Part shown: in pieces, positions 1-64,000 of the stretch
Layout of the letters: each line of letters starts with the position of its first letter
How positions within the stretch are numbered: position 1 is the stretch's first letter
Assembly: GCA_002377585.1 (NCBI GenBank)
Contig: DFQC01000051.1
Coordinates: forward strand, 7,211-71,210
Source: Anaerolineales bacterium UBA3499
GTDB taxonomy: Bacteria; Chloroflexota; Anaerolineae; Anaerolineales; UBA11657
DNA length: 64,000 nucleotides
Direction of reading: 5' to 3'
The notes under the pieces: generated by a model
The model's input: the letters and a program-made list of their open reading frames with translations, nothing else
The model's database searches: none
What the model was told of the DNA's origin: nothing
Position numbers and translations under genes: made by a program

Positions 1-2
1 TC

Positions 3-662
3 TGCCTTAACCATTTCTGGTCGCCCAACAGCAGCAATCAGAATGTCAGCCTGTCTACAAACTTCAGCCACATTCCTAGTACGAGAGTGACACACTGTGA
101 GAGTAGCATTACGTTTCAATAACAACATGGCAGCAGGAAGTCCTACTATATTCGAACGACCTAAAACTACAGCATTAGCACCGGAAAATTCTGCTCCGGA
201 TTCTTGGAGCAGACGCATGCATCCATCTGGAGTACAAGGAACAAATAATGGGTCACGCCCTTTCATACCCAATTTCCCGATATTGATAGGATGAAACCCA
301 TCTACATCCTTTTCAATACTAATTGATGAAAGCACTTCTTCTTCGTTAATACCATCAGGCAATGGCAACTGTACCAATATGCCATGAACACTATGATCTG
401 CATTCAAGTCGCGAACAAGACTAACAATTTCATTTTGTGTAGAATCAGATGATAATACATGTCCATATGACTCAATACCCACTTCTGCACAAGCCTTTTG
501 TTTAGCACGCACATATGTTTGAGACGCTACGTTGTCACCCACTAGTACAGTAGCTAAACCCGGTGTTATTCCTGAATCTTTCAATAGTTTGCCTACACCA
601 ACAGCCACTTCAGAACGCACCTTTGCTGCAATGGCAATCCCATCAATCAAACTAGCTGTCAT
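3..662 (-). CDS. folD: Bifunctional methylene-THF dehydrogenase/cyclohydrolase, 3' part runs off the window edge
   Basis: Not in the ORF track; translated by hand from ATG at 662: MTASLIDGIAIAAKVR...PGLATVLVGD...DVDGFHP...PCTPDG...VVLGRSNIVGLP...TVCHSRT...ADILIAAVGRP, all FolD hallmark motifs. Confidence 0.95.
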   Translation of the reverse strand, partial: MTASLIDGIAIAAKVRSEVAVGVGKLLKDSGITPGLATVLVGDNVASQTYVRAKQKACAEVGIESYGHVLSSDSTQNEIVSLVRDLNADHSVHGILVQLPLPDGINEEEVLSSISIEKDVDGFHPINIGKLGMKGRDPLFVPCTPDGCMRLLQESGAEFSGANAVVLGRSNIVGLPAAMLLLKRNATLTVCHSRTRNVAEVCRQADILIAAVGRPEMVKA

Positions 663-739
663 TTCAGTAATCCTTACTCGTACGTGTTCAGAACAAGGTA
701 AATGTTCGGCATTGTTAACGAAACAGCTACACTACTTAA

Positions 740-1963
740 CTACTCGTACCGTAATGCTTCTATAGGACTGAGTCTAGCAGCACGACTCGCAGGGTATATG
801 CCAAAAAATATACCCACAAATGCCGCGAAACAGAAGGCCATCACAATTGTATTTGTTTCTATACTGGCCTGGACCAGATCTGCTGCACTTACCCCATAAG
901 CTATTCCCCAACCTACACCTATCCCTGTTATTCCGCCTATCAAACTGAGTACTATAGTTTCAATCAAGAATTGCAACATTATTGTACTGCGTCTTGCTCC
1001 TACTGCTTTTCGCAAACCTATCTCACGTGTACGTTCCGTTACAGAAACTAACATAATATTCATAATGCCAATTCCACCAACCAATAACGAAATCCCAGCA
1101 ATTGCTCCAAGAAACATAGTAAGAGTAGCAGTGATCTGATCAAATGCTTCTAAGAAAGCATTCTGACTAAATACCGAAAAATCTAAATCATCTTGCAATT
1201 TCAAACCATGTTGCTGTCGCATAATACGTTCAATTTGCACCATGACCCATTCGACGTCCTCTGCTGTAGATGCTGACATGGAAACAGAACTAACTGTTCG
1301 TACGCCATTACTAATGGCACGGTTGCCAAATAAACGAGTGTATCCAGTTTCCATAGGAATCAATGCAACATCATCTTCACTACCAAATCCGCCACCCCCC
1401 TTACTTTCAAGCACACCAATCACTTCAAAGAATATACTGTCAATTCGAATTGTCCTGCCCATTGGATTTAATCCAGCAAACAGTTCTGTAGCGGTCTCTG
1501 ATCCTAAGACAACTACTCTGGCCCGACCTGCATTGTCAGGATATGACAAAAAGCGTCCCTGAGACAATTCCATAGAACGCACTTGCTGATATTCTGGCAA
1601 AGTACCCTTAACTTCTACATCAACAGTGTTTCCACCATAAGTAATCTGTAACATCCTACTTACCGTAGGCGCCATTACTCTCACCTTCTCCAGATTATCA
1701 GACAATTTATTGTAATCATCATAAGTCAACTTTGCCTGAATACGTTGTCCACCCCGTTCCCATGTTCCAGGAAATACTTGAATGTTATTAGATCCAATAC
1801 CTTCAATTTGATCCGTAATAGATGCAGTAGCTCCATTACCAATTGCCATTAGAGCAACTACAGCAGCAACACCAATTATTATCCCTAGCATAGTAAGCAC
1901 AGAACGAAGCTTGTTAACTGCAAGTGCACGCAACGCTACGCGAATATTTGCTAACAAATTCAT
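740..1963 (-). CDS. MacB/FtsX-family ABC transporter permease
   Basis: NKLRSVLTMLGIIIGVAAVV N-terminus, large extracytoplasmic domain, GGIGIMNIMLVSVTERTREIGLRKAVGA motif, PIEALRYE C-terminus. Confidence 0.95.
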   Translation of the reverse strand: MNLLANIRVALRALAVNKLRSVLTMLGIIIGVAAVVALMAIGNGATASITDQIEGIGSNNIQVFPGTWERGGQRIQAKLTYDDYNKLSDNLEKVRVMAPTVSRMLQITYGGNTVDVEVKGTLPEYQQVRSMELSQGRFLSYPDNAGRARVVVLGSETATELFAGLNPMGRTIRIDSIFFEVIGVLESKGGGGFGSEDDVALIPMETGYTRLFGNRAISNGVRTVSSVSMSASTAEDVEWVMVQIERIMRQQHGLKLQDDLDFSVFSQNAFLEAFDQITATLTMFLGAIAGISLLVGGIGIMNIMLVSVTERTREIGLRKAVGARRSTIMLQFLIETIVLSLIGGITGIGVGWGIAYGVSAADLVQASIETNTIVMAFCFAAFVGIFFGIYPASRAARLSPIEALRYE

Positions 1964-2658
1964 TTCCTTTCGTCTCCTGATATACGCCCATCATGAAGTA
2001 TTACACTTCTAGGCATAAGAGCTGCCACTTTAGAATCGTGAGTTACTATACACAGAGTAATACCTTGTTCATTATGCAATTTCTGAAATAGATCCATAAG
2101 TTCAGCACCTGTTTTAGAATCAAGTGCACCAGTTGGTTCATCGGCCAGGAGAATCGCAGGTCGATTTACCAAAGCACGGGCAATAGCAACACGTTGCTGC
2201 TGCCCACCTGATAACTCGCTTGGACTATGATGTACTCTGTCGCTCAATCCAACAAGGTCAAGCGCTGCTTTAGCCTGATCCTTTTTATCACGGCCACCAA
2301 CTCCAGCATAGGTTAAGGGAAGCATGACGTTCTCAAGCGCACTAGTTCTAGCTAACAAATTAAACTGTTGAAAAACAAACCCTATCTTATTTCCACGTAT
2401 TGCTGCCAATTCAGCATCACTCATAGATTCCACGTACAACCCATCTAGCCAATAACGTCCTTTGGTTGGTTTATCTAAGCAGCCAAGTATAGCCATTAAT
2501 GTACTCTTTCCTGATCCAGACGCACCCATTATAGAAAGCATCTCGCCTGTTTTTACAGAGAGATCAACACCATCCAAAGCACGCACAATGGTTTCTCCCA
2601 TTTGATAATGCTTTCTAATACCCTCTATACGAATTACTACGCCATCATTGGCTTGCAT
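1960..2658 (-). CDS. MacB/LolD-type ABC ATP-binding subunit (ORF track extends to 2709; start at 2658 more likely)
   Basis: Walker A GASGSGKST, GFVFQQFNLL, LSGGQQQRVAIARAL signature, LLADEPTGALD, VTHD. Confidence 0.93.
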   Translation of the reverse strand: MQANDGVVIRIEGIRKHYQMGETIVRALDGVDLSVKTGEMLSIMGASGSGKSTLMAILGCLDKPTKGRYWLDGLYVESMSDAELAAIRGNKIGFVFQQFNLLARTSALENVMLPLTYAGVGGRDKKDQAKAALDLVGLSDRVHHSPSELSGGQQQRVAIARALVNRPAILLADEPTGALDSKTGAELMDLFQKLHNEQGITLCIVTHDSKVAALMPRSVILHDGRISGDERK

Positions 2659-2680
2659 ATCTTTATCAATGTCCAAAATT

Positions 2681-4903
2681 CTAATCCCGACCCCCAAATG
2701 GGCTACCACTATCAGTCGGCTTTGGAGTGAAAATCACTACTTGCTGACCAGGCTGCAAATCACCCCTTACAATCACTTGATCGCCTTGAATCATTCCACT
2801 TTCTATAGTTACGCGATTCTGCTCATTAGAAGTAGTATCAAACAGCATCACATATTCACCTTCATCATCATATTGAACGGAATCAATGGGTACAGCCAAT
2901 TCCTCCTCTAAAACCTCTGTTACAATTTTCACGTATGAGGTCATACCCAACATAACACCTTCCGACTGATTCCTAAGTGTGACAGTAACAGGGTAGCGTA
3001 CCAATCCCTGAACAGTTTCGCCAAATGGTGCAATATTAGTCACTAGCGCACGAACTTCCGTATATGACATAGCATCAAATGTAACAATCGCTGGTTGGCC
3101 TATTTCAATGCCGTTAACCTCAGTCTCATCAACTGATACTTCGACTAACAACTTGTCGGTATTTGCCAACCTTACAGCAGGAGTGGATTGATCTGTTGAA
3201 TCTCCAGTAAGATAGTTGAGTTCGACAACTTTGCCACTAAAAGGCGCTTCCAACCACAGAGAACTCAAGGTAGCTTGAGCAGCTGTGACCTTAGCCTCAG
3301 CTACTGCAATATCATCTTCGTCTGGACCTGCCACCAACTCCTGTAGCTTCTCTTCTGCATCAGTAAGTTTAGATCTTGCTAAGTCAATGTCAGTAGACCG
3401 AGGATTAAGCAATATTTCCAAATCATCTTCAGCATCTAATAGATTACCCTTTGCAACAGCCAAATCTTCGGGCTGTGGGTCAAGTAAATTGGATAAATCC
3501 TCTTCCGATTCGGACAATTCACCAGCAGCATCTTGCACATCTGCCTCCATTAGAGCTTGATCAATTAGATCCACTCCAGCCAATGCATCATCCAAATCTT
3601 CTTGTGCATCGCGCACTTTCTTAGTAGCCAGATCCAGAGCAGTCGTATTGCTCATACGAGTTTGCTCCACCTGTAATTCTGCTTCTCTTACTCTTTCTTT
3701 AGCAGCAGATACGTCCTCTTTAGCTTCTAACAATGTCCGTGTTACCCCATCAACCGAAACTGCCCGAGTAGTGTCGCAAATTCTAAACGATTGGTACTCA
3801 ACAATGTTCCCATGAATATCCTTAAGTACGTTGCCTGTCTCCTCAAACACCTGGTAAACCGGGCCCACCATATAGGTGTAACCTTTGTATACAAGCTCTT
3901 CAGTCACAGTAAGCTGGATATATTCTTTGTCAGCATCTTCTTCAACCTTGTGCACTACACAACCATCTATTGCTTTTTGGACACTAACCTGTCTTTCTTT
4001 CATATCGTCCAATGTATCAAGAGCATTCTGAAGAGCACTAGTGGCTGTACCAATATCTGCAAGTTCGACATCTTGCTCAGCACGAGCTAAATCAAATTCA
4101 GCATCCCTTAAAGCATCTTTAAGAGCATCAATATCAGGATTTAGCAGATCGTCCAATGCTTCCTGTTGATCTCTAAGTGCATCTTTCCTTGCCGCAACCT
4201 CCTGCTCTGCGGCCGCAATCTGTGCAGTACTAGGATTCTTGAGTTCATTGAAGGCATCTCTGGCATCGACTACTGCTTGCTTGGCTTGTGCCACACTAGA
4301 TGTGGTCGGATTCTGCATATTTTCCAGTTCTTCCCGTGCGTCTGCAACAGATTTTTGTGCGTTACTAATTTGTAAATCAGTTGGATTAAGTAATTCATCT
4401 AAATCTTTGCGTGCTGATATCAAGTCAGCCTGTGCCATAATCACATTTTGTGGGGCACTCAATGGATCAAGTTCCATTAAAACATCACCCTTACTCACAT
4501 CGTCACCCACTTCCACCTTGACTTTGGCAACAATACCACTAGTTTCCCAATATATCTCTCCGGATTGTGAAGCTATAAGTGTGCCTGAAGCATCAATAAT
4601 ACGCTCTGCATCTAACAAAACCACTTCACCGGTTTCTACCAATTCCTCTTCACTTGAACCGCCCCGGAATAAACGCTGTACAAAACCAAATGGGCCTCGT
4701 CCACGCCCTCCTGCACCTCTCCCACCCGAACCTCTATTAAACTCCCTAGAAGATTCAGAGATTTGCTGATTTGATGCCTGCTGCATAGGAAGAACTATAC
4801 GAGCCAAACCATATAGAACAATACCCATAATCACTATTATGCCAAGTACTACTACCCAACGAGGAACTACACGTGTCTTTTGATTATTATTACCCGTATT
4901 CAT
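2681..4903 (-). CDS. HlyD/MacA-family periplasmic adaptor (membrane fusion protein) with very long helical hairpin
   Basis: N-terminal TM helix; lipoyl half-motifs SGIVAKVKVEVGDDVSKGDVL and LEAPFSGKV; beta-barrel VDETEVNGIEIGQPA; about 400 aa helical region between them; GGTGG SD-like motif upstream. Confidence 0.9.
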   Translation of the reverse strand: MNTGNNNQKTRVVPRWVVVLGIIVIMGIVLYGLARIVLPMQQASNQQISESSREFNRGSGGRGAGGRGRGPFGFVQRLFRGGSSEEELVETGEVVLLDAERIIDASGTLIASQSGEIYWETSGIVAKVKVEVGDDVSKGDVLMELDPLSAPQNVIMAQADLISARKDLDELLNPTDLQISNAQKSVADAREELENMQNPTTSSVAQAKQAVVDARDAFNELKNPSTAQIAAAEQEVAARKDALRDQQEALDDLLNPDIDALKDALRDAEFDLARAEQDVELADIGTATSALQNALDTLDDMKERQVSVQKAIDGCVVHKVEEDADKEYIQLTVTEELVYKGYTYMVGPVYQVFEETGNVLKDIHGNIVEYQSFRICDTTRAVSVDGVTRTLLEAKEDVSAAKERVREAELQVEQTRMSNTTALDLATKKVRDAQEDLDDALAGVDLIDQALMEADVQDAAGELSESEEDLSNLLDPQPEDLAVAKGNLLDAEDDLEILLNPRSTDIDLARSKLTDAEEKLQELVAGPDEDDIAVAEAKVTAAQATLSSLWLEAPFSGKVVELNYLTGDSTDQSTPAVRLANTDKLLVEVSVDETEVNGIEIGQPAIVTFDAMSYTEVRALVTNIAPFGETVQGLVRYPVTVTLRNQSEGVMLGMTSYVKIVTEVLEEELAVPIDSVQYDDEGEYVMLFDTTSNEQNRVTIESGMIQGDQVIVRGDLQPGQQVVIFTPKPTDSGSPFGGRD

Positions 4904-5095
4904 TTATGCTATTACCACCTTTGGTATGAAATCATTATATCGACAGTATTGCCGCAAATATTGCATTATATTTGTTAGAGTTCATAATTGACTCTTTAGA
5001 TGTTAACACTGCAATATGTTATCGAATTACTATTAGAAATATATATATGTCTCTAAGTTTCTACCCAAATTAGAGGTTTTCCAAGGACATTATCA

Positions 5096-5893
5096 CTATT
5101 CTTGCCTACTAAACAGCCATACTGCTGGCACCAAAAATAGCACAGAAAAAGAGGCCATCATCATCACATTATAAGTCAATGGATTTAAAGATATTGTGTG
5201 CATTAAATCTGGAGGCACTAGTGCTTGTAACGATACCTGTCTTAATGGGTCTACTCCATACGTAACAGGATCTAATTTTGACAGTAAGTACATCCAAATC
5301 GGTACACCACGAAGTGGAAAGAATGCACCTGAAAGAAAAAACATGGGTAGTAGCACGAAATTCATCATCATATGGAAGCCTTCCATTGATTTTTGCCTTG
5401 CTGCTATAAGAATACCTAAGGCAGTCATCATCACAGCAAGCATTACCATAAGGCCAATAAGACTCACTATTTGGGAGATTGATAACGTAACCCCCAAAAC
5501 TGGGGCCAATAACAAAACAATCAATCCTTGAAACAAGGACACAGTACTACCACCGGCTACCTTTCCAAGAGCGATAGCTACCCTAGAAACAGGAGCCACC
5601 ATAACCTCTTTAAGAAATCCAAATTCACGATCCCATACAATTGACACTGCTGAAAACACTGAAGTAAACAATACTGTCATTGTCAATACTCCAGGAAACA
5701 TGAATTGCTTGAAATCGATATTGCCGCCTCCCATCTCGGCCATAGCAGGTGACAAACCGCTACCAAACACAAAAAGATAGACTATTGGCATTCCAAGAGA
5801 CGAAAACATACGAACACGATCACGTTTGAAACGTACAATATCACGGTACCAGATAGTATAAGCACCTCTGACATTTCGTTTTAGAATTTCCAT
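5096..5893 (-). CDS. ABC-2 type permease, DrrB-like (ORF track start 5929; Met at 5893 more likely)
   Basis: SIVWDREFGFLKEVMVAPVSR and FFLSGAFFP motifs; about six hydrophobic segments. Confidence 0.92.
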   Translation of the reverse strand: MEILKRNVRGAYTIWYRDIVRFKRDRVRMFSSLGMPIVYLFVFGSGLSPAMAEMGGGNIDFKQFMFPGVLTMTVLFTSVFSAVSIVWDREFGFLKEVMVAPVSRVAIALGKVAGGSTVSLFQGLIVLLLAPVLGVTLSISQIVSLIGLMVMLAVMMTALGILIAARQKSMEGFHMMMNFVLLPMFFLSGAFFPLRGVPIWMYLLSKLDPVTYGVDPLRQVSLQALVPPDLMHTISLNPLTYNVMMMASFSVLFLVPAVWLFSRQE

Positions 5894-5913
5894 AATATTA
5901 TTTCTTGTTTTAT

Positions 5914-6909
5914 CTAACGCCCTCGCCACCTTCTCATACCACTGCGAACTTTATCCTTATCCACAGCATTTTGGTCGCGCATGGCATGACCAGTAAGTTT
6001 GACAAAGACGTCTTCGAGAGTAGGACGCCGCAAGTATACACTTTTTACAGATATATTTTCTTGTGTCATGTCAGTTAATACAGACATCATTTCGGGGATA
6101 AATTGATCCCCTCGCTCTGTTTCTATTATAAGTTGATTGTCAGGTCCTATTCTAGTAGCAACACCATGTGAATTTTGCAATCTGAGAGACGCTTGCTCAT
6201 TATCATCGGTAACTGCCATAATAATATCACCACCAACCATAGCCTTTAGTGCTTCCGGAGTATCAAGACCAACAATTTTGCCATCATCTATAATGGCTAT
6301 ACGATCACAATGTTCCGCTTCTTCCATGTAGTGAGTTGTCATGAACATAGTTACACCCTGGCGCTCACGCAACGTTACCAGATAGTCCCAAATGTGTCGG
6401 CGTGTCTGTGGATCAAGACCCAATGTAGGTTCATCCAAGAACAATATTTTTGGGTTATGTAACAAGCCACGAGCTATTTCTAGACGACGCTTCATACCAC
6501 CAGAATAATTCAAGACTACTTCCTCAGCGCGACCAGTTAATTCAACCATTTCCAGTAACTTAGCAGCTTTGTCTGAGAAATCATCTTTGGACAAACCGTA
6601 CAACATTCCATGAAACAAAAGATTCTCGCGTCCGGTTAGTTTGTCATCCAAGCTTGCATCCTGAAAAATCATCCCTATTGACTGTCGTACCAGTGCTTGC
6701 TGCTTACTAACATCATATCCATTCACTAACGCACTACCAGATGTTGGGTGCAGAAGAGTAGTTAACATATTTATTGTAGTAGTTTTACCAGCACCGTTAG
6801 GTCCTAGAAAACCAAATATTTCCCCTGATTCTACTTTAAAGCTAACATCATCTACAGCAACATTTTTGCCAAAGTGACGTACAAGTTGTTCTACTTTTAT
6901 AGAATACAT
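5914..6909 (-). CDS. ABC ATP-binding protein, DrrA-like
   Basis: GPNGAGKTT, YSGGMKRRLEIARGL, LFLDEPTLGLDPQTR, TTHYMEEAE, C-terminal PTLEDVF. Confidence 0.93.
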   Translation of the reverse strand: MYSIKVEQLVRHFGKNVAVDDVSFKVESGEIFGFLGPNGAGKTTTINMLTTLLHPTSGSALVNGYDVSKQQALVRQSIGMIFQDASLDDKLTGRENLLFHGMLYGLSKDDFSDKAAKLLEMVELTGRAEEVVLNYSGGMKRRLEIARGLLHNPKILFLDEPTLGLDPQTRRHIWDYLVTLRERQGVTMFMTTHYMEEAEHCDRIAIIDDGKIVGLDTPEALKAMVGGDIIMAVTDDNEQASLRLQNSHGVATRIGPDNQLIIETERGDQFIPEMMSVLTDMTQENISVKSVYLRRPTLEDVFVKLTGHAMRDQNAVDKDKVRSGMRRWRGR

Positions 6910-6920
6910 TTAATATGGTC

Positions 6921-7349
6921 CTAGGTGACAGATTTGAGTAGTATTACTGGAATTTGTCGCTCTGTCCGTTCTTTGTATCGCTTCAACCAAGGAAATTGTA
7001 ACCCAAGTCGATTGCTCTCACTTCCTTGTGTGAGAATAGCTGACACATCAATAGTCCTGTCGCCGACTTCAATTCTGGCTCCCGGATCGCTTACAATATT
7101 CAAAAACCATGCAGGATGTCTGTCTCTACCACCATTTGAGGCGACTACAGCATAATTGTCTCCATCTTCTACCGCCCCTAAAGGTACAGTATGCAGTCGA
7201 CCCGTTTTTCTGCCAGTAGTAGTTAGTAGAACAACAGGTCTTCCCTGCACTGAACCCAGAAGACGTCCTTTAGAGTAACGATACACAAATATGTGAATCC
7301 TCATCAGTATTCGAATAATTGGCCTACTCAACAGTATTCTAGTCAACAT
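6921..7349 (-). CDS. Deazaflavin (F420H2)-dependent nitroreductase family protein (Ddn-like)
   Basis: LLTTTGRKTG, VVASNGG, HPAWFLNI, RQIPVILL motifs. Confidence 0.88.
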   Translation of the reverse strand: MLTRILLSRPIIRILMRIHIFVYRYSKGRLLGSVQGRPVVLLTTTGRKTGRLHTVPLGAVEDGDNYAVVASNGGRDRHPAWFLNIVSDPGARIEVGDRTIDVSAILTQGSESNRLGLQFPWLKRYKERTERQIPVILLKSVT

Positions 7350-7519
7350 ATAGAAATAACCAAGGGATGATACCTAGCAATGATGAAATTACACTATGTC
7401 TTTGTAGTAACTAGTTGTTCAAGCACCACTTAAAATCCTTTTTCAAAGTTCACCAAGTATACTTCATATTATGATGCTCAATATGGAGCCACACTAGATA
7501 AGTAACAACATAATGATAT

Positions 7520-7548
7520 TTGCACAAATATATATCATATGATAAACT
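7520..7548 (+). promoter_or_regulatory. Sigma70-type promoter of the lys operon leader
   Basis: TTGCAC (7520-7525), 17 bp spacer, TAAACT (7543-7548) preceded by TGa extended -10. Confidence 0.75.
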
Positions 7549-7569
7549 GTTGCCGATCTGAGGATCATT

Positions 7570-7638
7570 ATGAATAATACTGTAACTGTGGTGTACAAGG
7601 CAAAGAAGAGCAAGCCTACCCTAGACGGGGTTGGTTAA
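7570..7638 (+). CDS. Putative Lys-rich leader peptide, 22 aa: MNNTVTVVYKAKKSKPTLDGVG
   Basis: GAGGA SD at 7560-7564, ATG 7570, four Lys codons (all AAG) within six codons, TAA at 7636-7638 overlapping the antiterminator arm. Confidence 0.82.
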   Translation: MNNTVTVVYKAKKSKPTLDGVG

Positions 7639-7700
7639 TTTGCGCTTCGGCACAGAGATGCGGTAATAGCATCCATACACCAGTGTCATTTGCAGATAAC

Positions 7701-7725
7701 AACCCCGTTACTACGGGGTTTTTTT
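7701..7725 (+). terminator. Intrinsic terminator (attenuator 3:4 hairpin) upstream of lysW
   Basis: AACCCCGT-tact-ACGGGGTT 8 bp stem followed by TTTTT. Confidence 0.88.
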
Positions 7726-7778
7726 GATTCTGTTGAATAAGTTTTGTATAAAATATTTTATAAGGAGAGTATTATCTT

Positions 7779-7964
7779 ATGACTGTTGACAATGTAACTG
7801 CAACTAGTGAGTGTCCAGAATGTGCAGGTGAACTCACACTTGACCAAGTTGAACTAGGAGAGATTTTAGTATGTGATGATTGTGGTGCCGAATTAGAAGT
7901 ACTATCACTTGATCCATTATCCATTAGTCTTGCCCCACAAGAAGCAGAAGATTGGGGAGAGTAA
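7779..7964 (+). CDS. lysW: Amino-group carrier protein LysW
   Basis: CPEC...CDDC zinc ribbon, acidic composition, C-terminal EDWGE. Confidence 0.97.
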   Translation: MTVDNVTATSECPECAGELTLDQVELGEILVCDDCGAELEVLSLDPLSISLAPQEAEDWGE

Positions 7965-7993
7965 TGTCTTTTTTGCCGTTTTGAGAGGATATC

Positions 7994-8842
7994 ATGCATA
8001 TTGGAGTAGTATATTCTAGGTTACGTGTAGAAGAAAAGTGGCTATTTAAAGCTCTAGAAAGTCGCGAAGTGTCCTATGAACGACTGTTGGATAGCCAAGC
8101 AATTTTACACCTTGACAATGATAATAATGAATGGTCGCGATTTGATGCAATAATTATAAGAAGCCTGAGTACTAGTCGCGGATTGTCAATTGCACGAGTA
8201 CTAAATTCTTTTGGAATACCCACAATAAACCCGTATTCAGTTTCAGAAATATGTAGTGACAAAGTGGCTACTTCAATTGCTTTAAAAAATGCTAGTGTTC
8301 CTCAACCGAAATCATTGCTCGCTTTTACAGTCAAAGGTGCTATCGAAGCTGGAGAAAGACTTGGATACCCTTATGTACTTAAACCAGTAGTTGGGTCATG
8401 GGGCCGACTAGTAAGTCGTATCAACGACCGAGATGCAGCTGAAGCAATATTTGAACATCGGGATGTTCTAGGTAATTATCAACATCATATATATTATTTG
8501 CAGCAACTTATCCAAAAACCAGGTCGCGATATCCGAGCTTTCGTCATAGGTAATGAAACACCTGTAGCAATTTACCGCGAATCTGAACATTGGATAACTA
8601 ATACTGCATTAGGTGCTACTGCAACAACATGCGAAGTAACAAAAGAACTGCACGACCTATGCCAGAGAGCAGCGACTGCAGTAGGAGGTGGTGTATTAGC
8701 TGTGGATCTTCTAGAAGATCCAGACCGCGGTCTTTTAATCAACGAAATAAATCACACCATGGAGTTTCACTCCACTGTACCACTTACTGGTGTGGATATT
8801 CCTGGTATGATCATTGAACATGTAAGGCAGGTGTCGAAATGA
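7994..8842 (+). CDS. lysX: Alpha-aminoadipate--LysW ligase (ATP-grasp, RimK family)
   Basis: YSRLRVEEK, KPVVGSWGR, DIRAFVIG, WITNTALG, EINHTMEF; follows lysW. Confidence 0.95.
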   Translation: MHIGVVYSRLRVEEKWLFKALESREVSYERLLDSQAILHLDNDNNEWSRFDAIIIRSLSTSRGLSIARVLNSFGIPTINPYSVSEICSDKVATSIALKNASVPQPKSLLAFTVKGAIEAGERLGYPYVLKPVVGSWGRLVSRINDRDAAEAIFEHRDVLGNYQHHIYYLQQLIQKPGRDIRAFVIGNETPVAIYRESEHWITNTALGATATTCEVTKELHDLCQRAATAVGGGVLAVDLLEDPDRGLLINEINHTMEFHSTVPLTGVDIPGMIIEHVRQVSK

Positions 8843-9876
8843 GTTTACGTATATCTATTGTTGGCGGTTCAGGCTATACAGCTGGTGAAATGCTCCGCCT
8901 GATAATCAATCACCCTGAGCTAGAAATCGGACAAGTTGTATCACGAAGTAATGCTGGTCAGCCAATGTGGCGACTACACCCGCATCTTCGAGGACATAAT
9001 CTGCCATCGTTTGTAGATATTGATTCTTTGAAGGAGACAGATATTCTAATCCTTGCCCAACCTCATGGAATTGCGCAACAAAACATAGCTCATTACTCCG
9101 AGATTTCACCTAAAATCATTGATTTGTCTTCTGACTTTAGGCTCAATACACTAACAGTCTATGAAAAATGGTATGGTGATGCACATTTAGCACCAGATTG
9201 GTTGCCACGATTTGTGTATGGACTTCCAGAGATTTACAGAGAAGAGATAAGTAATTCTCAATATGTAAGCGGTGTGGGGTGTAATGCTACAGCGAGTATT
9301 TTAGCGCTCTTTCCTCTTATAAAACATGATCTACTTATTACAGACAGACCCATCATAGCCGAAATCAAAACCGGATCTAGTGAAGGTGGTTCTAAAGCAA
9401 ACCCAGGCAGTCACCATCCAGTTCGTAGTGGATCAGTTAGAAGCTATGCGTCGGTAGGTCACAGGCACACTGCTGAGATACAACAAGTGCTAGGTGTTGA
9501 GGATTTGCACATCAGCTTGACTGCAATAGAAATGGTGCGCGGAGCATTAGCGACAGTTCATGCGTTTGTAAATCCAAACACCAACTTAAAAGATTTGTGG
9601 AAAGCATATAGATCAACATATAAACATGAACCATTTGTACGCATAGTGAGAGACAACCGTGGCAATTATCGCCGTCCTGAACCAAAAATTATTTCTGGCA
9701 GCAACTTTGCTGATGTGGGTTTCGATTTAGATCCTAAAACTGGCAGAATAGTGTCAATATGTGCGATTGATAATCTAATGAAAGGTTCAGTCGGCACGGC
9801 AATGCAATGTGTAAACATTATGTGTGGTTTTGAAGAAACAACCGGATTGGAATTTACGGGTCTACACCCGATCTAG
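8839..9876 (+). CDS. lysY: LysW-gamma-aminoadipyl-phosphate reductase (ArgC family)
   Basis: GGSGYTAGE, IDLSSDFRL, YGLPE, GCNAT, IDNLMKG; operon context. Confidence 0.93.
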   Translation: MSLRISIVGGSGYTAGEMLRLIINHPELEIGQVVSRSNAGQPMWRLHPHLRGHNLPSFVDIDSLKETDILILAQPHGIAQQNIAHYSEISPKIIDLSSDFRLNTLTVYEKWYGDAHLAPDWLPRFVYGLPEIYREEISNSQYVSGVGCNATASILALFPLIKHDLLITDRPIIAEIKTGSSEGGSKANPGSHHPVRSGSVRSYASVGHRHTAEIQQVLGVEDLHISLTAIEMVRGALATVHAFVNPNTNLKDLWKAYRSTYKHEPFVRIVRDNRGNYRRPEPKIISGSNFADVGFDLDPKTGRIVSICAIDNLMKGSVGTAMQCVNIMCGFEETTGLEFTGLHPI

Positions 9877-9883
9877 GAGTTAC

Positions 9884-10696
9884 ATGATGCTTGTTGTCAA
9901 AATCGGTGGGGCTAGCGGAGTTAATATTAATTCTATCGTCACTGACATCGCAAATCAGACAGCATCTGGTGAGAAATTAATTGTCGTACATGGCGGATCT
10001 GAACTAGCTACTGAACTTGGCGAACAACTTGGTCACCCACCACGTTTTGTAACTTCAGCCAGTGGTCACACTAGTAGGTACACAGATAAACGTACTCTCG
10101 AAATCTTTCTCATGGCAACCAGTTTATTAAATAGAAGATTGGTAGGACAACTACAGAATCTAGGGATCAATGCATTTGGACTTAGTGGATTAGATGGTAG
10201 GCTATTGGTTGCAGAACGTAAATCCACTATACGTATTGTAGAAAATGGAAAACGCAAGATTCTGCGAGACGATTACACGGGCCGTATTACAAATGTCAAC
10301 ATAGAGACCGTTAGGGCACTACAATACACAGGACATATCCCTGTTGTGGCACCAGTAGCAATTTCAGACTCTGGTGGAGTAGCACTAAACGTTGATGGGG
10401 ACCGGGCAGCCGCCCGTTTAGCAGGCGCTATAGAAGCGAATAAACTTGTAATACTGAGTAATGTATCAGGTTTATTGAGTGATTTGGCAGACCCTAATAG
10501 CTATATACCAAACATTTCAACTAATGATATCGATGATGCGATTAATAATATAGCTCGTGGACGCATGAAAAGAAAATTAATCGCTGCACGTGAAGCCTTA
10601 GATGCTGGAGTAAAGCAAGTAATTATTGCTAACGGTAAAATAGACCAACCTATTACAAAAGCTTTGAAAGGCGAAGGTACCTTAATCAATGGCTAA
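9884..10696 (+). CDS. lysZ: LysW-aminoadipate kinase (ArgB family); start at 9884 rather than 9824
   Basis: VVKIGG, VVHGG, GLSGLDG, NVDGDRAA, GRMKRK; AGGAG SD directly upstream of 9884. Confidence 0.93.
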   Translation: MMLVVKIGGASGVNINSIVTDIANQTASGEKLIVVHGGSELATELGEQLGHPPRFVTSASGHTSRYTDKRTLEIFLMATSLLNRRLVGQLQNLGINAFGLSGLDGRLLVAERKSTIRIVENGKRKILRDDYTGRITNVNIETVRALQYTGHIPVVAPVAISDSGGVALNVDGDRAAARLAGAIEANKLVILSNVSGLLSDLADPNSYIPNISTNDIDDAINNIARGRMKRKLIAAREALDAGVKQVIIANGKIDQPITKALKGEGTLING

Positions 10697-11864
10697 TTCA
10701 CAGTTCGTAGAAAATAAACATACAAGTGGTGTGTACTACAAACGTGATATAACTATTGTGCGTGGTAAAGGAGCACTCGTTTGGGATCAGCACGGTGAGG
10801 AATATATTGACTGTGTAGCAGGACAAGGGGTAGCTAATTTAGGCCACTGCCACCCCACTGTAGTCGATGCAATACAAAAACAGTCAAAAATCTTAGTTAC
10901 GTGCCCGGAAATATTTTATAACGATCAACGCGCAAAATTACTTGAGCAATTGTCTGAACTAGGACCAGGATCAATGAAACAAACCTTTCTGTCCAATTCT
11001 GGCACTGAAGCCATAGAAGCTGCCATAAAATTTGCTCGTATCAGTACAAAACGAACAGAAATCATAAGCGCACTGAGGAGTTTTCACGGACGTACTATGG
11101 GTGCACTTACATTGACCGGACAGAAAAAATACAGTGCGCCATTCGCACCACTTTTGCCAGGCGTCAAACAGATTCCATACAACAATATCGAGGCCCTAAG
11201 AAATACTGTTACCCAAGATACTGCAGCAGTAATCCTGGAAATAATACAAGGAGAAGGTGGAGTTAGGCCTGCTAATATTAAATTCCTGCAAGAGGCACAA
11301 ACTCTTTGCAACGAAAATGGGACTCTATTCATAGTTGATGAAGTACAAACAGGGCTTGGACGTACAGGAAAAATGCTCGCCTGTAATCATTACAACATAG
11401 AGCCAGACATGCTTTGCCTGGCAAAATCTCTTGGAGGAGGCATACCAATTGGTGCTACCTTGTTAGGATCTAAGGTAAAAAACTTGCACGTAGGAACACA
11501 TGGATCCACATTCGGAGGAAATCCTCTGGCATGCGCAGCATCACTAGCTGTACTGGAAGTGTTGGAACACGAAAATCTGCCTCAACGAGCCGCAGAACAT
11601 GGTAAACGCATCATGAAATTAGTTGAGCAATCTAATTTATCTAATGTAAGAGAGATACGTGGTTTAGGATTAATGATTGGTATAGAACTAAAACATAAAG
11701 TTACTCCTGTATTGAAAGAACTACAACAGAAAGGTATTCTGGCACTACCAGCTGGAAATACTGTCTTACGATTGCTACCTCCATTGATTATTGAACAACA
11801 CCATGTTGACCGAGTTATTGATACAGTTATAGAAGTACTATCAAATATCAATAAATCTAACTGA
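10689..11864 (+). CDS. lysJ: LysW-aminoadipate semialdehyde transaminase (class III, ArgD family)
   Basis: SGTEAIE, FHGRTMG, DEVQTG, AKSLGGG (PLP Lys), HGSTFGGNP. Confidence 0.93.
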   Translation: MANSQFVENKHTSGVYYKRDITIVRGKGALVWDQHGEEYIDCVAGQGVANLGHCHPTVVDAIQKQSKILVTCPEIFYNDQRAKLLEQLSELGPGSMKQTFLSNSGTEAIEAAIKFARISTKRTEIISALRSFHGRTMGALTLTGQKKYSAPFAPLLPGVKQIPYNNIEALRNTVTQDTAAVILEIIQGEGGVRPANIKFLQEAQTLCNENGTLFIVDEVQTGLGRTGKMLACNHYNIEPDMLCLAKSLGGGIPIGATLLGSKVKNLHVGTHGSTFGGNPLACAASLAVLEVLEHENLPQRAAEHGKRIMKLVEQSNLSNVREIRGLGLMIGIELKHKVTPVLKELQQKGILALPAGNTVLRLLPPLIIEQHHVDRVIDTVIEVLSNINKSN

Positions 11865-11890
11865 GTAAAAACCTTTAAAGGAACAATTCG

Positions 11891-13099
11891 ATGTCACTAA
11901 ACGATTTTGCCATTATAGAAAGCACACTAAGAGAGGGTGAACAATTTGTTGGTGCAGACTTCAGTACCGATGATAAGGTGGAAATAGCCTACGCTCTAGC
12001 AAACTTCGGAGTCGAATATATTGAGCTCACATCTCCGTGCGCATCCCCAACATCACTCACGGATTGTAAACTTCTATCAAAACTAGACATCAACTCAAAA
12101 ATACTCACACACATTCGCTGCCATATGGATGATGCAAAAGTCGCCCTTGACACTGGAGTAGATGGTATTGATGTTGTCATAGGTACGAGCTCATATCTGC
12201 GCGACTTCAGCCACGGAAAATCAATCGAAGAGATTATAGACATCGCTCAATCCGTGTTAACTTATATAAGGGCGCAAAATCCGTCTTTAGAGCTGAGGTT
12301 TTCGACAGAAGACTCATTCCGTAGCACAGAAGATGATCTGATAAATGTCTATCAAGCAATCGACCAATTAGAAGTGGTCAATAGATTCGGTATAGCTGAT
12401 ACAGTCGGCGTAGCAACGCCCCACGCGGTATACAACCTCGTGAGCACTCTAAGAAATATTACTGACGCAGATATAGAGTTTCATGGCCACAATGACACTG
12501 GATGTGCAGTTGCCAACAGTCATTCCGCATTGACGGCAGGCGCCACTCATATTGATACAACAGTTTTAGGCATTGGCGAACGTAATGGAATTACTCCATT
12601 AGAAGGTCTAATAGCGCGCCTATACGCAATAGAACCTGACTATATACGTAATAAATACAACCTACATCAACTTCACAAACTAAATCAGATAGTTGCGGAT
12701 AAAGTGGAAATTGAAATACCGTTTAATCATTACATAACGGGATTAACTGCGTTTACCCATAAAGCTGGAATACATGCGAAAGCTATACTAAACAATCCTG
12801 AGACCTATGAGATTCTTAATCCCAATGACTTTGGTCTTACACGCTACATTTCAATCGCACACAAACTTACCGGTTGGAATGCACTACAAGATCGAGCGTC
12901 ACAATTAGGCATAAAAATAAACCCTGACAATTTGAAGGCTGTGACGCACCATGTCAAAAAAATGGCTGATCATAAAAGAATCACGCTAAGTGATGTTGAC
13001 GAACTACTACATCAGTGGGCAGACAACAACTATCACTTTGATAAAACTGAAGGCAGCAGCAAAAAAACAAGCAGTACTAACAGGCAAATTCATAATTAG
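11891..13099 (+). CDS. hcs: Homocitrate synthase
   Basis: [42 protein letters not shown]; no LeuA regulatory domain. Confidence 0.93.
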
Positions 13100-13101
13100 A
13101 T

Positions 13102-14388
13102 ATGTCTATGCAAACATTTGCACAAAAAGCTCTGGCTAAGTCTGCTGGATTACAAAATGTTAGTATTGGCAGTACAGTAGATGCCCGTCCAGATAGAATA
13201 TTGTCTCATGATAATACTGCAGCCATTTCAACGATATTCAACCAGTTTGGTCTAGAAAATGTGTTGCATCCTGAAAAACTTGTAGTAACACTAGATCATG
13301 CTGCACCACCTCCTACACCAATACATGCTCGCAACCATGCTGAGATTCGTAAATTTGTTACTAGGAATAATATAGAACATTTCTTTGAGATAGGACGAGG
13401 CATATGCCATCAGGTTATCAGCGAAGAAGCCTTGATTTTGCCTGGCCAACTTATTATAGGTGCTGATAGCCATACCACTCATTTTGGTTGGCTTGGAGCA
13501 TTTGGCGCGGGAGTAGGTCGAACAGAGATCGCAGCTCTTTGGGCAACTGGAGAACTTTGGCTGCGTGTACCAAATAGCATATCAGTGAAACTAACAGGTC
13601 AACTCAAATCAGGTGTAACAACTAAGGACCTATGCTTGCATCTTATAGGACAAGTAAGTTCTGATGGTGGACTATATGCTTCTATTGAATTTTCCGGAGA
13701 ATCAATATCACAACTCAGTATAGACAGTCGAACTGTAATCCCTAATATGATGGCTGAACTGGGAGCAAAAAATGCATATTTGCCACCTGACAAACGGGTT
13801 TTTGAATGGCTAGCAAACAAACTAAAACATAGATTGAGCGTCGAAGACATAAGGAAATTAGCTATCTATCCTGACAAGGGAGCAACTTACTTAGAAGTGA
13901 TCGAGATTGACCTTGGAAAATTGGAGCCACAAGTTGCAGCCCCTCATCAGGTTGACAATGTGCAACCAATTTCAGTAGTAGCTGGAAAACAAGTTGATCA
14001 GGTATTCATAGGCACTTGCACTAACGGTAGACTAGAGGATATTGCAATTGCTGCTGAAATACTAAAGGGCGAAAAGGTTGCAACGGGCACTCGGATGATC
14101 ATTATCCCTGCATCGAGCCAAATTTTACATTCTGCCGTCAATTTAGGTTATATATCGATCTTGCTTGAGGCCGGTGCTACACTGGGTACTCCAGGCTGTG
14201 GACCGTGCATGGGCAACCATCTAGGCGTACCTGCTGCTGGTGAAACATGTCTATCTACAGGTAATCGTAATTTCCGTGGCCGCATGGGAGAACCAGATGC
14301 CGAAATCTACCTGGCTAGTCCTGCAGTTGCTGCAGCCACTGCATTAACAGGTTCAATCACTGACCCTAGAAGCTTGGAGGTGTCATGA
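13102..14388 (+). CDS. lysT: Homoaconitase large subunit (LeuC family)
   Basis: [49 protein letters not shown]; operon context. Confidence 0.9.
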
Positions 14389-14900
14389 AATTTTCTGGTC
14401 AAATATGGAAATATGGTGATGATATTAACACTGACGTTATTTTTCCAGGCAAGTACACGTATACACTACGTGATCCCAAAGAAATGGGTAAGCATGCACT
14501 AGAAGATCTTGACCCAGAATTTGCTAGCAATGTACAGAATGGGGACATAATTTTTGCTGGCAAAAATTTTGGAAATGGAAGCTCTCGTGAACAAGCCGTA
14601 GTCTGTCTAAAAGAAGCTGGGGTATCGGCAGTAGTTGCGATGAGTTTTGCGCGAATATGGTACCGCAATGCAATCAACAACGGTCTACCAGCAATTATAT
14701 GTCCTAAGGCAGTAATAGAAGCAGTGCACGGTAAGCACGCAACAGTTGACATAGAGGGTCGAGCCATCAACATACAAGATAAGACTTACAGTTTTCCTCC
14801 ATTTTCAGAGACAGCCACTGAAATACTTAAGTACGGCGGCTTGATTTTATACATACAAAAGAAACTTGCAGATATTGGAAACTCAAAGCCAGCATCATGA
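14385..14900 (+). CDS. lysU: Homoaconitase small subunit (LeuD family)
   Basis: [36 protein letters not shown]. Confidence 0.9.
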
Positions 14901-15904
14901 CTACTAATACAATATGCCTATTGCCTGGCGATGGAATAGGATTAGAGGTAATTCCAATAGCCACCGAAATACTTGAAGTATTAGATGTGGATCTAACAAC
15001 AGAAAGTCACCCCATCGGATGGGAATGTTTTAATGAAACCGGTACAGCACTACCTAAAAGCACTCTGGATGCGGTAATCCATTCCGGCATAGGTCTTTTT
15101 GGAGCAACAAGCTCACCCACTGGTGGAGCTCCTGGATATAGTAGTCCAATTATTGATTTACGTCAGCAATTAAACCTGTACGCCAATGTACGTCCCGCAA
15201 AATCCCTCCCCGTACCATCATCTCGTCAAAACATAGATTTACTCATTATAAGAGAAAATACTGAAGGTCTTTATATTCGCTCAGAACATTGGCAAGATCA
15301 AGACACGGTGATAGCTGAAAGAAGAATTACACGTACAGGAAGTGAACGTGTGGCTCGAACAGCCGCAAAATATGCACTGCAACGTGAAGGTTTACTTACC
15401 ATAGCACATAAATCCAACGTTCTCTCTTTGTCTGATGGTCTTTTCCTAGACGTCGTAAGAGATACGGCGAAACGTTATGCACCTGACATAGAAATAAGGG
15501 AACAGTTGGTTGATTCGCTAGCTCATGACCTCATTACTCAACCGGAAAACTATGATGTAATTGTAACTCCAAACATGTATGGAGATATTATTTCTGACCT
15601 CACCAGTGCACTTGTAGGAGGACTAGGAGTGGCACCATCTGCTAACATGGGTGATAACTGCGCAATTTACGAGCCAGTTCATGGATCCGCACCAGATATA
15701 GCAGGTAAGAATTTAGCAAACCCAACAGCTACTATACTGAGCCTAGCTATGATGTTAGAAGACTTAGGTTATGACAATGCTTCAAATGAACTCAAACTTG
15801 AACTTTATAACACCTTGGAAGAAGGAATGTATACTCCCGATTTGGGAGGAAGTGCAACTACAGAGACAATGCTCATAAGCATCTTGGAGAAGTTAACCAA
15901 GTGA
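14897..15904 (+). CDS. hicd: Homoisocitrate dehydrogenase
   Basis: GDGIGLEV, IRENTEGLY, HKSNVL, PNMYGDIISD, EPVHGSAPDIAG; operon context. Confidence 0.88.
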   Translation: MTTNTICLLPGDGIGLEVIPIATEILEVLDVDLTTESHPIGWECFNETGTALPKSTLDAVIHSGIGLFGATSSPTGGAPGYSSPIIDLRQQLNLYANVRPAKSLPVPSSRQNIDLLIIRENTEGLYIRSEHWQDQDTVIAERRITRTGSERVARTAAKYALQREGLLTIAHKSNVLSLSDGLFLDVVRDTAKRYAPDIEIREQLVDSLAHDLITQPENYDVIVTPNMYGDIISDLTSALVGGLGVAPSANMGDNCAIYEPVHGSAPDIAGKNLANPTATILSLAMMLEDLGYDNASNELKLELYNTLEEGMYTPDLGGSATTETMLISILEKLTK

Positions 15905-16950
15905 ATTCAAAAGAACTACTTGTTGGATTACTAAAACATTACAGCCCTACTGAATCTGAGACTTCTGCCGTCAACTATCTAACAAATTGGATGAATGATG
16001 CGGGTTTCGAAACTCAGATTGACCATTCAGGTAACGCTATAGGAAAAATAGGTACTGGTCCTATATCTATTATGCTATTAGGTCATATTGATACTGTGCA
16101 AGGCGAAATACCAGTTAGACAGGAAGGAGACTTAATCTATGGTCGCGGAGCAGTAGATGCTAAAGGACCACTGGCTGCTTTTGCATCAGCTGCAAGTTTA
16201 GGGGCAATACCTGGGGCAACAATTACAGTGATTGGTGCTGTAGGAGAAGAAGGCGATTCTAGAGGCGCATCATATTTGCTCAACAATTGCGATAGACCTG
16301 ACTTTTTATTAATTGGCGAACCCAGTCGATGGAATCGAATAACTCTTGGATATAAAGGATCAATAAGCTATACACTTTCAGTAGATATACCAATCACACA
16401 TCCTGCGAGCAATACAGATAATGCATGCGAGATGCTAATCTCTAGTTGGAAATCATTACTGCAGTTTACCAGAGCTTATAACACCCAATATGAAAGAGTT
16501 TTTGATCAAGTTACTCCAACAATTCGGTCAATAAATTCGACCAGTGATGGCATCAGAGATCATGCCCAAATGCACATTACTTTCCGACTACCTGAAGGTT
16601 TAACAATCAATGAAATAAAAGACAAACTGCAAACATATGTTACTGCTCCAGCTAAATTAAACTTAACGCCAGGAGCAGTAGAGGCTTATCGAGCTTCTAA
16701 GAATACTAAGTTAGTCCGAGCAGCACTTGCAGCGATACGTTCTAAGGATGGTACACCAAGTTTTGTAGTTAAAACTGGGACATCTGATATGAATATAGTA
16801 GCCCCCAAATGGCAATGTCCGAGCATAGCTTATGGACCCGGGGACTCAAATCTTGATCATACTCCAAACGAACATATCTCTCAGTTAGAATATCAACGCA
16901 GTATTGCGGTATTACGAACCCTCATGGAAAACATCAGTAATGAACGGTAG
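15901..16950 (+). CDS. lysK: LysW-lysine hydrolase (M20/ArgE family)
   Basis: LLGHIDTV, GRGAVDAKG, VGEEG, IGEPS, KTGTSDMN, YGPGDSNLDHTPNE; GTG start. Confidence 0.93.
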   Translation: MNSKELLVGLLKHYSPTESETSAVNYLTNWMNDAGFETQIDHSGNAIGKIGTGPISIMLLGHIDTVQGEIPVRQEGDLIYGRGAVDAKGPLAAFASAASLGAIPGATITVIGAVGEEGDSRGASYLLNNCDRPDFLLIGEPSRWNRITLGYKGSISYTLSVDIPITHPASNTDNACEMLISSWKSLLQFTRAYNTQYERVFDQVTPTIRSINSTSDGIRDHAQMHITFRLPEGLTINEIKDKLQTYVTAPAKLNLTPGAVEAYRASKNTKLVRAALAAIRSKDGTPSFVVKTGTSDMNIVAPKWQCPSIAYGPGDSNLDHTPNEHISQLEYQRSIAVLRTLMENISNER

Positions 16951-17058
16951 CGTTGATCATATTATGGATGTAATATTTGTTGCCCTATTCAAGGTCAAAT
17001 TCACAAGCGTATATTATAGAACGATTGCAATCTCAATATAATTAATAGATCAGAACAC

Positions 17059-17388
17059 ATGAAATCACAACGCTCACCTTGGAAACATGCGAATTTATGC
17101 GCTGCTCTTTGTTTTTTATCTGTATTTGTTTCACAGATTTACAGAGGCTTGGTTATAAGTAGTAGCGAATTGGTTACAAGCTTGGAAGATGCGATTTACG
17201 GAAATTTGATAATATCGCTGCTAACTGCTTTAGTTTATGGAATATTTGCATGGGGAGCCACCACGCTTTTTAGAAGAGGAAAACACCCGAATTGGTATTT
17301 GCTTGAATTAATGCTATTGTGGTTTTGGCCAATTATAATCACTATTGGATTATTGATAAGTCTTGAGTATGGACAACAAGCTAAATAA
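17059..17388 (+). CDS. Hypothetical small membrane protein, about 3 TM segments
   Basis: 109 aa ORF filling the gap after lysK, three hydrophobic stretches; no recognised motif. Confidence 0.6.
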   Translation: MKSQRSPWKHANLCAALCFLSVFVSQIYRGLVISSSELVTSLEDAIYGNLIISLLTALVYGIFAWGATTLFRRGKHPNWYLLELMLLWFWPIIITIGLLISLEYGQQAK

Positions 17389-17414
17389 AACAGTGCTTGT
17401 AGAATCTGGTTGGT

Positions 17415-18161
17415 TCATTTGTCAGAAAGCCTCTTGTAATCGACAAAACGATAGCCCACACCTCTCTCTGTAAGAATGTACTTGGGATTACGCGGATCTG
17501 CCTCTAATTTATCTCGTAAATAATTTACATATAATCGTAAGTAGTGTGTTTCAGTCTGATACTCATAACCCCATACTTTTGCCAAAAGTTGATCATGAGA
17601 TACTACCCATCCAGCATTTTGCACCAAATGGTAAAGTAGACGATATTCAGTTGGTCGCAATTTCACAAGTTGACCATTGACAAAAATCTCATGTCTGTCA
17701 AAATCAATCTTCAAACGTTCGTCGACTTCTATGGCTTCCCCATCACCACCTTTAGGAGGTTCCACGCGCCTAAGCACTGCCCGTACTCTACTAACCAGTT
17801 CACGTGGACTAAATGGCTTAGTAATGTAATCGTCTGCACCTAACTCTAAACCACGGACACGATCATCTTCTTCTCCACGAGCTGTAAGCATTATTACGGG
17901 TACATTGGAGTTTTCTCTAAGTAAAGCCAATGTCTCAAATCCGTCCATTTTTGGCATCATCACATCAAGAATGACTAAATCTGGCAATACTTTGCGAATC
18001 TGATCCAAAGCATCTTTGCCATCATAAGCTTCATGAACCGCAAACCCCTCCAAGTCTAAATTCATCCTGATAAAATGGATCATACGCTGTTCATCATCTA
18101 CTACCAAAACTTTAGTGCCCGAACGAGATTTTTTCATGTCATTTGCTCTTTTCATAATCAT
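17415..18161 (-). CDS. OmpR/KdpE-family response regulator (start may be Met at 18137)
   Basis: [30 protein letters not shown], winged-helix [11 protein letters not shown]. Confidence 0.95.
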
Positions 18162-19044
18162 ATTTTACTATGACAGCAGTTATATTATCTGGACCACCAG
18201 CTTTATTTGCTTCTTTAGTCAAATTTTCACACGCATTCTGTAAATCTGAGCTTTCCATTATTATGGTCAGAATATCTTCTTCTTCCACACATCCCCACAA
18301 ACCATCAGTACACAACAAAAAAATACTGCCGGGTTTCACGTAATGTTCACTGACGTCTACCTCTAAAATATCATCCTGACCCACTGCACGCATCAATACA
18401 TTTCTTTGAGGATGATTTTCGATACCCTCGCTAGTAAGTTCCCCAAGATCATACAATTTTTGCACCAATGAATGATCTTTGGTAAGCTGCAATAATTTAC
18501 CTGGCTTGAGCATGTAAGCTCTACTGTCGCCCACATGACCAATAACAGCATTTGTTCCCATAAATAATAGTGCAGTTAGTGTAGTTCCTCCACCAGTCAC
18601 ATTATTCACCACATCATTATTAGCTGCAATCAAAGCGGACCGCATCAGCTCCATTAATGTTTTGTTGTCGCAGAAATCTTGGATTTCTTCTAGTATCTTG
18701 GAAAATATGTAGCTGCCTACTACCCTTGCAACTGATTGTGCAGCAATTGTACTAGCACGCTCACCTTTCTGATGGCCACCCATACCATCTGCAACCACAA
18801 ATAACCCGAAATTATGTTCTTTAGCATCACCAGCATTCATGCCAGTTAAAGCAAAGAGAGAATCCTCATTGTCTTCACGCACTATGCCGACACTTTGAGC
18901 ATGAGATAAAGTGATCGATGGTATTCCATTAACTGGCGGATGATGAGCAGCTCTACCAATTTGTATTCGACGCTTGGCAGTTAGTCCATCCACTATCTTA
19001 TTACGTGACATGCTGAACAAGCGCGAAAGATTGAATATATTCAC
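18139..19044 (-). CDS. PP2C-family Ser/Thr protein phosphatase (Stp1/PrpC-like)
   Basis: [36 protein letters not shown]. Confidence 0.93.
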
Positions 19045-19156
19045 TGCAATATCATATTGAGTCAGAATATATATTTATATAACACATAGAAAATAATATC
19101 GGTAATGAATTTTTGTTCTGTTGTTAGCTCGAGATTGTGCTAACAACTATTTTAGT

Positions 19157-20542
19157 TCAATTAGATGACTTAGCCAAGTTGTTGAAGAAATGAGCATATG
19201 ATTCAATGCCGTTATGAAAAGTCTCTAGATGCAATTTCTCATTTGGCCCATGAATACCATCATCATTTAGAGCAAATCCAAGCATGACTGTTTCAATTTC
19301 CAGCATATCACTAAGCATTCCAACCACTGGAACTGTACCACCACTACGCATAAATCTCGGTTGCACACCAAACACAGACTCAATTGCATCTACAGCTGCG
19401 CGCACTCCAATAGATTCTCGGTTGACTACAACTGGGCTTGCATGCGCTAACTCCTTCAGTTCCCATCTAACAGTATCTGGTGCATTATCAGATAAATATT
19501 TACGAAGACTATCTGATATTTCTGCAGGCTTTTGATGAGGCACTAACCTCATAGATAGTTTGACCATTGCCTTAGAAGGAATAACAGTCTTGCTTCCGGA
19601 ACCTATGAAACCCGCATACAGCCCATTCACATCCAATGAGGGACGCACTGAAATACGTTCCATAGAAGAATAGCCAAATTCTCCAAACAACGCAGGTGGA
19701 TTGCCCGTACTAGATAGCAATTCCTGATCATCACATGGCAATTTGTTTATTTCTAATCTCTCTACTTCAGATATATCTTCTACATTCTCATAAAATAGAG
19801 GTAAAGTTATAGTATTATCAGCTTCATGCATGCCTGCAATTAATTTACACAACACAATTGCAGGATTATGCACGGCCCCACCAAACATACCTGAATGCAA
19901 ATCAGTCTCAGGACCATATACCCATAGTTCATAATAGGCTAGACCACGCAAACCATAGACAATAGCAGGATGGTCAACACTCCCTATACTTGAGTCCGCG
20001 TTCATGCAAAGGTCACAAGATAACAAGTCACGATTATTTTCAACAAAACCTGCCAAATTTGGTGAACCAATCTCTTCTTCTCCTTCAAGGATGATCTTGA
20101 TATTTAATGGGAATCCATCGCCTGCATTCTTCCATGCCTCCAATGCTGAGAACACCCCCATAATTTGCCCTTTCATATCAGAGGCTCCTCTCGCGTACAG
20201 ATTGTCCCCACGAATTGTGGGTACAAAAGGAGAAGATGACCATTCTCCAATTGGATCAGCAGGTTGTACATCATAATGACCATAAATCAGGACTGTAGGA
20301 CGATCTTCTACATTAAGGTAATCGCCATAAACCACTGGATGCCCATCTGTAGGGATAATTTGCATAGATTCCATACCCAGACTCTGCATTTCATTAGCTA
20401 GCCACTCTGCAGCTTTGCGCATGTCTGAAACATGATCCGGCAAGGTAGATATACTAGGAATCTCACATAAATCAACAAGTCTTTCTAACGATTTCTTCTT
20501 GTGAGCATGAATGTATCTTACAACATCTCTAATGGCAGTCAT
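19157..20542 (-). CDS. M20-family dipeptidase (start 20542 preferred over 20599)
   Basis: YGHYDVQP, ARGASDMKG, EGEEE, DLHSG, GGTVP, HGPNEK; AGGA SD before 20542. Confidence 0.92.
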   Translation of the reverse strand: MTAIRDVVRYIHAHKKKSLERLVDLCEIPSISTLPDHVSDMRKAAEWLANEMQSLGMESMQIIPTDGHPVVYGDYLNVEDRPTVLIYGHYDVQPADPIGEWSSSPFVPTIRGDNLYARGASDMKGQIMGVFSALEAWKNAGDGFPLNIKIILEGEEEIGSPNLAGFVENNRDLLSCDLCMNADSSIGSVDHPAIVYGLRGLAYYELWVYGPETDLHSGMFGGAVHNPAIVLCKLIAGMHEADNTITLPLFYENVEDISEVERLEINKLPCDDQELLSSTGNPPALFGEFGYSSMERISVRPSLDVNGLYAGFIGSGSKTVIPSKAMVKLSMRLVPHQKPAEISDSLRKYLSDNAPDTVRWELKELAHASPVVVNRESIGVRAAVDAIESVFGVQPRFMRSGGTVPVVGMLSDMLEIETVMLGFALNDDGIHGPNEKLHLETFHNGIESYAHFFNNLAKSSN

Positions 20543-20659
20543 AAATTTCCTTTCATTCCCTTTATATACAGCACAATTTTCTGGATCAAGATTTATCAAT
20601 CACATTTGTTTTTCTTAACATTAGTCTAGCACATACCTTTCATATTGTTACCAATTCTT

Positions 20660-20698
20660 ACGAAGATATATATTGTATTCCACAATATATATCTTCGT
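20660..20698. repeat. Perfect 17 bp inverted repeat with 5 nt spacer in a divergent intergenic region
   Basis: ACGAAGATATATATTGT-attcc-ACAATATATATCTTCGT. Confidence 0.9.
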
Positions 20699-20796
20699 GT
20701 ACACATATGTTATTTTATAGATATAATATCTTATAAGATTAGCTGATACTGTTTTGTTTACAAAAACTGTGCATAAAAAACACAAGGTAGTTATAA

Positions 20797-21897
20797 ATGA
20801 ATTTTCTAGGACTTGAATCTAGCCAATGGATTGATATAGGGATTTCTGCCGTAGTATTGGTAGTTGTGCCTACCCTCGGTCGTAAGATAGTAACTAAGTG
20901 GCTTATTCGATTAATACAAACCATCGTTGGACGCACAGAAACTAAACTAGATGATGCATTGCTCCCAGCTGCCCGAACACCAATCTATTGGCTTGTCATT
21001 GCAGCAACTACACACTGGGCCATATTGAGATTAGCATTCTTGCCATTTGCATTGTTGCCGTTCTGGACACATTTCTTTTTTGTAGCTTACCTCACTCTCA
21101 CTGTTATTCTGTTGTGGAGAAGTGTCTCAGCATTTTTTGGCTGGTATACACAGCACATAACAGAACATTCTGATCCAAGACTATTGACTCAAGCCGTACC
21201 TTTACTACGAAGAGTAATACTTGGAATTGTTGGAGGTATAGCAATAATAATCTTGCTAGGACGCTTTGATGTTGATGTCAGTGCACTTGTAGCCACAATG
21301 GGAATAGGTTCATTAGCCATAGCACTAGCTGCACAGGCAGCACTTTCAGACACTATCAGTGGCATATTAATTATGATAGATCGCCCTTTCAGGATAGGTG
21401 ACCGAATCGAAATCAGAGATCTAAACACTTGGGGTAATGTGATAGATATAGGTCTAAGAAGCACTAGAATTCAGACATTAGACAATAGAACAGTGATTGT
21501 ACCCAACTCAGTTATAGAAAAAAGCCTTGTAGTTAATCATTCTTTCCCGGATACACATTATCGAATCCAAATGGAGGTGGGTGTTGCCTACGGTACTGAT
21601 TTAGAGTTTGCCCGAACGACATTAATAGATGCTATCAGAAATGTTGATGGAGTTCTTGACAATAAACCAGTCGACGCTCTTTTTCTGAACTTCGGAGATT
21701 CAGCTCTAATATTCAGAATGCGTTGGTGGATTGAAAGCTACATTGATACTCGACCAATGTTTGATAGAGTAAACACAGCTGTATATAACGCATTACGATC
21801 AGCAGACATCTTGATACCTTTTCCTCAACGTGAAGTACGAATTATTCAAGAATCAACTGCATCTACAACTAAAGACTATATTGATCATCGTGGCTAA
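20797..21897 (+). CDS. mscS: Small-conductance mechanosensitive channel family protein
   Basis: MGIGSLAIALAAQ...DRPFRIGDRI...IGLRSTRI...IVPNS motifs with extra N-terminal TM helices. Confidence 0.9.
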   Translation: MNFLGLESSQWIDIGISAVVLVVVPTLGRKIVTKWLIRLIQTIVGRTETKLDDALLPAARTPIYWLVIAATTHWAILRLAFLPFALLPFWTHFFFVAYLTLTVILLWRSVSAFFGWYTQHITEHSDPRLLTQAVPLLRRVILGIVGGIAIIILLGRFDVDVSALVATMGIGSLAIALAAQAALSDTISGILIMIDRPFRIGDRIEIRDLNTWGNVIDIGLRSTRIQTLDNRTVIVPNSVIEKSLVVNHSFPDTHYRIQMEVGVAYGTDLEFARTTLIDAIRNVDGVLDNKPVDALFLNFGDSALIFRMRWWIESYIDTRPMFDRVNTAVYNALRSADILIPFPQREVRIIQESTASTTKDYIDHRG

Positions 21898-21924
21898 TTG
21901 AGACTTAAATTGCATAATGTATAT

Positions 21925-21953
21925 TTGACCTTCACACTACCGTCAGGTATAAT
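21925..21953 (+). promoter_or_regulatory. Sigma70 promoter of the rpmH operon
   Basis: TTGACC, 17 bp spacer, TATAAT. Confidence 0.85.
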
Positions 21954-21992
21954 GTCATCCACTGAAAGCTAGGAAAAAGATATAGATATAGA

Positions 21993-22033
21993 GCGGCCGG
22001 CGAGTGATAAGAACACGCCGAGCCGCACTTTTA
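21993..22033 (+). promoter_or_regulatory. GC-rich hairpin with short U-tract in the rpmH 5' UTR
   Basis: GCGGCCGGCG (21993-22002) pairs with CGCCG-a-GCCGC (22016-22026), followed by ACTTTTAT. Confidence 0.6.
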
Positions 22034-22047
22034 TGTGAGGCTCCATA

Positions 22048-22263
22048 ATGCCTAAGAGAACGTATCAACCAAAAATCAGGAGACGTGCAAGAGTTCACGG
22101 ATTCCGAAAACGCATGAGCACTGCAGGTGGCAAGAAAGTTCTTAAGTCTAGACGACGTAAGGGACGTAGCGTACTAGCACCACAGCGAGTCCATGTTAAA
22201 CCACATGTAGACTGGAATGGAACTAAAAGTGGTAGTGCTTCAAGCAATAATAAGCGTAAATAA
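22048..22263 (+). CDS. rpmH: 50S ribosomal protein bL34 with C-terminal extension
   Basis: [23 protein letters not shown]...RRRKGR; GAGG SD. Confidence 0.97.
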
Positions 22264-22284
22264 AATATCCAGAAAGTCTCGCCA

Positions 22285-22635
22285 ATGATTGTTATGCGCA
22301 GACAAAATGACTTTCGAAGAGTAAAACATTCCGGGAAATCGTGGGTACATCCGCTAGCGGTTTTACAGATTATAAAAAATTCACGGTCATATTCAAGAAT
22401 AGGTTTTGTGGCAAGCAGACATGTGGGAAACGCTGTCAAGAGAAATAGAGTTAAACGTCTGATGCGCGAAGCATTTCACCATCATGAATCAAACATTTTA
22501 GATGGTTGGGACTTGCTATTAATTGCCAGGCCTACCCTAGGTAATTGTAATGTAGATGATGTCATTTCAGCAGTATATTATCTACTATCACAATCTGCTC
22601 TATTGATGAACTCAGGTACAGAGAACTCTAGATGA
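22285..22635 (+). CDS. rnpA: Ribonuclease P protein component
   Basis: RIGFVASRHVGNAVKRNRVKRLMRE (RNR motif); position after rpmH. Confidence 0.95.
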   Translation: MIVMRRQNDFRRVKHSGKSWVHPLAVLQIIKNSRSYSRIGFVASRHVGNAVKRNRVKRLMREAFHHHESNILDGWDLLLIARPTLGNCNVDDVISAVYYLLSQSALLMNSGTENSR

Positions 22636-22880
22636 AAAATTTGTTCCTTACTGCAATAATGCTATACAGAAAATATGTTTCACCCTTAATCCCACCTAGT
22701 TGTCGTTTTCAACCTACATGCTCAGAATATGGTTATGAAGCAATTTTGAGATTCGGGATTATTAAGGGTTCGACTCTTCTTTTACGTCGGGTTTTAAAAT
22801 GCCATCCCTTCAACCCGGGAGGTTATGATCCTATACCTAGCCAAGCTGATAATATAAACTTCCGTATGGGTAATGGCTAA
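22632..22880 (+). CDS. yidD: Membrane protein insertion efficiency factor YidD
   Basis: CRFQPTCSEY...KCHPFNPGGYDP. Confidence 0.95.
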   Translation: MKNLFLTAIMLYRKYVSPLIPPSCRFQPTCSEYGYEAILRFGIIKGSTLLLRRVLKCHPFNPGGYDPIPSQADNINFRMGNG

Positions 22881-22892
22881 AAGTTTGACATT

Positions 22893-23996
22893 ATGACCAT
22901 ATTCAAACATCTGATAAAACACAAATTACACATAGCTATTCTCACCATTCCCATCACACTATTAATGGTAGGTTGCAGTGGTGCTATGCCAGCAAGTTCA
23001 TGGCCGAATTCAATTATGGCCGACAATAATCTTATAATAGCAAACAATAATGCTGTTTATGCCATATCATCAGACTTTGGTAAGTTAGTGTGGAAATTTC
23101 CCGACAAGCCTGATAGTACTAGAAGTCAATTCTATACATCGCCAGCATATACTAACAATTCAATAGTAATAGGTTCAGATAATAAGCACGCTTTTACTAT
23201 TGACATCACAAATGGAAATGAGGTTTGGAATTTCGATGCTACAAACAACAAGTCTGGTACAGCACCAACTGGCATCAGTGTAGAATCAGAATTAGCATTT
23301 TTTACATCTGAAAACACGTTGTACGCGCTGCGCATTTCAAACGGTCAAACAGCATGGAAATTCGAATCAGCAAAAGAACTATGGGCTCCACCTTCTTCAA
23401 ATGGTCAATACGTGTTTTTGCCCGGAATGGATCACACTTTAACATCAATTGACATTAGTAATGGATCGCAAATATGGCAACAGCATCTTACAGGTGCCTT
23501 AGCCGATTCTCCCACCATTTATCAAGAAACCCTGTATACAGGATCGTTATCTAATAGTGTATATGCTATCGATGCTTCAAATGGCATGATAATATGGGAA
23601 TTTGAAGCAAAAGGATGGGTTTGGGGTAGTCCTATGGTAATTGACGATTATGTATTTTTTGGCGATTTAGACGGATATGTGTATGCTCTAAACAGAGCAA
23701 ACGGACGTGAAGTGTGGACTAGTCAACAACTTGACAGTGCATCACGGGGAACACCAGCATATAGTGATGGTAATTTGTTTGTAACCAGTGATAACGGATT
23801 TGTATACTCGATAGACGCTATTAGTGGAAATACAGTCTGGAATATTGAAATTGACAGTAAAAATGCCGACCGACTTTTAGCGGACCCAATCGCCCATAAT
23901 GGATTACTATATATTACCTCGATGAATGGTGAAAATATAGTGCATGCCATCAATCAATCAGATGGTGTAATTGTGTGGAAATTTAATCCGGAATAG
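22893..23996 (+). CDS. PQQ-like (BamB-like) beta-propeller repeat lipoprotein
   Basis: Lipobox LMVG-C; repeated Trp-docking blades such as LYALRISNGQTAWKF, VYAIDASNGMIIWEF, VYALNRANGREVWT. Confidence 0.88.
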   Translation: MTIFKHLIKHKLHIAILTIPITLLMVGCSGAMPASSWPNSIMADNNLIIANNNAVYAISSDFGKLVWKFPDKPDSTRSQFYTSPAYTNNSIVIGSDNKHAFTIDITNGNEVWNFDATNNKSGTAPTGISVESELAFFTSENTLYALRISNGQTAWKFESAKELWAPPSSNGQYVFLPGMDHTLTSIDISNGSQIWQQHLTGALADSPTIYQETLYTGSLSNSVYAIDASNGMIIWEFEAKGWVWGSPMVIDDYVFFGDLDGYVYALNRANGREVWTSQQLDSASRGTPAYSDGNLFVTSDNGFVYSIDAISGNTVWNIEIDSKNADRLLADPIAHNGLLYITSMNGENIVHAINQSDGVIVWKFNPE

Positions 23997-24036
23997 CTGG
24001 TTGCCTTTAATATATTGTTAGATATATAGATCAATC

Positions 24037-24975
24037 ATGTGGAATCAATTAGTCATTTACCCATTTACTAACTCACTATTACTACTCTATAAAGTAATGG
24101 GTGATAGTTTCACGCTTTCATTAATTATACTGACTTTGGCAATACGTTTACTCCTAATGCCTCTAACAGCCAAGCAACAGAAATCTCAGATGAAAATGCA
24201 GGCCATGCAACCTGATATTAAGAGGATACAAGAGAAATATAAGGGAGAGCCGGAACGTATGCAGAAAGAGCTACAAAAGATTGGTTATAGTCCGGCATCA
24301 ATGCTAGCAGGATGCCTACCAATGTTGATTCAGTTCCCAATCCTCATTGGAATGTATCGCTCTATCATGCATGCAATTCCAGCAGCTCCACTGCAAATGA
24401 TTGATCTCTACAAAGCTACATACCAATCATGGTTCCCAGAATTCCACAAAATGATACCTGTGGAGCGTAACTTTCTCTGGATGGACCTTAGTCAACCAGA
24501 TAGATTTTACCTAGACATATTGTCCGGTATTGGTGTGCCAGTTCTGCCTTTGTTAGTATATATAACCACAGTACTGCAGCAAAAGATGATGACTCCTGCT
24601 ACTGCTGACCCCAACGATCAATCTGCGCAAATGCAGCGTTCCATGATGACAATGATGCCATTGATGTTTGCATTTTTTGCGCTCCAGTTCTCATCAGGAC
24701 TCTCAATTTATTTCATCACCTCCAATATAGCAACTGTAGTCCAATATATGCTACTAAATCGGGAAAGGTTAGAGTGGGAACCAGTCAAAATAGCAGGTAT
24801 TTTTGAATTGCCAATACCTTCAGTCTCGGCACCCCCTCCTACGAAGCCGTCTCAACAATCTGAAAAAGGTGGTACTTCATCAAATCCAACCACTGTAGCT
24901 CAGGAAAAAATGAGCAGTAGAAAAGCAAAAAGGTTAAAAGCCAGAAAGGCCCGTGGAGGAAAACGTAGACGGTAA
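24037..24975 (+). CDS. yidC: YidC/Oxa1 membrane insertase, short monoderm type
   Basis: LAIRLLLMPL, MQAMQPDIKRIQEKYK, GCLPMLIQFPI, FLWMDLSQPD, GLSIYFITSN. Confidence 0.95.
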   Translation: MWNQLVIYPFTNSLLLLYKVMGDSFTLSLIILTLAIRLLLMPLTAKQQKSQMKMQAMQPDIKRIQEKYKGEPERMQKELQKIGYSPASMLAGCLPMLIQFPILIGMYRSIMHAIPAAPLQMIDLYKATYQSWFPEFHKMIPVERNFLWMDLSQPDRFYLDILSGIGVPVLPLLVYITTVLQQKMMTPATADPNDQSAQMQRSMMTMMPLMFAFFALQFSSGLSIYFITSNIATVVQYMLLNRERLEWEPVKIAGIFELPIPSVSAPPPTKPSQQSEKGGTSSNPTTVAQEKMSSRKAKRLKARKARGGKRRR

Positions 24976-25016
24976 AGCTAGCATGGTAAAAGGATTAATT
25001 TGAGGAGAACACTGTT

Positions 25017-25679
25017 ATGGAATTAAAGAATAGTGAACTGGAAATACATGCAAAGGATGTAGAAAGAGCCATTAATATAGCAGTATTAGAACTAGAGATG
25101 GATAGAGATGATTTAGACATTGATGTTCTTGATAATGGCGACATCAGTTCCGATAGTTTGGCTAGAATCGTCGCAAAAGTGCCAATAAATGAATACGATG
25201 ATGAGCCAAGATTAGTAACCATCAATCGGGTACTTACCGACTTACTGCACTATATGAATGTAGATGCCAATCTTTGTGTGCAAGATCAAGATGCAGACCC
25301 AACAGATAATAGATCTTCCATTAGAATCAATATTGCAGGAGATAAACTTTCTGCATTAATTGGTAGGCGCGGAGAAACATTAGCGAGCCTAGAGTTTCTG
25401 GTCAAATTAATTGTATCTAACAAACAAAATAGATGGACTAATATCAGTCTAGACATAGATGGTTACAAACAGAGACGAGAGCACCAACTCAAGCGTCTGG
25501 CTCAAAGAATGGCTGGCCAAGTACAGCAATTTGGACGTCCAATTGCACTCGAACCTATGCCTGCAAACGAAAGACGTATTGTTCATATCACACTGGAACG
25601 CAACCCTGAAGTTACCACAAATAGTACTGGGGATGGAAATCAGCGAAGAGTCAATATTCAACCCTCTCTACTACGATAA
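25017..25679 (+). CDS. jag: Jag/KhpB/EloR RNA-binding protein (Jag_N, KH, R3H)
   Basis: LIGRRGETLASLE KH motif, LEPMPANERRIVH R3H motif. Confidence 0.93.
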   Translation: MELKNSELEIHAKDVERAINIAVLELEMDRDDLDIDVLDNGDISSDSLARIVAKVPINEYDDEPRLVTINRVLTDLLHYMNVDANLCVQDQDADPTDNRSSIRINIAGDKLSALIGRRGETLASLEFLVKLIVSNKQNRWTNISLDIDGYKQRREHQLKRLAQRMAGQVQQFGRPIALEPMPANERRIVHITLERNPEVTTNSTGDGNQRRVNIQPSLLR

Positions 25680-25761
25680 TACGTAGCATTTCGCCTCCAC
25701 GTTCAACTACTCTGATATAATCCCAATCAAATAAGCAAAGGGAGTGTTACAGTAGACGTAG

Positions 25762-26550
25762 ATGACTCGAATCTATGCGTTTGTTAACCAGAAAGGTGGC
25801 GTTGGAAAGACAACCACAGCTATCAATCTAGGATCGTATCTTGCCACAAACAATCAACAGGTTTTATTAGTTGACCTTGATGCACAAGGAAATGCTACGG
25901 CATGCCTCGGAGTAGAAAGACAAAATATCAACGCAGGAACATACAATTTATTGATAAGTCCAAATGCTCGCCTACACGCTAACACAATGAGGAGCGAGAA
26001 GCTAGGCATATCCCTCATACCGTCTTCGTCAGCTCTCGCAGGTGCTGAGGTAGAACTTGTCAATGAGCCCGATCGCACTAACCGCTTAAAGCAAGCCTTA
26101 TCACAAGCTACGCGATATGATTATGTGCTTATCGATTGTCCTCCTTCTTTAGGACTGCTTACCCTCAACGGACTGGTAGCTGCACAGGCAGTGGTAATTC
26201 CTGTACAGTGCGAATATCTAGCTTTAGAGGGTCTAGGTCAACTATTGGAAACTATCAACCGTATTCAATCTGCATTTAATTTTGACCTGCAAATTAGAGG
26301 AATGCTAATGACCATGTATGATTCAAGATTAAAGCTTTCACAGCAAGTTGTAGACGAAGTGCGATTACATTTCCCAGACAAAGTATTTCAAGTGGTCATA
26401 CCTAGAAATGTTAGACTGGCTGAGGCCCCATCGTATGGCCAGCCAATCAGTGCATATGCACCTGAATCTGCAGGTGCAGATGCATATGCATCCTTAGCTA
26501 AGGAAATACTTTCCGGTGATACTGAATATGAAATTACATTGTCACAATAA
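25762..26550 (+). CDS. parA: ParA/Soj ATPase
   Basis: NQKGGVGKTTT, VDLDAQGNAT, IDCPPSLG, IPVQCEYLALEG, RNVRLAEAPSYG. Confidence 0.95.
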   Translation: MTRIYAFVNQKGGVGKTTTAINLGSYLATNNQQVLLVDLDAQGNATACLGVERQNINAGTYNLLISPNARLHANTMRSEKLGISLIPSSSALAGAEVELVNEPDRTNRLKQALSQATRYDYVLIDCPPSLGLLTLNGLVAAQAVVIPVQCEYLALEGLGQLLETINRIQSAFNFDLQIRGMLMTMYDSRLKLSQQVVDEVRLHFPDKVFQVVIPRNVRLAEAPSYGQPISAYAPESAGADAYASLAKEILSGDTEYEITLSQ

Positions 26551-26623
26551 CGCAATAGTTGTTCCTGTGCCAAAAATACTATTCTTAGCGGCACAAAATC
26601 GACTTGTAATTTTATAAATCATC

Positions 26624-26629
26624 TATAAT
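26624..26629 (+). promoter_or_regulatory. Candidate -10 element giving a leaderless parB transcript
   Basis: TATAAT 6 nt upstream of the parB ATG (26636); no SD; no well-spaced -35. Confidence 0.5.
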
Positions 26630-26635
26630 TTATAT

Positions 26636-27490
26636 ATGGCTATCAAACGAGGACTTGGACGCGGGCTAGAAGCGCTTATACCAACTAATACCCGTGTAGG
26701 TCAAGGTGTTTCTCAAATTGCCATTACATCAATACAATTGAACCCAAGACAACCCCGTGCCACTATAGACACAGAAGAACTTGCAGAATTGGCAGAATCG
26801 ATACGTAAACACGGTATTTTGCAGCCGATAGTAGTGTCTCAAACTGAAAACACTGGTGAATACAGACTCATAGCTGGGCAAAGACGATTACAGGCTGCAG
26901 CCATTGTAGAAATGCATACGATACCAGCCATTGTTAGGGATACAACTACGGAATCGGAGATGCTAGAATTGGCACTCATAGAAAACATACAACGCAGCAA
27001 TCTTAATCCTCTGGAGACAGCGCGCGCTTACAACTCTCTAGTGGAAGATTTCGGTATGTCACATGAAGAAATATCTAAACAGGTAGGTAAAAGTCGCACC
27101 ACCATTAGCAATAGTATAAGATTGTTGCGACTTTCTGAATCTGTTCAAATGGCACTATCAAAAAAGCAAATTTCTGAAGGTCATGCTAGAGCGATCATAG
27201 GCATCTCCAATCCTGAAGAGCAAGAACATATTCTCAGAAAGATAATATCCGAAAGATTAAATGTCCGTCAAACCGAAACTGTAGTGCAAGGGTTGAGTGT
27301 ATCTACTACAAAACCTAATCTTATTTCAGAAAAATCTGTGGAGGAAATAGATTTAGAAGACCGCTTGCGAAACTCAGTTGGAACCAAGATAAAACTACAT
27401 CGTAACCACAATGGTTCGGGACGCTTAGTCATATATTTTTATTCAGATGAGGATTTGGAAACTCTTACTAATCGTCTAATTGACACTTGA
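26636..27490 (+). CDS. parB: ParB/Spo0J partition protein
   Basis: GLGRGLEALI, NPRQPR, GILQPIVV, IAGQRR (usually GERR), LIENIQR, SEGHARA. Confidence 0.95.
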   Translation: MAIKRGLGRGLEALIPTNTRVGQGVSQIAITSIQLNPRQPRATIDTEELAELAESIRKHGILQPIVVSQTENTGEYRLIAGQRRLQAAAIVEMHTIPAIVRDTTTESEMLELALIENIQRSNLNPLETARAYNSLVEDFGMSHEEISKQVGKSRTTISNSIRLLRLSESVQMALSKKQISEGHARAIIGISNPEEQEHILRKIISERLNVRQTETVVQGLSVSTTKPNLISEKSVEEIDLEDRLRNSVGTKIKLHRNHNGSGRLVIYFYSDEDLETLTNRLIDT

Positions 27491-29100
27491 TGTCTCCAGA
27501 CCAAATATTGGTTAATGGGCGGATACATACCCTTGAGCCAAAAACTTCCATAGTAACAGCAATAGGCATTACCAGAAACATAATAACTTCTATTGGGAGT
27601 GATAGTGAAGTACTCCAACTAGCGAACAATCACACTAATATAATTGATTTACAAGAAAGACTGGTCCTTCCAGGAATGATAGATGCTCACTGTCACTTTG
27701 ATCATTTTTCACGTCAAGCAAACAACATCGATGCATCGCAACCTAATAAACATAAAGTAATACAAATCGTAGCAAACCAAGCCAGAATTACACCAAAGGA
27801 ACAATGGATTACTGGACATGGGTGGGACCACAATAGATGGGGTGAAGATGTTCCTACTGCATCTGATCTAGATGTAGAAATTGCGAACCATCCTGTTTTC
27901 CTCACAGGACATTCCATGCACATATCGTGGGCAAATAGCATTGCAATGAACAAAGCTAATATCAACTCTTCGACACCTGACCCTCCTGGCGGAATGATAG
28001 GTCGTGATGAACATGGCAATCCTAATGGAATCTTCTACGAAACTGCTTCTGATCTTATCACATCAGTTATACCAGAACTATCCATCGATGATGTTGCTGA
28101 CAACATGAGATTTGCGCAGGAGAAATTATGGAGGATTGGTCTTACAGGACTCCATGATTATGACCAGCGCATTGCATTTGATGCTTTAAAACTCCTGTCA
28201 GAAGATAAAACACTAGGTTTACGTGTTGTAAAGAATATGCCAGCAGCACTACTAGATGAGATAATTACTTACGGATTACATAGTGGGTCCGGTTCCAAAT
28301 GGCTCAGTATAGGTGGAATTAAAGTATTTATGGACGGTGCACTAGGAGCACGAACTGCAAGTATGCTTGAACCATATGAACTAGACAAAAACAATTATGG
28401 CATAGTGGTCACTAAAGAAGATGAACTATTAAGTATTGCCAATAAAGCCAATAGTAATAATCTAGCTATGACCGTACATGCAATTGGAGACCGAGCAAAT
28501 CGTGAAGTCTTAAATGTATATGAAAAACTCAGACACAATGAGCGTGAACGAGGAGATCCCCCTTCCAAGCTGCGTCACCGCATTGAACATGTCCAGCTAC
28601 TTCATCCAAATGACTACCTTCGATTGGCTTCTTCACAGATTATCGCATCTATGCAGCCAATACACGCAACTTCTGACATGATATTAGCTGAACAATATTG
28701 GGGAAATCGTATATCTGGCGCCTACGCATGGCGGACACAGATTAATGCCGGTGCTATCTTAGCATTTGGCAGTGACGCTCCAGTAGAAAGTATCAATCCT
28801 CTTTGGGGCATTCATGCAGCAGTCACTCGAAGTAATCGAACAAAAAGTGTTGGCACAATTGGATGGCAAACTCAGCAGTGTTTGACCGTTGATGAAGCAG
28901 TCAGAGCTTATACTATTGGTGCCGCTTATGCAGCCTACCGAGAAAATGATTTGGGAACCCTTACACCAGGCAAATTGGCAGACCTTATAGTACTAGACAA
29001 AGACATTTACCATTGTAACCCGATGGATATCCACACCACCAATGTACTAGGTACTATGATAGATGGCACATGGAAATACCGCGCACCATCTTTATGTTGA
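27487..29100 (+). CDS. Amidohydrolase family 3 (YtcJ-like) metallohydrolase
   Basis: PGMIDAHCH, KVFMDGALG, HAIGDRA, RIEHVQ, FGSDAP, GKLADLIVLD. Confidence 0.9.
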   Translation: MMSPDQILVNGRIHTLEPKTSIVTAIGITRNIITSIGSDSEVLQLANNHTNIIDLQERLVLPGMIDAHCHFDHFSRQANNIDASQPNKHKVIQIVANQARITPKEQWITGHGWDHNRWGEDVPTASDLDVEIANHPVFLTGHSMHISWANSIAMNKANINSSTPDPPGGMIGRDEHGNPNGIFYETASDLITSVIPELSIDDVADNMRFAQEKLWRIGLTGLHDYDQRIAFDALKLLSEDKTLGLRVVKNMPAALLDEIITYGLHSGSGSKWLSIGGIKVFMDGALGARTASMLEPYELDKNNYGIVVTKEDELLSIANKANSNNLAMTVHAIGDRANREVLNVYEKLRHNERERGDPPSKLRHRIEHVQLLHPNDYLRLASSQIIASMQPIHATSDMILAEQYWGNRISGAYAWRTQINAGAILAFGSDAPVESINPLWGIHAAVTRSNRTKSVGTIGWQTQQCLTVDEAVRAYTIGAAYAAYRENDLGTLTPGKLADLIVLDKDIYHCNPMDIHTTNVLGTMIDGTWKYRAPSLC

Positions 29101-29186
29101 TAGAATAGAAAGTATAGTCACATCAAATATAGTGAAAGTGTGCTGCTTCATTATCTAAAAGTTAGCGTTCTATACTAACATTTGTA

Positions 29187-31088
29187 CTACAACAATTCTC
29201 TTGTATCACCGATTCGTAATGTGATGCCCTCACTGTCCATATGTTCCAAAAATCCCAACGCATATTTTCGGCTAGTAGAAAACATATCACGCACCTCAGC
29301 AACAGTAATTGAACCTTTTTGTAAAATATACTTTTTTGTTTCTTCTACCATAAATTCGTAAGTGTCTAACAAAAATAACAAGTCTGGCTCAATAGATACG
29401 AGAATACCTTGGTCTAAAATCACAGCCAGAACATCATCCCCTATCATATTAATGACTTGAGATTTTGAAGGGGTATTATATGGATCATCAACAAACTGAT
29501 TGATTAGGATGTCTACTTGCTGTTTCTGTTGACCCCGCAAAACAACTTCATGTTTTGGCAAACTCACAACAGATGCTTTAATTAACACTTTGCCTAGGTT
29601 AGCCATCTCTATTATTAATACATTGAAGGTATTTGTATCAAGTTTCATGCGACTCTTAAGTTCTTCACGTTGCATACCAGTTCTTAAAGGGTATTTTTGA
29701 TGATATCCGAACAGCTGATCATATACTTGCTTCAATTGATTCTGCCAGGATGCATCGCTAAGTACAAATTGTTTGCTGCCCACTGTAAGCTTGTGATCCT
29801 TATTGCCTAAGACGACAACCTCCCCATTGGAAATCATAGATTTCAGAATTGTAATAGCTTCATTTAATTCCAATCCTGATTCTGTCAATACGCTATTGAC
29901 CGACACTATTCCTCTCGTCTCAAAATACTGAAGCAATATTTCATTTGAAGTTCCATCTGACATAATCTGAAATCTAGACAATGTAGAAGTATCATACAAA
30001 GGGTGTCGAACACTGGGATGTTCATCTAATATCCTGCCACCACCAATAGTATTACCCGGTGAAGGCCGACGTAATATATACCTATCACCTTTCTGTACGA
30101 CTATTTCGCTACTTAAATCTAGTTGTATCCATCCGTTGTCACCCGGCATAATTTTTTCAGATCCAATAATACGTGCACGTGCCATCACTTCCGCCGCTCC
30201 GACAAACAACTTCACTTGTTCATTATGTCTTAGAGGAATCAAATTGTGATCTTCTGCAAGCAGTCGTATTGAAACATCAATCAATTGTGTTGGATAGAAT
30301 TGTCCAGGCCTTGCCACAACTGCACCACGACCAATTTCACTTTTGTTGATCCCTGAAATATTAATAGCAATTCGTATACCAGGTGAAGCAACTTCGATGG
30401 GGGTATTGTAGGTTTGCATACCACGAATACGCCCACACAGCCCTACTGGATAAATTTCGACTTCATCACCCACTTCAAGCATTCCATCCAACAATGTACC
30501 TGTCAAAACTGTTCCAAATCCTGCTAATGTAAACACCCTATCAATATTCAGACGAGGCATATCCTTATCTGATTGTGCCACATGGGAATCAAGACATTCT
30601 ACAAGAACGCGATGTAATTCACTTACATCTTGTGAAACAGCAGTAAAATGCACAAACGGAGCATCGGATAATGTGGTATTACACAGTCTATCTCGTACAT
30701 CATCCTGTACTAATTCGACCCAGTCATAACTTTCAACTAAGTCAGTTTTAGTGATCACGACTACTCCTCTATCAATCTGCAACAAATCCATAATAGCAAT
30801 ATGTTCCTTAGTCTGAGGCATGATGCCTTCATCAGCCGCCACAACAAGTAATACAGCAGCGACGCTACTAACCCCGGCTAACATGTTCCCAATAAAATCA
30901 ACATGTCCTGGAACATCCACAATTCCTACTGTGCCGATCTGAGGCAAATCTATCCAAGCGAATCCCAAATCAATTGTCATCTGACGTTCTTGTTCTTCAA
31001 TCAGTCTGTCAGGATTTATTCCTGTAAGAGCTTCGACCACTGTAGACTTACCATGATCAACGTGACCGGCAGTACAAATTACATGCAT
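29187..31088 (-). CDS. selB: Selenocysteine-specific translation elongation factor
   Basis: TAGHVDHGKS, MTIDLGF, DVPGH, IDRVFTLAGFGTV; C-terminal winged-helix STSRKYALGFLEHMD...GDTR. Confidence 0.95.
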   Translation of the reverse strand: MHVICTAGHVDHGKSTVVEALTGINPDRLIEEQERQMTIDLGFAWIDLPQIGTVGIVDVPGHVDFIGNMLAGVSSVAAVLLVVAADEGIMPQTKEHIAIMDLLQIDRGVVVITKTDLVESYDWVELVQDDVRDRLCNTTLSDAPFVHFTAVSQDVSELHRVLVECLDSHVAQSDKDMPRLNIDRVFTLAGFGTVLTGTLLDGMLEVGDEVEIYPVGLCGRIRGMQTYNTPIEVASPGIRIAINISGINKSEIGRGAVVARPGQFYPTQLIDVSIRLLAEDHNLIPLRHNEQVKLFVGAAEVMARARIIGSEKIMPGDNGWIQLDLSSEIVVQKGDRYILRRPSPGNTIGGGRILDEHPSVRHPLYDTSTLSRFQIMSDGTSNEILLQYFETRGIVSVNSVLTESGLELNEAITILKSMISNGEVVVLGNKDHKLTVGSKQFVLSDASWQNQLKQVYDQLFGYHQKYPLRTGMQREELKSRMKLDTNTFNVLIIEMANLGKVLIKASVVSLPKHEVVLRGQQKQQVDILINQFVDDPYNTPSKSQVINMIGDDVLAVILDQGILVSIEPDLLFLLDTYEFMVEETKKYILQKGSITVAEVRDMFSTSRKYALGFLEHMDSEGITLRIGDTRELL

Positions 31089-31151
31089 ACTATAACTTTT
31101 GGATTACAACTCGATTGGAATGATCACAAGATCATTGTATTTATATTAAAC

Positions 31152-32333
31152 TCAGGGAACTTTCTTGGCAGGTTTTTCATACACTGCTAAGAATTTTCGT
31201 ATTGCAGAAAATATTTCTTTCAGACGATCTTGGTCCATACTCCTCATTTGACTCACAAGACCAATTACTTCTTTTACGTCTTCTTCTATATTTTCCAACC
31301 TTTTTAGGAACTTCTGAGTCACCCGGTCATTCTCTTTCCATTGTTCTACTCTAGTCAACTGATGCTCTGTCCACTGCTGATCGTTTGCTTCTACAAATAC
31401 TTTCCACTCCTCTTTATGACGATCTAATGTATGACGCTGTAGTTCAGTGAAATCAGAGATTTTATTTTCAACATTCATGAAATTGTTGTCAAGATTTGAT
31501 AGCGCGTGTTTCATATCACTATGAGTTTCCCTGAATTCTTCCATGCGCAAGGCAGACTCCTGTATCGTTGTCTCTATTTCTTTAGATTTTTCTTGTAATT
31601 CTGACCACCAACGTTCCCTTTCTGATAGTGCAACCGTTTGCTGCTCAATCCATGTAGATTGTTCCACTTGCCTATCATTTTCCATTGTCACCAAATCATT
31701 AATATGATTGTGGTTACTTAGGTTAACATCCTCGAGTGACTCCAATTTTGGCCTAATTTCATCTAGCAATATTCTCAAGTTATTAAGATCACCCTTAAAG
31801 TCAGAAATTCGTTTACCATCTTGAATACTTCTTTCCTCAACAGTAATTATCTTGTGTTCAACCTGATCCGACATCCTAATAACATTATTTATCGATATTG
31901 TTAACTCGCTCATTTCGCTCCTTAAACGACGAGTTTCTTCATCCCCGATTGACAATTTTTCATCGATATCACGCAATTTACCTAGATTGTCTTGCATATT
32001 ACTAATGGTTTTGTTGACAGCATCCCTGTCAAGTATTCGTAAACGTTCCATCTCAACTTCTGACTTAGTACGAAGCGACTCAATATTTTCCAGGCTGGTA
32101 ATAAAATCTGATCTATTCTTGTCGACAATCTCATCAACTTTGGAAGCAGATTCAGACAACTGCTTAGCCTTCTTAATTTCGGATTCCATCTCAGCAATCC
32201 TGACTAATAATTCCCTATTATGAGCCTCGAATGCGCTAATGCGTTCTCGCAGTTCGACAACAATTTTGCGATCACTGCGCCGTTGTTCATCTAGCCATTC
32301 TATCTTATTGATTATTTGACTTGACTCTTTCAT
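31152..32333 (-). CDS. Hypothetical soluble coiled-coil protein, 393 aa
   Basis: E/K/R/L/Q-rich heptad pattern over nearly the full length; no TM segment, signal peptide or NTPase motif. Confidence 0.8.
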   Translation of the reverse strand: MKESSQIINKIEWLDEQRRSDRKIVVELRERISAFEAHNRELLVRIAEMESEIKKAKQLSESASKVDEIVDKNRSDFITSLENIESLRTKSEVEMERLRILDRDAVNKTISNMQDNLGKLRDIDEKLSIGDEETRRLRSEMSELTISINNVIRMSDQVEHKIITVEERSIQDGKRISDFKGDLNNLRILLDEIRPKLESLEDVNLSNHNHINDLVTMENDRQVEQSTWIEQQTVALSERERWWSELQEKSKEIETTIQESALRMEEFRETHSDMKHALSNLDNNFMNVENKISDFTELQRHTLDRHKEEWKVFVEANDQQWTEHQLTRVEQWKENDRVTQKFLKRLENIEEDVKEVIGLVSQMRSMDQDRLKEIFSAIRKFLAVYEKPAKKVP

Positions 32334-32415
32334 ATTAATTTACAAACCAATGATAGAAAAGATTATATGACAATGCACTCAGCCGAGCAACTATACTACG
32401 ATTAATTAAGTGGCA

Positions 32416-32444
32416 TTGACACCTGCACAAGCGCCCATTATCAT
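32416..32444 (+). promoter_or_regulatory. Sigma70 promoter positioned for leaderless initiation of the first GT4 gene
   Basis: TTGACA, 17 bp spacer, TATCAT, then 6 nt to ATG 32451; no SD. Confidence 0.7.
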
Positions 32445-32450
32445 CATGTT

Positions 32451-33563
32451 ATGCGAATAGCTGTAGATGCAAGACTGACAGACTACTCAGCTGGTGGTAT
32501 CCCAGAGTATATTCAACAACTTTCTACACGCATACCTAAGTTGGACACTCTGAACGAATACTTAGTATTAAATGCAGTTAAAACAAAACAAAGCAACTTT
32601 AATAATCCGGCTGCTAAAATGGTCAAGTGTTGGACACCACCTCATCATGTCCTAGAACGATACAGTCTGACACTCGAGCTCATACCAAGAAACATACATT
32701 TGCTGCACTCACCAGACTTCATACCACCACGTGGAGGGCCGTGGAAATCAGTTATAACAATACACGATTTATCTTTCTTACTGCACCCTAATTTCCTTAC
32801 TCCTCATAGTCAGCAATACTACAACAATCAGATTCAACATGCTGTTCAGCGAGCCGACGCCATATTAGCAGACTCGAATACAACCAGAAATGATATCCTA
32901 GAATACTTAGGTGTAACACCAGATAAAGTGACTACTGTATATTTAGCACCACATGAACGTTATCAACCACAACCAACTCACATAGTAAAATCCACTCTAT
33001 CTCGCCTTAAATTACCAAGTCAATATCTGCTTTTTGTTGGCACATTTGAACCTCGCAAAAACATCAATGGTTTGCTTGAGGCATACTCATCTCTCGTATC
33101 CAAACAACATGACGCGCCACAACTTGTAATGATTGGAAGGCAAGGGTGGCTTCATGAACCAATTGAATCGCTAATACACAAATTAAATCTACAAAAACAA
33201 GTGCAAATCCTGACCAATATTGACGCTCAGGATTTGCCAGCAATATACACTGGAGCAGTAGCACTTCTGTTACCGTCTCACTACGAAGGGTTTGGGTTTC
33301 CAGTGCTAGAATCGATGGCATGTGGAACCGCCACAATTATATCTAACAAAGGCTCATTACCTGAAATAGCTGGAGATGCGTCATTACTCTGTAATCCAAA
33401 CAGTACTGAATCTATAGAAGAAGCAATTTCAATGGTGTTGACAGATTCAAAACTAAAAAGTGAATTGGAACACAAAGGTATTATGCAATCTAATATATTC
33501 ACATGGGAAAAATGCTGCCAACAGACTCTGGACGTATACAATAAAGTACTTCAGTCAACATAA
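32451..33563 (+). CDS. Glycosyltransferase family 4 (MtfB-like)
   Basis: VITIHDL, FVGTFEPRKN, EGFGFPVLESMACG (EX7E). Confidence 0.93.
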   Translation: MRIAVDARLTDYSAGGIPEYIQQLSTRIPKLDTLNEYLVLNAVKTKQSNFNNPAAKMVKCWTPPHHVLERYSLTLELIPRNIHLLHSPDFIPPRGGPWKSVITIHDLSFLLHPNFLTPHSQQYYNNQIQHAVQRADAILADSNTTRNDILEYLGVTPDKVTTVYLAPHERYQPQPTHIVKSTLSRLKLPSQYLLFVGTFEPRKNINGLLEAYSSLVSKQHDAPQLVMIGRQGWLHEPIESLIHKLNLQKQVQILTNIDAQDLPAIYTGAVALLLPSHYEGFGFPVLESMACGTATIISNKGSLPEIAGDASLLCNPNSTESIEEAISMVLTDSKLKSELEHKGIMQSNIFTWEKCCQQTLDVYNKVLQST

Positions 33564-33569
33564 ACGGAT

Positions 33570-34790
33570 ATGAATCTACTTTTTCTAACACCTTCCCTGC
33601 CACATCCAGCCACACAGGGAGCAGATATACGCAATTGGGGAATAATATCTAGTCTATCAAAAAATCATCGGATTTCTTTGGTAACTTTCTCCAACCAATC
33701 TGGTGCTATATCGAAAAATCTGTCTAAATGCTGTTCTACTATTAAAATTACCAAGACTCCAGAAAGAAACATGGTGCAACGTATGTCAACCATGCTTTTA
33801 TCCAGCAAACCTGATATGGCTGTAAGATTATACAGTGCTGAGTATTCCATGAAATTACAAGATGTACTAGCAAATGAAAAAATAGATCTAATACAAATAG
33901 AGGGGCTAGAAATGGCCACCTATCTAACACAAATTTTAGATCATTATCGTAACAAAACTTCTCGGCCTATCATAATATACGATGCTCACAATGCCGAAAC
34001 AGTAATACAAAGACGTGCCATCAAGGCTGATGTATCAAAACCTCAACGTTTGATAAGTGCATTCTATTCGATGGTCCAAGTAAGACGGATAAGAGAATTT
34101 GAGATAGAAACATGTTCCAATTCTGATGCAGTAATATGCGTTTCACATCAAGACTCTTTAGCGCTAAAACAACTTCTTCCTCTACTAGATCCAACAGTAT
34201 TACCAAATGGTATATTTCTATCGGACTATCCAGAATCTATACAACATCCAACGATTATGCCACCGACCTTGGTATTTTCCGGGAAAATGGACTATAGGCC
34301 TAATATAGATGCAGCAGTTTGGTTTGCAAACGAAATTTTTCCATCTATACAAAAACTGCATGATGAAGCTAAATTTATTATTGTCGGTCAGTCACCTACA
34401 AGGCAAGTGTGCAACTTAGTCAACCACCCTGGTATAACAGTAACTGGAACTGTGGAGGACATACGACCATACATCTCTGCAGCCACAGTTTGTGTCGTCC
34501 CGCTACGTATGGGCGGTGGAACAAGATTTAAGATACTAGAAGCGATGGCTTTATCTAAGCCCATCGTCAGTACTACTATAGGCGCAGAAGGATTTCCAAT
34601 CACAAGTGGTAAAGAGATACTAATAGCTGACACTCCTGAAGACATAGTCAGAGCTATTAATTCGCTTTTATGTAGTGAGGACGATCGAGTTGTCTTAGGC
34701 AAAGCAGCTCGCGCATTTGTTAGCAACAAATATCGCTGGCAAACAATTGTTCCAATTGTTGAGAACCTATACAGTCGTAAAATTATGTGA
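33570..34790 (+). CDS. Glycosyltransferase family 4
   Basis: DAHNAE, FSGKMDYRPNIDA, GGGTRFKILEAMA, STTIGAEG. Confidence 0.92.
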   Translation: MNLLFLTPSLPHPATQGADIRNWGIISSLSKNHRISLVTFSNQSGAISKNLSKCCSTIKITKTPERNMVQRMSTMLLSSKPDMAVRLYSAEYSMKLQDVLANEKIDLIQIEGLEMATYLTQILDHYRNKTSRPIIIYDAHNAETVIQRRAIKADVSKPQRLISAFYSMVQVRRIREFEIETCSNSDAVICVSHQDSLALKQLLPLLDPTVLPNGIFLSDYPESIQHPTIMPPTLVFSGKMDYRPNIDAAVWFANEIFPSIQKLHDEAKFIIVGQSPTRQVCNLVNHPGITVTGTVEDIRPYISAATVCVVPLRMGGGTRFKILEAMALSKPIVSTTIGAEGFPITSGKEILIADTPEDIVRAINSLLCSEDDRVVLGKAARAFVSNKYRWQTIVPIVENLYSRKIM

Positions 34791-34796
34791 CACAGT

Positions 34797-36203
34797 TTAC
34801 GCAATAATAATTGCTATATGTTCAAACATAATAGATACCTTCGAATACAACCACTGAGGGACTAAACCCATTATTATCACAAATGCGACTACAAATACAC
34901 TGAAACCAATCCTTCCCGGATTCTCCGAAACTTTTCTATACATTTCACCATTAATTATGCTCGACAAATCAATCATTTCCGATATTATCCTAATATATCC
35001 TACCCAAGCGCACAGACCTGATACTAATAACACTATCGCGTAATCAGGATGTATCCTAGCCAACAGTTGTAATAAAGCAAAGCGAGCAGGAAAACCAGCT
35101 GTAAAAGGCATCGCTGCCAAAGACAAGCCACCTGCTAGCATAACTACAGTCGCAAATGGATTACGTCTAATCTTTAGACGCAAATCTTCTACAGAATTAT
35201 TTGCTCCTAATATAAGCCCTGCTCCAAATCCCCATACGATCAGTGTAATTACACGCGTGCATATAATCATTGCAGCAATGCCTACAGCGTCAGACAATCG
35301 AAGCCCAATTGCCACCAGAGTACAACCCCAATCAATCAGCGAAGAATATCCCATAAGCCCACCGAAACTACGTTGAGATATTACAAATACACCGCCAGTC
35401 AGTATCATCAAAATACCACCAATACGAAGTGCAAAAAAGAATTGTGGATTATTACGCATCCAATCAAATTGAACCAATATATCTATCAAAAAGAAAAACA
35501 TTGCTGCATGCACAACACCTATCATGAATGCAGTGACAATGGGAGCGGATTTCCGCGCCATAATAGGCATCCATGAGTGAAATGGCACAACGGCTGACAG
35601 TATCAGCACTCCAACTCCAAGCATCAACGATGCCTGTGTAAGCAAGATATCATCATCTGGGCGGACTTGATACATCTCCATCTGCCAACCAGCCATTAAG
35701 ATAAATGGTACGCCAATAGAAACAAAAGCCAGATACCTTAATGCCCCAGCAACTTCCGAATATTTGTAATCGACAATCATAAACACACATATAACAGCAC
35801 CAATCTGTATGAAAAGTGCAGCGTAGATAAATGGTTGCACGAACATTATTGCCAAAATGATGGAAACCAGTGATAGCATTACTGGATAGAACAAGATAGT
35901 GACTGAAACCATTGCTCCAACTAAAGCAAAGAGAAACACAGAAACAAAAATAAAGGTTAGTATATGCTTATCACTTGGTAGAATAACGAAAGAACGACCC
36001 AATATCTCCCATGATGACCTGAAATACATATCTCTACCAGCTAGTACAACTAATTGATCAACGGGTGTCTGTTGCACCAACACAAATAATATAAACATTG
36101 CCCCGCACGCTAGTATTGCTTGTACCCAAATCCAGCGTCGCAAGTTATATACAAGCACTCCAACAAGCGCAGGTATGGTCATCATCAACATCGGTAAACT
36201 CAT
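34797..36203 (-). CDS. Antiporter-like proton-conducting membrane subunit (NuoN/MrpD/HyfF-like), divergent
   Basis: About 14 TM segments; PFHSWMP, LMGYSS, PFTAGF motifs of the family. Confidence 0.75.
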   Translation of the reverse strand: MSLPMLMMTIPALVGVLVYNLRRWIWVQAILACGAMFILFVLVQQTPVDQLVVLAGRDMYFRSSWEILGRSFVILPSDKHILTFIFVSVFLFALVGAMVSVTILFYPVMLSLVSIILAIMFVQPFIYAALFIQIGAVICVFMIVDYKYSEVAGALRYLAFVSIGVPFILMAGWQMEMYQVRPDDDILLTQASLMLGVGVLILSAVVPFHSWMPIMARKSAPIVTAFMIGVVHAAMFFFLIDILVQFDWMRNNPQFFFALRIGGILMILTGGVFVISQRSFGGLMGYSSLIDWGCTLVAIGLRLSDAVGIAAMIICTRVITLIVWGFGAGLILGANNSVEDLRLKIRRNPFATVVMLAGGLSLAAMPFTAGFPARFALLQLLARIHPDYAIVLLVSGLCAWVGYIRIISEMIDLSSIINGEMYRKVSENPGRIGFSVFVVAFVIIMGLVPQWLYSKVSIMFEHIAIIIA

Positions 36204-36214
36204 TTACTTGATAC

Positions 36215-36868
36215 CTATTCCTGAGTATTGGTTTTCCAGAGTAATTCTAAGTAACAAACTGTAAGTGCAACTGTAATATCGACTACACCCAACATGCCGA
36301 CCACCATTAAAGACGGTTCTACAGCAGAATACAACAATCCAAAGCCGGTAAACATAACTAGTATACCCAAGCCGATTTTCAACGGCTGTCGAGCTATAGC
36401 TAATAGCAACAATCCTTGAACAACCAACTGTGTTGCTCCCAAGGTTACAGATTGCGAAACTATCGGAAAAGGCAACCTGTCTGCCTCCACCAATTGCCAT
36501 CCTACAAGCCCTACCATAATCACAGCAATAATTCGAAACCTAGTTTGAGCACTAAGCACAAGCCCATAAACTTCATCACTATGATCAGTATAATTCCATC
36601 CTTTTTGTTGAACACAAATGAAAATAAGAGTCCAGACTATGATATACACTATCAGTTTTATGCCGGCAACTTGAGTAGCCAAGACATTAGTAAACAACAA
36701 ACTTGCAAATAGAAACAACACTGCTAAAGCACCTACTACAATTTTTCTGTCATTGACAATCACTAAGATGGGAGCCGTAACAAACACGGCCACAACTGCC
36801 ACATATCCAGACCACAGTGGGATAAGCACTTCAACAATATGAGAGGCACTATTCATGTCATCTACCAA
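36215..36868 (-). CDS. Hypothetical polytopic membrane protein, C-terminus reminiscent of HyfE/NuoK
   Basis: 217 aa, about 6-7 TM segments, between two antiporter-like genes; resemblance judged by eye only. Confidence 0.6.
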   Translation of the reverse strand: MVDDMNSASHIVEVLIPLWSGYVAVVAVFVTAPILVIVNDRKIVVGALAVLFLFASLLFTNVLATQVAGIKLIVYIIVWTLIFICVQQKGWNYTDHSDEVYGLVLSAQTRFRIIAVIMVGLVGWQLVEADRLPFPIVSQSVTLGATQLVVQGLLLLAIARQPLKIGLGILVMFTGFGLLYSAVEPSLMVVGMLGVVDITVALTVCYLELLWKTNTQE

Positions 36869-38507
36869 CCACTAAAAGAATTGCAAATACTATTACTAAC
36901 GACCATAGTATTCCGCCTTGGCCTTCAAGTATATGTGCAAACGCGCGCAGACTTTTACCTAATCCACGATAAATCTTCCAAATTGACAAGTGTAACCACC
37001 GCAGATCAATAACATACCGGAACCCGGATTCAGGTATATCTTTTACCAACGATACAACCATATGTCTGTAATACCACAATACCATAGCAAAACTGGTTGC
37101 AATCACAGAACTGCCCAGAGCAGTAAGTCCGCTCTGGCTTGCCACACTCACCCAGAACTGGGTTATTGGAAATCCCAGTAGCGAAGAGAATTTACTAGGT
37201 GTTATTCCTACTGCTAAACTAGCCAACAATAGCACACATATAGCCATTACCCTTGCAACAACCACAAGAGGTGGCTGACGACTGTTATCAACAAAAGAAG
37301 TATGCAAAACTCGCCATCCACCTAACATAGTCAAGCCGTTAATGAAAATAATCGATGGTATAACAAAAACAGCCCAAACCCAATTATCAATTAATCCCGA
37401 CAACAAAACAAATAGCCCTAAAAATCCTGACGTAAGAGGCTGACAGCCGAATACAAAAAATGTCAGTACTGGCTTGATGTATTTGTTGGCATCTGTCCTA
37501 ATAAGATCGTCAGACACATAAAGTACCATAACTGACAAGACAATAGCTATCATATGCGAATAGACACCAACCAGAGCCCAATCTCCAGCCCACAAAAAAA
37601 TCAATACAGTCAAACTACTTTGAGCCAAAAGTAACGAGTGTAATCTTTCATGATATTTTGTAGCTGTACACCATCTGTATCCCCCTACCAATCCTGATAT
37701 CACAGCAAGCATAGAAAAACCACTACGGAAAGCAACTACATAATTGTGTAACTCAAATGATGCGAGTATATCAACAGCGACAATTAGATTAACCAAACTT
37801 ATAAATGTCACTACAACTTTAGAAGAAGTATGACTAAGTACTAATCCAACATTAACTGGATAGATATTGATGCGCAGGATGGCAACTATAATGAGCATAG
37901 AAGCATGCTCATTTGACAATAATTGACTAGTAGTTTGTACAGACGTATAGTCTCCTAGCGCGACCAGGAGCACAAGACCTATCGTCAACACATTGATACC
38001 AAAACGCACAATTTCCGGCGCTTGTACATTATTTTTGATATCGGGGGACAAGTAGCTTCCATGCTTAGAAACAAACGCAAACAAACAACTGCATAGATCC
38101 AAAACTATCAAAGCCAACACAAGTGTTATTAAGTTATCAGAAAACATAGCCAAGAAAGCCAAAGCTACCATCATTAGACAAACAGCTCTTTCTTGTGACG
38201 AAATTTTAAAATGCTCTGAAAGACTATTGAAAAGCAAACATATTAGAGCCACAACTAACAATAAAGCAAGATACCACGAGGCCTTATCAATAGTGAGACT
38301 CAAAGGGTGTAAAAACACATTTTGTGTTTGCCACGGCGACAACACTACAGTAGCTGGAAGTCTGTAACCCAGCAACAAAGTTGCAAAAAGCGCACCACCA
38401 ATTGCTATCGAACTAGTAAATCCGTAAAAACCATAAGGCCTATTGCTTCCAATCACCATAGCAATTGCACCGATAGACAAAAACAATATTGGCGTAAATG
38501 GATCCAT
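36858..38507 (-). CDS. Highly divergent antiporter-like membrane subunit (NuoL/MrpA/HyfB-like)
   Basis: About 14-16 TM segments; SDNLITL, LRINIYP, QPLTSGF correspond to family motifs; C-terminal EGQGGILWSL. Confidence 0.65.
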   Translation of the reverse strand: MDPFTPILFLSIGAIAMVIGSNRPYGFYGFTSSIAIGGALFATLLLGYRLPATVVLSPWQTQNVFLHPLSLTIDKASWYLALLLVVALICLLFNSLSEHFKISSQERAVCLMMVALAFLAMFSDNLITLVLALIVLDLCSCLFAFVSKHGSYLSPDIKNNVQAPEIVRFGINVLTIGLVLLVALGDYTSVQTTSQLLSNEHASMLIIVAILRINIYPVNVGLVLSHTSSKVVVTFISLVNLIVAVDILASFELHNYVVAFRSGFSMLAVISGLVGGYRWCTATKYHERLHSLLLAQSSLTVLIFLWAGDWALVGVYSHMIAIVLSVMVLYVSDDLIRTDANKYIKPVLTFFVFGCQPLTSGFLGLFVLLSGLIDNWVWAVFVIPSIIFINGLTMLGGWRVLHTSFVDNSRQPPLVVVARVMAICVLLLASLAVGITPSKFSSLLGFPITQFWVSVASQSGLTALGSSVIATSFAMVLWYYRHMVVSLVKDIPESGFRYVIDLRWLHLSIWKIYRGLGKSLRAFAHILEGQGGILWSLVIVFAILLVVGR

Positions 38508-38518
38508 AAGAGCTCGCG

Positions 38519-38527
38519 ATTATATCA
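38519..38527 (-). promoter_or_regulatory. Extended -10 promoter for the three-gene membrane module
   Basis: TGaTATAAT 11 nt upstream of ATG 38507; no SD. Confidence 0.55.
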
Positions 38528-38642
38528 TCAGCTTCGCCTAACTACCTTATTTAAACTAACATAACTTTATAATACATATATTATGTGTATAATTCCAACA
38601 TATTAGATACGGTTTATTGATAGAAAAATATGGAGGCCCAAC

Positions 38643-39509
38643 TTGCTGAGATTTCATACCAAGTTTTGTATTGGAACAATAATATTACTGGCTGCAGCAT
38701 GTACTAATAGTGTAAGTCAATCAGAAAGCTCTACTTCTAGCCAGGGTGAAGAAGCAACCACTACAAGTGATGTTGATGCACTTAAGATTTCCGAAATCGC
38801 TACTGTGGAAAAATTCTCTGAAGCCTCCACATACCCTACCAAGGATATATCTGAAACTGTTGAGAAAGAAAGTAAGGCTTTGCCAACGGATATTCCTCCA
38901 ACTCCAATAACAAACTTAAGTCCCACTCTGTCACCAACGCCTACTTCAAACACAGAGACGGTGGCTTCAGTTTTGTATATTATTGATCAATCCCAATCAA
39001 ATGTCACCTATGGTGTGGGTGAAACATTCCTCAATCAAAACAACCGATACAATTATGCCGAAGGTGTAACAAACATTGTTTCAGGTGATATAACAGTAAA
39101 CTTCACCGAACCTACTTTGAGCTCAGTGGGAGACATAACAGTTGACATTAGAGCCTTTCAAAGCGACAAAACACGTCGAGATAACGCAATTCGTGATCGC
39201 TGGTTAGAAAGTAATAAATTTCCTATAGCAGTATTTACTCCAACGCAATTAAAAGGATTGCCCAAGGAATACATACAAGGGGACAAAGTAGATTTTGAAA
39301 TAGATGGCAATTTATCAGTGCGCGATACGGTCATACCAACTTCGTTCTCGGTGACATTAACTGTAAAGGATGGTGAAATGTTGGGACAAGCTTCTACAAG
39401 ACTTCTGATGACTGATTTTGGCTTTGATCCTCCTGAGATCTCGGGTATTCTGAAGGCTGAAAATGAAGTTGATATAACGTTTATATTTCTAGCACGTGCT
39501 GAAAATTAA
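38643..39509 (+). CDS. YceI-family (polyisoprenoid-binding) lipoprotein
   Basis: GGAGG SD with TTG start; lipobox LAAA-C; S/T/P/E-rich linker; RRDNAIR...LESNKFP and GNLSVRDTV, TDFGFDPP YceI motifs. Confidence 0.85.
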   Translation: MLRFHTKFCIGTIILLAAACTNSVSQSESSTSSQGEEATTTSDVDALKISEIATVEKFSEASTYPTKDISETVEKESKALPTDIPPTPITNLSPTLSPTPTSNTETVASVLYIIDQSQSNVTYGVGETFLNQNNRYNYAEGVTNIVSGDITVNFTEPTLSSVGDITVDIRAFQSDKTRRDNAIRDRWLESNKFPIAVFTPTQLKGLPKEYIQGDKVDFEIDGNLSVRDTVIPTSFSVTLTVKDGEMLGQASTRLLMTDFGFDPPEISGILKAENEVDITFIFLARAEN

Positions 39510-39546
39510 ATAAAACGGGATGTGTCCTTATGCTACACACATCCCG
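39508..39546 (-). terminator. Intrinsic terminator downstream of nrdJ
   Basis: 10 bp stem CGGGATGTGT/ACACATCCCG with 11 nt loop, followed on the minus strand by TTTTATTT. Confidence 0.75.
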
Positions 39547-39602
39547 CCACAAATTTGTTGTCACTTCAATATGACAATATTGTTTTGTTTAAAATTATAT
39601 GG

Positions 39603-42149
39603 TCAGCATTCACTATAACTACATGCGTAACACTTCCGACAACCCTCTTCATTGACTACAGCTGCCTCTCCACATTCCGGACAAAGTGCACCAAATTGAA
39701 ATGTTAGTTGTTCTTGTTCTTCTCCATTTGCATAAAAATCATTAGTTAAATCACTATTATTTGTTAGATTGATGTCAAGTTTGTCGTCCAAATAACCACG
39801 TAGAGCTCTAGCAACACCGTCTGGCAAGGACCTCACTCTGTTTGGCCCAAACCCTAGCGATCTACTTCCTCCAATTCCTTCTAACTGTCTTGCCAATTCC
39901 TCCAAACGCACCTGAGGTACTATTGGTGATGAAATACGCAACACATATGATATCAGGCGACCCATAGCCTCAGAAATAGCAGAGGTTTCACTGCCTGCCT
40001 TAGCAGTACTTACAAATGCCTCAAAAGGTTCATTGGAACCATTTTCATTTATTGTAATAAATGATTTACCTAAAGGAGTGTCTACTTGATAAGTGGCTCC
40101 ATGTAGTCTTGTAGGCCGTGATTTTTTTGATTCTGGGAACAGTTGCTGATCGGGCTGCTGTAAATTGCCATCGGATGGACTAGATTGTGTTTCAGATAAA
40201 TCCAATGCTTCAGTAGCACCTTCAGCAGTATTGTTTGTCTCTAATACAACCTTTTCCCTGCTTCCAGTGACATATACAGTAAGACCCTTGCAACCCATTT
40301 TCCAACCTAAGGAATAAGCTTCCGCCACATCTTCTTCGGTAGCATCTTGTGGAAAATTACAAGTTTTAGATAGACTATTATCCACAAATGCCTGAAGATT
40401 AGCCTGCATACGTACATGTTGTTTAGCCGTTATGTCTTGGGACACAACAAAGGTATCACGGATATGTTGAGGTACTTGATCAATAGTCTGACATGATCCA
40501 GACCTTGTTACTTTACTAATAATTTCACTACGCTCATTCTCATCCAAACCAGCTGAAATCAAAGATTCTTCGAATCTCGGGCTTGCATACTCTAGCTTGA
40601 GATCTTGACCCTTATCATTCACATGTCTCAAATAAGCAAGCGCAAATACTGGCTCACAACCGTAAGCTTCACATCCTGCAACGGTAGCAATTGTACCAGT
40701 AGGAGCTATGGTAGTTTGCGCAGCATTTCTTATGCCATGTTCACATATCCCATCTACAATAGTCTCCCAATTTATTTTTGGTCGACCAAAATCTCGAATA
40801 TAATCTTTAATAGGTTGGGGTGGTGTCCAGGTCATTTCATCTGGGTCATATATACTTCCACGAATTGCCAGGAATGGTCCTCTCTGCTCTGAAAGTTCTA
40901 TACTGGTGAGCATACAGTGATACCGTACAAACTCCATTACTTGACTAGCAAATTCCTCGGACTCCTCAGAACCATACCGAATGTTCATATGGTACATCAA
41001 GTCTCCCAGCCCCATAATACCCAGTCCTATACGTCGAGCTTGCAGTGCTGCTTCACGTAACTGAGGCACATTGGATACATAGGCATTGGCCGTAACCACA
41101 TTGTCAAGAAAACGTGTTGAATATGCAATTGTATCTGCCAAACCGATCCAATCTACTGTACCTTCCGGACCACAATGCTGAGCTAGGTTTATAGATCCGA
41201 GACAACAATTCTCATAAGGTCCAAGAAATTGCTCGCCACAAGGATTAGTGGATTCTAACTGATATAGGTGAGGTAAAGGATTTTGACGATTTGCAGCATC
41301 TAAAAACAGTACCCCTGGCTCGCCATTGTGATGTGCATATTTAACAATAGCATCGAACAATTCTCGAGCCTGTACAGTTTTTGTAGTTTCACCGGTTTGA
41401 GGATGAACAAGATCGAATGATTTATCATTATCTACAGCAGTCATGAAATCATCAGTGACACCAACAGATATATTAAAATTGGTAATCTGGTTTTCGTCAG
41501 TTTTACAAGTGATGAAATCATATATATCTGGATGATCCACTCTCAAAACTGCCATGTTTGCTCCACGACGAGTGCCACCCTGAGCAATCTCACCGAATGC
41601 TCTATCATATACGCGCAAAAAACCTACTGGGCCTGTTGCCTCACCAGCAGATGATTTGACTATTGATCCTCTAGGACGCAGATTTGAAAATGAAAATCCA
41701 TTGCCTCCGCCTGTTTGTTGGATCAATGCAGCATCTCGTAGGGTCTGAAAAATTCCAGCAGAATCACCACCCATATCATCTGATATTGGAAGTACGAAAC
41801 AGGCTGCTAACTGACCTAGCGGAGTACCTGCTCCTGTGAACGTAGGTGAATTTGGCAAAAATCGTAATTCAGTCAGGAGTTGATAGAATTCTTCGGCTAT
41901 ATTATCAGGATCAGACTCAAAATCCTGCTCTGCAAGAGCCACATTATACGCAACTCTCCAAAACATTTCTTCTATTGTTTCAATAGGGTTACCGTCATCA
42001 CCACGTCGCAAATACCGTTTTTCTAGCACCACTTGCGCATTTTCTGTTAGCATGTTAACTGGTCGTAGATGATAATTATTATCTGGTTGACTAACATCAT
42101 TTTCATTTCCTATCTTATATTCTGAAGACGTCTTCCCAGTTTCAATCAT
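39603..42149 (-). CDS. nrdJ: Class II (adenosylcobalamin-dependent) ribonucleotide reductase with C-terminal TSCPD-like/zinc-ribbon region
   Basis: [46 protein letters not shown]...CYACSYSEC; SD GAGGAG favours ATG 42149 over TTG 42155. Confidence 0.93.
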
Positions 42150-42170
42150 TGCCAATCTCCTCTGACCTGC

Positions 42171-42617
42171 CTAAACCAATAATCTATCAATTTCTTCTCG
42201 CACAGATTGCAAATCACTTAGGCCAAGATAAACAATCGCATAACGTATGTATGCAATCTGATCCAATAATTTCAATCCCTCTATCACTATATCACCTACA
42301 ACACGACTTGAAATTTCTGTTTTACCCATATCTAATAGTCTGCTTTCTGTTTCTCCAACTAGCCTAGTTATATCTGAACTAGCAACTGGCCTTTTTGCGC
42401 ATGCGACACGTATACCGTCCTCTAGTTTCTCTCGATCAAAATCCTCACGCCTTCCATCTTCTTTTATCAGGTAAGGCAAGGTCTGAGCAGCTCTTTCATA
42501 TGTAGTATATCTATCACCACAACTTTTACATTTTCTCCTACGCCGCACTCCCCCTTTAGACCCATGATCAGTATCTATTACTCTAGATTTATCGGAGCCA
42601 CAAAATGGACATTTCAT
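42171..42617 (-). CDS. nrdR: Transcriptional repressor NrdR
   Basis: MKCPFCG...RRRRKCKSCGDRYTTYE, ATP cone, AYIRYAIVY. Confidence 0.97.
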   Translation of the reverse strand: MKCPFCGSDKSRVIDTDHGSKGGVRRRRKCKSCGDRYTTYERAAQTLPYLIKEDGRREDFDREKLEDGIRVACAKRPVASSDITRLVGETESRLLDMGKTEISSRVVGDIVIEGLKLLDQIAYIRYAIVYLGLSDLQSVREEIDRLLV

Positions 42618-42670
42618 TATGCGACTTTTATATACTATAAACCTGCAAGAACCAAACTAGTCATAACAAA

Positions 42671-42716
42671 ACACCATATGTATGCATATTGGCATCCTAT
42701 ACCCGTTATATCGGGT
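42671..42716. promoter_or_regulatory. Candidate tandem NrdR boxes
   Basis: ACACCATATGTATGCA (42671-42686) and palindromic ACCCGTTATATCGGGT (42701-42716) each match about 10-11 of 16 positions of acaCwAtATaTwGtgt; 30 bp apart. Confidence 0.4.
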
Positions 42717-42922
42717 AGAACAAAGGCAGTCTATCATGTACTTTGGTTTTTTCACAGCACGTCCTCGTAAGTTTTAACCTTAAATTTTTCTATGGCATAT
42801 ACCGATTGATCATCCACATACAATATGGTCTGGTAGTAGATTACCTATGCGCAATTTACCATCATGATCCACACTCAAAACAAGACAATCTAATCGCTTC
42901 ACCAGACATATGGAACATTATG

Positions 42923-44107
42923 TCAAGAGCGACGTCGTAAAAATGCGGGCACGTCTAAGGAACTCGGATCAAACGCTTTATCCATAAGATCAGAAGATTT
43001 ATATGTGCTCTGACTCATTTGCATAGCCTCGGTGCCCACCTCAGCTTCTACATCTACTGTTTCGACTTTTTCTAAATTGGCATCAGATTCAGTATTTGCT
43101 GTTTGGGTAGCTGACATCTTTTCGTAATAATCAAGTGCTCTTGTGCGCATACTTCCACCCCGGTCAAATCCAGTTGCTATAACAGTCATCCTAATTTCAT
43201 CACCCAAAGTAGGATCGACTACTGCCCCAAAGATTAAGTTCACGTCTGGGTGCGCAGTCTCCTTTATAATTGCAGCTGCTTGGTTGACCTCATACAAACT
43301 AAGATCCGGACCTCCTGTAACATTAAATAAGATCCCACGAGCTCCGTCAATACTAATGTCGAGCAGTTGACTATTTATGGCGTCCTCTGCAGCAAACCTA
43401 GCCCTATCCTCTCCAGAGCCACTACCAACTGCCATAAGTGCGGCACCACCCTCAGCCATAATTGTTTTGACATCAGCAAAATCGAGATTAATAAGTCCAG
43501 GCACTGTGATCAATTCTGAAATACCCTGAACTCCCTGATGAAGCACACCATCTGCCTCCTTCAGAGAATCATATAACGAGGCATCCTTATCAACTAATTG
43601 CAGTAACCTATCATTAGGAATCACAATCAAAGTATCTGCCTTGCTTTTTAGATGTTGTATACCGTCCTCTGCTAGTTGAGCTCTACGAGACCCCTCAAAA
43701 GTAAAAGGACGCGTGACAACACCAATTGTTAGTGTTCTCATATCTTTTGCAATCTGAGCGATGATGGGCGCAGCTCCAGTACCAGTACCTCCACCCATTC
43801 CAGCGGTAATAAAAATCATATCAGCGCCTTTAAGTACATCGCTCAATTCATCAGCAGATTCTTCTGCAGCTTTAGCTCCAATTTCAGGATTGCCGCCTGC
43901 TCCTAATCCTCGTGTTAACTTAGGTCCAATTCGTACTCGACATGTAGCTTCAGACTGAAGCAAAGCCTGAGCATCTGTATTAACTGCAATAAATTCAACA
44001 CCCTGTAAACCATCCGCAATCATACGATTTACAGCATTGGTCCCGCCTCCTCCCACGCCAACTACTTTGATTCTTGCAAATGTTTCTGTCTGTGGTGATG
44101 GTTTCAT
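42923..44107 (-). CDS. ftsZ: Cell division protein FtsZ (frame stays open upstream to 44278)
   Basis: [33 protein letters not shown]-terminal LDVPAFLRR; AGGAGG SD before ATG 44107. Confidence 0.98.
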
Positions 44108-44424
44108 GCGAATAGACCTCCTATCCTGCTGAGAACTATGTCTAATAGTTCCAGAACCTCTTTGTTGATTTTCTTGTTGCTGATCAGTCCGAATTGACGG
44201 AGCTACAAAGTCTGCAGTTTTGCTATTACTGGTTGAGTCTTTATCTATATTTGACATTCTACCTTGTTCCATTTCCATTGAAATTCCACCTACCTTTTAT
44301 ACCTCTATTGATGTTAGATATATTATGATTGTACTAGGCCTCTTAATTGTTTTACCACGCCTCGTTCTTTCCTACAACAAGCTCACATCATTTTCAAATC
44401 ACGCAAACGCAAGATTTTACGGCA

Positions 44425-45690
44425 CTAGGGAGTTAGACGTTTAGCCCAATCCTTAATTACTCCCCACATTTTTTGACTCGATCCAGGACCTGTTTTGTAA
44501 TGTCCATTTTCAGAATGACCATTGATACTAACTCCATGAAAAGTGCCAGATTCACGGGCTGCCCAGTTTAGCAGTCCAACACTAGTCGCAAATTCGGGAC
44601 CTTGTAATTGATCAACGAGACCATGCAAGTTGCTGGGTTCAGATACTCGTACTGGCAACCCTAAAGACCCGGTGGCCAATTGCCTAAATCCTGCTAAACG
44701 TGATGTGCCTCCAGTCAACACAACACCAGCTGGTAGCAAGCTATCATAACCAGAACGCTTAACTTCTTTGAGCAATAAATCAAAAATCTCTTCGGCACGA
44801 GCTTCAACAACATCTGCCAATTTAGACCTGCTAATCTCTATAGGTTGGTCATGTCCAAACGGATTTGCGCGGAAAACCTCGCTACTGTCTACTTCCTGAG
44901 TGCAAGCGTGTCCATGTGCGATCTTTACCTCTTCAGCAGCTGCTGCAGGTAGACGAAGCCCATGGGCGACATCAGCAGTGATATTGTTGCCTCCAACAGG
45001 TAACACTGCAGTATGCCAAACATTTCCTTCTATAAAAATCGCAACGTCCATAGTACCACCACCAACATCGCACGAAACAACGCCTAGGTCACGCTCGGTA
45101 TCGGTGAGCGATGCCTCCGAGGCAGCTAATGGATTTAGAACGAACTGTTCTACCACAACACCAGCATCCTCTATACACTGTGATAAGTTCTTAACTGTTG
45201 TGCTAGCCGCTGTGATTATGTGAGCTTCAACCTCTAAACGAAATCCATGCATTCCTAGAGGCATACGTATACCCTCTTGACCATCAACTATAAAATTACG
45301 TGGGATTATGTGCAGTACTTCCCGGTTATGAGGTATAACTATTGCTCTCGCAGCATCTAATGCGCGATCGATATCATCTTGAGTAATAATACTTTCGCCC
45401 GATATTCCAACCACACCGTGACTGTTGATCGCATCTATGTGTGCTCCAGCTATACTTACAAATGCACTATCGATTTCATAACCAGCTGACCGCTCTGCTG
45501 CTTCCACAGCTTCACGAATAGACATTTGAGCCTCTTCCATATTCACTACTACACCCCTTCTTAGACCTTTTGAAGGAGCTACTCCAACTCCAAGAATTTC
45601 ATAATCATCACTATCCAACAACTCGGCTACCAGGACACACACCTTAGTGGTGCCAACATCAATTGCAGTAATTAACTTAGTGTTAGTCAT
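44425..45690 (-). CDS. ftsA: Cell division protein FtsA
   Basis: IDVGTTKV, GLRRGVVVN, DVGGGT, GVVLTGG, FATSVGL. Confidence 0.96.
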   Translation of the reverse strand: MTNTKLITAIDVGTTKVCVLVAELLDSDDYEILGVGVAPSKGLRRGVVVNMEEAQMSIREAVEAAERSAGYEIDSAFVSIAGAHIDAINSHGVVGISGESIITQDDIDRALDAARAIVIPHNREVLHIIPRNFIVDGQEGIRMPLGMHGFRLEVEAHIITAASTTVKNLSQCIEDAGVVVEQFVLNPLAASEASLTDTERDLGVVSCDVGGGTMDVAIFIEGNVWHTAVLPVGGNNITADVAHGLRLPAAAAEEVKIAHGHACTQEVDSSEVFRANPFGHDQPIEISRSKLADVVEARAEEIFDLLLKEVKRSGYDSLLPAGVVLTGGTSRLAGFRQLATGSLGLPVRVSEPSNLHGLVDQLQGPEFATSVGLLNWAARESGTFHGVSINGHSENGHYKTGPGSSQKMWGVIKDWAKRLTP

Positions 45691-45737
45691 AGCATACCTT
45701 TTGTACTGTTCTTAAAAATGAATCACTATAATCAATT

Positions 45738-46661
45738 TTATTCCCGATGAAATGGTGTACCCGGCTCCACCACACTAATCACCTTAGGCCATATACCTCG
45801 GCTCATTAAATTTTCTATAAGAGTTTCATATACCAAAAGTTTTGTCCCCATGTTGTTACCAGTACCAAAATAACCTCGCCAGTCTCTACCATCTTGGTAG
45901 GAAAGGCCTTGACCTATATCATAGTGTAGCAATTCTATATTCGGTCTCAAGGTCTTCAATTGACGAGCACCTTCCAACACATCAATGGGAATCTGCTCAT
46001 CAATGCCTAGAGGCTCTGTAGCATCATCAACCGTAATAGGCAGAAGCCAATTCAAATGCTGACGCGCTGGGAAAGTCTTACCATACTCATCAACCCAAAC
46101 CGATTTCCCTGCCTGCTTCCATAAAATAATTGGCTCTTTTTCTGTAACCTCTACATACAATGTTGCGGGCCATTCAAATTCCACAACCGCATTTTTAACA
46201 CCTGGAATACTCGCTATTTTAGATTCTACAGCAGCAGGATTAATCCAAAACACATTCATTCCATGCACACCGGAAGCACGATATATCTCGTCTCCGGGAA
46301 CATACTTGGTGCTTACAAGTTCTATAGAGTCGACAAAGAAATTCTCATTTGTTACAACATGACCCAGCAATAATCCAAACAGAGTGATAATGCCCATGCT
46401 TGCAAAACGCCACCCTACTCGATCAAGCAATATAGAAATCTTAAAGGATTTTATCTTACCAGTACGTCTAGCAAAAGCGTTTTTTTCAACTTTTATTCTA
46501 TTTCCATTCCGTATACGCCTTTTATTAATCTTTCGTTTCTTGCGAGCTTCGTCAAGATCACGTGGGGTACGTGATATTGGCATAGTCGTCACTCTAGCAG
46601 AAGACTGGGTGACATTGACCCGTCGAAGAAAAGACGGAGTTAAATTTCGTAATACGCTCAA
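45738..46661 (-). CDS. ftsQ: FtsQ/DivIB-like protein
   Basis: Basic N-terminus, single TM helix, POTRA-like NVFWINPAAVESKIASIPGVKNAVV...WPATLYVEVTE; position between ddl and ftsA. Confidence 0.85.
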   Translation of the reverse strand: MSVLRNLTPSFLRRVNVTQSSARVTTMPISRTPRDLDEARKKRKINKRRIRNGNRIKVEKNAFARRTGKIKSFKISILLDRVGWRFASMGIITLFGLLLGHVVTNENFFVDSIELVSTKYVPGDEIYRASGVHGMNVFWINPAAVESKIASIPGVKNAVVEFEWPATLYVEVTEKEPIILWKQAGKSVWVDEYGKTFPARQHLNWLLPITVDDATEPLGIDEQIPIDVLEGARQLKTLRPNIELLHYDIGQGLSYQDGRDWRGYFGTGNNMGTKLLVYETLIENLMSRGIWPKVISVVEPGTPFHRE

Positions 46662-47791
46662 TGTAATACCTCAAAAGATCTTTCTATAGCATCACGCTGT
46701 TCTTTCCTCTCTAGTGCTAGTTCAATTAGTTTGTCTATAAGTTCAGGATACTCAATCCCAGAAGCCTGCCACAATTTAGGATACATGCTAATGCTTGTAA
46801 AACCAGGTATGGTATTAAGTTCATTGATCCATACTTTCCCACTTGATTTGTCTAGCAGAAAATCTACACGAGCCATACCAGAACAATCAACCGCTTTATA
46901 GGCAGCAATGGCCATCTCCTGGATACTTACTAGTTGATCAGGACTTATTGGCGCTGGAATAATCAATTCTGAGTCAGCAGAAACATATTTGGCATCGTAA
47001 TCATAAAAGTCTCTCTGTGGAACCACCTCTCCTGCAATAGATACTTGAGGATTATCATTACCTAAGACACTAACTTCTATTTCACGAGCATCTACACCTT
47101 GTTCTATCACAATTCTTCTATCCCATTTACTGGCTTCGTGGAGACCAGATTCTAATTCCGCAACGTTACTAACTTTTGTTATCCCTACTGAAGAACCCAA
47201 ATTCGCTGGTTTAATGAACACTGGCAGACTCAATCTTTTGATTATTTGATCAACTATTGCTCCAGTGTCACTATGATATTCACTGCGGTTAACAGTAATA
47301 GAGGGCAAAACCGGCAAACCAGCGCTATACATTACAGACTTAAACACCCCTTTATCCATTCCAACAGATGAGCCAACTAGTCCAGAACCTACATACGGTA
47401 TATCAGCGAGTTCTAAAAGTCCTTGGACGGCTCCATCTTCACCAAATGAACCATGGAGTACTGGAAAAACAACATCCAAATCTTCTGTTTTGTTTATGTG
47501 CATAGCCTGATCATTTCTGTCACAAGATATTTGTAGAAGCGAGTTGTTCACCGGATCTATGAGCAGAATAGTATCTGGACACTGCTTTATCGCCTCATCC
47601 CCCTCTTCTAAAGCAGCAAGCGAATTATTACCCCCGATCCATCTCCCGTTCTTAGTTATCCCAATAAGACTAACCACATATTTTTCGTGGTCAATCGCTT
47701 GTAATACAGATCTTGCTGATCTCAAAGACACCTCATGCTCACCCGATCTACCTCCAAATAATATGCCTATGCGCATCTTTTTTATACTCAT
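46658..47791 (-). CDS. ddl: D-alanine--D-alanine ligase
   Basis: LFGGRSGEHEVS, HGSFGEDG, KPANLGSSVG, FYDYDAKY, NELNTIPG. Confidence 0.96.
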   Translation of the reverse strand: MSIKKMRIGILFGGRSGEHEVSLRSARSVLQAIDHEKYVVSLIGITKNGRWIGGNNSLAALEEGDEAIKQCPDTILLIDPVNNSLLQISCDRNDQAMHINKTEDLDVVFPVLHGSFGEDGAVQGLLELADIPYVGSGLVGSSVGMDKGVFKSVMYSAGLPVLPSITVNRSEYHSDTGAIVDQIIKRLSLPVFIKPANLGSSVGITKVSNVAELESGLHEASKWDRRIVIEQGVDAREIEVSVLGNDNPQVSIAGEVVPQRDFYDYDAKYVSADSELIIPAPISPDQLVSIQEMAIAAYKAVDCSGMARVDFLLDKSSGKVWINELNTIPGFTSISMYPKLWQASGIEYPELIDKLIELALERKEQRDAIERSFEVLH

Positions 47792-47807
47792 AAATTAAAA
47801 TATGGTT

Positions 47808-50117
47808 CTACAACCATTCACCAATTAATTGTATTTCTAACTCCAAATCAACATCGAAAAATTTACGAACAGTTCGCCGCGCTTTATTAATCAATCCTAC
47901 AACCTCTGTAGCACTAGCTCCTCCTAAATTAACAAAAAAGTTCGCATGTACTGTAGAAATCTCCGCTTTTCCTAAGCGAAAACCTTTTAGACCAGCTTTT
48001 TCAATCAATCGGCCAGCATAATCTCCAGGAGGATTCTTAAACATAGAACCAATGCTTGCACCTGGCGGTTGAGTTTCACGCCTATGCTGGATAAAACCTG
48101 ATGCTCGTGATCTAAGTGTTTCAGTATGAACTTGTTCAAGTACAAACTCAGCTCGCAACATAACTAAATCATCCTCACTAATTTTTAGATTGCTAGAGCG
48201 ATAGCTTAGACCTAGCTCAGGTAATGTCCAACTCTTTGTCCCTTTCCCGCGTTGCAAGATATCAGCCAAAAGTATGTTCGTCGATATATCACTACCATGA
48301 GCACCCGCATTGCCAACTACTGCTCCACCTACAGTTCCAGGCACAGAAACTGCCCATTCAAGTCCGCCTGCACCACGCTTTATACACATTCGAGCTAATG
48401 AAGCCAACATAGTACCAGACCCCACATTTACGTACATCTGCGATTGGTCTTGTTCAAACACTACACTTCTGGCTAGGTTATGAACCACTAATCCTCGTAC
48501 TCCTTTATCTGAGACAAGCAAGTTAGAACCGGACCCAAACACCAATACTGGTATTCCTGCTTCCCAACCTGTCTGAACTGCATCAGAAAGTTCATCTACT
48601 GATCTAGCTTGCACGAAATAATCAGCTGGGCCTCCTATTCGCGCAGACGTATAAGATGCCATTGATTCATTTTTTCTAAGTTTTTCTCCCAATTGTGCAA
48701 AAAGTAAATCTAGAGCATCACCACTCTGATAATTTCTGTAACACAGCATATTGAGAACACGTTCGCCAACCTTGTAACCATCACCCGCACTCATAGTAAC
48801 AAGCACGTCTCCCGAATTCATACCTGAAAAAATGAATCTAGCTGCTTCATTGATATCCCCAACATAATGAGCATCTGGGTGATCCATCAATTCGAGGATA
48901 TTTTTCGATGAAATGGTTCCATCATCTTTCTCCCGCGAAGCAAATATATCCGTTATGACCACATGATCGGCATCGTAAAAACTCGATGCTATTTCTGACG
49001 TCAGGGCATGTGTACGTGAGTAGGTGTGAGGCTGGAACAAAGCCCACAACTTCTTGTTAGGAAAGTGTAAACGTGCTGCACCAAGTGTTGCCTTGATTGC
49101 CATCGGATGATGTGCATAATCATCTACAATGGTAATGCCTGCTCTTTTACCCTTTATTTCAAAACGCCGTTTCACGCCTCTGAATTCTCGCAAAGCAGTT
49201 ACAATCTTTTCTATACTTAAGTCATAAAAATCGACTGCTGCTATAGCAGCCAGAACATTCATCACATTATGTTCACCTGCTAGGCAAGTATCTACATTTT
49301 TAACATATTGTTTACGAGTATTGACTAAAGAAAAACTACAGCCCCCGTTACTATTAACTCGTATGTTTTCACCTTTCCAATCAGCTTCATTTTGTAGTGC
49401 ATACGTCACCACAGGAATACCAGACTCTTTGGCCTTTTCTCCCAATTTACGGGCCAGTATGTCATCTTGATTAATGACAAGTCGACCTTCAATTGGAGTT
49501 AACATGGCAAATTCCCAAAACGCATCTTCTAAATCACCAAACGTACTATAACAATCGGGATGATCATAATCTATACTAGTAACAACACTGACTGTAGGGG
49601 ATAAACCCAGGAACATTCGATCATATTCATCCGCTTCTACTACAAATGGTTCACCTACATCATAACGAGCATTGGTATCTATTCCATTTACTGTCCCCCC
49701 CACTATAAATGTAGGTTTTAAAGCATTTTCAAGTAAGCAGAATGAAATAAGTGCTGTAGTTGTTGTCTTGCCATGACTTCCTGCTATGGCGCATCCTAAC
49801 TTAGTCTTCATCAAATTCCCTAATACATCTTGCCTTCTCAATACTTTTATATTTCTAGCAGCAGCTGCCACCAACTCAGGATTTGTTGATGGAACAGCAG
49901 ACGAAGCTATTACCACATCAGCACCCGAAATATTAGTAGCTTGATGACCGATATGAACAAGCACTCCAAGAGACTGTAATTTTTCGGTTATATCTGACTC
50001 ATAAAGATCTGAGCCACTCACGACATGCCCTCTTTCGTGCAACACCTTAGCAACAGCTGACAACCCAGCACCACCAATCCCTATGAAATGAATATGTTGA
50101 TTCAATATCATAAACAA
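47808..50117 (-). CDS. murC-murB: Fused UDP-N-acetylmuramate--L-alanine ligase / UDP-N-acetylenolpyruvoylglucosamine reductase
   Basis: MurC half: HFIGIGGAGLS, GSHGKTTT, EADEYD, DDYAHHP, FQPHTYSR. MurB half: RIGGPAD, GSGSNLL, PGTVGGA...NAGAHG, GSMFKNP, HANFFVN. Confidence 0.95.
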   Translation of the reverse strand: MFMILNQHIHFIGIGGAGLSAVAKVLHERGHVVSGSDLYESDITEKLQSLGVLVHIGHQATNISGADVVIASSAVPSTNPELVAAAARNIKVLRRQDVLGNLMKTKLGCAIAGSHGKTTTTALISFCLLENALKPTFIVGGTVNGIDTNARYDVGEPFVVEADEYDRMFLGLSPTVSVVTSIDYDHPDCYSTFGDLEDAFWEFAMLTPIEGRLVINQDDILARKLGEKAKESGIPVVTYALQNEADWKGENIRVNSNGGCSFSLVNTRKQYVKNVDTCLAGEHNVMNVLAAIAAVDFYDLSIEKIVTALREFRGVKRRFEIKGKRAGITIVDDYAHHPMAIKATLGAARLHFPNKKLWALFQPHTYSRTHALTSEIASSFYDADHVVITDIFASREKDDGTISSKNILELMDHPDAHYVGDINEAARFIFSGMNSGDVLVTMSAGDGYKVGERVLNMLCYRNYQSGDALDLLFAQLGEKLRKNESMASYTSARIGGPADYFVQARSVDELSDAVQTGWEAGIPVLVFGSGSNLLVSDKGVRGLVVHNLARSVVFEQDQSQMYVNVGSGTMLASLARMCIKRGAGGLEWAVSVPGTVGGAVVGNAGAHGSDISTNILLADILQRGKGTKSWTLPELGLSYRSSNLKISEDDLVMLRAEFVLEQVHTETLRSRASGFIQHRRETQPPGASIGSMFKNPPGDYAGRLIEKAGLKGFRLGKAEISTVHANFFVNLGGASATEVVGLINKARRTVRKFFDVDLELEIQLIGEWL

Positions 50118-50124
50118 ACCACCA

Positions 50125-50646
50125 TCAAATAAACACCACTACAATAAAGATAAATGCAATACCTAAACCAAAATATATATAAGGTGGGCCTACAAGCTCT
50201 GGTGGCATGTATTCCAACATATTCATCACACTATCAGATCCTGGTGGAAATATGCCTGCAACTGGATAGCCAGTCACGTGCAAATAATGCCATATTGTTC
50301 CTATAAGCAAGTACCCATTAATGACACCTAGAAACAATCCTAACAACATATCTTCAAGACGCTCACGACGAGCCTTGTCAGCAAACAAAGTCGCTACTAC
50401 CGGTGTCGAGTAACCAAAAAATGCGAGAAGAAACACGAATCCAGCACGTACTGAAAATTGTGTTAATGCAGTTTGTGATATCAAAGCTAATTGCACACCC
50501 GGCACATATTTCATGAGAATTGCATCCAAAAACAAGGCTAGAAATAAACTAAACAAAACTAATATTTCCTTTGCCCAACCTCGAAGAGCACCGATGACTC
50601 CAAAAAGCAAAAGATACATCCAGAACAGCACAGACAACGAAATCAT
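50125..50646 (-). CDS. CvpA-family membrane protein
   Basis: FGVIGALRGWAKE N-terminal pattern and LGLFLGVINGY, 4-5 TM segments. Confidence 0.75.
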   Translation of the reverse strand: MISLSVLFWMYLLLFGVIGALRGWAKEILVLFSLFLALFLDAILMKYVPGVQLALISQTALTQFSVRAGFVFLLAFFGYSTPVVATLFADKARRERLEDMLLGLFLGVINGYLLIGTIWHYLHVTGYPVAGIFPPGSDSVMNMLEYMPPELVGPPYIYFGLGIAFIFIVVVFI

Positions 50647-51773
50647 CTCGATCCCTCTGATGCCATAGATACGAGCTCTTTTGCAATACGTTCAGAACCT
50701 AAAGTCTGCGACAAACGTTTTGCAGCCTTGCTCATATCATTTAGTACAGACATATTGTCCACTAATCCGGTTACAATATCTGTCAGATCACTCTTTAGGT
50801 CATGGTCTTCAATACAAATTGCTGCACCTGAATCACTAAGTAACTGCGCATTTGAGTATTGATAACGCCAAGAATAAGGATAAGGTACCAATATTGCCGG
50901 CAATCCAAAAGCAGGAAATTCCCCAAGACATGAAGCACCCGCACGAGCAACCACCAGATCAGACGCACCAAGAGCTAATCCCATATCTTCATAAATGTAC
51001 GGAAAAATCCTATAATTTGATTTTGTTTCTAAATGTAAGCCATTCCATGCATCTTGTACTTCACTCCAACCGAGCTTTCCAGTCACATGAATAACTTGTA
51101 CCCCTTTAGCTACCCATTCATTAACAGAATTGACAACAGCCATATTAATGCTACGAGCTCCCAAGCTTCCGCCTACAACCAATATTGTCTTACGCGAACA
51201 ACTTATCCCAAAATGCTCCCTAGCTTTGGTAGTCGACACTTGCATATCACGCAACAATTCTGGTCTCAATGGATATCCTGTAACTATGGTTTTATTTTTC
51301 ATAAATTTGAAAAATTTCCGTGAAATTTCTGCAGTTATCAATACCCGCTTTGCAATCCTCGAAATCACGCGAACTGCTAGACCAGGCTCTACATCAGGCA
51401 AGTAAATAGCAACTGGTATTCTACGAAGCCATCCACACAGCACCACTGGGATAGCTGTATAACCACCTGTAACAAAAATAGCATTTGGTTTAAAGTGCGA
51501 TATCAAAGGCCAAGCCTGAATAGCACCTATCATAACCTTCCACAAACCTACACAAACTCCGACAAATCCTCTACCAACTACACCACCAGAATGAATTATC
51601 TCAATTTCAATTCCTGCCTTAATCACAATATCGCGCTCAATCCCACCTACTGAGCCAATCCACAGTAGATTCAAGTCACCGCTATTTAAACGGGACTCAC
51701 GCAAACTAGCGACGGCTGCCATTGCTGGGTAAACGTGCCCGCCTGTTCCACCAGCGCAAATCAATAATCGCAC
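50643..51773 (-). CDS. murG: MurG glycosyltransferase (GTG start 51773 preferred over 51806)
   Basis: GGTGGHVYPA, TGGY, TGYPLR, GGSLGA, RAGAS; GGAGAG SD. Confidence 0.95.
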   Translation of the reverse strand: MRLLICAGGTGGHVYPAMAAVASLRESRLNSGDLNLLWIGSVGGIERDIVIKAGIEIEIIHSGGVVGRGFVGVCVGLWKVMIGAIQAWPLISHFKPNAIFVTGGYTAIPVVLCGWLRRIPVAIYLPDVEPGLAVRVISRIAKRVLITAEISRKFFKFMKNKTIVTGYPLRPELLRDMQVSTTKAREHFGISCSRKTILVVGGSLGARSINMAVVNSVNEWVAKGVQVIHVTGKLGWSEVQDAWNGLHLETKSNYRIFPYIYEDMGLALGASDLVVARAGASCLGEFPAFGLPAILVPYPYSWRYQYSNAQLLSDSGAAICIEDHDLKSDLTDIVTGLVDNMSVLNDMSKAAKRLSQTLGSERIAKELVSMASEGSR

Positions 51774-52923
51774 GGCTCTCCCTATCAGGTCTAATTTCCA
51801 AATCATATCTGGAAATACTCATCAAAATTCCAATACCAGTTAAAGTCACCACTAGTGAAGAACCCCCATAACTAATAAGTGGCAAGGCATTTCCAGCAAA
51901 GGGTAATACTCCGAGTATCACTCCTATGTTGACTATAACTTCCATAGCAATCCAACCAGTCAGTCCACCTGCCAACAATTTACCAAAAGAATCTTGTACT
52001 CGTACAGCAATTAATACGCCACGCCAACAAAGCACTACAAAAAGCGCAACTACAATAAGACTACCTATAAGACCAAGCTCCTCGCCTATTACTGCAAAGA
52101 CGCTATCTGTATGAGGGACAGGCAAATATGAAAATTTTCCTGCACTTTTCCCTAAACCCACTCCAAAAATACCGCCATCAACAAAAGCAACAATAGCCTG
52201 ACGAACATGCCAGGAGCCCTCAGTGATGTCACGCAGACCAGCCATGTATTCTGCAATTCTTTGTTGTCCTGTAGGATAAAAATTTATCACTAGATATCCT
52301 ACAGATAATGCAATTAATAATGCTCCGGCAAGATGCACTATTGCTGCCCCGGCAAGAAAAAGCATTAGAACAGCAATTACAATTACAGTGGCCGCAGCAC
52401 TAATATCAGGCTGTAAAATTATTAATGTAGCAACAATACCTACCAAAATTGCAAATGGGGCAATACCATTCCAAAAATCCTTTAGTTTGTCCTGCTTGGA
52501 AGACATCCATACAGCCAAATATAATATTGTCACTAGTTTAGCTAACTCTGAAGGCTGATAAGAACCTGCAACCAAACCTCGATCGGCACCAATAAACAGC
52601 ACCAATACTAATACAGTAATAGTGGAAATCCCCATACCTATAGCTACTATTGGAATACGCAAATGACGATAATCTAAAAGAGCACAGCTTACTAGCGCTG
52701 CTATTCCAAACAATAAATGCCACAAATGCTTGTTCAACATTACAAAACGTGAACCATGCCAATTGTATGACAAATCAAATGTAGTAGAAAACACCATCAT
52801 GATGCCAAAAACCAACAATATTGCCGTCATCATAGCTAATATCCAATCTACCTGAGTGGTTCTTCCCTTGATTCTGCCTTGCTGAGCTTTGACAGCGTTG
52901 TCAGATGTTCCACTAGCAATCAT
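51706..52923 (-). CDS. ftsW: FtsW SEDS-family peptidoglycan polymerase
   Basis: QPSELAK, LQPDIS, HTDSVFAVIGEELG, PLISYGGSS. Confidence 0.95.
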   Translation of the reverse strand: MIASGTSDNAVKAQQGRIKGRTTQVDWILAMMTAILLVFGIMMVFSTTFDLSYNWHGSRFVMLNKHLWHLLFGIAALVSCALLDYRHLRIPIVAIGMGISTITVLVLVLFIGADRGLVAGSYQPSELAKLVTILYLAVWMSSKQDKLKDFWNGIAPFAILVGIVATLIILQPDISAAATVIVIAVLMLFLAGAAIVHLAGALLIALSVGYLVINFYPTGQQRIAEYMAGLRDITEGSWHVRQAIVAFVDGGIFGVGLGKSAGKFSYLPVPHTDSVFAVIGEELGLIGSLIVVALFVVLCWRGVLIAVRVQDSFGKLLAGGLTGWIAMEVIVNIGVILGVLPFAGNALPLISYGGSSLVVTLTGIGILMSISRYDLEIRPDRESRAIIDLRWWNRRARLPSNGSRR

Positions 52924-54416
52924 GATAAATTCACCACCAAGTCTCTATAACACTCTCCGCGCTCAATGGCATCTGAAAACTGATCATAACTTGTACATCC
53001 AGGAGCTAACAACACGACATCTCCTGGATTAGACAAAGTATGAGCAGCTTCTACTGCTTGCTCCATTCCTGCGGTTTCTAGTAAGTTAGTAATCACAGGA
53101 ATAGGATCAGAGTCTGCTGCTTCCCCGGCAGTCGACTCTTTTACAAGTCTTTCAGACCCTGATCCCTCATCCGCAAATTGGGTACCATACTGCTCGCCAA
53201 ATCGAGCACCTACCTCTAACTTAGATTCGTACCAGGCACCTTCTAACTCTCTTTTAATTGCTGGCGCAGCTTCTCCAAACAAAATAATATTCTTAACTCC
53301 AGATTGAATTTCTTGAGCAAGTACGTGCCACGGCAACTTTTTGTCTTTACCACCAAGCAATAGAATTACAGGATCATCGAAAGCCTTAAGAGCCGCAATA
53401 GTCCTATCAGGCGTTGTAGCCATAGTATCATTTACCCATCGAACTCCATTTACCTCAGTTATTAGTTCCATCCTATGTGGCACTCCATCAAAATCGCATA
53501 TTCCAGCTTGGATTGCATCAACTTCAATGCCAGCAGCAGCTGCCAATGCACTTGCTGCAATGACATTCATCAAATTATGAGCACCTAGCAAACCTACTTC
53601 CTGACATGGCAGTATTGAATTTGTCACTCCATCACGACGCAGCATAATTTTTTCATTTTCAATAAAGCACCCATCATCAAAGTTTGCATCCGAATTCATA
53701 CTAAACCCCCAACAATGACCATGAACTCGCTTGCTCATTCGCCTAGTAACTTCATTGTCCCAACCCAAAACTGCTATATCATCAGATTGCTGTCCGTCTA
53801 GAATATGTTCTTTAGCCATCACGTATTCTTGCATATTTGAATGCCTATCCAAATGGTTAGGAGACACATTCAGTACACCAGCTATATGAGGACTGGATGT
53901 CATAATTTCCAATTGAAAACTCGAAAGCTCCATTATTGCAATGTCCTGATCAGTCATTTCATGCATGTCAAGCAAAAGAGGATTGCCAACATTGCCGCCA
54001 ACCCATACATTCTTATAAGTTTGTGAAGCCGCTATAATTTTGCCTGTAAGTAATGTAGTCGTTGTTTTACCTGAAGAACCAGTAATACCAACAACTCTGC
54101 AGGGCAATTGTTCTAACACAAGCTGCGAATCATTGGATAAAGGTATACCCTTTGCACGTGCCTCCTGCAACAACGGTATATCCAGTGGTACTCCCCCTGA
54201 CACGAATATAATGTCTACGCCATCGAGAAGAGAAAGAGGATGTTCTCCTAGCACGAAGTTAATTGCATAAGAACTCAAATCTTGAATTGGTGTCGCAAGA
54301 TCTTCTGCACTTCTTAAATCCGTTGCTATCACGCTGGTATCTCCATCTGCCAAATGCTTAATTACAGCCATGCCTTGCCTAGCAAGACCTATAACAAGTG
54401 CATTTTGCCCAATCAT
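52920..54416 (-). CDS. murD: UDP-MurNAc-L-Ala--D-Glu ligase
   Basis: GITGSSGKTTT, GGNVG, ELSSFQL, NHLDRH, HRME, GGKDK, LLAPGCTSYDQF. Confidence 0.95.
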   Translation of the reverse strand: MIGQNALVIGLARQGMAVIKHLADGDTSVIATDLRSAEDLATPIQDLSSYAINFVLGEHPLSLLDGVDIIFVSGGVPLDIPLLQEARAKGIPLSNDSQLVLEQLPCRVVGITGSSGKTTTTLLTGKIIAASQTYKNVWVGGNVGNPLLLDMHEMTDQDIAIMELSSFQLEIMTSSPHIAGVLNVSPNHLDRHSNMQEYVMAKEHILDGQQSDDIAVLGWDNEVTRRMSKRVHGHCWGFSMNSDANFDDGCFIENEKIMLRRDGVTNSILPCQEVGLLGAHNLMNVIAASALAAAAGIEVDAIQAGICDFDGVPHRMELITEVNGVRWVNDTMATTPDRTIAALKAFDDPVILLLGGKDKKLPWHVLAQEIQSGVKNIILFGEAAPAIKRELEGAWYESKLEVGARFGEQYGTQFADEGSGSERLVKESTAGEAADSDPIPVITNLLETAGMEQAVEAAHTLSNPGDVVLLAPGCTSYDQFSDAIERGECYRDLVVNLS

Positions 54417-54444
54417 ACTAATCCTCTATCTCCCATCACAACTA

Positions 54445-54699
54445 TCAATTGTTGGGCTGATATTCTTGTATACTATCTGATGCAATTCCAACCCAAAAAT
54501 GATTAGGAAGTACATTAGCAGCAGTTTTAACTGACAGACCCTGAGGAGTACCAAAATCTTCAATCATCGTATCAGGATGCATATAACACACAGTAGGTTG
54601 ATCACCAAAACGTTTCTCATAATGACTCACTGCATTGTTGATCTTTTCTTTCAGTGATCTCTTTTCACCATCGTCAAACCATAACAATCCTATTTCCAT
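54445..54699 (-). CDS. Hypothetical 84 aa soluble protein inside the dcw cluster
   Basis: Strong AGGAGG SD; fills the mraY-murD gap; MEIGLLWFDD...PNHFWVG. Confidence 0.85.
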   Translation of the reverse strand: MEIGLLWFDDGEKRSLKEKINNAVSHYEKRFGDQPTVCYMHPDTMIEDFGTPQGLSVKTAANVLPNHFWVGIASDSIQEYQPNN

Positions 54700-54720
54700 A
54701 GTAACCTCCTATTTGTATAA

Positions 54721-55713
54721 CTAAAGTAATGCTAAAGCTACGCCAATCATGCCGGACAAAATTGATACTAACCAGAATCTCTGCACAACTTGTGTCTCAC
54801 TCCAACCCATTAGCTCAAAATGATGGTGTAGTGGCGCCATACGAAAAATCCTACGACCACCACTCCACTTGAAATACAACACTTGCATTGCCACAGATAA
54901 GGTCTCAGCTAACGGCACAATAGCTATAATTGGCAAAAGTAACCATTGGCCTGTCATAAGTGCTATGACTCCCAATAATGCCCCAAGTGACAGAGAGCCT
55001 GTATCTCCCATAAACAACTGTGCCGGATGAACGTTGAACCATAAAAATGCAAAAAGGGCACCAACCAGTGTGAAACAAAATCGCACGAGGAAAACTTGCC
55101 CCTGCAAAAGGGCTACAAATCCGAAAGCCATAAAGTTTGTGACCAAAACTAGTCCCGCCATACCGTCCAATCCATCAGTAATATTTACAGCGTTGGACGT
55201 ACCAACAATAATAAAGACACCTATGGGAATGTAAAATAAACCTATATCAACTTTACGAGGAAATCCAGGCAATGCCACACTATGTATGTCAAATGCAAAA
55301 TAAAGCACTAATACTGCACCAAGTGCAATTATCACTTGGGTAATCAGTTTATAACGAGCACTAATTCCCTCTCCTCTACGACCATTTCTTAACCCATACC
55401 AATCGTCCCACATGCCTAGCGCAGCAAATCCTACTAATACAGCCAATGGTAATAATATTGAACGTCCAGTAACAACTTTTGCGAGACTAACCAAGTTAAG
55501 TACTGCGGTAATCACCAGTACTGGTGCAATGACTAGCAAACCTCCCATAGTAGGAGTGCCGAGCTTGGAAAAATGTGTTTGAGGACCGTCAATCCTTATC
55601 TGCTTCCCAATTCTTAGTCGTCTGAGGACCTCTAATAAGGGGCCACCCCAAATTACCGTCATTACAAAAGTAATGCTAGCCAAAGTTAGCGAAAAAATTC
55701 CTTCAGGATTCAT
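54721..55713 (-). CDS. mraY: Phospho-MurNAc-pentapeptide transferase
   Basis: KLGTPTMGG, GMWDD, NAVNITDGLDG, FMGDTGSL, MAPLHHHFE. Confidence 0.96.
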   Translation of the reverse strand: MNPEGIFSLTLASITFVMTVIWGGPLLEVLRRLRIGKQIRIDGPQTHFSKLGTPTMGGLLVIAPVLVITAVLNLVSLAKVVTGRSILLPLAVLVGFAALGMWDDWYGLRNGRRGEGISARYKLITQVIIALGAVLVLYFAFDIHSVALPGFPRKVDIGLFYIPIGVFIIVGTSNAVNITDGLDGMAGLVLVTNFMAFGFVALLQGQVFLVRFCFTLVGALFAFLWFNVHPAQLFMGDTGSLSLGALLGVIALMTGQWLLLPIIAIVPLAETLSVAMQVLYFKWSGGRRIFRMAPLHHHFELMGWSETQVVQRFWLVSILSGMIGVALALL

Positions 55714-57149
55714 GCTAATATTTCCAAATCATTAACTAAACTATCAAGCCCCAAACCTCTGGAACCCTTTATTAAAACTACATCTCCACTACCAATATTA
55801 TTGGACAAATAATTTAATGCATGTTGGCTATCTCTACATTGAACTATTTCATTAGTGGTCATGCCTGCATTAAGAGCACCTTCTGCAATGAGAGAACCTA
55901 ACTCACCTACAGTGACCAGCAAATCAACCACATGACGTGCACGTGTTCCGACAGAAATATGACCTTGATATTCAAAAGGGCCTAGCTCTAACATATCCCC
56001 GAGAACGGCTATACGTTTGACCGCATCTAAGTCATCCAGCAAATTCAGAGCAGCAATAGTTGATTCTGGTGATGCGTTATAACTATCATCTAAAAGCATA
56101 CTTCCATGTGGGCCTGGAACTGCGTACAGACGCAATTGCGCCTGCCCATCTTGTGCCTGGAGACCTTCTAGAATTTCCTGCCAGGTTAGCCCTTCCACTA
56201 ATCCTACAGACGCAGCACGTAATGCCGTATGAACTGAATGTCTACCAAGAAGTGGAACACGTACATGCATAATGTCATCACCATAATGAACCTTAAACCT
56301 AATGCCATTTAATCCCATACTGTGGACATCTGATGCCCACAAATCTGCATTTGAATTTAAACCATAAGTAAATACACGTGATGACGCCTTTTCTCTCATA
56401 GCCATCACGATCGGTTCGTCGGCATTTAAGATGGATGTTCCCTCAGGTGCTTTGGGCAGGGCTTCTATTAGTTCTGATTTTCCAGCTGCTATATTATTGA
56501 GACTACCAGCTCGCTCTACATGCACAGGATATACGTTTGTTATCACTCCCACATGTGGAGAAGCTAGATCACAAAGAAATCGGATCTCCCCTCTGGTATA
56601 AAAACCCATCTCCAACACAGCATATTCATGTCTTTCTTGCAATGCCAACAAACTTAACGGAAGACCAATTTCATTGTTTAGATTGCCTTCAGACTTTAGA
56701 GTTTTGAATCTCTTAGATAAAACGGATGATGCGAGTTCCTTGGTGGTGGTTTTTCCAACGCTACCAGTAATACCTACGACTCGAACGTTCAACTGGTTAC
56801 GCCAATACTGTGCAAATCGCTGCAATGCTTTTAATGTGTCTGACACTCGCAAGCATACTGGTAATACTATGTGCTCTAACTGCTGTTCTATTGCACCAAC
56901 ATCTCTCAAGTCTAGACAAGCAAAATCACTTCCAATGTCATGTTCAACTAAAGCTGCTATAGCACCTCCACTAAATGCTTGTTTAACGTATTGATGCCCA
57001 TCATCTTTTTCTCCAGCCAAAGCCACAAATACTGCACCTTGGGTTGCCTGGCGCGAGTCAATCACTACATTACCAATTGTGTTGGACAGTGCATCATTAT
57101 CCAAATGTAATCCGGTCAGAGCAGTAACAGCTGTACCTAAACTCAACAT
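55710..57149 (-). CDS. murF: UDP-MurNAc-tripeptide--D-Ala-D-Ala ligase
   Basis: IDSRQ, GITGSVGKTTTK, NNEIGLP, DDSYNASP, LGDMLELG, KGSRG. Confidence 0.95.
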   Translation of the reverse strand: MLSLGTAVTALTGLHLDNDALSNTIGNVVIDSRQATQGAVFVALAGEKDDGHQYVKQAFSGGAIAALVEHDIGSDFACLDLRDVGAIEQQLEHIVLPVCLRVSDTLKALQRFAQYWRNQLNVRVVGITGSVGKTTTKELASSVLSKRFKTLKSEGNLNNEIGLPLSLLALQERHEYAVLEMGFYTRGEIRFLCDLASPHVGVITNVYPVHVERAGSLNNIAAGKSELIEALPKAPEGTSILNADEPIVMAMREKASSRVFTYGLNSNADLWASDVHSMGLNGIRFKVHYGDDIMHVRVPLLGRHSVHTALRAASVGLVEGLTWQEILEGLQAQDGQAQLRLYAVPGPHGSMLLDDSYNASPESTIAALNLLDDLDAVKRIAVLGDMLELGPFEYQGHISVGTRARHVVDLLVTVGELGSLIAEGALNAGMTTNEIVQCRDSQHALNYLSNNIGSGDVVLIKGSRGLGLDSLVNDLEILA

Positions 57150-57161
57150 TGTAGACTCATA

Positions 57162-59141
57162 TTATCTGTCGGAAGCTAAACGCTGCCTGATTTCCTCTGG
57201 AGGTATCTCCATGTGTATTACTAGCCTTTCAACCATTTTTGCAAATGTAGGTGCTGCTGTTGAAGAACCCCATTGACTGGTCTGAGGAGCATCCAACTTC
57301 ACATATATTATGAATCTTGGTTGATCCACTGGGCCCCAGCCAATAAAAGATGCCATAGTACGCTCAGTATCATAACCATAAGGCATTGGTATTTGAGCTG
57401 TGCCTGTTTTACCAGCAAGCTTATAACCATCTACTAATGCCTTTGAATGCGATGTCTCTGTTTGAAGACTTGCTGTGAGCATATCTGTTAATGTGTTAGC
57501 TACTTCTCTAGAAATGGGATTACCTAATATCTTAGGCTTGGCTGTATAAACCATGTCACCATCTCTAATCTCCTGCAACAAATGCGGTTGCATGATAACC
57601 CCATCATTAGCAACGGCAGATACAGCTGTGAGCATCTGCAAACCAGTTACAGCCAATCCCTGTCCAAAAGAATTAGTAGCTAAATCCGCATCATGCCAAT
57701 CTGGATCACCAGGACGCCGGAGACTACCAGTTTCCTCACCCTGAATGTCAACATGTGTCAATCTACCAATGCCGAATGCTTGCAAGTGATCATAATATTG
57801 TTTTGGACCAAGAGTAGTAGAAAGAGTCGCAGCGCCTACATTTAATGAGCGTGCTAACAGACCTGTCATGTCCTGATGATCATGAGCTTTTAAGTCCCAG
57901 TTCCTTACAACAATTCCACCATATTCAAATATACCGGTATCAAAATAACTGCTATATCTAGAAAAAATGCCTGATTCAAGTGCAGCAGCCATAGTTATAA
58001 CTTTGAAGACGGATCCTGGTTCAAATTGCTCGCTCACAGCTGGATTGCGCCCTACATTTTCAGTATCTGTTATAACTGCTTCAATATCGTTTGGATCAAA
58101 ACCTGGCACGGAAGCTATGGCAAGAATGTCCCCCGTGGTCGGGTCACCGACAAGCATCATTCCACTTTCAGCCTCATATTCCTGGATACTCTCTGTAAGC
58201 ACTTGCTCAGCTAAGAATTGAATCTCACGATCTATAGTCAAATATACGTCAGCATTTGCATCTGTCTGAAGTTCTGTACCTACATCGAGGGGTATTATCG
58301 ACACAAAGACTCTCTCAGTGTCCCCACCTAGAATATCATCATAGTAGCCCTCTACCCCATAATATCCTGTCTGATTGTACAAAACCAGACCAAGTATATG
58401 TCCAGCTAATGGCCCATTTGGATATGTGCGTAATAGAACAGGCCTTACGGTTATACTTCGTAATGTATGCCCGTACTTTCCAGATAATAGAGCCCAAATA
58501 TGTTGACGTAATTCAAGATCAAGATCTTGTCCATATGCTTCTACTAATCTTTGTAATTGAACCCCCAAAATTGGTTCGACTCGCTCATCATAGTCACCAT
58601 TGAGTATCAAACTAATTTGCTCCGCAAACTCTGGTGTAATCTTGGGACCATGATCCCCATCGTAAAGCTGCTGCATTTGCCTCTCCAAATCAGGAGCAAG
58701 TTCTGGTTCCAAATAAGCTTTCAATTTCTTATACGAGAGTTGAGTACCATCCACACTCATGTCATCTAGCACCAATTTTTGCAAAGACTCGTATGACATA
58801 TCGATCAAGCTTGATAACTCCATAGCAATATTTTTCAATGCAATTCGTCTATCAAATTCATCTATATTTCCATCTTCATTCTCATCGCCATATAAGACAG
58901 AGTCATAATCAATACCAACCTCATAGAAAACCGCATTAGTAGCAAGCAGCTCTCCATTTCGATCAAAAATTCGCCCTCTCGGTGGCCGGACCATTTGGAA
59001 ATTTCCAGGTCCTCCAACTGCAACCTCAGCAGCTTTCAAGTTGAATTGCAGACTAATAAGACGATAAAACACAAAAAGAGTGCTTAGTCCTAGAAGAAAC
59101 ACAACAATGCCCAAACGATTGTGAAAAGAATCTGAACGCAT
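57162..59141 (-). CDS. ftsI: Class B penicillin-binding protein (FtsI/PBP2 family) with N-terminal domain insertions
   Basis: RGRIFDRNG; catalytic SxxK (SVFK), SxN (SLN), KTG (KTGT). Confidence 0.92.
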   Translation of the reverse strand: MRSDSFHNRLGIVVFLLGLSTLFVFYRLISLQFNLKAAEVAVGGPGNFQMVRPPRGRIFDRNGELLATNAVFYEVGIDYDSVLYGDENEDGNIDEFDRRIALKNIAMELSSLIDMSYESLQKLVLDDMSVDGTQLSYKKLKAYLEPELAPDLERQMQQLYDGDHGPKITPEFAEQISLILNGDYDERVEPILGVQLQRLVEAYGQDLDLELRQHIWALLSGKYGHTLRSITVRPVLLRTYPNGPLAGHILGLVLYNQTGYYGVEGYYDDILGGDTERVFVSIIPLDVGTELQTDANADVYLTIDREIQFLAEQVLTESIQEYEAESGMMLVGDPTTGDILAIASVPGFDPNDIEAVITDTENVGRNPAVSEQFEPGSVFKVITMAAALESGIFSRYSSYFDTGIFEYGGIVVRNWDLKAHDHQDMTGLLARSLNVGAATLSTTLGPKQYYDHLQAFGIGRLTHVDIQGEETGSLRRPGDPDWHDADLATNSFGQGLAVTGLQMLTAVSAVANDGVIMQPHLLQEIRDGDMVYTAKPKILGNPISREVANTLTDMLTASLQTETSHSKALVDGYKLAGKTGTAQIPMPYGYDTERTMASFIGWGPVDQPRFIIYVKLDAPQTSQWGSSTAAPTFAKMVERLVIHMEIPPEEIRQRLASDR

Positions 59142-59142
59142 T

Positions 59143-59634
59143 TTATTCTTCTATCAATCCCCATTGAACGATATGACGTACAGCCCACTCAGTAAGACTT
59201 TCGTCATAATAACTCGTCGGATCTGCAGAGTTGCTGCCTTCAGAGCTCGAAATATAACGATTATCTTGTTCATAATCAAAATTCGGAACCATCAAGTATT
59301 CGATCTGTTCCAATTGCAATGGCACATACCCTAGTTGGCCAGCTCTTTCCATCAAAAGTGACGCCGATTCTAAATATGCATTGTTAGCATGTATTAGGTC
59401 ATTTTCATATCCAATATTTTCAACTTGCCTTCGCAGTTGCTGTACATGCCTACCCGTAACAGCTGCTCGAGAAGTTTCTGCCAAATAAATCGCACCAAAC
59501 ATACCCAGAGCAAATACTATTATCAATATTGGCGCTGTAATTTGCCTGTGTCGTCGCCATTGTGCTTGTTTAAATGACTTTTCAGGTAATGCATCTAAAT
59601 GACCATCTGCTGTCATTTTTTGTCTCACAGCCAT
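59143..59634 (-). CDS. ftsL: FtsL-like bitopic membrane protein
   Basis: One TM helix followed by a leucine-zipper-like segment and RAGQLGY; position between rsmH and ftsI; AGGAGG SD. Confidence 0.7.
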   Translation of the reverse strand: MAVRQKMTADGHLDALPEKSFKQAQWRRHRQITAPILIIVFALGMFGAIYLAETSRAAVTGRHVQQLRRQVENIGYENDLIHANNAYLESASLLMERAGQLGYVPLQLEQIEYLMVPNFDYEQDNRYISSSEGSNSADPTSYYDESLTEWAVRHIVQWGLIEE

Positions 59635-59778
59635 CTAATCCTCCTAGGGAATCAAATCAAATTTTCCCTATCTGTACGCTGAACACCTTTTGAACATTTA
59701 CTTTTGTCGTTTTCATTAAATATGCAAGGACCATGCCACACGGATGTCATGGTCTAAACAGCAATTACGTCACATGCT

Positions 59779-59883
59779 TCATCCAAGCACACTCAGCTGT
59801 TGCAATATAAGAAATATCAACACAGTGTCGATTGTAAAAAAGGCCAAAGGTCTAACTATCGTTGACAACAGGTACCTTTCCAT
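59779..59883 (-). CDS. Putative 34 aa hydrophobic microprotein MERYLLSTIVRPLAFFTIDTVLIFLILQQLSVLG
   Basis: Below the ORF-track cutoff; GGAGG SD 7 nt before ATG 59883; same strand as the dcw genes. Confidence 0.5.
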   Translation of the reverse strand: MERYLLSTIVRPLAFFTIDTVLIFLILQQLSVLG

Positions 59884-59940
59884 GAAAATACCTCCGTAAC
59901 TCTAACTATTATCTTCTTGTATCTTTTTGATATTACAACG

Positions 59941-60855
59941 TCATATCTTCTCCGCTACACGCAGTCGTGCACTTCGACTACGTCGATTTTCCGTAATTTC
60001 TCTGTACGTTGGACTAATGGGTCTACGATTTACTCTGGTAATTGTTGCATGATGATTACATACACATGTAATCTGCTCCACTGGACAGACGCAATCCCGC
60101 GATTCTCGCCTCAAAAATCGTTTGACGAGTCTGTCTTCCAAAGAATGAAATGCTATTATCGCAATACGGCCACCCGGCGCAAGAATCTCCAGTGCTTTCG
60201 GTAACACATTGACAATATTGTCAATCTCTTTGTTCACAGCAATACGCAATGCTTGAAATGTTTTTGTGGCCACATGACGACCAGCCTTACTATGTCTTTT
60301 ACAATCAGCAACAATTTGAGCTAGCTGTAAAGTATTATTGATTGGACGCTCGCTGACCAAAGCTCTAGCTATCTTATTTCCTTGAGTCTCCTCACCTAGT
60401 TCATACAAGATTCTCGCAATCTTATGCTGTGGCCAACTGTTGACTATGTCATCTGCGCTCAATTCTTCTGTTGAGTCGAACCGCATATCTAACGGACCTT
60501 CAAGATTAAATGAAAATCCTCGTTTAGCCTTTTCTAGTTGTTGGGATGAAAGCCCCAAATCTAATACAATGCCATCAACCTTGTGCCATCCCAGGTCACT
60601 TACACACTTGTCCATTTCAACATATGATGACTTTTTTAGTATGACACGCTCACCAAACATCTTTAGTGTGGCAGCAGCAGTCTTGACTGCACAATAATCA
60701 ATATCCAAACCTAGCAACATTCCATCAGGATCGCTAGCTTGCAATATGCCGGCTGCATGTCCACCAGAACCAACCGTACCATCCACATATTTTCCAGACG
60801 GATGCGGTTTAAGGCACCCAATTACTTCTTCGTAAAGGACAGGTATATGTGTCAT
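59941..60855 (-). CDS. rsmH: 16S rRNA m4C1402 methyltransferase
   Basis: HIPVLYEE, DGTVGSGGH, DLGLSS, GPLDMR, FQALRIAVN, FHSLEDR, RSRSARLR. Confidence 0.97.
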   Translation of the reverse strand: MTHIPVLYEEVIGCLKPHPSGKYVDGTVGSGGHAAGILQASDPDGMLLGLDIDYCAVKTAAATLKMFGERVILKKSSYVEMDKCVSDLGWHKVDGIVLDLGLSSQQLEKAKRGFSFNLEGPLDMRFDSTEELSADDIVNSWPQHKIARILYELGEETQGNKIARALVSERPINNTLQLAQIVADCKRHSKAGRHVATKTFQALRIAVNKEIDNIVNVLPKALEILAPGGRIAIIAFHSLEDRLVKRFLRRESRDCVCPVEQITCVCNHHATITRVNRRPISPTYREITENRRSRSARLRVAEKI

Positions 60856-60923
60856 ATACTAAAATCCAAACTGATCACTAGCCACAAGTATTACGCACGA
60901 TTGCGCGATACCAATCACGAGAT

Positions 60924-61394
60924 TTATATATCCTCCGCAAAAGCATCTGAGATATCGGGACTTATTGCCAAGTTCAATGCGGCAAAACGTTCAGCATTAG
61001 CTTCACTATCATTGACCGTATGGAGCTGCATTTCCCAATCCTCCTTATTCCATACTTCTATCCATCCACCCACACCTGCCAAAACAACATCTTTGTCTAA
61101 TCCAGCATAAGCACGCAAAAACGCCGGTATATTTACCCGACCTAATTTGTCCAATTGTCCTTCTCGAGCACTGGCAAACATAACCCTCTGCAACACGCGA
61201 TGCTCAGGAACAGTGGGACTAAGTTCTTGGGACCTATTGGCCATTTTTAAAAAAGTGTTAGTGCTGTATATAATTAGATAACGCTCCCAACCCCTAGACA
61301 AAACGCACCCTTTCTGGAATTTGTCACGGTACGCAGAGGGAACCGTGACACGTCCTTTACTATCAATAGAATGGTAGTACTCGCCCAAAAACAT
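60924..61394 (-). CDS. mraZ: Division/cell wall cluster regulator MraZ
   Basis: MFLGEYYHSIDSKGRVTVP and LDKLGRVNIP (twin DxxGR motifs). Confidence 0.97.
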   Translation of the reverse strand: MFLGEYYHSIDSKGRVTVPSAYRDKFQKGCVLSRGWERYLIIYSTNTFLKMANRSQELSPTVPEHRVLQRVMFASAREGQLDKLGRVNIPAFLRAYAGLDKDVVLAGVGGWIEVWNKEDWEMQLHTVNDSEANAERFAALNLAISPDISDAFAEDI

Positions 61395-61439
61395 TAGATT
61401 ATCCTGACATATTCCAAGCCAAACAACATGCTTAATACC

Positions 61440-61473
61440 CCACTTTTATCCACTAAATCCCACAATTCACCAC
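61440..61473 (-). promoter_or_regulatory. MraZ operator: four GTGG direct repeats with exact 10 bp period
   Basis: CCAC at 61440, 61450, 61460, 61470 on the plus strand, directly downstream of the promoter -10. Confidence 0.85.
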
Positions 61474-61474
61474 T

Positions 61475-61504
61475 TTTATAGCATATACACCCACATATGT
61501 GCAA
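61475..61504 (-). promoter_or_regulatory. dcw (mraZ) promoter
   Basis: TTGCAC, 18 bp spacer, TATAAA with TGc extended -10. Confidence 0.7.
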
Positions 61505-61597
61505 CTTCATCCAAATTTAGATGGCAAGGGGTAATCGTGTCTAACATATCAAGTTTGCGAATTACATGGAGCTTTACGCCTATATAGAGGAGCAACG

Positions 61598-61633
61598 TTT
61601 TATATAGACCCGTATATAGGGGTCTATATAAAA
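61598..61633. repeat. Perfect 14 bp inverted repeat with 8 nt spacer
   Basis: TTTTATATAGACCC-gtatatag-GGGTCTATATAAAA. Confidence 0.88.
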
Positions 61634-61767
61634 TACCAATTTGTGTGCTGTAATTCTATGTTTTGAAAATTTTAAGGTTGCAAGAAGAAGTGAATGCTGT
61701 TTATTAATTGGGTGGAAGAGATATCATACTCCCAACTGGATGACCTAACACTAAATGCCTATCTATT

Positions 61768-62109
61768 TCATGATACCTTACTACCTAATTCACAATCCGC
61801 ATCAGGTATAAGTAATTTGACTTCTCCACTGGCAACAATTGCACCTAAAACTAATACCTCTGAGACAAATGGTCCTATTTGCTTGGGTGGGAAATTAACT
61901 ACAGCCACTACTTGACGACCAATTAAGTCTTTGGGTTTGTAATTAGTGATTTGCGCAGAAGACTTCTTTGTACCTAGAATCCCGAAATCAACCAGCAATC
62001 TATATGCAGGACGTATAGCTTCCGGAAATTCATGTACTTCCAAGATTCTGCCAATACGCATATCTACCTTCTCAAATTCATTCCAATTCAGTAAATGTGA
62101 TGTGTTCAT
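61768..62109 (-). CDS. csaA: tRNA-binding OB-fold protein / secretion chaperone CsaA
   Basis: FEKVDMRIGRI, KKSSAQIT, VNFPPKQIGPFVSEVLVLG. Confidence 0.9.
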   Translation of the reverse strand: MNTSHLLNWNEFEKVDMRIGRILEVHEFPEAIRPAYRLLVDFGILGTKKSSAQITNYKPKDLIGRQVVAVVNFPPKQIGPFVSEVLVLGAIVASGEVKLLIPDADCELGSKVS

Positions 62110-62144
62110 CTATATTATCCTCAATATGCTAATTATTCACTTTC

Positions 62145-63188
62145 TCACGACTTGGACAAACTATATATTTCAACACCATCTGGTCTGACAAGAATTATGC
62201 TTTCTCCATACTCATACCACCCTGCCAAGTAAGCATGACCTAGATTGACACTTTTGTGAACTTCGTACATATTTCCGTCAAAATTGTGGATCCAAGTTTC
62301 CACAATGATTCCAGACTCGCCTGAGACAATCAGCTGGTTGCCATTAGTAGACCACAACATTTTGGTCGGCCGAGGCCCGGGTATTGTATTGCCGTCAGTA
62401 GTAGTCGGTACAAATTCGTTTGTATCATTAAGACTAACAAACAACAAAGGTCGATCACCACTATCTGCCACTGCCAGAATGTCATGATCGACAATCCATA
62501 ATGGTTGGTCCATTACCGACATAATTGATTTATAGGAAAAATCACTGACTTGACGCACATATTTCTGCTTAACATTCAGTACATATATCCCAGGATCAAT
62601 TGACTGGCGCACAAATGCGATTTCGGTACCATCAGGAGACCATGAAAAAGCATGTCCAACATGATCAGCTAACATCCTGACTCTACCAGGACTAGTGGCA
62701 ATACCTAAAGAAAAATCGTTATGGTCTGCATCAAATACTATCAATGCAGCTCTAGCATTTGTAAAATTTGTGCTTGGGTCCCACAAGACGCGACCTACTC
62801 CATATGACCACCAACGCGTCACAACATTACTCTGATAGTCATAGGCCCAAAAATCACTGACGGACCAAATGCCGTCTGGAAGTGTATGATATTCACTTCC
62901 GGAATAAGCAAGTAGTTTAGTTTTTACATTGTAGTCCCAATAAAAATCGTATCTAGGCGGAAATTCTTGTTTATAAAATACATCATCACTATTGATTAAC
63001 AATCCTCCATTTGCACCCACAATAACAATTAAAGATGTTTCATCATTTTCAGTATCACTATTAATTCTAAAATTTTCCAATGATGGAGGCAAAACATCAG
63101 ATAAAGTACTACAGGCACCCAAAATTACCACAAATACTATACAAATTGAAATTAACTTAAAAAAGAAAGGGGTTGATGGTGTACTCAC
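62145..63188 (-). CDS. Hypothetical lipoprotein with TolB/WD40-like beta-propeller features (GTG start 63188 preferred over 63254)
   Basis: Lipobox ILGA-C; FSWSPDGTEIAF and MLWSTNGNQLI blade motifs. Confidence 0.7.
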   Translation of the reverse strand: MSTPSTPFFFKLISICIVFVVILGACSTLSDVLPPSLENFRINSDTENDETSLIVIVGANGGLLINSDDVFYKQEFPPRYDFYWDYNVKTKLLAYSGSEYHTLPDGIWSVSDFWAYDYQSNVVTRWWSYGVGRVLWDPSTNFTNARAALIVFDADHNDFSLGIATSPGRVRMLADHVGHAFSWSPDGTEIAFVRQSIDPGIYVLNVKQKYVRQVSDFSYKSIMSVMDQPLWIVDHDILAVADSGDRPLLFVSLNDTNEFVPTTTDGNTIPGPRPTKMLWSTNGNQLIVSGESGIIVETWIHNFDGNMYEVHKSVNLGHAYLAGWYEYGESIILVRPDGVEIYSLSKS

Positions 63189-63207
63189 GCCTTGAGCCAA
63201 GGCTAGT

Positions 63208-63894
63208 TTAGGCAGCACTTTCCATTTCGGTGATTCCTGTCTCATGAGCAACAATCACTTTTGTAGCCATATCCAGGAAAAGTCCATGTTCAACAATTCC
63301 TACTCTACATTTTATCAATGAAGCCAAATATTCGGGATTATCTATGCCATCTTCAAACCAGCATCGCACTAGTGGGTTTCCATTATCTGTCAGCATAGCT
63401 GAACCATTTTCAGACAACCACAACTCTGCCACACAGCCCAATTCCGTTAGCCAACGAATTTGAGAGTCGACCGCAAATGAAACCACCTCTATCGGTAAAG
63501 GACCCCGTTCACCAAGTCGAGTGACAAGTTTAGTATTATCAACGATGATTACAAATTCATCTGCATGTGTCGCCACCACTTTCTCGCGCAGCAGAGCTCT
63601 ACCAAGACCCTTGACTAGATTTAGGTTGTTGTCAACCTCATCTGCCCCATCTATAGCAATATCCAAGCGTTCATACTCATCCAACGTTGACAATTTCACG
63701 CCCGCCTGGCGTGCTTGCTCAGCGGTTTCCTCAGAAGTAGGCACAGCCACTATGTCACTTAATTCTCCAGATTTCAACAATGCACCTAACTCTTCAATAA
63801 ACAAAGTCATTGTAGATCCACTACCTAATCCTATTATGTTGCCTGAATGCACGTATTGCAAAGCATGCAGCGCTGCTTGTCGTTTCAAATCCAT
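63208..63894 (-). CDS. rpiA: Ribose-5-phosphate isomerase A
   Basis: GLGSGST, DGADEVD, KGLGRALLREK, TDNGN, GIVEHGLF. Confidence 0.96.
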   Translation of the reverse strand: MDLKRQAALHALQYVHSGNIIGLGSGSTMTLFIEELGALLKSGELSDIVAVPTSEETAEQARQAGVKLSTLDEYERLDIAIDGADEVDNNLNLVKGLGRALLREKVVATHADEFVIIVDNTKLVTRLGERGPLPIEVVSFAVDSQIRWLTELGCVAELWLSENGSAMLTDNGNPLVRCWFEDGIDNPEYLASLIKCRVGIVEHGLFLDMATKVIVAHETGITEMESAA

Positions 63895-64000
63895 TAGTAT
63901 CGATTCACCATAACTTGATTAATTGACATAAAGAAACAAACCTGAACTGATTATAAAGATAACATATATTATATTAGTTTGTACACGATTTTAGTTGTGT

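Follow-up and report, generated by a model that had tools for sequence, protein, structure and literature searches.

A folded, cysteine-bracketed module predicted at the hairpin tip of a MacA-type adaptor from an Anaerolineales bacterium

The closest described systems are Spr0693-0695 of Streptococcus pneumoniae and YknXYZ of Bacillus, MacAB-like pumps of monoderms (PMC5768738, PMC4446572), whose adaptors Spr0693 and YknX are MacA-like hexamers (PMC5768738, PMC8277102). The helical barrel of Spr0693 (PDB 5XU0) is 56 Å long and ends in a short flexible turn (PMC5768738). At the hairpin tip of adaptors that meet TolC, the pattern R-x3-L-x6-S is the contact motif (PMC3391258). The hairpin of EmrA from Aquifex aeolicus (PDB 4TKO) is described as unusually long, at 127 Å (PMC4158417).

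We analyzed a window of 64,000 nucleotides (contig DFQC01000051.1, positions 7,211 to 71,210, assembly GCA_002377585.1) from a marine, uncultured Anaerolineales bacterium whose genome is 94% complete. The window contains the gene of an adaptor, P0001, followed downstream on the same strand by the genes of an ATPase, P0002, and a permease, P0003, in reading frames that overlap or nearly abut (Table 1); the start of P0003 and the stop of P0002 share 4 nt. The best NCBIfam match of P0003 is MacB. The true start of P0002 is probably the ATG at position 2658, which would yield a protein of 232 aa, as in its orthologs (238 and 232 aa). The order adaptor-ATPase-permease was also found in three relatives (L002, L007 and L034), and no conserved additional gene was found inside or adjoining the operon in the relatives.

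Table 1. Genes of the exporter locus and features of the P0001 adaptor, in positions of the window
Feature	Residues	Positions	Strand	Basis
P0001, membrane-anchored MacA-type periplasmic adaptor (740 aa)		2681..4903	(-)	Pfam, NCBIfam, Foldseek
P0002, ABC ATPase		1960..2709	(-)	Pfam ABC_tran 1.4e-33; best NCBIfam match, NBD part of MacB
P0003, MacB-type permease with periplasmic core and FtsX domain		740..1963	(-)	MacB_PCD 1.1e-46, FtsX 1.2e-20
N-terminal TM anchor of P0001	15-36	4796..4861	(-)	AlphaFold2 helix 15-36; preceded by K9, R11, R15
Ascending hairpin arm	152-313	3965..4450	(-)	AlphaFold2: six helices, with N-P-T/S breaks and one D-I-G break
Tip module	314-390	3734..3964	(-)	AlphaFold2: eight short strands and one helix
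Cysteine bracket, C315 (3959-3961) to C376 (3776-3778)	315-376	3776..3961	(-)	the only two cysteines of P0001
Descending hairpin arm	391-549	3257..3733	(-)	AlphaFold2: five helices; breaks mirror the ascending arm

P0001 passes the NCBIfam model TIGR01730 (RND_mfp; 119.9 bits, cutoff 94.9) and the Pfam models HlyD_D23 (58.7, cutoff 30) and HlyD_3 (55.5, cutoff 22.2), and it also matches Biotin_lipoyl_2; with the MacA equivalog NF008606 it scores 38.5 bits, below the cutoff of 342. The lipoyl domain is split by the helical hairpin, with Biotin_lipoyl_2 at residues 121-146 and HlyD_3 at 552-646 flanking the arms, and the beta-barrel and membrane-proximal domains follow the hairpin, which is the layout of an adaptor. 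Near the N-terminus the TM anchor leads into a Gly/Arg-rich linker of low confidence (approximately residues 40-88; AlphaFold2 pLDDT below 50 for 37-87). By the positive-inside rule, the N-terminus would lie inside and most of the protein outside the membrane.

The locus resembles Spr0693-0695 and YknXYZ in having an adaptor, a separate ATPase and a MacB_PCD/FtsX permease, with neither an outer-membrane factor nor, by gene content, an outer membrane. P0001 shares with Spr0693, an adaptor that stimulates ATPase activity, the lipoyl, beta-barrel and membrane-proximal domains and the alpha-hairpin (Foldseek match to 5xu0_B, E = 1.5e-10). The hairpin of P0001, however, has about four times the length, with arms of about 240 Å if straight, and its turn is replaced by a folded module of 77 aa closed by a pair of cysteines. 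The best Foldseek match of P0001 is MacA in the MacAB-TolC complex (9qgy_G/5nik_D, TMt 0.65), and its match at the level of PDB sequences extends to MacA residue 367. With Escherichia coli MacA (PDB 5NIK, 9QGY, 3FPP) it shares the order of four domains and a MacB-type partner, whereas its hairpin is several times longer and carries an extra tip domain, and the genome lacks TolC/OEP; the R-x3-L-x6-S pattern does not occur anywhere in P0001. The best PDB sequence match is A. aeolicus EmrA (5.4e-10). Unlike P0001, EmrA has no membrane-proximal domain, works with an MFS pump and TolC, and ends in a plain R-L-S tip with neither an inserted domain nor a cysteine pair.

An earlier note on this DNA had pointed out that no TolC gene is present in the locus. 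Taken alone this is weak evidence, and a search of the whole genome gave the observation more weight: the OEP family (PF02321) had no matches in this 94% complete genome, in which control families were matched, and no homolog of Omp85 was found. The lack of both OEP and Omp85 indicates a monoderm-type MacAB-like pump. P0001 is the adaptor of such a pump, which is a known kind. A search of the genome for S-layer anchors found no SLH-domain proteins. The genome encodes a VKOR (84.3 bits) and two Thioredoxin_4/DsbA-like proteins (105 and 100 bits); with a site predicted to be extracytoplasmic, these genes make a putative disulfide between C315 and C376 plausible.

The AlphaFold2 model of P0001 was built with an alignment of 63 sequences, which is shallow and comes mostly from one family at 55-99% identity. 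It reached a mean pLDDT of 82 with a whole-model pTM of 0.37; the model from the single sequence (mean pLDDT 45) was uninformative. The ascending arm consists of helices 152-172, 176-197, 201-222, 226-254, 258-281 and 284-313, with prolines at 174, 199, 224 and 256, and the descending arm of helices 391-442, 446-474, 478-499, 503-525 and 529-549. Each arm has about 160 aa, and their segment lengths are mirrored (21/22/22/29/56 and 21/23/22/29/52), so that, in topology, the tip module marks the middle of an antiparallel hairpin; the mirroring also makes a zig-zag helical bundle a less likely fold for the arms than one long hairpin. In some homologs the arms are unequal (218/177 and 193/177), which is hard to reconcile with strict pairing of the arms unless the 75-nt tandem repeats have been collapsed in assembly. 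Our search of the cryo-ET literature on Chloroflexota gave no usable distance between the membrane and the outer layer, so the comparison of tube length with the envelope is qualitative.

The earlier note had proposed that a beta-rich domain at the tip of the hairpin is bracketed by two cysteines, the only ones in the 740-aa protein. The cysteine count and the positions 3776-3961 are exact, the aromatic, beta-like string quoted there (YIQLTVTEELVYKGYTYMVGPVYQVF) lies between the cysteines, and a beta-rich folded module is modelled at the midpoint of the mirrored arms. Its strands are 317-319, 328-333, 337-339, 342-344, 349-353, 368-371, 382-384 and 387-389, and its helix is 354-364; the pLDDT in blocks of ten residues is 72-87. 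The segment is thus predicted neither as more helix nor as disorder, it maps to the tip, and its cysteine pair is conserved. The bracket C315-C376 holds as such, but the folded tip extends beyond it to residue 390 and ends in a strongly conserved beta-hairpin (A-V-S-V-D-G-V-T-R) that includes R380 and V384-V387. The composition of the tip is distinct. Of the 60 residues between the cysteines 8 are aromatic; the remaining 678 residues include 23 aromatics (Fisher p = 0.002), only 2 of which fall in the 321 residues of the arms. Beta-forming residues (V, I, Y, F, W, T) account for 43% of the sequence between the cysteines and for 15% of the arms. The profile search that the earlier note had called for matched no known family: residues 303-392 gave no Pfam family at E <= 0.1, and a profile of the tip had no match below E = 0.9 among PDB sequences. 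We considered an FN3/Ig-like all-beta sandwich of about 90 aa and rejected it, as there is no Pfam match and the module is about 77 aa long and includes a helix.

The conserved columns of the tip are C315, G347, Y350, V352, C376, R380 and V384-D385-G386-V387. Aligning homologs, as the earlier note had suggested, showed the cysteine pair to be conserved: in alignment A1 C376 never varies and C315 reaches at least 90% conservation, and all full-length homologs at 55-99% identity have exactly the equivalent pair. The tip shows purifying selection (dN/dS 0.06-0.16, similar to the other domains) and is slightly less conserved in identity than the rest of the protein (51-55% vs 57-73%).

More widely, about 13 lineages of adaptors with long hairpins have the pair, with an inter-cysteine spacing of 2 to 143 residues. 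Among about 100 relatives, hairpin regions shorter than 230 aa have no cysteines, and those of at least 233 aa mostly have exactly two. Both cysteines are present or both absent; no case of a lone cysteine at the tip occurred in this set. Their relative position within the hairpin region is 0.4-0.6 in nearly all cases (extremes 0.37-0.65), with P0099 (0.27/0.72) as an outlier. Four hairpin regions of at least 233 aa (P0076, P0077, P0074 and P0087) have no cysteines, which indicates that the staple is not obligatory. The tips share in alignment the frame D-G-C-(2 to 63 aa)-C-D-x-x-R-x-V-x-V-D-G. P0063 has C-P-D-C. Within the same flanks P0075 has C-P-T-C alone, which is most simply explained if a tip loop closed by cysteines existed first and the module was inserted into it.

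The module itself has a much narrower distribution. A profile search of 1.84 billion representative proteins found it in about seven adaptor clusters, chiefly within a single Anaerolineales family. Each of the 13 genomes sampled from that family possesses it in one to three copies; other families gave weak matches only. The sole match outside adaptors, P0105, is a Thr/Asn-rich repeat protein of 1832 aa with eight weak matching stretches and no Pfam domain, and was rejected as compositional. A word-indexed homolog search with residues 300-400 returned the close relatives already known and no others. In the same genome a paralog, P0108, is 27% identical to P0001 overall and keeps both the module and the cysteine pair. 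The two proteins differ in their N-terminus (a TM helix in one and a lipoprotein-type signal in the other), in whether they have the membrane-proximal domain, and also in their arms.

The best overall explanation, to which we assign a probability of roughly 55%, is that P0001 is a long-hairpin adaptor of a monoderm MacAB-like exporter, with a cysteine-closed tip loop that carries an inserted module. P0001, P0002 and P0003 would together form a three-gene MacAB-like ABC exporter, in which, by homology with MacA, Spr0693 and YknX (PMC5768738), P0001 would build a hexameric tube on top of a permease dimer (6:2:2). The arms, of about 160 residues and five mirrored segments each, would span about 24 nm if coaxial. 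Their turn would be a cysteine-closed loop of the sort common among long-hairpin adaptors of such pumps, into which some 60 aa of beta-rich sequence, the module, would have been inserted in the lineage of P0001. Most likely the base of the module is closed by an intramolecular disulfide between C315 and C376, which the VKOR/DsbA-like system would introduce extracellularly; such a bond would fix the register of the two long helices and keep the ends of the module together. Six modules would then make up the far rim of the tube, within or beyond the wall layers, where they would brace its open end and probably touch some part of the envelope.

That contact may be more specific than a brace. In a reading that we regard as unlikely, though worth stating in full, the module would be a surface that docks on some outer-layer component specific to the lineage, for instance a proteinaceous layer, a sheath or a pore. 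It would then play a role like that of the R-L-S tip toward TolC, and the pump would run without a break across a multilayered envelope that has no outer membrane, an extension that is just as tentative. P0001 and P0108 are built differently and carry the same tip, much as different adaptors share one TolC-binding tip; the restriction of the module to one Anaerolineales family fits co-evolution with an envelope part peculiar to the lineage; and the relatives with a plain cysteine loop imply that the module adds more than stapling. Other Chloroflexota have been described as having multilayered envelopes, with a protein layer and an outer layer that is shared (PMC7332563, PMC13319060). Against this stands the lack of a candidate partner, since neither an SLH protein, OEP or Omp85 in the genome nor a conserved extra neighbour in the operon was found, and the tip evolves slightly faster than the rest of the adaptor. 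The strongest form of the proposal, in which six disulfide-locked modules on a tube of about 24 nm form the docking head of a trans-envelope conduit and meet an outer-layer partner common to the adaptors of the cell, is likewise doubtful.

The cysteines could also act between chains, joining C315 of one subunit to C376 of the next or bridging a metal, so that the distal ring of the hexamer is closed. We think this improbable. Two cysteines per chain are the right number for such a ring, and the C-P-T-C of P0075 and the C-P-D-C of P0063 stand at the apex of the coiled coil, which is the arrangement of the Rad50 zinc hook. A Foldseek comparison of the whole model with viral structures gave Rad50/SbcC/SMC-type coiled coils only, but at TM-scores of 0.04-0.20; this likeness is one of analogy and not homology, and gives no fold for the tip. 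A spacing that varies from 2 to 143 residues between fixed flanks is most simply that of a loop closed within one chain, and thiol-based metal sites are uncommon outside the cytoplasm. It is an equally long shot that the six modules act as a gate or plug, shutting the distal end of the tube and opening during transport in place of TolC gating. In the AlphaFold2 model the module does lie at the outlet of the presumed channel, and without such a gate a 24-nm tube in a monoderm would leave the space above the permease permanently open. In known adaptors the gate is formed by loops of the lipoyl domain instead (PMC5768738). Relatives whose cysteines are just 2-11 residues apart could not plug a tube, yet they have the same operon.

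Symmons et al. (2015, PMC4446572) acknowledge as open the question of why the adaptors of monoderms retain alpha-hairpins in the absence of TolC. The reviews and papers that we searched make no mention of such tip domains or cysteine staples. In one Chloroflexota lineage, at least, the hairpin turn is no vestige, being a folded domain under purifying selection in a cysteine-closed loop. The tip domain, the cysteine pair and the length of the tube offer a concrete handle on pumps that cross thick or multilayered envelopes without an outer membrane. Should the docking proposal be true, the module would have arrived independently at a function analogous to docking on TolC. It would also be an instance of a general rule, in which the cysteine-closed turn of monoderm adaptors serves as an insertion site for envelope-contact domains that differ between lineages.

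P0001, a MacA-type adaptor, is followed downstream on the same strand by an ABC ATPase (P0002) and a MacB-type permease (P0003) in overlapping or near-abutting frames. P0001 matches Biotin_lipoyl_2 at residues 121-146 and HlyD_D23 and HlyD_3 at residues 512-646 (Pfam), which is the signature of a membrane fusion protein, with a split lipoyl domain and a beta-barrel, and it scores above the NCBIfam cutoff for TIGR01730, the periplasmic adaptor subunit (119.9 vs. 94.9 bits). Relatives with 85% and 55% identity have the adaptor, ATPase and permease genes in this order too. The longest ORF of P0002 begins with GTG and overlaps the end of the adaptor gene by 29 nt; since its orthologs are 232-238 aa long, translation probably begins instead at the ATG at 2658 (residue M18). 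The ABC-2 type exporter pair upstream of P0001 is retained in one related locus (L002) and not in another (L007), and therefore is probably not part of the MacB-type pump.

Features of the adaptor P0001, its genomic surroundings and the second adaptor P0108 (nucleotide positions in the window unless stated otherwise)
Feature	Position	Strand	Description
P0001 adaptor ORF	2681-4903	minus	740 aa
C315 of P0001	3959-3961	minus	one of exactly two cysteines in P0001
C376 of P0001	3776-3778	minus	one of exactly two cysteines in P0001
TM helix of P0001	residues 15-36		N-terminal, followed by disordered Gly/Arg linker (AlphaFold2 model)
Ascending arm	residues 152-313		six helices (AlphaFold2 model)
Tip module	residues 314-390		interrupts the helical arms; eight short strands plus a helix at 354-364 (AlphaFold2 model)
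Descending arm	residues 391-549		five helices, remaining beta domains after it (AlphaFold2 model)
P0002, ABC ATPase	1960-2709	minus	best NCBIfam match E. coli MacB
P0003, permease	740-1963	minus	MacB_PCD and FtsX; best NCBIfam match E. coli MacB
ABC-2 type exporter permease	5096-5929	minus	upstream of P0001; part of an unrelated exporter pair
ABC-2 type exporter ATPase	5914-6909	minus	DrrA-like C-terminal domain; upstream of P0001
F420H2-dependent quinone reductase family gene	6921-7349		upstream of P0001
P0108, second adaptor	contig 46 of the window's genome, 82501-84387 (L010:6502-8388)	+	628 aa

The AlphaFold2 model of P0001 built with a 63-sequence alignment has a mean pLDDT of 82 (45 from the single sequence) and a whole-model pTM of 0.37; the structure that it matches best is that of MacA from the MacAB-TolC complex (TMt 0.65). 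Beta strands from residue 90 precede the ascending helices. The helix lengths of the two arms are mirrored (21/22/22/29/56 ascending, 52/29/22/23/21 descending), as would be expected if the hairpin is antiparallel and its joints lie at corresponding heights, and the helices are broken at N-P-T/S, D-P-Q-P or G-P. The tip module has pLDDT values of 72 to 87 in 10-residue blocks; with its eight strands and helix it is thus predicted to be folded and beta-rich, neither more helix nor disorder, and to lie topologically midway along the hairpin. This is where the earlier note had placed a cysteine-bracketed, beta-rich segment, and its coordinates, 3776-3961, are exact. If coaxial, each arm would be ~24 nm long (162 residues with a rise of 1.5 A each), compared with 5.6 nm for the helical barrel of Spr0693 (PMC5768738) and 12.7 nm for the EmrA hairpin (PMC4158417).

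The arms contain 25-aa L-L-N/D-P repeats (window 3257-4450) that differ in copy number: ascending/descending arms are 168/177 in P0001 and 193/202, 218/177, 193/177 and 218/152 in homologs (P0026, P0029 and P0054 among them), and in some homologs the two arms differ in repeat number. Because the additional units are near-identical tandem repeats, assembly collapse may explain these differences. The C-terminal tail T-x-S-G-S-P-F-G-G (residues 730-740, window 2681-2715) is strongly conserved, even in relatives at 33-45% identity, and echoes G-P-F-G-F of the N-terminal Gly/Arg-rich linker (residues about 52-78, window 4670-4750); in giant adaptors that are more distantly related, the C-terminus is a long Gly-rich tail.

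Both cysteines are retained, 61-64 residues apart, in all of ~55 full-length homologs (55-99% identity), which come from marine Anaerolineales metagenome bins and have almost no further cysteines. For each match we mapped the hairpin region, defined as the whole stretch that separates one lipoyl half from the other. Cysteines are absent from regions of less than 230 aa, whereas most of those of at least 233 aa contain exactly two (four have none); a lone tip cysteine was not found among the mapped regions. The pair lies at 0.4-0.6 of the region in nearly all cases (extremes 0.37-0.65), except in the adaptor P0099 (0.27 and 0.72), and its spacing varies from 2 to 143 residues. The tip alignment reveals a shared frame, (K/Q)-K-A-I-D-G-C, a variable insert and C-D-x-x-R-x-V-x-V-D-G, followed by the descending helix. 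Between the cysteines are only Pro-Thr in P0075, 11 residues in P0061 and P0062, a shorter module of 44-47 aa in P0060, P0101, P0102 and P0107, and 60 residues in P0001; P0063 has C-P-D-C at the tip. Short loops occur in a larger and more varied set of lineages, which is most simply explained if a tip loop closed by cysteines came first and the beta-rich module was inserted into it later.

The minimal tips, C-P-T-C (P0075) and C-P-D-C (P0063), cap a long antiparallel coiled coil and resemble in form, by analogy only, the CxxC of the Rad50 zinc hook. P0080 (893 aa; L034:5001-7682, on a 4.08-Mb contig) belongs to a different giant MacA-type family with a hairpin region of ~580 aa, and is likewise followed by ATPase and MacB permease genes. 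Its tip carries a Trp/Phe/Tyr-rich non-helical domain of ~100 aa and then Cys-x10-Cys; tip domains that are unrelated to each other are thus located at one and the same site.

Searches with the P0001 tip gave no match in Pfam (E <= 0.1) or among PDB sequences, and no FN3 match was obtained for the module, which is ~77 aa long and includes a helix. Among 1.84 billion representative proteins, the tip profile matched eight clusters, seven of them HlyD-type adaptors that carry the module halfway along the hairpin; the remaining one, a Thr/Asn-rich repeat protein, was judged a compositional match. The window's genome was the sole match in a sample of 401 genomes of the phylum. The profile matched 18 of 301 genomes of the order, including all 13 of the window's own family (1-3 copies per genome) and, weakly, genomes of two other families. 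Tip identity is 51-55% vs. 57-73% for the rest of the protein in the same homolog pairs, and dN/dS is 0.06-0.16 vs. 0.03-0.14; the tip is under the same purifying selection, though slightly less conserved.

The second adaptor of this genome, P0108, is 27% identical to P0001 overall. It has a lipoprotein-type signal, and lacks the membrane-proximal domain and a neighbouring transporter; its cysteines are that of the signal peptide and a pair bracketing the same tip module. An aldehyde dehydrogenase gene lies 12 nt downstream. The genome encodes four MacB_PCD permeases vs. only two adaptors.

The earlier note had stated that the locus lacks a TolC gene. This is true but not the decisive point, since neither OEP/TolC nor Omp85/BamA family members were found in the whole genome (94% complete; diderm controls respond). 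This result is in line with Chloroflexota being viewed as lacking a classical outer membrane (PMC13319060, PMC7332563). P0001 does not contain the R-x3-L-x6-S tip motif for TolC contact. P0001-P0003 represents an established type of exporter, the MacAB-like pumps of monoderms (Spr0693-0695, YknXYZ). Encoded in the genome are a homolog of VKOR and two DsbA-like proteins with a thioredoxin fold, which makes formation of the predicted C315-C376 disulfide outside the membrane plausible. According to a 2015 review, the role of the hairpin in Gram-positive adaptors is unexplained (PMC4446572); tip domains and cysteine staples are mentioned neither there nor in the Spr0693 paper (PMC5768738) or two further adaptor reviews (PMC13328181 and the examined part of PMC8277102).

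The mechanism we favor, with a probability of about 0.55, is that of a lengthened adaptor tube. As in MacAB or Spr0693-0695, ATP would drive movements of the extracytoplasmic domains of the permease, and these would force the substrate into a tube of six adaptors long enough to cross the wall layers. Within each chain, a disulfide between C315 and C376 would close the base of the inserted module and lock the hairpin turn, and the distal rim would consist of six modules that brace the open end and probably contact an envelope component. The earlier note went further, suggesting that a disulfide-stapled tip docks onto an outer-layer component. As a whole this interpretation is partly supported: the cysteine-bracketed module is real and conserved, while specific docking seems rather unlikely. 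Two differently built adaptors, P0001 and P0108, have one tip in common, and its distribution is family-restricted, both of which argue for docking, but no partner candidate was found. A search for SLH-domain proteins in the genome was also negative.

It is more doubtful still that the tip cysteines join subunits into a disulfide- or metal-bridged ring, as the CxxC form in relatives and its likeness to the zinc hook might suggest, given the variable cysteine spacing and the extracytoplasmic site. In a Foldseek search against viral models, Rad50/SbcC/SMC-like coiled coils were matched at very low TM. A distal gate or plug formed by the modules is equally improbable, as the same operon occurs in relatives with merely 2-11 residues between the cysteines. 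Although the P0001 case is lineage-restricted and its host uncultured, it strengthens a wider and apparently undescribed rule on the hairpin tips of adaptors from bacteria that lack an outer membrane.

Follow-up and report, generated by a model that had tools for sequence, protein, structure and literature searches.

The lysW operon and its upstream region

The window, by which we mean the whole 64,000-nucleotide stretch of DNA analysed here, belongs to a metagenome-assembled genome of a marine, uncultured member of the Anaerolineales (2.13 Mb, 94% complete, 41% GC), UBA3001 and UBA1136 being its nearest named relatives. It contains a ten-gene operon that encodes a complete alpha-aminoadipate/LysW lysine pathway, with lysW as its first gene and hcs as its sixth. 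The reading frames of this operon match LysW, LysX, ArgC/LysY, LysZ, ArgD/LysJ, homocitrate synthase, the large and small subunits of homoaconitase, homoisocitrate dehydrogenase and LysK. Eight of the ten genes pass a curated cut-off, either for the LysW pathway or for the corresponding enzyme family, and those that fall below are homoisocitrate dehydrogenase (372.8 versus 409.8 bits) and the match to the LysJ-specific model.

A search of the genome for lysA found no such gene, and the lysW operon is therefore its sole recognisable lysine route. A separate classical arginine cluster, comprising argC, an argB-argD fusion, a GNAT gene, argG and argJ, is present on contig C51, so the LysW operon need not serve arginine. 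No L-box riboswitch (RF00168) was detected genome-wide, nor between positions 7300 and 7900 at E-values of up to 10.

The operon and the region upstream of it contain the following features:

6921-7349, strand opposite to the leader: gene of the F420H2-dependent quinone reductase family
7520-7548, plus strand: promoter read from the sequence, with a -35 box TTGCAC (7520-7525), a spacer of 17 nt whose last bases are TG (extended -10) and a -10 box TAAACT (7543-7548)
7560-7564, plus strand: Shine-Dalgarno sequence GAGGA, 5 nt 5' of the leader ATG, read from the sequence
7570-7638, plus strand: leader reading frame of 22 codons, MNNTVTVVYKAKKSKPTLDGVG followed by a stop, read and translated from the sequence
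7600-7622, plus strand: segment 1, which supplies the 5' strand of the protector (anti-antiterminator) hairpin 1:2 in the minimum-free-energy fold
7625-7651, plus strand: segment 2, which takes in the final codons of the leader and its stop and is the alternative partner of segment 1 or segment 3
7691-7708 (7691-7697 plus 7700-7708), plus strand: segment 3, which provides the antiterminator's 3' strand, from folds and covariation
7701-7725, plus strand: predicted intrinsic terminator (3:4), with an 8-bp stem (7701-7708/7713-7720), the loop UACU and a U-tract (7719-7725)
7779-16950, plus strand: operon lysW-lysX-lysY-lysZ-lysJ-hcs-hacA-hacB-hicdh-lysK, from NCBIfam matches

Transcription is predicted to start at about position 7555. 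The leader reading frame carries the run K-A-K-K-S-K, in which four of six codons specify Lys and every one of these is AAG (7597-7599, 7603-7605, 7606-7608 and 7612-7614, corresponding to Lys 10, 12, 13 and 15). A preliminary description of this DNA had proposed the promoter, the Shine-Dalgarno sequence and a 22-residue peptide with this lysine run; all of these are borne out, and the promoter is conserved in relatives of family f1. A generic promoter scan misses this extended -10 promoter.

Lysine accounts for 4.0% of the codons in the genome, which encodes both tRNA-Lys(CUU) and tRNA-Lys(UUU), and AAG is the minor lysine codon (33% of Lys codons). Runs with at least four Lys in six codons occur in 35 of 33,720 short ATG reading frames genome-wide (0.1%). 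When the genome was scanned for intergenic short reading frames with at least three Lys in six codons, a Shine-Dalgarno sequence and a downstream terminator, the scan returned this leader and one artefact, whose 'Lys run' was the A-tract of a terminator. The gene 5' of the leader is divergent, so the terminator at 7701-7720 ends no upstream gene; from its end to the start of lysW at 7779 there are about 53-55 nt.

The leader RNA is predicted to form mutually exclusive helices

The terminator has the sequence AACCCCGT-tact-ACGGGGTT at 7701-7720 with a run of seven T at 7719-7725, and its hairpin is predicted at -13 kcal/mol. Both a consensus scan and folding recover it where the preliminary description had placed a 3:4 terminator with a U-run. 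Positions 7701-7708, the terminator 5' arm, double as part of segment 3. The antiterminator is predicted to have a core of 9 bp between ACGGGGUUG (7625-7633) and CAACCCCGU (7700-7708) and an extension of 7 bp between AUUUGCG (7638-7644) and UGCAGAU (7691-7697). Folding thus confirms the 2:3 pairing that had been proposed and makes it longer, the extension being new.

In the minimum-free-energy structure, the 1:2 hairpin is long and imperfect, pairing 7600-7622 with 7627-7651 at a local -20 kcal/mol. The shorter protector of the preliminary description (7613-7621 with 7628-7636) folds with eight standard pairs at -10.1 kcal/mol and is confirmed within this longer form; the RNAalifold consensus for 1:2 is CAA.CCC/GGG.UUG. 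The Lys codons fall within segment 1, which spans Lys codons 12, 13 and 15 plus Pro-Thr-Leu codons, and the leader stop (TAA, 7636-7638) falls within segment 2, so that the overlap of segment 2 with the last codons and the stop is as had been claimed. A region of 50 nt inside the antiterminator loop (7645-7690) carries conserved small hairpins, and this inner loop region is also the least conserved stretch of the family alignment.

We modelled the ribosome as a masked footprint of 28 nt and refolded the leader RNA for each A-site codon. The free leader RNA (7555-7727) folds at -54.8 kcal/mol into the 1:2 hairpin and the terminator, with 8 of 8 terminator pairs formed. With the A site on K10, K12 or K13, none of the eight terminator pairs is formed and all eight nucleotides of the terminator 5' arm are in the antiterminator. 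Placing the A site on K15 gives the terminator when the whole RNA is folded, and the antiterminator appears solely in the fold lacking segment 4. A ribosome with its A site on the stop codon (footprint 7621-7648) covers segment 2, and all eight terminator pairs form. In RNA folded only to position 7712, where segment 4 is absent, the antiterminator forms with the ribosome at each of the four Lys positions and does not form with it at the stop position. This switch logic was reproduced in 1 of 500 shuffles of 7615-7700 that preserved dinucleotides and left both the terminator and the Lys codons unchanged. Constrained folding of the alternative states, a check that had been suggested for this locus, yields the full-length antiterminator for a stall on K10, K12 or K13 and the terminator for a ribosome at the stop or for free RNA, all in silico.

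Within the genus, including the window itself, the masked-footprint folds are clean; those of distant members that have longer reading frames are ambiguous. In L007-L010 and L014, the leader stop lies 25-45 nt farther downstream, and masking of segment 2 by a ribosome at the stop codon fails in equilibrium folds. As modelled, these leaders would need a kinetic version of the switch, in which 1:2 re-forms behind the ribosome. In GC-rich relatives, very stable terminators win in equilibrium full-length folds whatever the mask. A co-transcriptional fold test was clean within the genus and mixed for distant families and for the lysine/arginine leaders described below.

Conservation and covariation of the leader in Anaerolineales

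LysW is present in 33 of 41 related genomes. Leaders homologous to that of the window were identified in the same genus (L001-L006), in the rest of the family (L007-L010) and in two further families (L011, L013 and L014). Examples include ...KAKKSKPTLDGVG-stop, ...KIKKFKPTLNRVG-stop, ...KAKKVKKNKPTRAGLAD..., ...KQSKKTNS..., ...KPKESKKTNP... and ...RKSKKATT.... The lysine run is in frame with the ATG in all 12 homologous leaders read. The N-terminus of the leader, its length (22-36 residues) and the frame after the lysine run differ among relatives, in which an indel of 1 nt between ACCC and GGGG moves the stop. Retention of the lysine run in an otherwise variable peptide is what would be expected of a regulatory reading frame rather than of a functional peptide.

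Upstream of the reading frame, the promoter has the same spacing in all eight readable members of family f1, with TTGCAC, 17 nt ending in TG, and TAAACT, TACACT or TAGACT. The distance from the -10 box to the leader ATG in these relatives is 19-22 nt, mostly 21. Among the sequences inspected, most relatives have a Shine-Dalgarno sequence of the GAGG/GGAG type at an equal distance. Only 6-8 nt separate the -10 box from the ATG in L010 and L013, a distance that suggests a leaderless leader mRNA in these two.

The covariance model R1, built from a small and partly redundant sample of 11 distinct sequences, several of them closely related, was run against 401 genomes sampled from the order and matched 13 of them, each exactly once; these 13 represent three Anaerolineales families. 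By coordinates, all 13 copies are directly upstream of lysW. Weak matches in four other genomes of the order (E-values of 0.002-0.007) were rejected because they are ordinary terminators located where genes end. In a sample of 400 genomes from across the phylum, R1 had no match beyond the window's own genome, and of 80 named lysW loci drawn from many phyla it matched those of the three closest Anaerolineales genomes and nothing else. The confinement of R1 matches to a few genomes indicates that the sequence family is narrow.

We examined covariation in the lysW upstream regions, as had been suggested for this locus, and observed compensatory changes in the antiterminator and in the terminator. 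For the antiterminator (17 pairs), 86% of alignment cells are paired versus 37-50% when the alignment is slid, and five pairs have changed on both sides; its covariation score was reached in 37 of 500 shuffles, which makes this a modest control. For the terminator (8 pairs), 95% of cells are paired versus 31-64% when slid, with three compensatory pairs and a score reached in 0 of 500 shuffles. The 1:2 consensus helix (6 pairs) has 92% of cells paired versus 24-79% when slid, and no pair has changed on both sides. The 1:2 helix is thus conserved, and covariation neither supports nor contradicts it.

A triple change in L010, at alignment column 116 and both of its partners, is informative with respect to the two exclusive structures. 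The U of GGGGU in segment 2, the A of AACCCC in segment 3 and the U of GGGGUU in segment 4 are replaced by C, G and C, respectively, which preserves both mutually exclusive helices. Taken as sequence evidence, covariation is supportive of an attenuator without being decisive. Loss of the leader in relatives had been named beforehand as an outcome that would count against the attenuator; what we find instead is that the reading frame, the lysine run, the promoter and the three helices are kept in 13 genomes from three families.

Leaders with lysine and arginine codons in other families

Other Anaerolineales families contain analogous, non-homologous leaders before lysW in which lysine and arginine codons are mixed. 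These include ...LKRARR[FLS]PKP..AFG..., ...LPKREFRLPKRP... and ...LKRSPRRRP..., and one leader, LRIRSPRI, is Arg-only. A terminator follows each Lys/Arg or Arg leader. The Lys/Arg leaders share with the window element their position before lysW and a layout of a run of basic codons, a Lys-Pro step, segment 2 and a terminator. They differ in their regulatory codons, which read K-R-A-R-R-x-P-K-P or similar, and R1 does not detect them. Crude folds of these leaders are ambiguous, and the switch logic is less clear than in the window.

Codon content in these leaders coincides with the distribution of argJ. Of the 13 genomes with Lys-only leaders, 11 carry this gene and the other two are 88-89% complete; it occurs in none of the six genomes with Lys/Arg or Arg leaders (87-98% complete). 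Those six genomes have a single full-length argC/lysY gene, which adjoins lysW; most genomes with Lys-only leaders have two. In the two Lys/Arg genomes checked, argH lies immediately upstream of the leader.

The association of Lys-only leaders with argJ and of Lys/Arg leaders with its absence suggests that codon content follows the likely products of the pathway, a pattern difficult to account for if the codons did not act as the sensor, though the comparison spans only about seven family-level lineages rather than many independent events. We tentatively propose that the codons of lysW leaders are an evolvable label that tracks the products of the LysW pathway, Lys-only with argJ and Lys plus Arg without it, an idea to which we give slightly less than an even chance. 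If it is true, the wider class would be a multivalent Lys+Arg attenuator, of which the window element is the Lys-only state. Given that tRNA-Lys(CUU) and tRNA-Lys(UUU) are encoded by separate genes, a leader that uses AAG alone would then mean that the sensor reads one isoacceptor. We know of no description in bacteria of attenuation of a biosynthetic operon by a leader with arginine codons. The natural comparison between Lys-only and Lys/Arg leaders could be used to test how attenuators gain or change amino-acid specificity.

A candidate lysine attenuator and alternatives to it

The features described above very probably constitute a transcription attenuator of the ribosome-mediated (leader-peptide) type, through which the lysW operon would respond to how much charged tRNA-Lys is available. 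The features that define attenuators of the trp/his type in silico are all present, namely a leader reading frame with a Shine-Dalgarno sequence, cognate codons, a terminator, an exclusive antiterminator and a dependence on ribosome position. The trp-type reading offered in the preliminary description is supported to this extent by our models.

The proposed mechanism would operate as follows. Transcription would begin at about 7555, and a ribosome would load on the 22-codon leader. With ample Lys-tRNA, translation would proceed to the TAA at 7636-7638, where the ribosome would cover segment 2 (7625-7651), leaving segment 3 free to pair with segment 4, so that the terminator at 7701-7720 would form and RNA polymerase would halt in the U-tract. 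When Lys-tRNA is scarce, the ribosome would stall at the AAG codons (7597-7614), covering segment 1 and leaving segment 2 open. Segment 2 would then pair with segment 3 (9 + 7 bp) once the latter is made, no terminator would form, and the ten lysine-synthesis genes would be transcribed. If the leader is not translated, 1:2 would form and termination would be the default. From this arrangement we infer that ribosome stalling decides termination, with lysine presumably being the signal.

RNA from marine metatranscriptomes bears on the transcript itself. Three contigs cross the terminator towards or into lysW (7626-7860, X25; 7611-7760, X26; 7700-8056, X13), and a fourth, of read length (X24, 7572-7722), stops within the U-tract; no metatranscriptome contig was found upstream of 7572. 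These contigs are assembled, carry no strand information, derive from close relatives (95-99% identity) and could include DNA carry-over, and they fit, anecdotally, a transcript that starts at about 7555 and then terminates or reads through.

One could instead regard 7555-7725 as an independent small gene, encoding an sRNA, a 22-residue protein or both and ending at its own terminator, with lysW expressed from a separate promoter downstream. The unit does have a promoter and a terminator of its own, and the contig X24 covers just this unit. Attenuated leaders such as trpL moreover also act as sRNAs or small peptides, which provides a precedent (PMC12612679). Yet the promoter scan found no plus-strand promoter in 7726-7778, the other three contigs cross the terminator towards or into lysW, and the unit is always directly 5' of that gene. 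The peptide is unconserved outside the lysine run, with a C-terminal frame that shifts among relatives, and the antiterminator, which would have no role in a free-standing gene, is conserved and covaries. These observations make a separate gene improbable. We judge it just as improbable that the switch is real and is set by a direct ligand (that is, by an unknown riboswitch) or by an RNA-binding protein, the lysine-rich reading frame being incidental. Such an element would not account for the tracking of products (Lys versus Lys plus Arg) by the codons of the analogous leaders. The lysine run and the ATG are also maintained in frame in every member of the family, most of which keep the Shine-Dalgarno sequence as well. 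Lysine riboswitches are the usual bacterial lysine sensor and the antiterminator loop (7645-7690) carries conserved small hairpins, both of which speak for direct sensing; the locus nevertheless has no L-box match and no Rfam family above threshold, and the inner loop is the part of the alignment that is least conserved.

It is more doubtful still that chance has produced the arrangement, in the form of an AT-rich spacer, a fortuitous short reading frame and a terminator that shields lysW from transcripts begun upstream. Strings rich in AAG and AAA are not rare at 41% GC and short reading frames are abundant, but a lysine run of this kind occurs in only 0.1% of the latter, and in 2.1 Mb this is the sole unit that combines a lysine-rich reading frame, a Shine-Dalgarno sequence and a terminator. 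Chance is equally hard to reconcile with the single shuffle in 500 that gives the switch and with conservation across three families. Since the neighbouring upstream gene is divergent, lysW faces no plus-strand transcription from that side and needs no such shield.

Relationship to known attenuators and lysine regulation

Lysine control in bacteria is commonly attributed to protein regulators or the L-box riboswitch. The L-box (RF00168) resembles the window element in that it controls genes of lysine biosynthesis and transport by premature termination. It differs in sensing free lysine directly, through an aptamer of about 180 nt, and is absent from both the locus and the genome. To our knowledge, a lysine leader-peptide attenuator has been demonstrated experimentally in Thermus only.

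The Thermus case is reportedly that of Tsubouchi et al. 2005 (J Biol Chem), in which a leader-peptide attenuator governs the lysine (alpha-aminoadipate) cluster of Thermus thermophilus. The leader-peptide attenuator that we favour for the window shares with it a short reading frame with clustered Lys codons, alternative antiterminator and terminator structures, and a position before alpha-aminoadipate genes. In the Thermus-like genomes that we sampled, a reading frame of 14 residues, MLAREKKLGRRGVG followed by a stop, and a terminator precede hcs. By reading rather than by folding, the G-V-G-stop of this leader lies in a G-rich strand able to pair with the terminator 5' arm, a geometry matched by the ...DGVG-stop of the window leader. 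The two differ in that the window leader precedes lysW and has 22 codons with four AAG in six, whereas the Thermus-like leader precedes hcs and has 14 codons with two tandem AAA. The window element, unlike the Thermus-like leader, also has a long 1:2 hairpin that takes in the Lys codons.

With filters off, R1 returned a best E-value of 1.2 across 11 Thermus-like hcs loci, and the matches were to unrelated terminators. R1 therefore misses the Thermus element, and homology between the two is not demonstrable. By analogy, the window element may work like the Thermus leader and is not a demonstrable homologue of it. The Deinococcus hcs loci examined have no leader.

The proteobacterial attenuators of trp, his, leu, thr, ilv and pheA (RF00513, RF00512 and others) share with the window element the proposed mechanism, the four segments and termination as the default without translation, and they differ from it in amino acid, phylum and sequence. 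We know of no proteobacterial lysine operon that uses leader-peptide attenuation. In Rfam 15, nothing reaches threshold at the leader. Permissive E-values over 7300-7900 gave Leu_leader at 18 bits and Trp_leader at 17 bits, against gathering thresholds of 41-50; these candidates were rejected as terminator-driven.

Our literature searches for a described lysW leader or Chloroflexi lysine leader returned no relevant paper. The proposed mechanism is textbook, and the element represents a distinct and narrow sequence family that is uncatalogued in Rfam and for which we found no publication in Chloroflexota. Most likely, a sequence family unrelated to that of Thermus, with Thermus-like logic, controls the whole LysW operon in marine Anaerolineales, which are uncultured and about whose gene regulation almost nothing is known. 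For annotators, the analysis supplies an element missing from Rfam, with coordinates for its promoter, leader reading frame and three helices. Its practical value is modest and lies in improved annotation of operons and regulons and in a compact, putatively lysine-responsive switch for synthetic biology. Outside the Chloroflexota, the Phycisphaerae loci that we examined have leaders with K-A-K-A-K.

Window leader and its relatives

All four Lys codons of the window leader (7597-7614) are AAG, the minor Lys codon of this genome (33% of Lys codons), in which tRNA-Lys(CUU) and tRNA-Lys(UUU) are encoded by separate genes. Read in the +1 frame, the same string gives R-Q-R-R-A-S. In L010 and L013, two of the loci with leaders homologous to that of the window, only 6-8 nt separate the end of the -10 box from the leader ATG, and the leader peptides would therefore be made from leaderless mRNA. 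One element of the upstream DNA is kept within the genus:

window 7452-7471: ACCAAGTATACTTCATATTA, in the divergent intergenic region, about 50 nt 5' of the leader promoter

It may serve as an operator, or else as the promoter from which the quinone reductase gene on the minus strand is transcribed.

Leaders at other lysW and hcs loci

Leader ORFs followed by terminators were found upstream of lysW or of hcs, the homocitrate synthase gene, in several other groups:

L019, L062, L082, L086, L088, L103, L108, L114 and L122 (other Anaerolineales): GLKRARR-type leader, about 90-220 nt upstream of lysW
L071 and L076 (Phycisphaerae): short ORFs with Lys runs, about 120-220 nt upstream of lysW
L132-L141 (Thermus-like genomes): 14-aa leader MLAREKKLGRRGVG* and terminator CCGGCCCGAGTTCGGGCCGG with a T-run, between about 110 and 25 nt ahead of hcs

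The Anaerolineales leaders form a second family that differs from the window leader, with the peptide ...GLKRARR[F/L/S]PKP..AFG... and the terminator GGCCTCTC...GAGAGGCC. At L019, the one locus covered by the argJ and argH check (the others are listed as named records), the leader sits between argH and lysW in a genome that lacks argJ, the marker of a separate classical arginine route. The GLKRARR-type leader is a possible multivalent attenuator responding to both Lys and Arg.

The Phycisphaerae ORFs carry K-A-A-K-A-K-D or K-Y-A-K-A-K-D-A-K runs ahead of strong terminators and are Lys leaders preceding lysW beyond Chloroflexota. The 14-aa leader and its terminator are absent before hcs in Deinococcus loci L128-L130 and L142-L159. 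In place of a leader, many Deinococcus hcs loci share a palindrome like TTATCAATTGATA 5' of a TTGACAT promoter, suggestive of a protein regulator.

Arginine cluster on contig C51

Another contig of the same genome, C51, carries a classical arginine cluster in the order argC-argBD-GNAT-argG-argJ, which includes a fused-looking gene:

C51:9475-11451 (outside the window): single ORF of 658 aa with an ArgD match in its C-terminal part

Residues 271-649 match the acetylornithine aminotransferase (ArgD) family. For the N-terminal 250 aa, a resemblance to acetylglutamate kinase comes only from cluster position and inspection by eye, with no kinase family among the matches listed.

Operon RNA in marine samples

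The lysW operon appears to be expressed in situ, since lysW, lysX and lysY (window 7700-9091) occur in marine metatranscriptome assemblies at identities of at least 99%.

Follow-up and report, generated by a model that had tools for sequence, protein, structure and literature searches.

A BamB-like propeller lipoprotein encoded between yidD and yidC in Anaerolineae and Dehalococcoidia, a candidate outer-face partner of YidC

We analysed a stretch of 64,000 nucleotides from the genome of Anaerolineales bacterium UBA3499 (contig DFQC01000051.1), which is called the window in the following. Its plus strand carries rpmH, rnpA, yidD, a propeller gene, yidC, jag, parA and parB in this order at positions 22048-27490, and all named genes of the operon gave clear Pfam or NCBIfam matches. 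The first gene, rpmH (22048-22263; PF00468, 4e-19), encodes a C-terminally extended ribosomal protein L34. It is followed by rnpA, the gene of the RNase P protein component (22285-22635; PF00825, 2.8e-23), which overlaps by 4 nt with yidD, encoding the membrane protein insertion efficiency factor (22632-22880; PF01809, 2.9e-28; TIGR00278, 79.8 bits, cut-off 40). An ORF for a lipoprotein of 367 aa, confirmed in the ORF list (22893-23996, plus strand), starts 12 nt downstream of yidD and is separated by 40 nt from a short-form yidC of 312 aa (24037-24975; PF02096, 4.9e-47; TIGR03592, 179.7 bits). The next gene, jag/khpB (25017-25679; NF041568, 160.5 bits, cut-off 145), is the usual gene 3′ of yidC and encodes an RNA-binding protein with R3H, KH and Jag_N domains. 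A promoter-like site upstream of rpmH (TTGACC-17-TATAAT, 21925-21953, plus strand) agrees with 11 of 12 consensus positions and, going by this consensus match only, is the probable start of the operon's transcription unit. Pattern matching alone was used for terminators and found no terminator-like site on the plus strand between 21800 and 27700.

The 367-aa protein matches PF13570 (1e-64; 219.4 bits, gathering threshold 133) as well as PF13360, the PQQ_2/BamB family (2e-55; 188.6 bits, gathering threshold 27.6). Eight repeat tryptophans are found at positions 67, 112, 155, 195, 235, 275, 316 and 362. The AlphaFold2 model, for which an alignment of 41 orthologues was used as input, shows about 31 strands that form eight four-stranded blades (pLDDT 88.5, pTM 0.84). 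The first-pass annotation had described a lipobox protein with about eight PQQ-type blades inside the rpmH-rnpA-yidD-yidC-jag operon, and this description is borne out by the ORF, the Pfam matches and the model. The protein is the only PQQ-type propeller match in the source genome.

To assess how widespread the arrangement is, loci of related genomes were compared. An orthologue was present in all 41 sampled Anaerolineales genomes, which belong to 18 families, and each of the 43 fetched loci of this order showed the gene order rpmH-rnpA-yidD-propeller-yidC-jag. The same order was observed in 27 of 34 further loci, including those of named Anaerolineae and Aggregatilineales MAGs, and the exceptions were paralogues. 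On one Dehalococcoidia contig, propeller, yidC and jag lie in this order at the cut contig end. In a phylum-wide sample, some PQQ-propeller match with E <= 1e-10 was obtained for 165 of 251 Chloroflexota genomes. From this sample, 36 of the best matches outside Anaerolineales were taken for locus inspection. Synteny was found in 30 of these loci, including every full-length match in an open frame of 356-461 aa, and the six loci without synteny were paralogues with partial coverage. By our count, a syntenic propeller gene occurs in about 56 of the 251 sampled genomes. Carriers, some of them named through an exact match of the neighbouring L34 protein, are Dehalococcoides mccartyi, Dehalogenimonas, Dehalococcoidia MAGs, Brevefilum fermentans and Aggregatilineales; the D. 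mccartyi gene we take to be DET1041 of strain 195, an assignment made from gene order. A plain yidD-yidC arrangement was found in a Caldilineaceae genome, Thermogemmatispora (Ktedonobacteria), Oscillochloris (Chloroflexia), Thermomicrobium roseum and a Limnocylindria-like genome. The adjacency of propeller and yidC is unbroken in about 100 orthologue loci from two classes, while the jag-parA linkage varies, and streamlined genomes of 0.9-1.9 Mb keep the propeller gene as their sole propeller match. Anaerolineae and Dehalococcoidia-type sequences each form a clade of their own, both in the tree of the propeller and in that of YidC. Because the gene order recurs across Anaerolineae and Dehalococcoidia-type lineages, the insertion is old and vertically inherited in these lineages, within Anaerolineae with the exception of Caldilineales and one other lineage. 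The data are compatible with a single origin. The first-pass annotation had proposed that the propeller works in trans as an extracytoplasmic partner of YidC and had named a genome-specific insertion as a finding that would speak against it; such an insertion is not what we found, as the neighbourhood survey spans Anaerolineae and Dehalococcoidia. The propeller gene encodes a housekeeping lipoprotein of these two classes.

The N-terminus of the lipoprotein, MTIFKHLIKHKLHIAILTIPITLLMVGC, comprises a signal peptide and lipobox (residues 1-28; 22893-22976) with the lipobox sequence LLMVGC (...ITLLMVGC28). Cys28 (codon 22974-22976) is invariant in the 41-orthologue alignment and is predicted to carry the lipid as residue 1 of the mature protein. 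Both lgt (1.7e-65) and lspA (1.1e-37) of the lipoprotein pathway were detected in the source genome. Trp37 (23001-23003), which is part of a conserved S/G-W-P/S-G/N motif, is also invariant among the 41 orthologues and opens the first strand (E39-43 in the AlphaFold2 model). Of the 73 unique syntenic loci, 64 fit a search pattern made up of the lipobox and the following Trp. In several of the other nine loci the lipobox Cys is still visible, without that Trp. Variants of the lipobox across the family include LAAC, LTGC, LSGC and LSAC. In the 64 loci with the motif, Cys and Trp are a median of 9 residues apart (range 7-19), and with a lipid tether of about 9 residues the propeller would therefore have to sit near the membrane surface. 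Non-periodic conserved motifs, W164-x-x-P167 and W242-x-W244-x-x-P247, are located in blades 4 to 6 (23382-23633). Among 73 orthologues from both classes, W164 is conserved to 100%, P167 to 96%, W242 to 95% and W244 to 99%. These motifs may mark a candidate binding face of the propeller.

The YidC of the window begins at the helix before TM2 and therefore lacks TM1 and the P1 domain, which in Gram-negative YidC is a beta-supersandwich fused into the protein between TM1 and TM2. At its C-terminus, the window YidC carries a strongly basic tail. The earlier statement that this YidC lacks P1 is thus correct, but it carries little weight as an argument, since all Chloroflexota YidCs examined start at the same point, with or without a propeller. 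Chloroflexia, Ktedonobacteria, Thermomicrobium and Caldilineaceae have a P1-less YidC and no propeller, so that a replacement of P1 is weakly argued; the missing P1/TM1 was rejected as the explanation for the propeller, and P1 absence within Chloroflexota is no predictor of it.

A comparison of the TM3-TM4 loop across YidCs separated the two groups. In this loop, a proline-bounded segment of 21-27 residues on the outer face (P118-P141 of the window YidC, 24388-24459) was found in all 84 propeller-linked YidCs, and both P118 and P141 are conserved in 84 of 84. Among 20 propeller-less Chloroflexota YidCs, the second proline (P141) was found in none and the segment was missing in 11, while a long loop of some kind was present in nine. 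Within the window's own GTDB class, the Caldilineaceae genome and the lineage of family f22 have neither the propeller nor the loop segment. Total loop length was rejected as a marker, as the two groups have medians of 53 and 44 residues and overlapping ranges; only the proline-bounded sub-segment distinguishes the groups. The P118-P141 segment is a candidate docking site for the propeller. Its co-occurrence with the propeller fits the pattern expected of such a site, yet represents very few independent evolutionary events. The monomer model of YidC had a pLDDT of 62, which is too low for a fold search or for reading the loop.

Further data bearing on a link between propeller and YidC come from gene spacing, sequence divergence, fusion searches and published transcripts. 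Propeller stop and yidC start are a median of 22 nt apart in the 73 unique syntenic loci, and the yidD stop is located about 89 nt 5′ of the Cys codon in syntenic loci. When pairwise distances were correlated for five operon genes, the propeller-yidC pair gave the highest value (r 0.68, partial 0.48, calculated without a genome-wide null). The propeller-rnpA pair was nearly equal (partial 0.42), and as this mirror-tree estimate depends on protein length, it was treated as weak. No fused propeller-YidC ORF was found in about 100 loci; in one of them, the two ORFs abut in frame with a stop codon in between. In a search with Dehalococcoidia propellers, none of the best 120 matches combined PF13360 and PF02096 in one protein. 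A concatenated propeller and YidC profile was also run against 5.8 billion proteins, with 8000 candidates scored, and no fusion was observed among the best 120. In a transcript network of D. mccartyi 195, DET1041, annotated there as "PQQ enzyme repeat domain protein", correlates with DET1039 (Jag) at 0.93 (PMC5102406). Since the operon also holds the unrelated genes rpmH, rnpA and jag, operon membership or co-transcription alone is weak evidence. We found no paper in the literature that links this propeller lipoprotein with YidC.

In a Foldseek search against the PDB, the top 19 matches were all BamB, the best of them from E. coli and Klebsiella (TM about 0.75, about 20% identity, E 1e-24). 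BamB is a propeller scaffold of the BAM complex in diderms. The window protein, a lipoprotein of equal size, might thus be a true BamB orthologue, a relic of a Chloroflexota ancestor with an outer membrane, which persisted when BamA was lost and is now vestigial or recruited to a new role. We consider this improbable. The BamB models do score on the propeller, but at 134.6 bits against 285.2 (TIGR03300) and 110.2 bits against 423 (NF008351) it stays far below the equivalog cut-offs. By sequence, its nearest natural solved relatives are the archaeal 3HXJ and the kinase-linked 7EQ5 and 7DXN (E 4e-62 to 2e-48), with BamB following at 1e-47. A true BamB included in the tree clusters with paralogues of diderm phyla, apart from the syntenic clade, the deep branches being weakly supported. 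The check for bamA proposed in the first-pass annotation was carried out, and BamA/Omp85 (PF01103) was absent from the source genome and from all 251 sampled Chloroflexota, whereas seven diderm control genomes were positive. The propeller is therefore not a BAM subunit; its strong conservation additionally speaks against a vestige. Names in databases, such as 'PQQ enzyme repeat domain protein' or 'dehydrogenase', and a match to PF01011 (4.7e-23) point in another direction, to a PQQ-dependent (quinoprotein) dehydrogenase or other cofactor enzyme located at the outer side of the membrane. The chance of this appears close to negligible. With 78.3 bits against 480 for TIGR03075 and 47.8 bits against 833 for TIGR03074, a PQQ dehydrogenase, which had also been named beforehand as a finding that would count against a role with YidC, was rejected. 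The mature protein of about 340 aa is a bare propeller, compared to about 565-690 aa in the solved quinoprotein dehydrogenases, and alignments with these enzymes are confined to single stretches of about 65-160 residues (E 1e-12 to 1e-19). There was also no match for pqqC (TIGR02111) in the source genome, which is a weak point as the control genomes were equally silent.

More weight has to be given to the explanation that the protein serves the envelope as a general scaffold or chaperone lipoprotein without a specific link to YidC, which is encoded in this operon for constitutive, growth-coupled expression and kept there by inheritance. Its tasks might be S-layer or cell-wall assembly or the docking of receptors or kinases. 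We regard this explanation as possible, though short of probable. It agrees with an operon that already mixes unrelated functions, with PQQ-type propellers being generic interaction platforms that occur in archaeal surface proteins and Ser/Thr kinases, with the same kind of YidC in propeller-less Chloroflexota and with the lack of fusions in about 100 loci or among the best 120 database matches. On the other hand, points against a scaffold of this kind are an adjacency that is never broken in about 100 orthologue loci of two classes, an insertion point exactly between two insertion-related genes and the signature in the outer loop of YidC that co-occurs with the propeller. The very short lipid tether would also keep the propeller at the membrane surface and not in the wall. 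Taking these points together, our confidence is about evenly balanced that the propeller is an outer-face partner or accessory of YidC-dependent membrane-protein biogenesis.

As a partner of YidC, the propeller would be exported by Sec and then processed by Lgt and LspA. Anchored by Cys28, it would stay at the outer leaflet of the cell's only membrane on the tether of about 9 residues. There it would associate with YidC, most likely via the P118-P141 loop segment, and act as an outer-face platform that receives, shields or passes on translocated segments of the proteins that YidC inserts, either alone or with Sec. Its role could be likened to that of P1 for Gram-negative YidC, of the lumenal propellers of EMC1 for EMC3 and of BamB for BamA. 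We also put forward, tentatively and as a rather doubtful extension, a three-part YidC holo-insertase in Anaerolineae and Dehalococcoidia, in which YidD would be on the inner face, the five-helix YidC core in the membrane, and the lipid-anchored propeller docked on the proline-bounded TM3-TM4 loop on the outer face.

The known systems share different properties with the propeller. BamB (YfgL; PDB 3Q7M, 3PRW and 5D0O chain B) is likewise a lipid-anchored, eight-bladed PQQ-type propeller of about 340-370 residues, an accessory scaffold that is encoded or works beside a membrane-protein insertion catalyst. Besides the low identity and the scores far below the BamB family cut-offs, the difference lies in the missing partner, as neither BamA nor an outer membrane is found in Chloroflexota; the propeller would therefore be anchored in the cytoplasmic membrane. 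The neighbours of the window gene are yidD and yidC, whereas the proteobacterial bamB neighbourhood is yfgM-bamB-der. The P1 domain of Gram-negative YidC is, like the propeller, a large outer-face module that accompanies the conserved five-helix core of YidC, but the propeller is a lipoprotein in its own right. EMC1, the partner of EMC3 from the Oxa1/YidC superfamily, carries PQQ-like propeller repeats on the lumenal side; it is about 1000 aa long and has DUF1620 and a transmembrane helix of its own at the C-terminus (PMC7188443). The window protein would also have its PQQ-like propeller on the non-cytosolic side and gives a weak match to the Pfam model Beta-prop_EMC1_N (PF25293; 38.7 bits, cut-off 34). 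However, no C-terminal transmembrane helix or DUF1620 of the EMC1 type was found in the 367-aa protein, and only the propeller repeat is common to both; the parallel is an analogy, and the resemblance may go back to the shared PQQ-repeat fold alone. The propellers found in archaeal surface proteins and in membrane Ser/Thr kinases (3HXJ, 7EQ5 and 7DXN) are comparable in being cofactor-free interaction domains at the outer side of a single membrane. Unlike the window protein, they are domains of larger proteins or non-lipoproteins, and none is linked to yidC. With weak support for the deep branch, the kinase-linked paralogues of Chloroflexota fall outside the syntenic orthologue group, and they are encoded elsewhere in the genome.

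To our knowledge, no dedicated outer-face partner has been described for the YidC of single-membrane bacteria. A conserved single-copy propeller lipoprotein that two major environmental classes encode in their yidC operon is a concrete and testable candidate. If the propeller binds YidC, the pairing of a propeller with an insertion catalyst, as in BamB-BamA and EMC1-EMC3, would extend to the bacterial cytoplasmic membrane. Binding to YidC would also correct thousands of database entries that currently carry the name "outer membrane protein assembly factor BamB" or "dehydrogenase" for organisms without BamA. If the three-part holo-insertase should also prove true, it would be a bacterial counterpart of EMC1-EMC3, arisen independently or through an ancient common design, and would contain the first known extracytoplasmic subunit of a monoderm YidC. 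The lineages concerned include the bioremediation organism Dehalococcoides and abundant Anaerolineae from marine and wastewater habitats. Close relatives of the source genome are uncultured marine Anaerolineales, for example UBA3001, UBA1136 and Tara Oceans MAGs.

Proteins of the propeller family are widely named 'outer membrane protein assembly factor BamB' or 'dehydrogenase' in the databases. Despite the first of these names, BamA was found in none of the sampled genomes of the phylum Chloroflexota, and despite the second, quinoprotein features are absent from the proteins of the family. Many genomes of other Anaerolineales (relatives G013-G040) and of other Chloroflexota (the phylum sample) also encode a second propeller paralogue of about 630-690 aa, which among the database matches is a fusion of a Ser/Thr kinase with a PQQ propeller. 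No second paralogue of this sort was found in the genome from which the window derives.

The YidC protein of the window ends in an extremely basic C-terminal tail (...SSRKAKRLKARKARGGKRRR; 24889-24972), which resembles the tails that bind the ribosome in Oxa1 and Gram-positive YidC2. At two Limnocylindria-like loci (L126 and L127, from genomes G073 and G148), YidC lies within an open frame of 461-500 aa, carries a TM3-TM4 loop of up to 115 residues and is preceded by an open frame of 91-129 codons. These proteins may represent an enlarged outer-face form of YidC in a lineage without the propeller. At locus L085 (G088:C36), yidC starts in frame with a GTG codon directly after the propeller stop codon (junction translation ...GGQK*VLTDVWN...). 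The two genes would appear as one fused frame in a tool that reads through stop codons.

The rpmH gene (22048-22263) encodes a ribosomal protein L34 of 71 aa; in the Dehalococcoidia and Ktedonobacteria that were looked up, L34 measures 44-46 aa. The L34 proteins of Anaerolineae carry 12-27 additional C-terminal residues with a conserved H-V-K-x-x-x-W motif (for example NNHVKKTNWKS); besides the window, the extended form was recorded at loci L013, L020, L030, L031, L033, L038, L069 and L078. Upstream of rpmH, a second parA-like gene is located on the opposite strand in several relatives (loci L010, L013, L016, L018, L025, L038 and L069), and in the window its place is occupied by an mscS-type channel gene (20797-21897).

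Follow-up and report, generated by a model that had tools for sequence, protein, structure and literature searches.

The window analyzed here, a stretch of 64,000 nucleotides from Anaerolineales bacterium UBA3499, carries on its minus strand a gene for a class B penicillin-binding protein (bPBP) of 659 residues, an FtsI-type division transpeptidase (positions 57162 to 59141), assigned by its open reading frame, Pfam matches, catalytic motifs, fold, and synteny. Pfam placed the PBP_dimer domain (PF03717) at residues 52-254 (E = 3.6e-11) and the transpeptidase domain (PF00905) at residues 327-637 (E = 5.3e-68). The catalytic motifs SxxK (S377-V-F-K380), SxN (S432-L-N434), and KTG (K578-T-G580) did not vary in either of two alignments, one with 30 and one with 112 sequences. 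The gene is part of a dcw cluster with the order mraZ-rsmH-ftsL-like-bPBP-murF-mraY-murD-ftsW-murG. The label FtsI rests on synteny because the protein missed the NCBIfam equivalog cut-offs, with scores of 321 against 688 for SpoVD, 239 against 455 for PBP2/MrdA, and 163 against 737 for FtsI. The best structural matches in Foldseek were Clostridioides difficile SpoVD (7rcz), Pseudomonas aeruginosa PBP3, and Staphylococcus aureus PBP1. An N-terminal membrane anchor was located at residues ~9-31 (positions 59049 to 59117, minus strand) by its hydrophobic sequence LGIVVFLLGLSTLFVFYRLISL, and an AlphaFold2 helix at residues 4-33 spans it. The remainder of the protein would therefore be extracytoplasmic, a topology taken from the general bPBP architecture. 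Directly upstream lies a gene for a putative FtsL-like bitopic protein of 163 residues (positions 59143 to 59634, minus strand), so designated from its dcw position. The FtsL-like reading frame had no NCBIfam match; homologous reading frames sit upstream of the bPBP gene across the order, and the protein is likely the partner of the pedestal.

Residues 86-97 of the bPBP (positions 58851 to 58886, minus strand) form a 12-residue EF-hand-type loop, DENEDGNIDEFD (D86-E-N-E-D-G-N-I-D-E-F-D97), which is followed by RRIALKNIAMELS. The loop was recognized by its sequence, its conservation, and a published EF-loop consensus, Dx[DN]xDGx[ILV][DSTN]x (PMC3123361). All eight constrained positions matched that consensus together with an acidic position 12 at the helix start. 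Residues D86, N88, D90, G91, I93, D94, and D97 fit the layout of a 12-residue EF loop (oxygen ligands at positions 1, 3, 5, 7, 9, and 12, glycine as residue 6, and a hydrophobic position 8). The initial annotation, made from the sequence alone, had described residues 86-97 as an exact EF-hand/dockerin consensus in the non-catalytic pedestal. The 659-residue reading frame bore out the consensus, and the loop was assigned to the pedestal because it falls inside the PBP_dimer match and not in that of the transpeptidase domain. A scan with PROSITE PS00018, also proposed there, had a less favorable outcome: the 12-position core was matched, but the full 13-position pattern failed because position 13 is Arg98 and not hydrophobic. 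The pattern D.[DN].DG.[ILV][DN]..[DE] had a single match among 825,058 residues in stop-to-stop reading frames of at least 100 residues from the 2.13-Mb genome. Its chance expectation was 2.7e-4 per protein for the composition of this protein, and shuffling of residues 80-100 regenerated it in 3.2e-4 of the shuffles.

AlphaFold2 predicted a pedestal β-strand leading into the loop at residues 65-78 (positions 58908 to 58949, minus strand), coil at residues 82-94, and a helix at residues 95-112 (positions 58806 to 58859, minus strand), which is the first helix of the head subdomain. The helix after the loop, as claimed in the initial annotation, is thus present in the model, where it begins at loop position 10; it aligns with the dockerin F-helix. 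Its pLDDT was 81-86 in the full-length model, with 81-84 at the helix start, and 91-93 in a fragment model (helix 46-64; loop-bearing sequences only). No entering E helix was predicted, the element ahead of the loop being the β-strand. A Foldseek search with the 103-residue fragment model returned only weak matches to bPBP pedestals, the best of them at E = 0.14, and neither an EF-hand nor a dockerin fold. By way of the RGxIxDRNGxxLA motif, residues 65-71 of the strand were mapped to P72-P78 of P. aeruginosa FtsI, which touch helix α1 of FtsL (PMC7614612).

The loop lies within a lineage-specific insertion of 17 residues (residues 83-99, LYGDENEDGNIDEFDRR; positions 58845 to 58895, minus strand), visible as a gap in the alignment with loop-less Anaerolineales FtsI sequences and located at the junction of the pedestal β-strand with the first head-subdomain helix. 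It was limited to one Anaerolineales family (f1) and a small metagenomic lineage (P0022-24) and was absent in the other genera sampled over the order, class, and phylum. In the P0022 lineage the dcw order is identical to that of the window. Most probably the insertion dates back to the ancestor of a single Anaerolineales family that is probably marine; a marine origin of the loop-bearing organisms is suggested by a Tara-sourced homolog. Region-restricted homolog searches returned nine near relatives with residues 70-130 of P0001 and three with residues 60-130 of P0023. A profile of residues 50-152 searched against 1.84 billion cluster representatives missed the family of the query itself, whose representative at 50% clustering is probably a sequence that lacks the loop, and this search therefore gives no measure of the spread of the loop.

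The pedestal as a whole is enlarged by ~80 residues, since positions 3-124 of the PBP_dimer profile were stretched over residues 52-254. The head subdomain carries a second insertion (residues 145-207; positions 58521 to 58709, minus strand), which was recognized from an alignment gap and adds three predicted helices at residues 152-161, 170-180, and 192-206. The corresponding positions are a gap in P0022-24, in genus g3, and in every other relative. This insertion is younger and lies outside the putative metal site, yet it is part of the same remodeled head. Its internal duplication score was 39 compared with a shuffle mean of 19 (p ~0.0015). A candidate for a second Ca2+ loop within it (DGDHGPKITPEF, NGDYDERVEP) was rejected, as its positions are not conserved as ligands.

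The ortholog alignment suggested in the initial annotation showed ligand positions 1, 3, 5, 9, and 12 to be chemically invariant. Asp at 1, Asp or Asn at 3, Asp at 5, Asp or Asn at 9, and Asp or Glu at 12 were kept in 28 of 28 distinct insertion-bearing sequences, so that the lack of conservation named there as counterevidence was not observed. Entropies were calculated from 26 distinct 73-residue contexts, the 28 distinct sequences being a looser count. Entropy was zero at positions 1 and 5, and positions 3, 9, and 12 varied only between Asp and Asn, Asp and Asn, and Asp and Glu, respectively. Positions 4, 7, 10, and 11 reached 1.8-2.8 bits, with non-acidic residues at 4, 10, and 11. The five ligand positions were within the six least variable of the twelve (6/792, or ~0.008, for the choice of positions alone), and no decayed copies of the loop were seen among the insertion-bearing sequences. 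The three loop-bearing lineages have dcw synteny in common and are 43-57% identical overall. Deviations occurred at position 6, with Lys in genus g3 (DEDxDK) and Asp in P0022 (DYNDDD), and at position 8, where some members of genus g2 have Thr. Most copies (genera g1, g2, and g3) have Asp at position 12, and the P0022-24 lineage has Glu.

With one motif only in the protein, the loop corresponds to a lone dockerin-like "F-hand" and not to a canonical paired EF-hand. A profile of the loop region retrieved dockerin type I and FG-GAP Ca2+ loops from the 1.84 billion proteins. Alignment to the dockerin F-hand segments with hhalign gave 95.9% probability over 31 columns comprising loop and helix, a comparison that is partly circular because those segments had been retrieved with the loop profile. 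Dockerins were also the top non-PBP matches when the pedestal fragment was searched against PDB sequences; those matches were not significant (E = 0.4-2.2), and S. aureus PBP1 was aligned without the motif. The Pfam EF-hand (PF00036/PF13405) and dockerin models had no match in the 40-residue and 103-residue fragments at E ≤ 10. The term EF-hand/dockerin-type used in the initial annotation thus holds as a resemblance, seen in the hhalign comparison, and not as family membership, given the missing Pfam match, the single copy, and the absence of a cohesin.

Dockerin type I domains (PF00404; Clostridium thermocellum CelS, PDB 1daq/2mte) have in common with the FtsI loop the 12-residue DxNxDGxIDxxD motif, Asp at position 12, and a direct passage into an amphipathic helix, with none ahead of the loop. 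They differ in being autonomous modules of ~60-70 residues with two tandem F-hands that bind cohesins, whereas here one loop lies within a PBP pedestal. PF00404 had no match anywhere in the 94%-complete genome, cohesin PF00963 was absent from it, and the FtsI loop lacks conservation at positions 10 and 11, which serve recognition in dockerins. Dockerin-cohesin docking was rejected on account of the single repeat, the absence of both families, and the variable recognition positions. An FG-GAP/integrin-type β-hairpin loop was also rejected: the similarity covers only 15 columns (the strand and the loop to position 9), no FG-GAP Pfam match was found, and a helix follows instead of a strand.

At the level of sequence, a Ca2+-type site is well supported because its ligand positions are kept across lineages that are 43-57% identical and because the loop can be aligned to dockerin F-hands. 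The explanation that we favor, with moderate confidence, is a structural Ca2+ site that is always occupied and makes the lineage-specific insertion rigid. Here we infer metal binding, the identity of the metal, the assignment of the ligands, and the stabilizing role alike. By analogy with EF-hand loops, one ion would be enclosed by D86, N88, D90, and D97 through their side chains, by N92 through its backbone carbonyl, and by D94 through a water molecule. The bound ion would pin an otherwise floppy acidic insertion onto the N terminus of helix 95-112. The site would be permanently filled because the domain is extracytoplasmic and the bacterium is probably single-membrane and in seawater. Seawater contains ~10 mM Ca2+. 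The site would then be a structural staple, like the EF-hand of the lytic transglycosylase Slt35 or the Zn site in some bPBP transpeptidase domains, rather than a switch. The initial annotation had proposed Ca2+-dependent stabilization or regulation of septal cross-linking. Stabilization appears as the most plausible role of such a site, and regulation is unsupported, considering that the loop is single, extracytoplasmic, and distant from the catalytic domain along the sequence, and that the organisms probably live in seawater with its constant Ca2+.

The conservation of the loop could instead reflect another constraint on an acidic turn. Such a turn would bind no metal; it would cap the N terminus of the head helix or provide negative charge on the wall side, and its likeness to an EF-hand would be coincidental or a by-product of turn-forming Asp, Asn, and Gly. 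Unrelated acidic or polar insertions occur at the same junction in S. aureus PBP1, P0132, P0136, P0147, and family f17, the curated EF-hand and dockerin models are unmatched, and D/N-rich turns are frequent as helix N-caps. The replacement of Gly at position 6 points in the same direction, although Lys and Asp at this position occur in functional EF-hands according to the PROSITE pattern. We consider a metal-free turn unlikely overall, as the probability of a chance match is low (~3e-4) and charge or capping leaves unexplained why positions 1, 3, 5, 9, and 12 are fixed and positions 4, 7, 10, and 11 float. Moreover, position 12 alone accepts an exchange of Asp with Glu, and positions 3 and 9 alone accept one with Asn, which is also the behavior of true EF loops (PMC3123361). 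Selectivity of the site for another cation, Mg2+ or a trace lanthanide, rather than Ca2+ was judged very improbable. In classical EF-hands, Asp at position 12 reduces the affinity for Ca2+ and could favor Mg2+, of which seawater contains ~50 mM, since a shorter bidentate ligand favors smaller ions. Asp is the residue at this position in genera g1, g2, and g3, but dockerins with Asp at position 12 bind Ca2+, and the P0022-24 lineage carries the canonical Glu. The additional carboxylates at positions 2, 4, and 10 of the loop in the window, which would also suit a different ion, are not conserved in the other insertion-bearing sequences.

A bound Ca2+ might also serve a function beyond stability. 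The loop could be a contact or hinge at the junction of anchor and head that tunes the interaction with the FtsL-like protein, FtsW, or a cell-wall hydrolase, and hence the activation of septal synthesis. The strand that corresponds to the FtsL α1-binding surface of P. aeruginosa FtsI is consistent with this proposal, as are the docking role of dockerin F-hands, the closest sequence match, and the repeated remodeling of the head subdomain in this clade by insertion 145-207. A Ca2+-dependent complex of SltB1 and PBP2, for which an EF-hand-mediated contact was modeled, has been reported (PMC12547810). On balance we hold such a contact to be rather unlikely. The loop stands alone and unpaired, positions 10 and 11, which serve recognition in dockerins, vary the most here (2.5-2.8 bits), and the genome contains no cohesin or dockerin domain. 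When FtsL-like proteins from loop-bearing and loop-less families were compared, by eye only, no obvious matching or f1-specific change was seen. The high and constant Ca2+ of seawater also leaves little to sense. A more specific proposal is highly doubtful: a metal-dependent latch at the hinge of anchor and head, in which Ca2+ occupancy sets the pedestal open or closed and gates FtsW-FtsI activation through the adjacent FtsL-binding strand. If true, it would represent a divalent-cation input to divisome activation, evolved in single-membrane marine Chloroflexota with a medium-exposed synthase.

Few bacterial enzymes have been studied as much as class B PBPs, whose pedestal is now viewed as an allosteric relay that activates SEDS polymerases. 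If the Ca2+-type site is real, it would be the first metal site in a bPBP pedestal within the literature searched. It would add a further structural context for the Dx[DN]xDG motif and would provide a clean natural case of a loop that was born by a short insertion and then fixed throughout a bacterial family. A structural Ca2+ site also predicts that the bPBP needs Ca2+ in the buffer to remain folded, which matters for expression. Unless a regulatory function is shown, the reach of the finding is limited because the bacteria are uncultured and the role is probably purely structural. What is new is most likely the context of a known motif, a site of this kind not being described for this enzyme class in the literature searched.

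Canonical FtsI/PBP3 and SpoVD (P. aeruginosa PBP3, 6r3x; C. difficile SpoVD, 7rcz; S. aureus PBP1, 8vbt) have the fold (Foldseek E = 1e-41 to 1e-47, target-normalized TM 0.8-0.85), the domain order, the catalytic motifs, and the dcw context in common with the protein described here. All three structures are without the loop, and in S. aureus PBP1 the strand-helix junction is occupied by a non-acidic insertion. The remark in the initial annotation that such a loop was not known from characterized FtsI/PBP2 proteins agrees with the sequences and literature searched. Structural metal sites that vary by lineage have a precedent in class B PBPs, namely the Zn2+ site in the transpeptidase domain of Acinetobacter baumannii PBP2 and C. 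difficile PBP2, PBP3, and SpoVD, which is required for stability (PMC9974482). It differs from the FtsI loop in the metal, in its Asp/His/Cys ligands, and in the domain, where it adjoins the active site, and by eye its ligand set is not conserved here.

Family 3 lytic transglycosylases (Escherichia coli Slt35/MltB; P. aeruginosa SltB1, SltB2, and SltB3) possess an EF-hand-like Ca2+ site with a reported role in stability and possibly one in contacting PBP2 in a Ca2+-dependent manner (PMC12547810). Like the FtsI loop, this EF-hand-type site is present once, is unpaired, and lies within an insertion, in an enzyme that acts on peptidoglycan outside the cytoplasm. The transglycosylase site is a helix-loop-helix with a 17-residue loop and crystallographically established binding, whereas the FtsI site is putative, has a 12-residue loop in a strand-loop-helix context, and lies in a synthase and not a hydrolase.

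The widest comparison is with Dx[DN]xDG loops outside EF-hands (Rigden and Galperin 2004; Rigden et al. 2011, PMC3123361). The motif in strand-loop-helix contexts binds Ca2+, a grafted loop is sufficient for binding, and most true sites, though not every one, are captured by the regular expression (PMC3123361). The loop in the window matches it with DENEDG and provides the distal acidic ligand with D97; genus g3 and P0022 deviate at the Gly. The class B PBP pedestal is not among the contexts in PMC3123361, where the word "penicillin" occurs 0 times. The FtsI loop and these loops have in common the linear motif, the spacing of the ligands, and the strand-loop-helix context, as well as a lineage-restricted appearance within an existing fold, and in the known cases the roles are structural or regulatory.

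The bPBP is encoded by a 659-aa ORF at window positions 57162..59141 (minus strand), within the gene order mraZ, rsmH, a 163-aa FtsL-like ORF, bPBP, murF, mraY, murD, ftsW, murG, a murC-murB fusion and ddl. Although the protein reached no named NCBIfam equivalog cut-off, the synteny of this division and cell-wall (dcw) cluster justifies the label division transpeptidase. In the cluster (window 47808-57149, minus strand) no murE was present between bPBP and murF, and the MurC-MurB fusion is a single 769-aa ORF. Pfam assigned residues 52-254 to PBP_dimer and residues 327-637 to Transpeptidase. Because the former cover only profile positions 3-124, the pedestal exceeds the usual length by ~80 residues. 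All three catalytic motifs (S377xxK380, S432xN434 and K578TG580) were invariant in alignments with relatives, and the AlphaFold2 model (mean pLDDT 84.9) matched C. difficile SpoVD, P. aeruginosa PBP3 and S. aureus PBP1. The EF-hand-type loop DENEDGNIDEFD, followed by RRIALKNIAMELS, was recovered in the translated ORF at residues 86-97 (window 58851-58886, minus strand), with the sequence and position reported in the initial annotation. Its location in the non-catalytic pedestal of a division transpeptidase was borne out as well, since Pfam places these residues inside PBP_dimer and outside Transpeptidase in a dcw context.

The pattern D.[DN].DG.[ILV][DN]..[DE] occurred once in 825,058 residues (stop-to-stop ORFs ≥100 aa, 2.13 Mb genome). 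The chance expectation from the composition of the bPBP itself was 2.7e-4 per protein, and shuffling of the acidic stretch at residues 80-100 recreated the pattern in just 3.2e-4 of cases. When PROSITE PS00018 was applied, the 12-position core matched and the full 13-position pattern failed because position 13 is Arg98. Elsewhere in the genome, a 786-aa ORF on contig C25 (plus strand) contains five Dx[DN]xDG motifs (DLDGDG, DVDGDG, DLDSDG, DVDGDG and DFDMDG) and probably encodes a repeat-type Ca2+-binding surface protein.

Conservation was assessed on all distinct sequences with the insertion, gathered from both proteins and loci and amounting to 26 distinct 73-residue contexts (28 by a looser count). 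The motif was kept in all of them, and no decayed copy was found. Positions 1 and 5 were always D (entropy 0 bits), followed by position 9 (D/N, 0.52 bits), position 12 (D/E, 0.62 bits), position 3 (D/N, 0.84 bits), position 6 (G/K/D, 0.93 bits) and position 8 (I/L/V/T, 1.35 bits). Positions 7, 4, 11 and 10 were variable (1.77, 2.25, 2.53 and 2.83 bits). Of the twelve positions, the six with the lowest variability included all five ligand positions, an outcome with a probability of 6/792 by position choice alone. An EF-hand loop is defined by side-chain ligands at positions 1, 3 and 5, Gly at position 6, a backbone carbonyl from any residue at position 7, a hydrophobic residue at position 8, a water held by position 9, and an acidic position 12 that starts the next helix (PMC3123361). 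Judged from the alignment, the variability of the bPBP loop is the pattern expected of such a loop. Loss of the ligand positions, which had been named as grounds for dismissing the loop, did not occur: positions 1, 3, 5, 9 and 12 were kept throughout. Because overall identity between the compared lineages is just 43-57% (alignment), this conservation does not merely reflect recent divergence.

In alignments with relatives, residues 83-99 (LYGDENEDGNIDEFDRR) lay opposite a 17-column gap in loop-less Anaerolineales FtsI. The loop therefore constitutes a discrete insertion, placed where the pedestal strand ...YEVGIDY leads into the first head-subdomain helix. In a survey of 401 genomes from the order, the form with the insertion was detected at 121-167 bits in 12 of the 13 sampled members of one family, f1 (genera g1, g2 and g3). 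In the remaining one (G012) nothing matched, and the insertion was found in 0 of ~120 other genera, where matches ended before the loop. Beyond the window's own genome, no genome scored in 401 spread evenly over the class or in a further set of 401 covering the phylum. The insertion was also present, in the same dcw context, in a small metagenomic lineage (P0022-24) with 50-52% identity to the window's protein by BLASTP and 56-57% in the multiple alignment. Alignment and AlphaFold2 delimited a second insertion of 63 residues with three extra helices in the head subdomain (residues 145-207; window 58521-58709, minus strand). Its restriction to g1 and g2 makes it younger than the loop insertion. 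Its two halves gave a local score of 39 versus a shuffle mean of 19 (p ~0.0015), and resemble a tandemly duplicated helix-turn-helix unit of ~35 aa.

The term EF-hand/dockerin-type in the initial annotation held for resemblance only. A 103-position profile of residues 50-152 was constructed from ten members of the family. Run against 1.84 billion representatives, it gave no match >45 bits, own family included; the family was presumably missed since the representative of its 50%-identity cluster is a loop-less FtsI. Besides bPBP fragments, the profile found proteins matched repeatedly over the loop alone: five stretches of P0121, a dockerin type I protein, matched over loop and helix, and several FG-GAP repeat proteins over strand and loop. 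In profile-profile comparison, the loop region matched six P0121 F-hand segments with 95.9% probability over 31 columns (loop and helix), a partly circular result because these segments came from the same profile; FG-GAP segments matched over 15 columns only. PDB sequence matches to the dockerins 1daq, 2mte and 2vn6 were non-significant. The Pfam Dockerin_1 and EF-hand models did not match the bPBP, and a domain search of the genome found no cohesin or dockerin domain. Family membership was rejected on these grounds, together with the single repeat and the variability of positions 10 and 11, through which dockerins recognise their partners and which are the most variable in the bPBP loop.

Sequence conservation makes a putative Ca2+-type site well supported, and a stabilising role is plausible; the initially proposed regulation of septal cross-linking is unsupported. 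The most likely reading, held with moderate confidence, is a structural Ca2+ site. The N-terminal anchor (predicted helix 4-33) places the ectodomain outside the cytoplasmic membrane, and Chloroflexota are generally regarded as single-membrane. With external Ca2+ at ~10 mM, the site would be occupied at all times, and the bound ion would stiffen the acidic insertion against the N-terminal end of helix 95-112. A marine habitat is probable, since a homolog sharing 84% identity derives from a Tara source and the same protein is present in NCBI assembly GCA_002727295.1, presumably a member of an ocean MAG set.

An acidic cap with no metal is an unlikely alternative. The strand-to-head-helix junction seems particularly prone to insertions: in bPBPs of other lineages, unrelated acidic/polar insertions occur there in the retrieved proteins P0132, P0136 and P0147, in S. 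aureus PBP1 (8vbt) and at loci L043-L048 (for example ...VEDDNGDIDEAKTK..., ...KEDEDDENEV... and DYRSINREANDAH), and none fits the EF-loop pattern. A preference for Mg2+ or another ion would agree with the Asp at position 12 in most lineages; we consider it highly improbable. A Ca2+-dependent interface or hinge affecting activation is doubtful. By the RGxIxDRNGxxLA motif, we take residues 65-71 to correspond to P72-P78 of P. aeruginosa FtsI. The P. aeruginosa sequence used agrees with the residue names V53, I58, H61, L64, P72 and P78 in PMC7614612, where P72-P78 are part of the surface binding FtsL helix α1. The loop comes 15 residues later, after the same strand, at the entry of the chain into the head subdomain. 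The loop is a known motif in a new structural context, within an extensively studied enzyme class and limited to one family of uncultured bacteria. Its significance is modest, and would be sharply greater only if the loop gates pedestal opening.

In the literature searched, no Ca2+ site in a bPBP pedestal was described, in line with the initial annotation, and a wide-ranging 2025 survey of bPBP architectures mentions neither calcium, metals nor insertions. A lone EF-hand-like site located within an insertion is known from family 3 lytic transglycosylases. In E. coli Slt35 it is regarded as structural, and it may take part in the Ca2+-dependent SltB1-PBP2 contact (PMC12547810). A 2017 mBio paper described this complex as formed "through an EF-hand motif of PBP2" (PMC5615198), whereas the 2025 structural paper assigns the EF-hand to the lytic transglycosylase (PMC12547810). 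The earlier attribution looks like an error and could misdirect anyone looking for EF-hands in PBPs. A. baumannii PBP2 and C. difficile bPBPs have a structural Zn site in the transpeptidase domain that is needed for stability (PMC9974482), with the spacing D-x14-D-x5-H-x12-C in A. baumannii PBP2. In the bPBP, D401-x14-D416-x5-H422 (residues 401-435, ~57837-57941, minus strand) mimics the first three of these ligands; since the fourth position has no Cys and D416 and H422 are unconserved among relatives (alignment), this site is probably absent.

Full-length AlphaFold2 predicted a strand at residues 65-78, coil at 82-94 and a helix at 95-112 (block pLDDT 81-84 over residues 81-100). A second model of residues 50-152, from loop-bearing sequences only, gave the same elements with a loop pLDDT of 91-93. 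The proposed helix after the loop is thus also predicted by the models and, as in EF-hands, would start at loop position 10. Unlike EF-hands, the modelled loop has neither an entering helix nor a second loop, which makes the element a single strand-loop-helix "F-hand". Dx[DN]xDG loops have been recorded in a dozen or more unrelated folds, strand-loop-helix contexts included, and a grafted loop of this type suffices for Ca2+ binding (PMC3123361).
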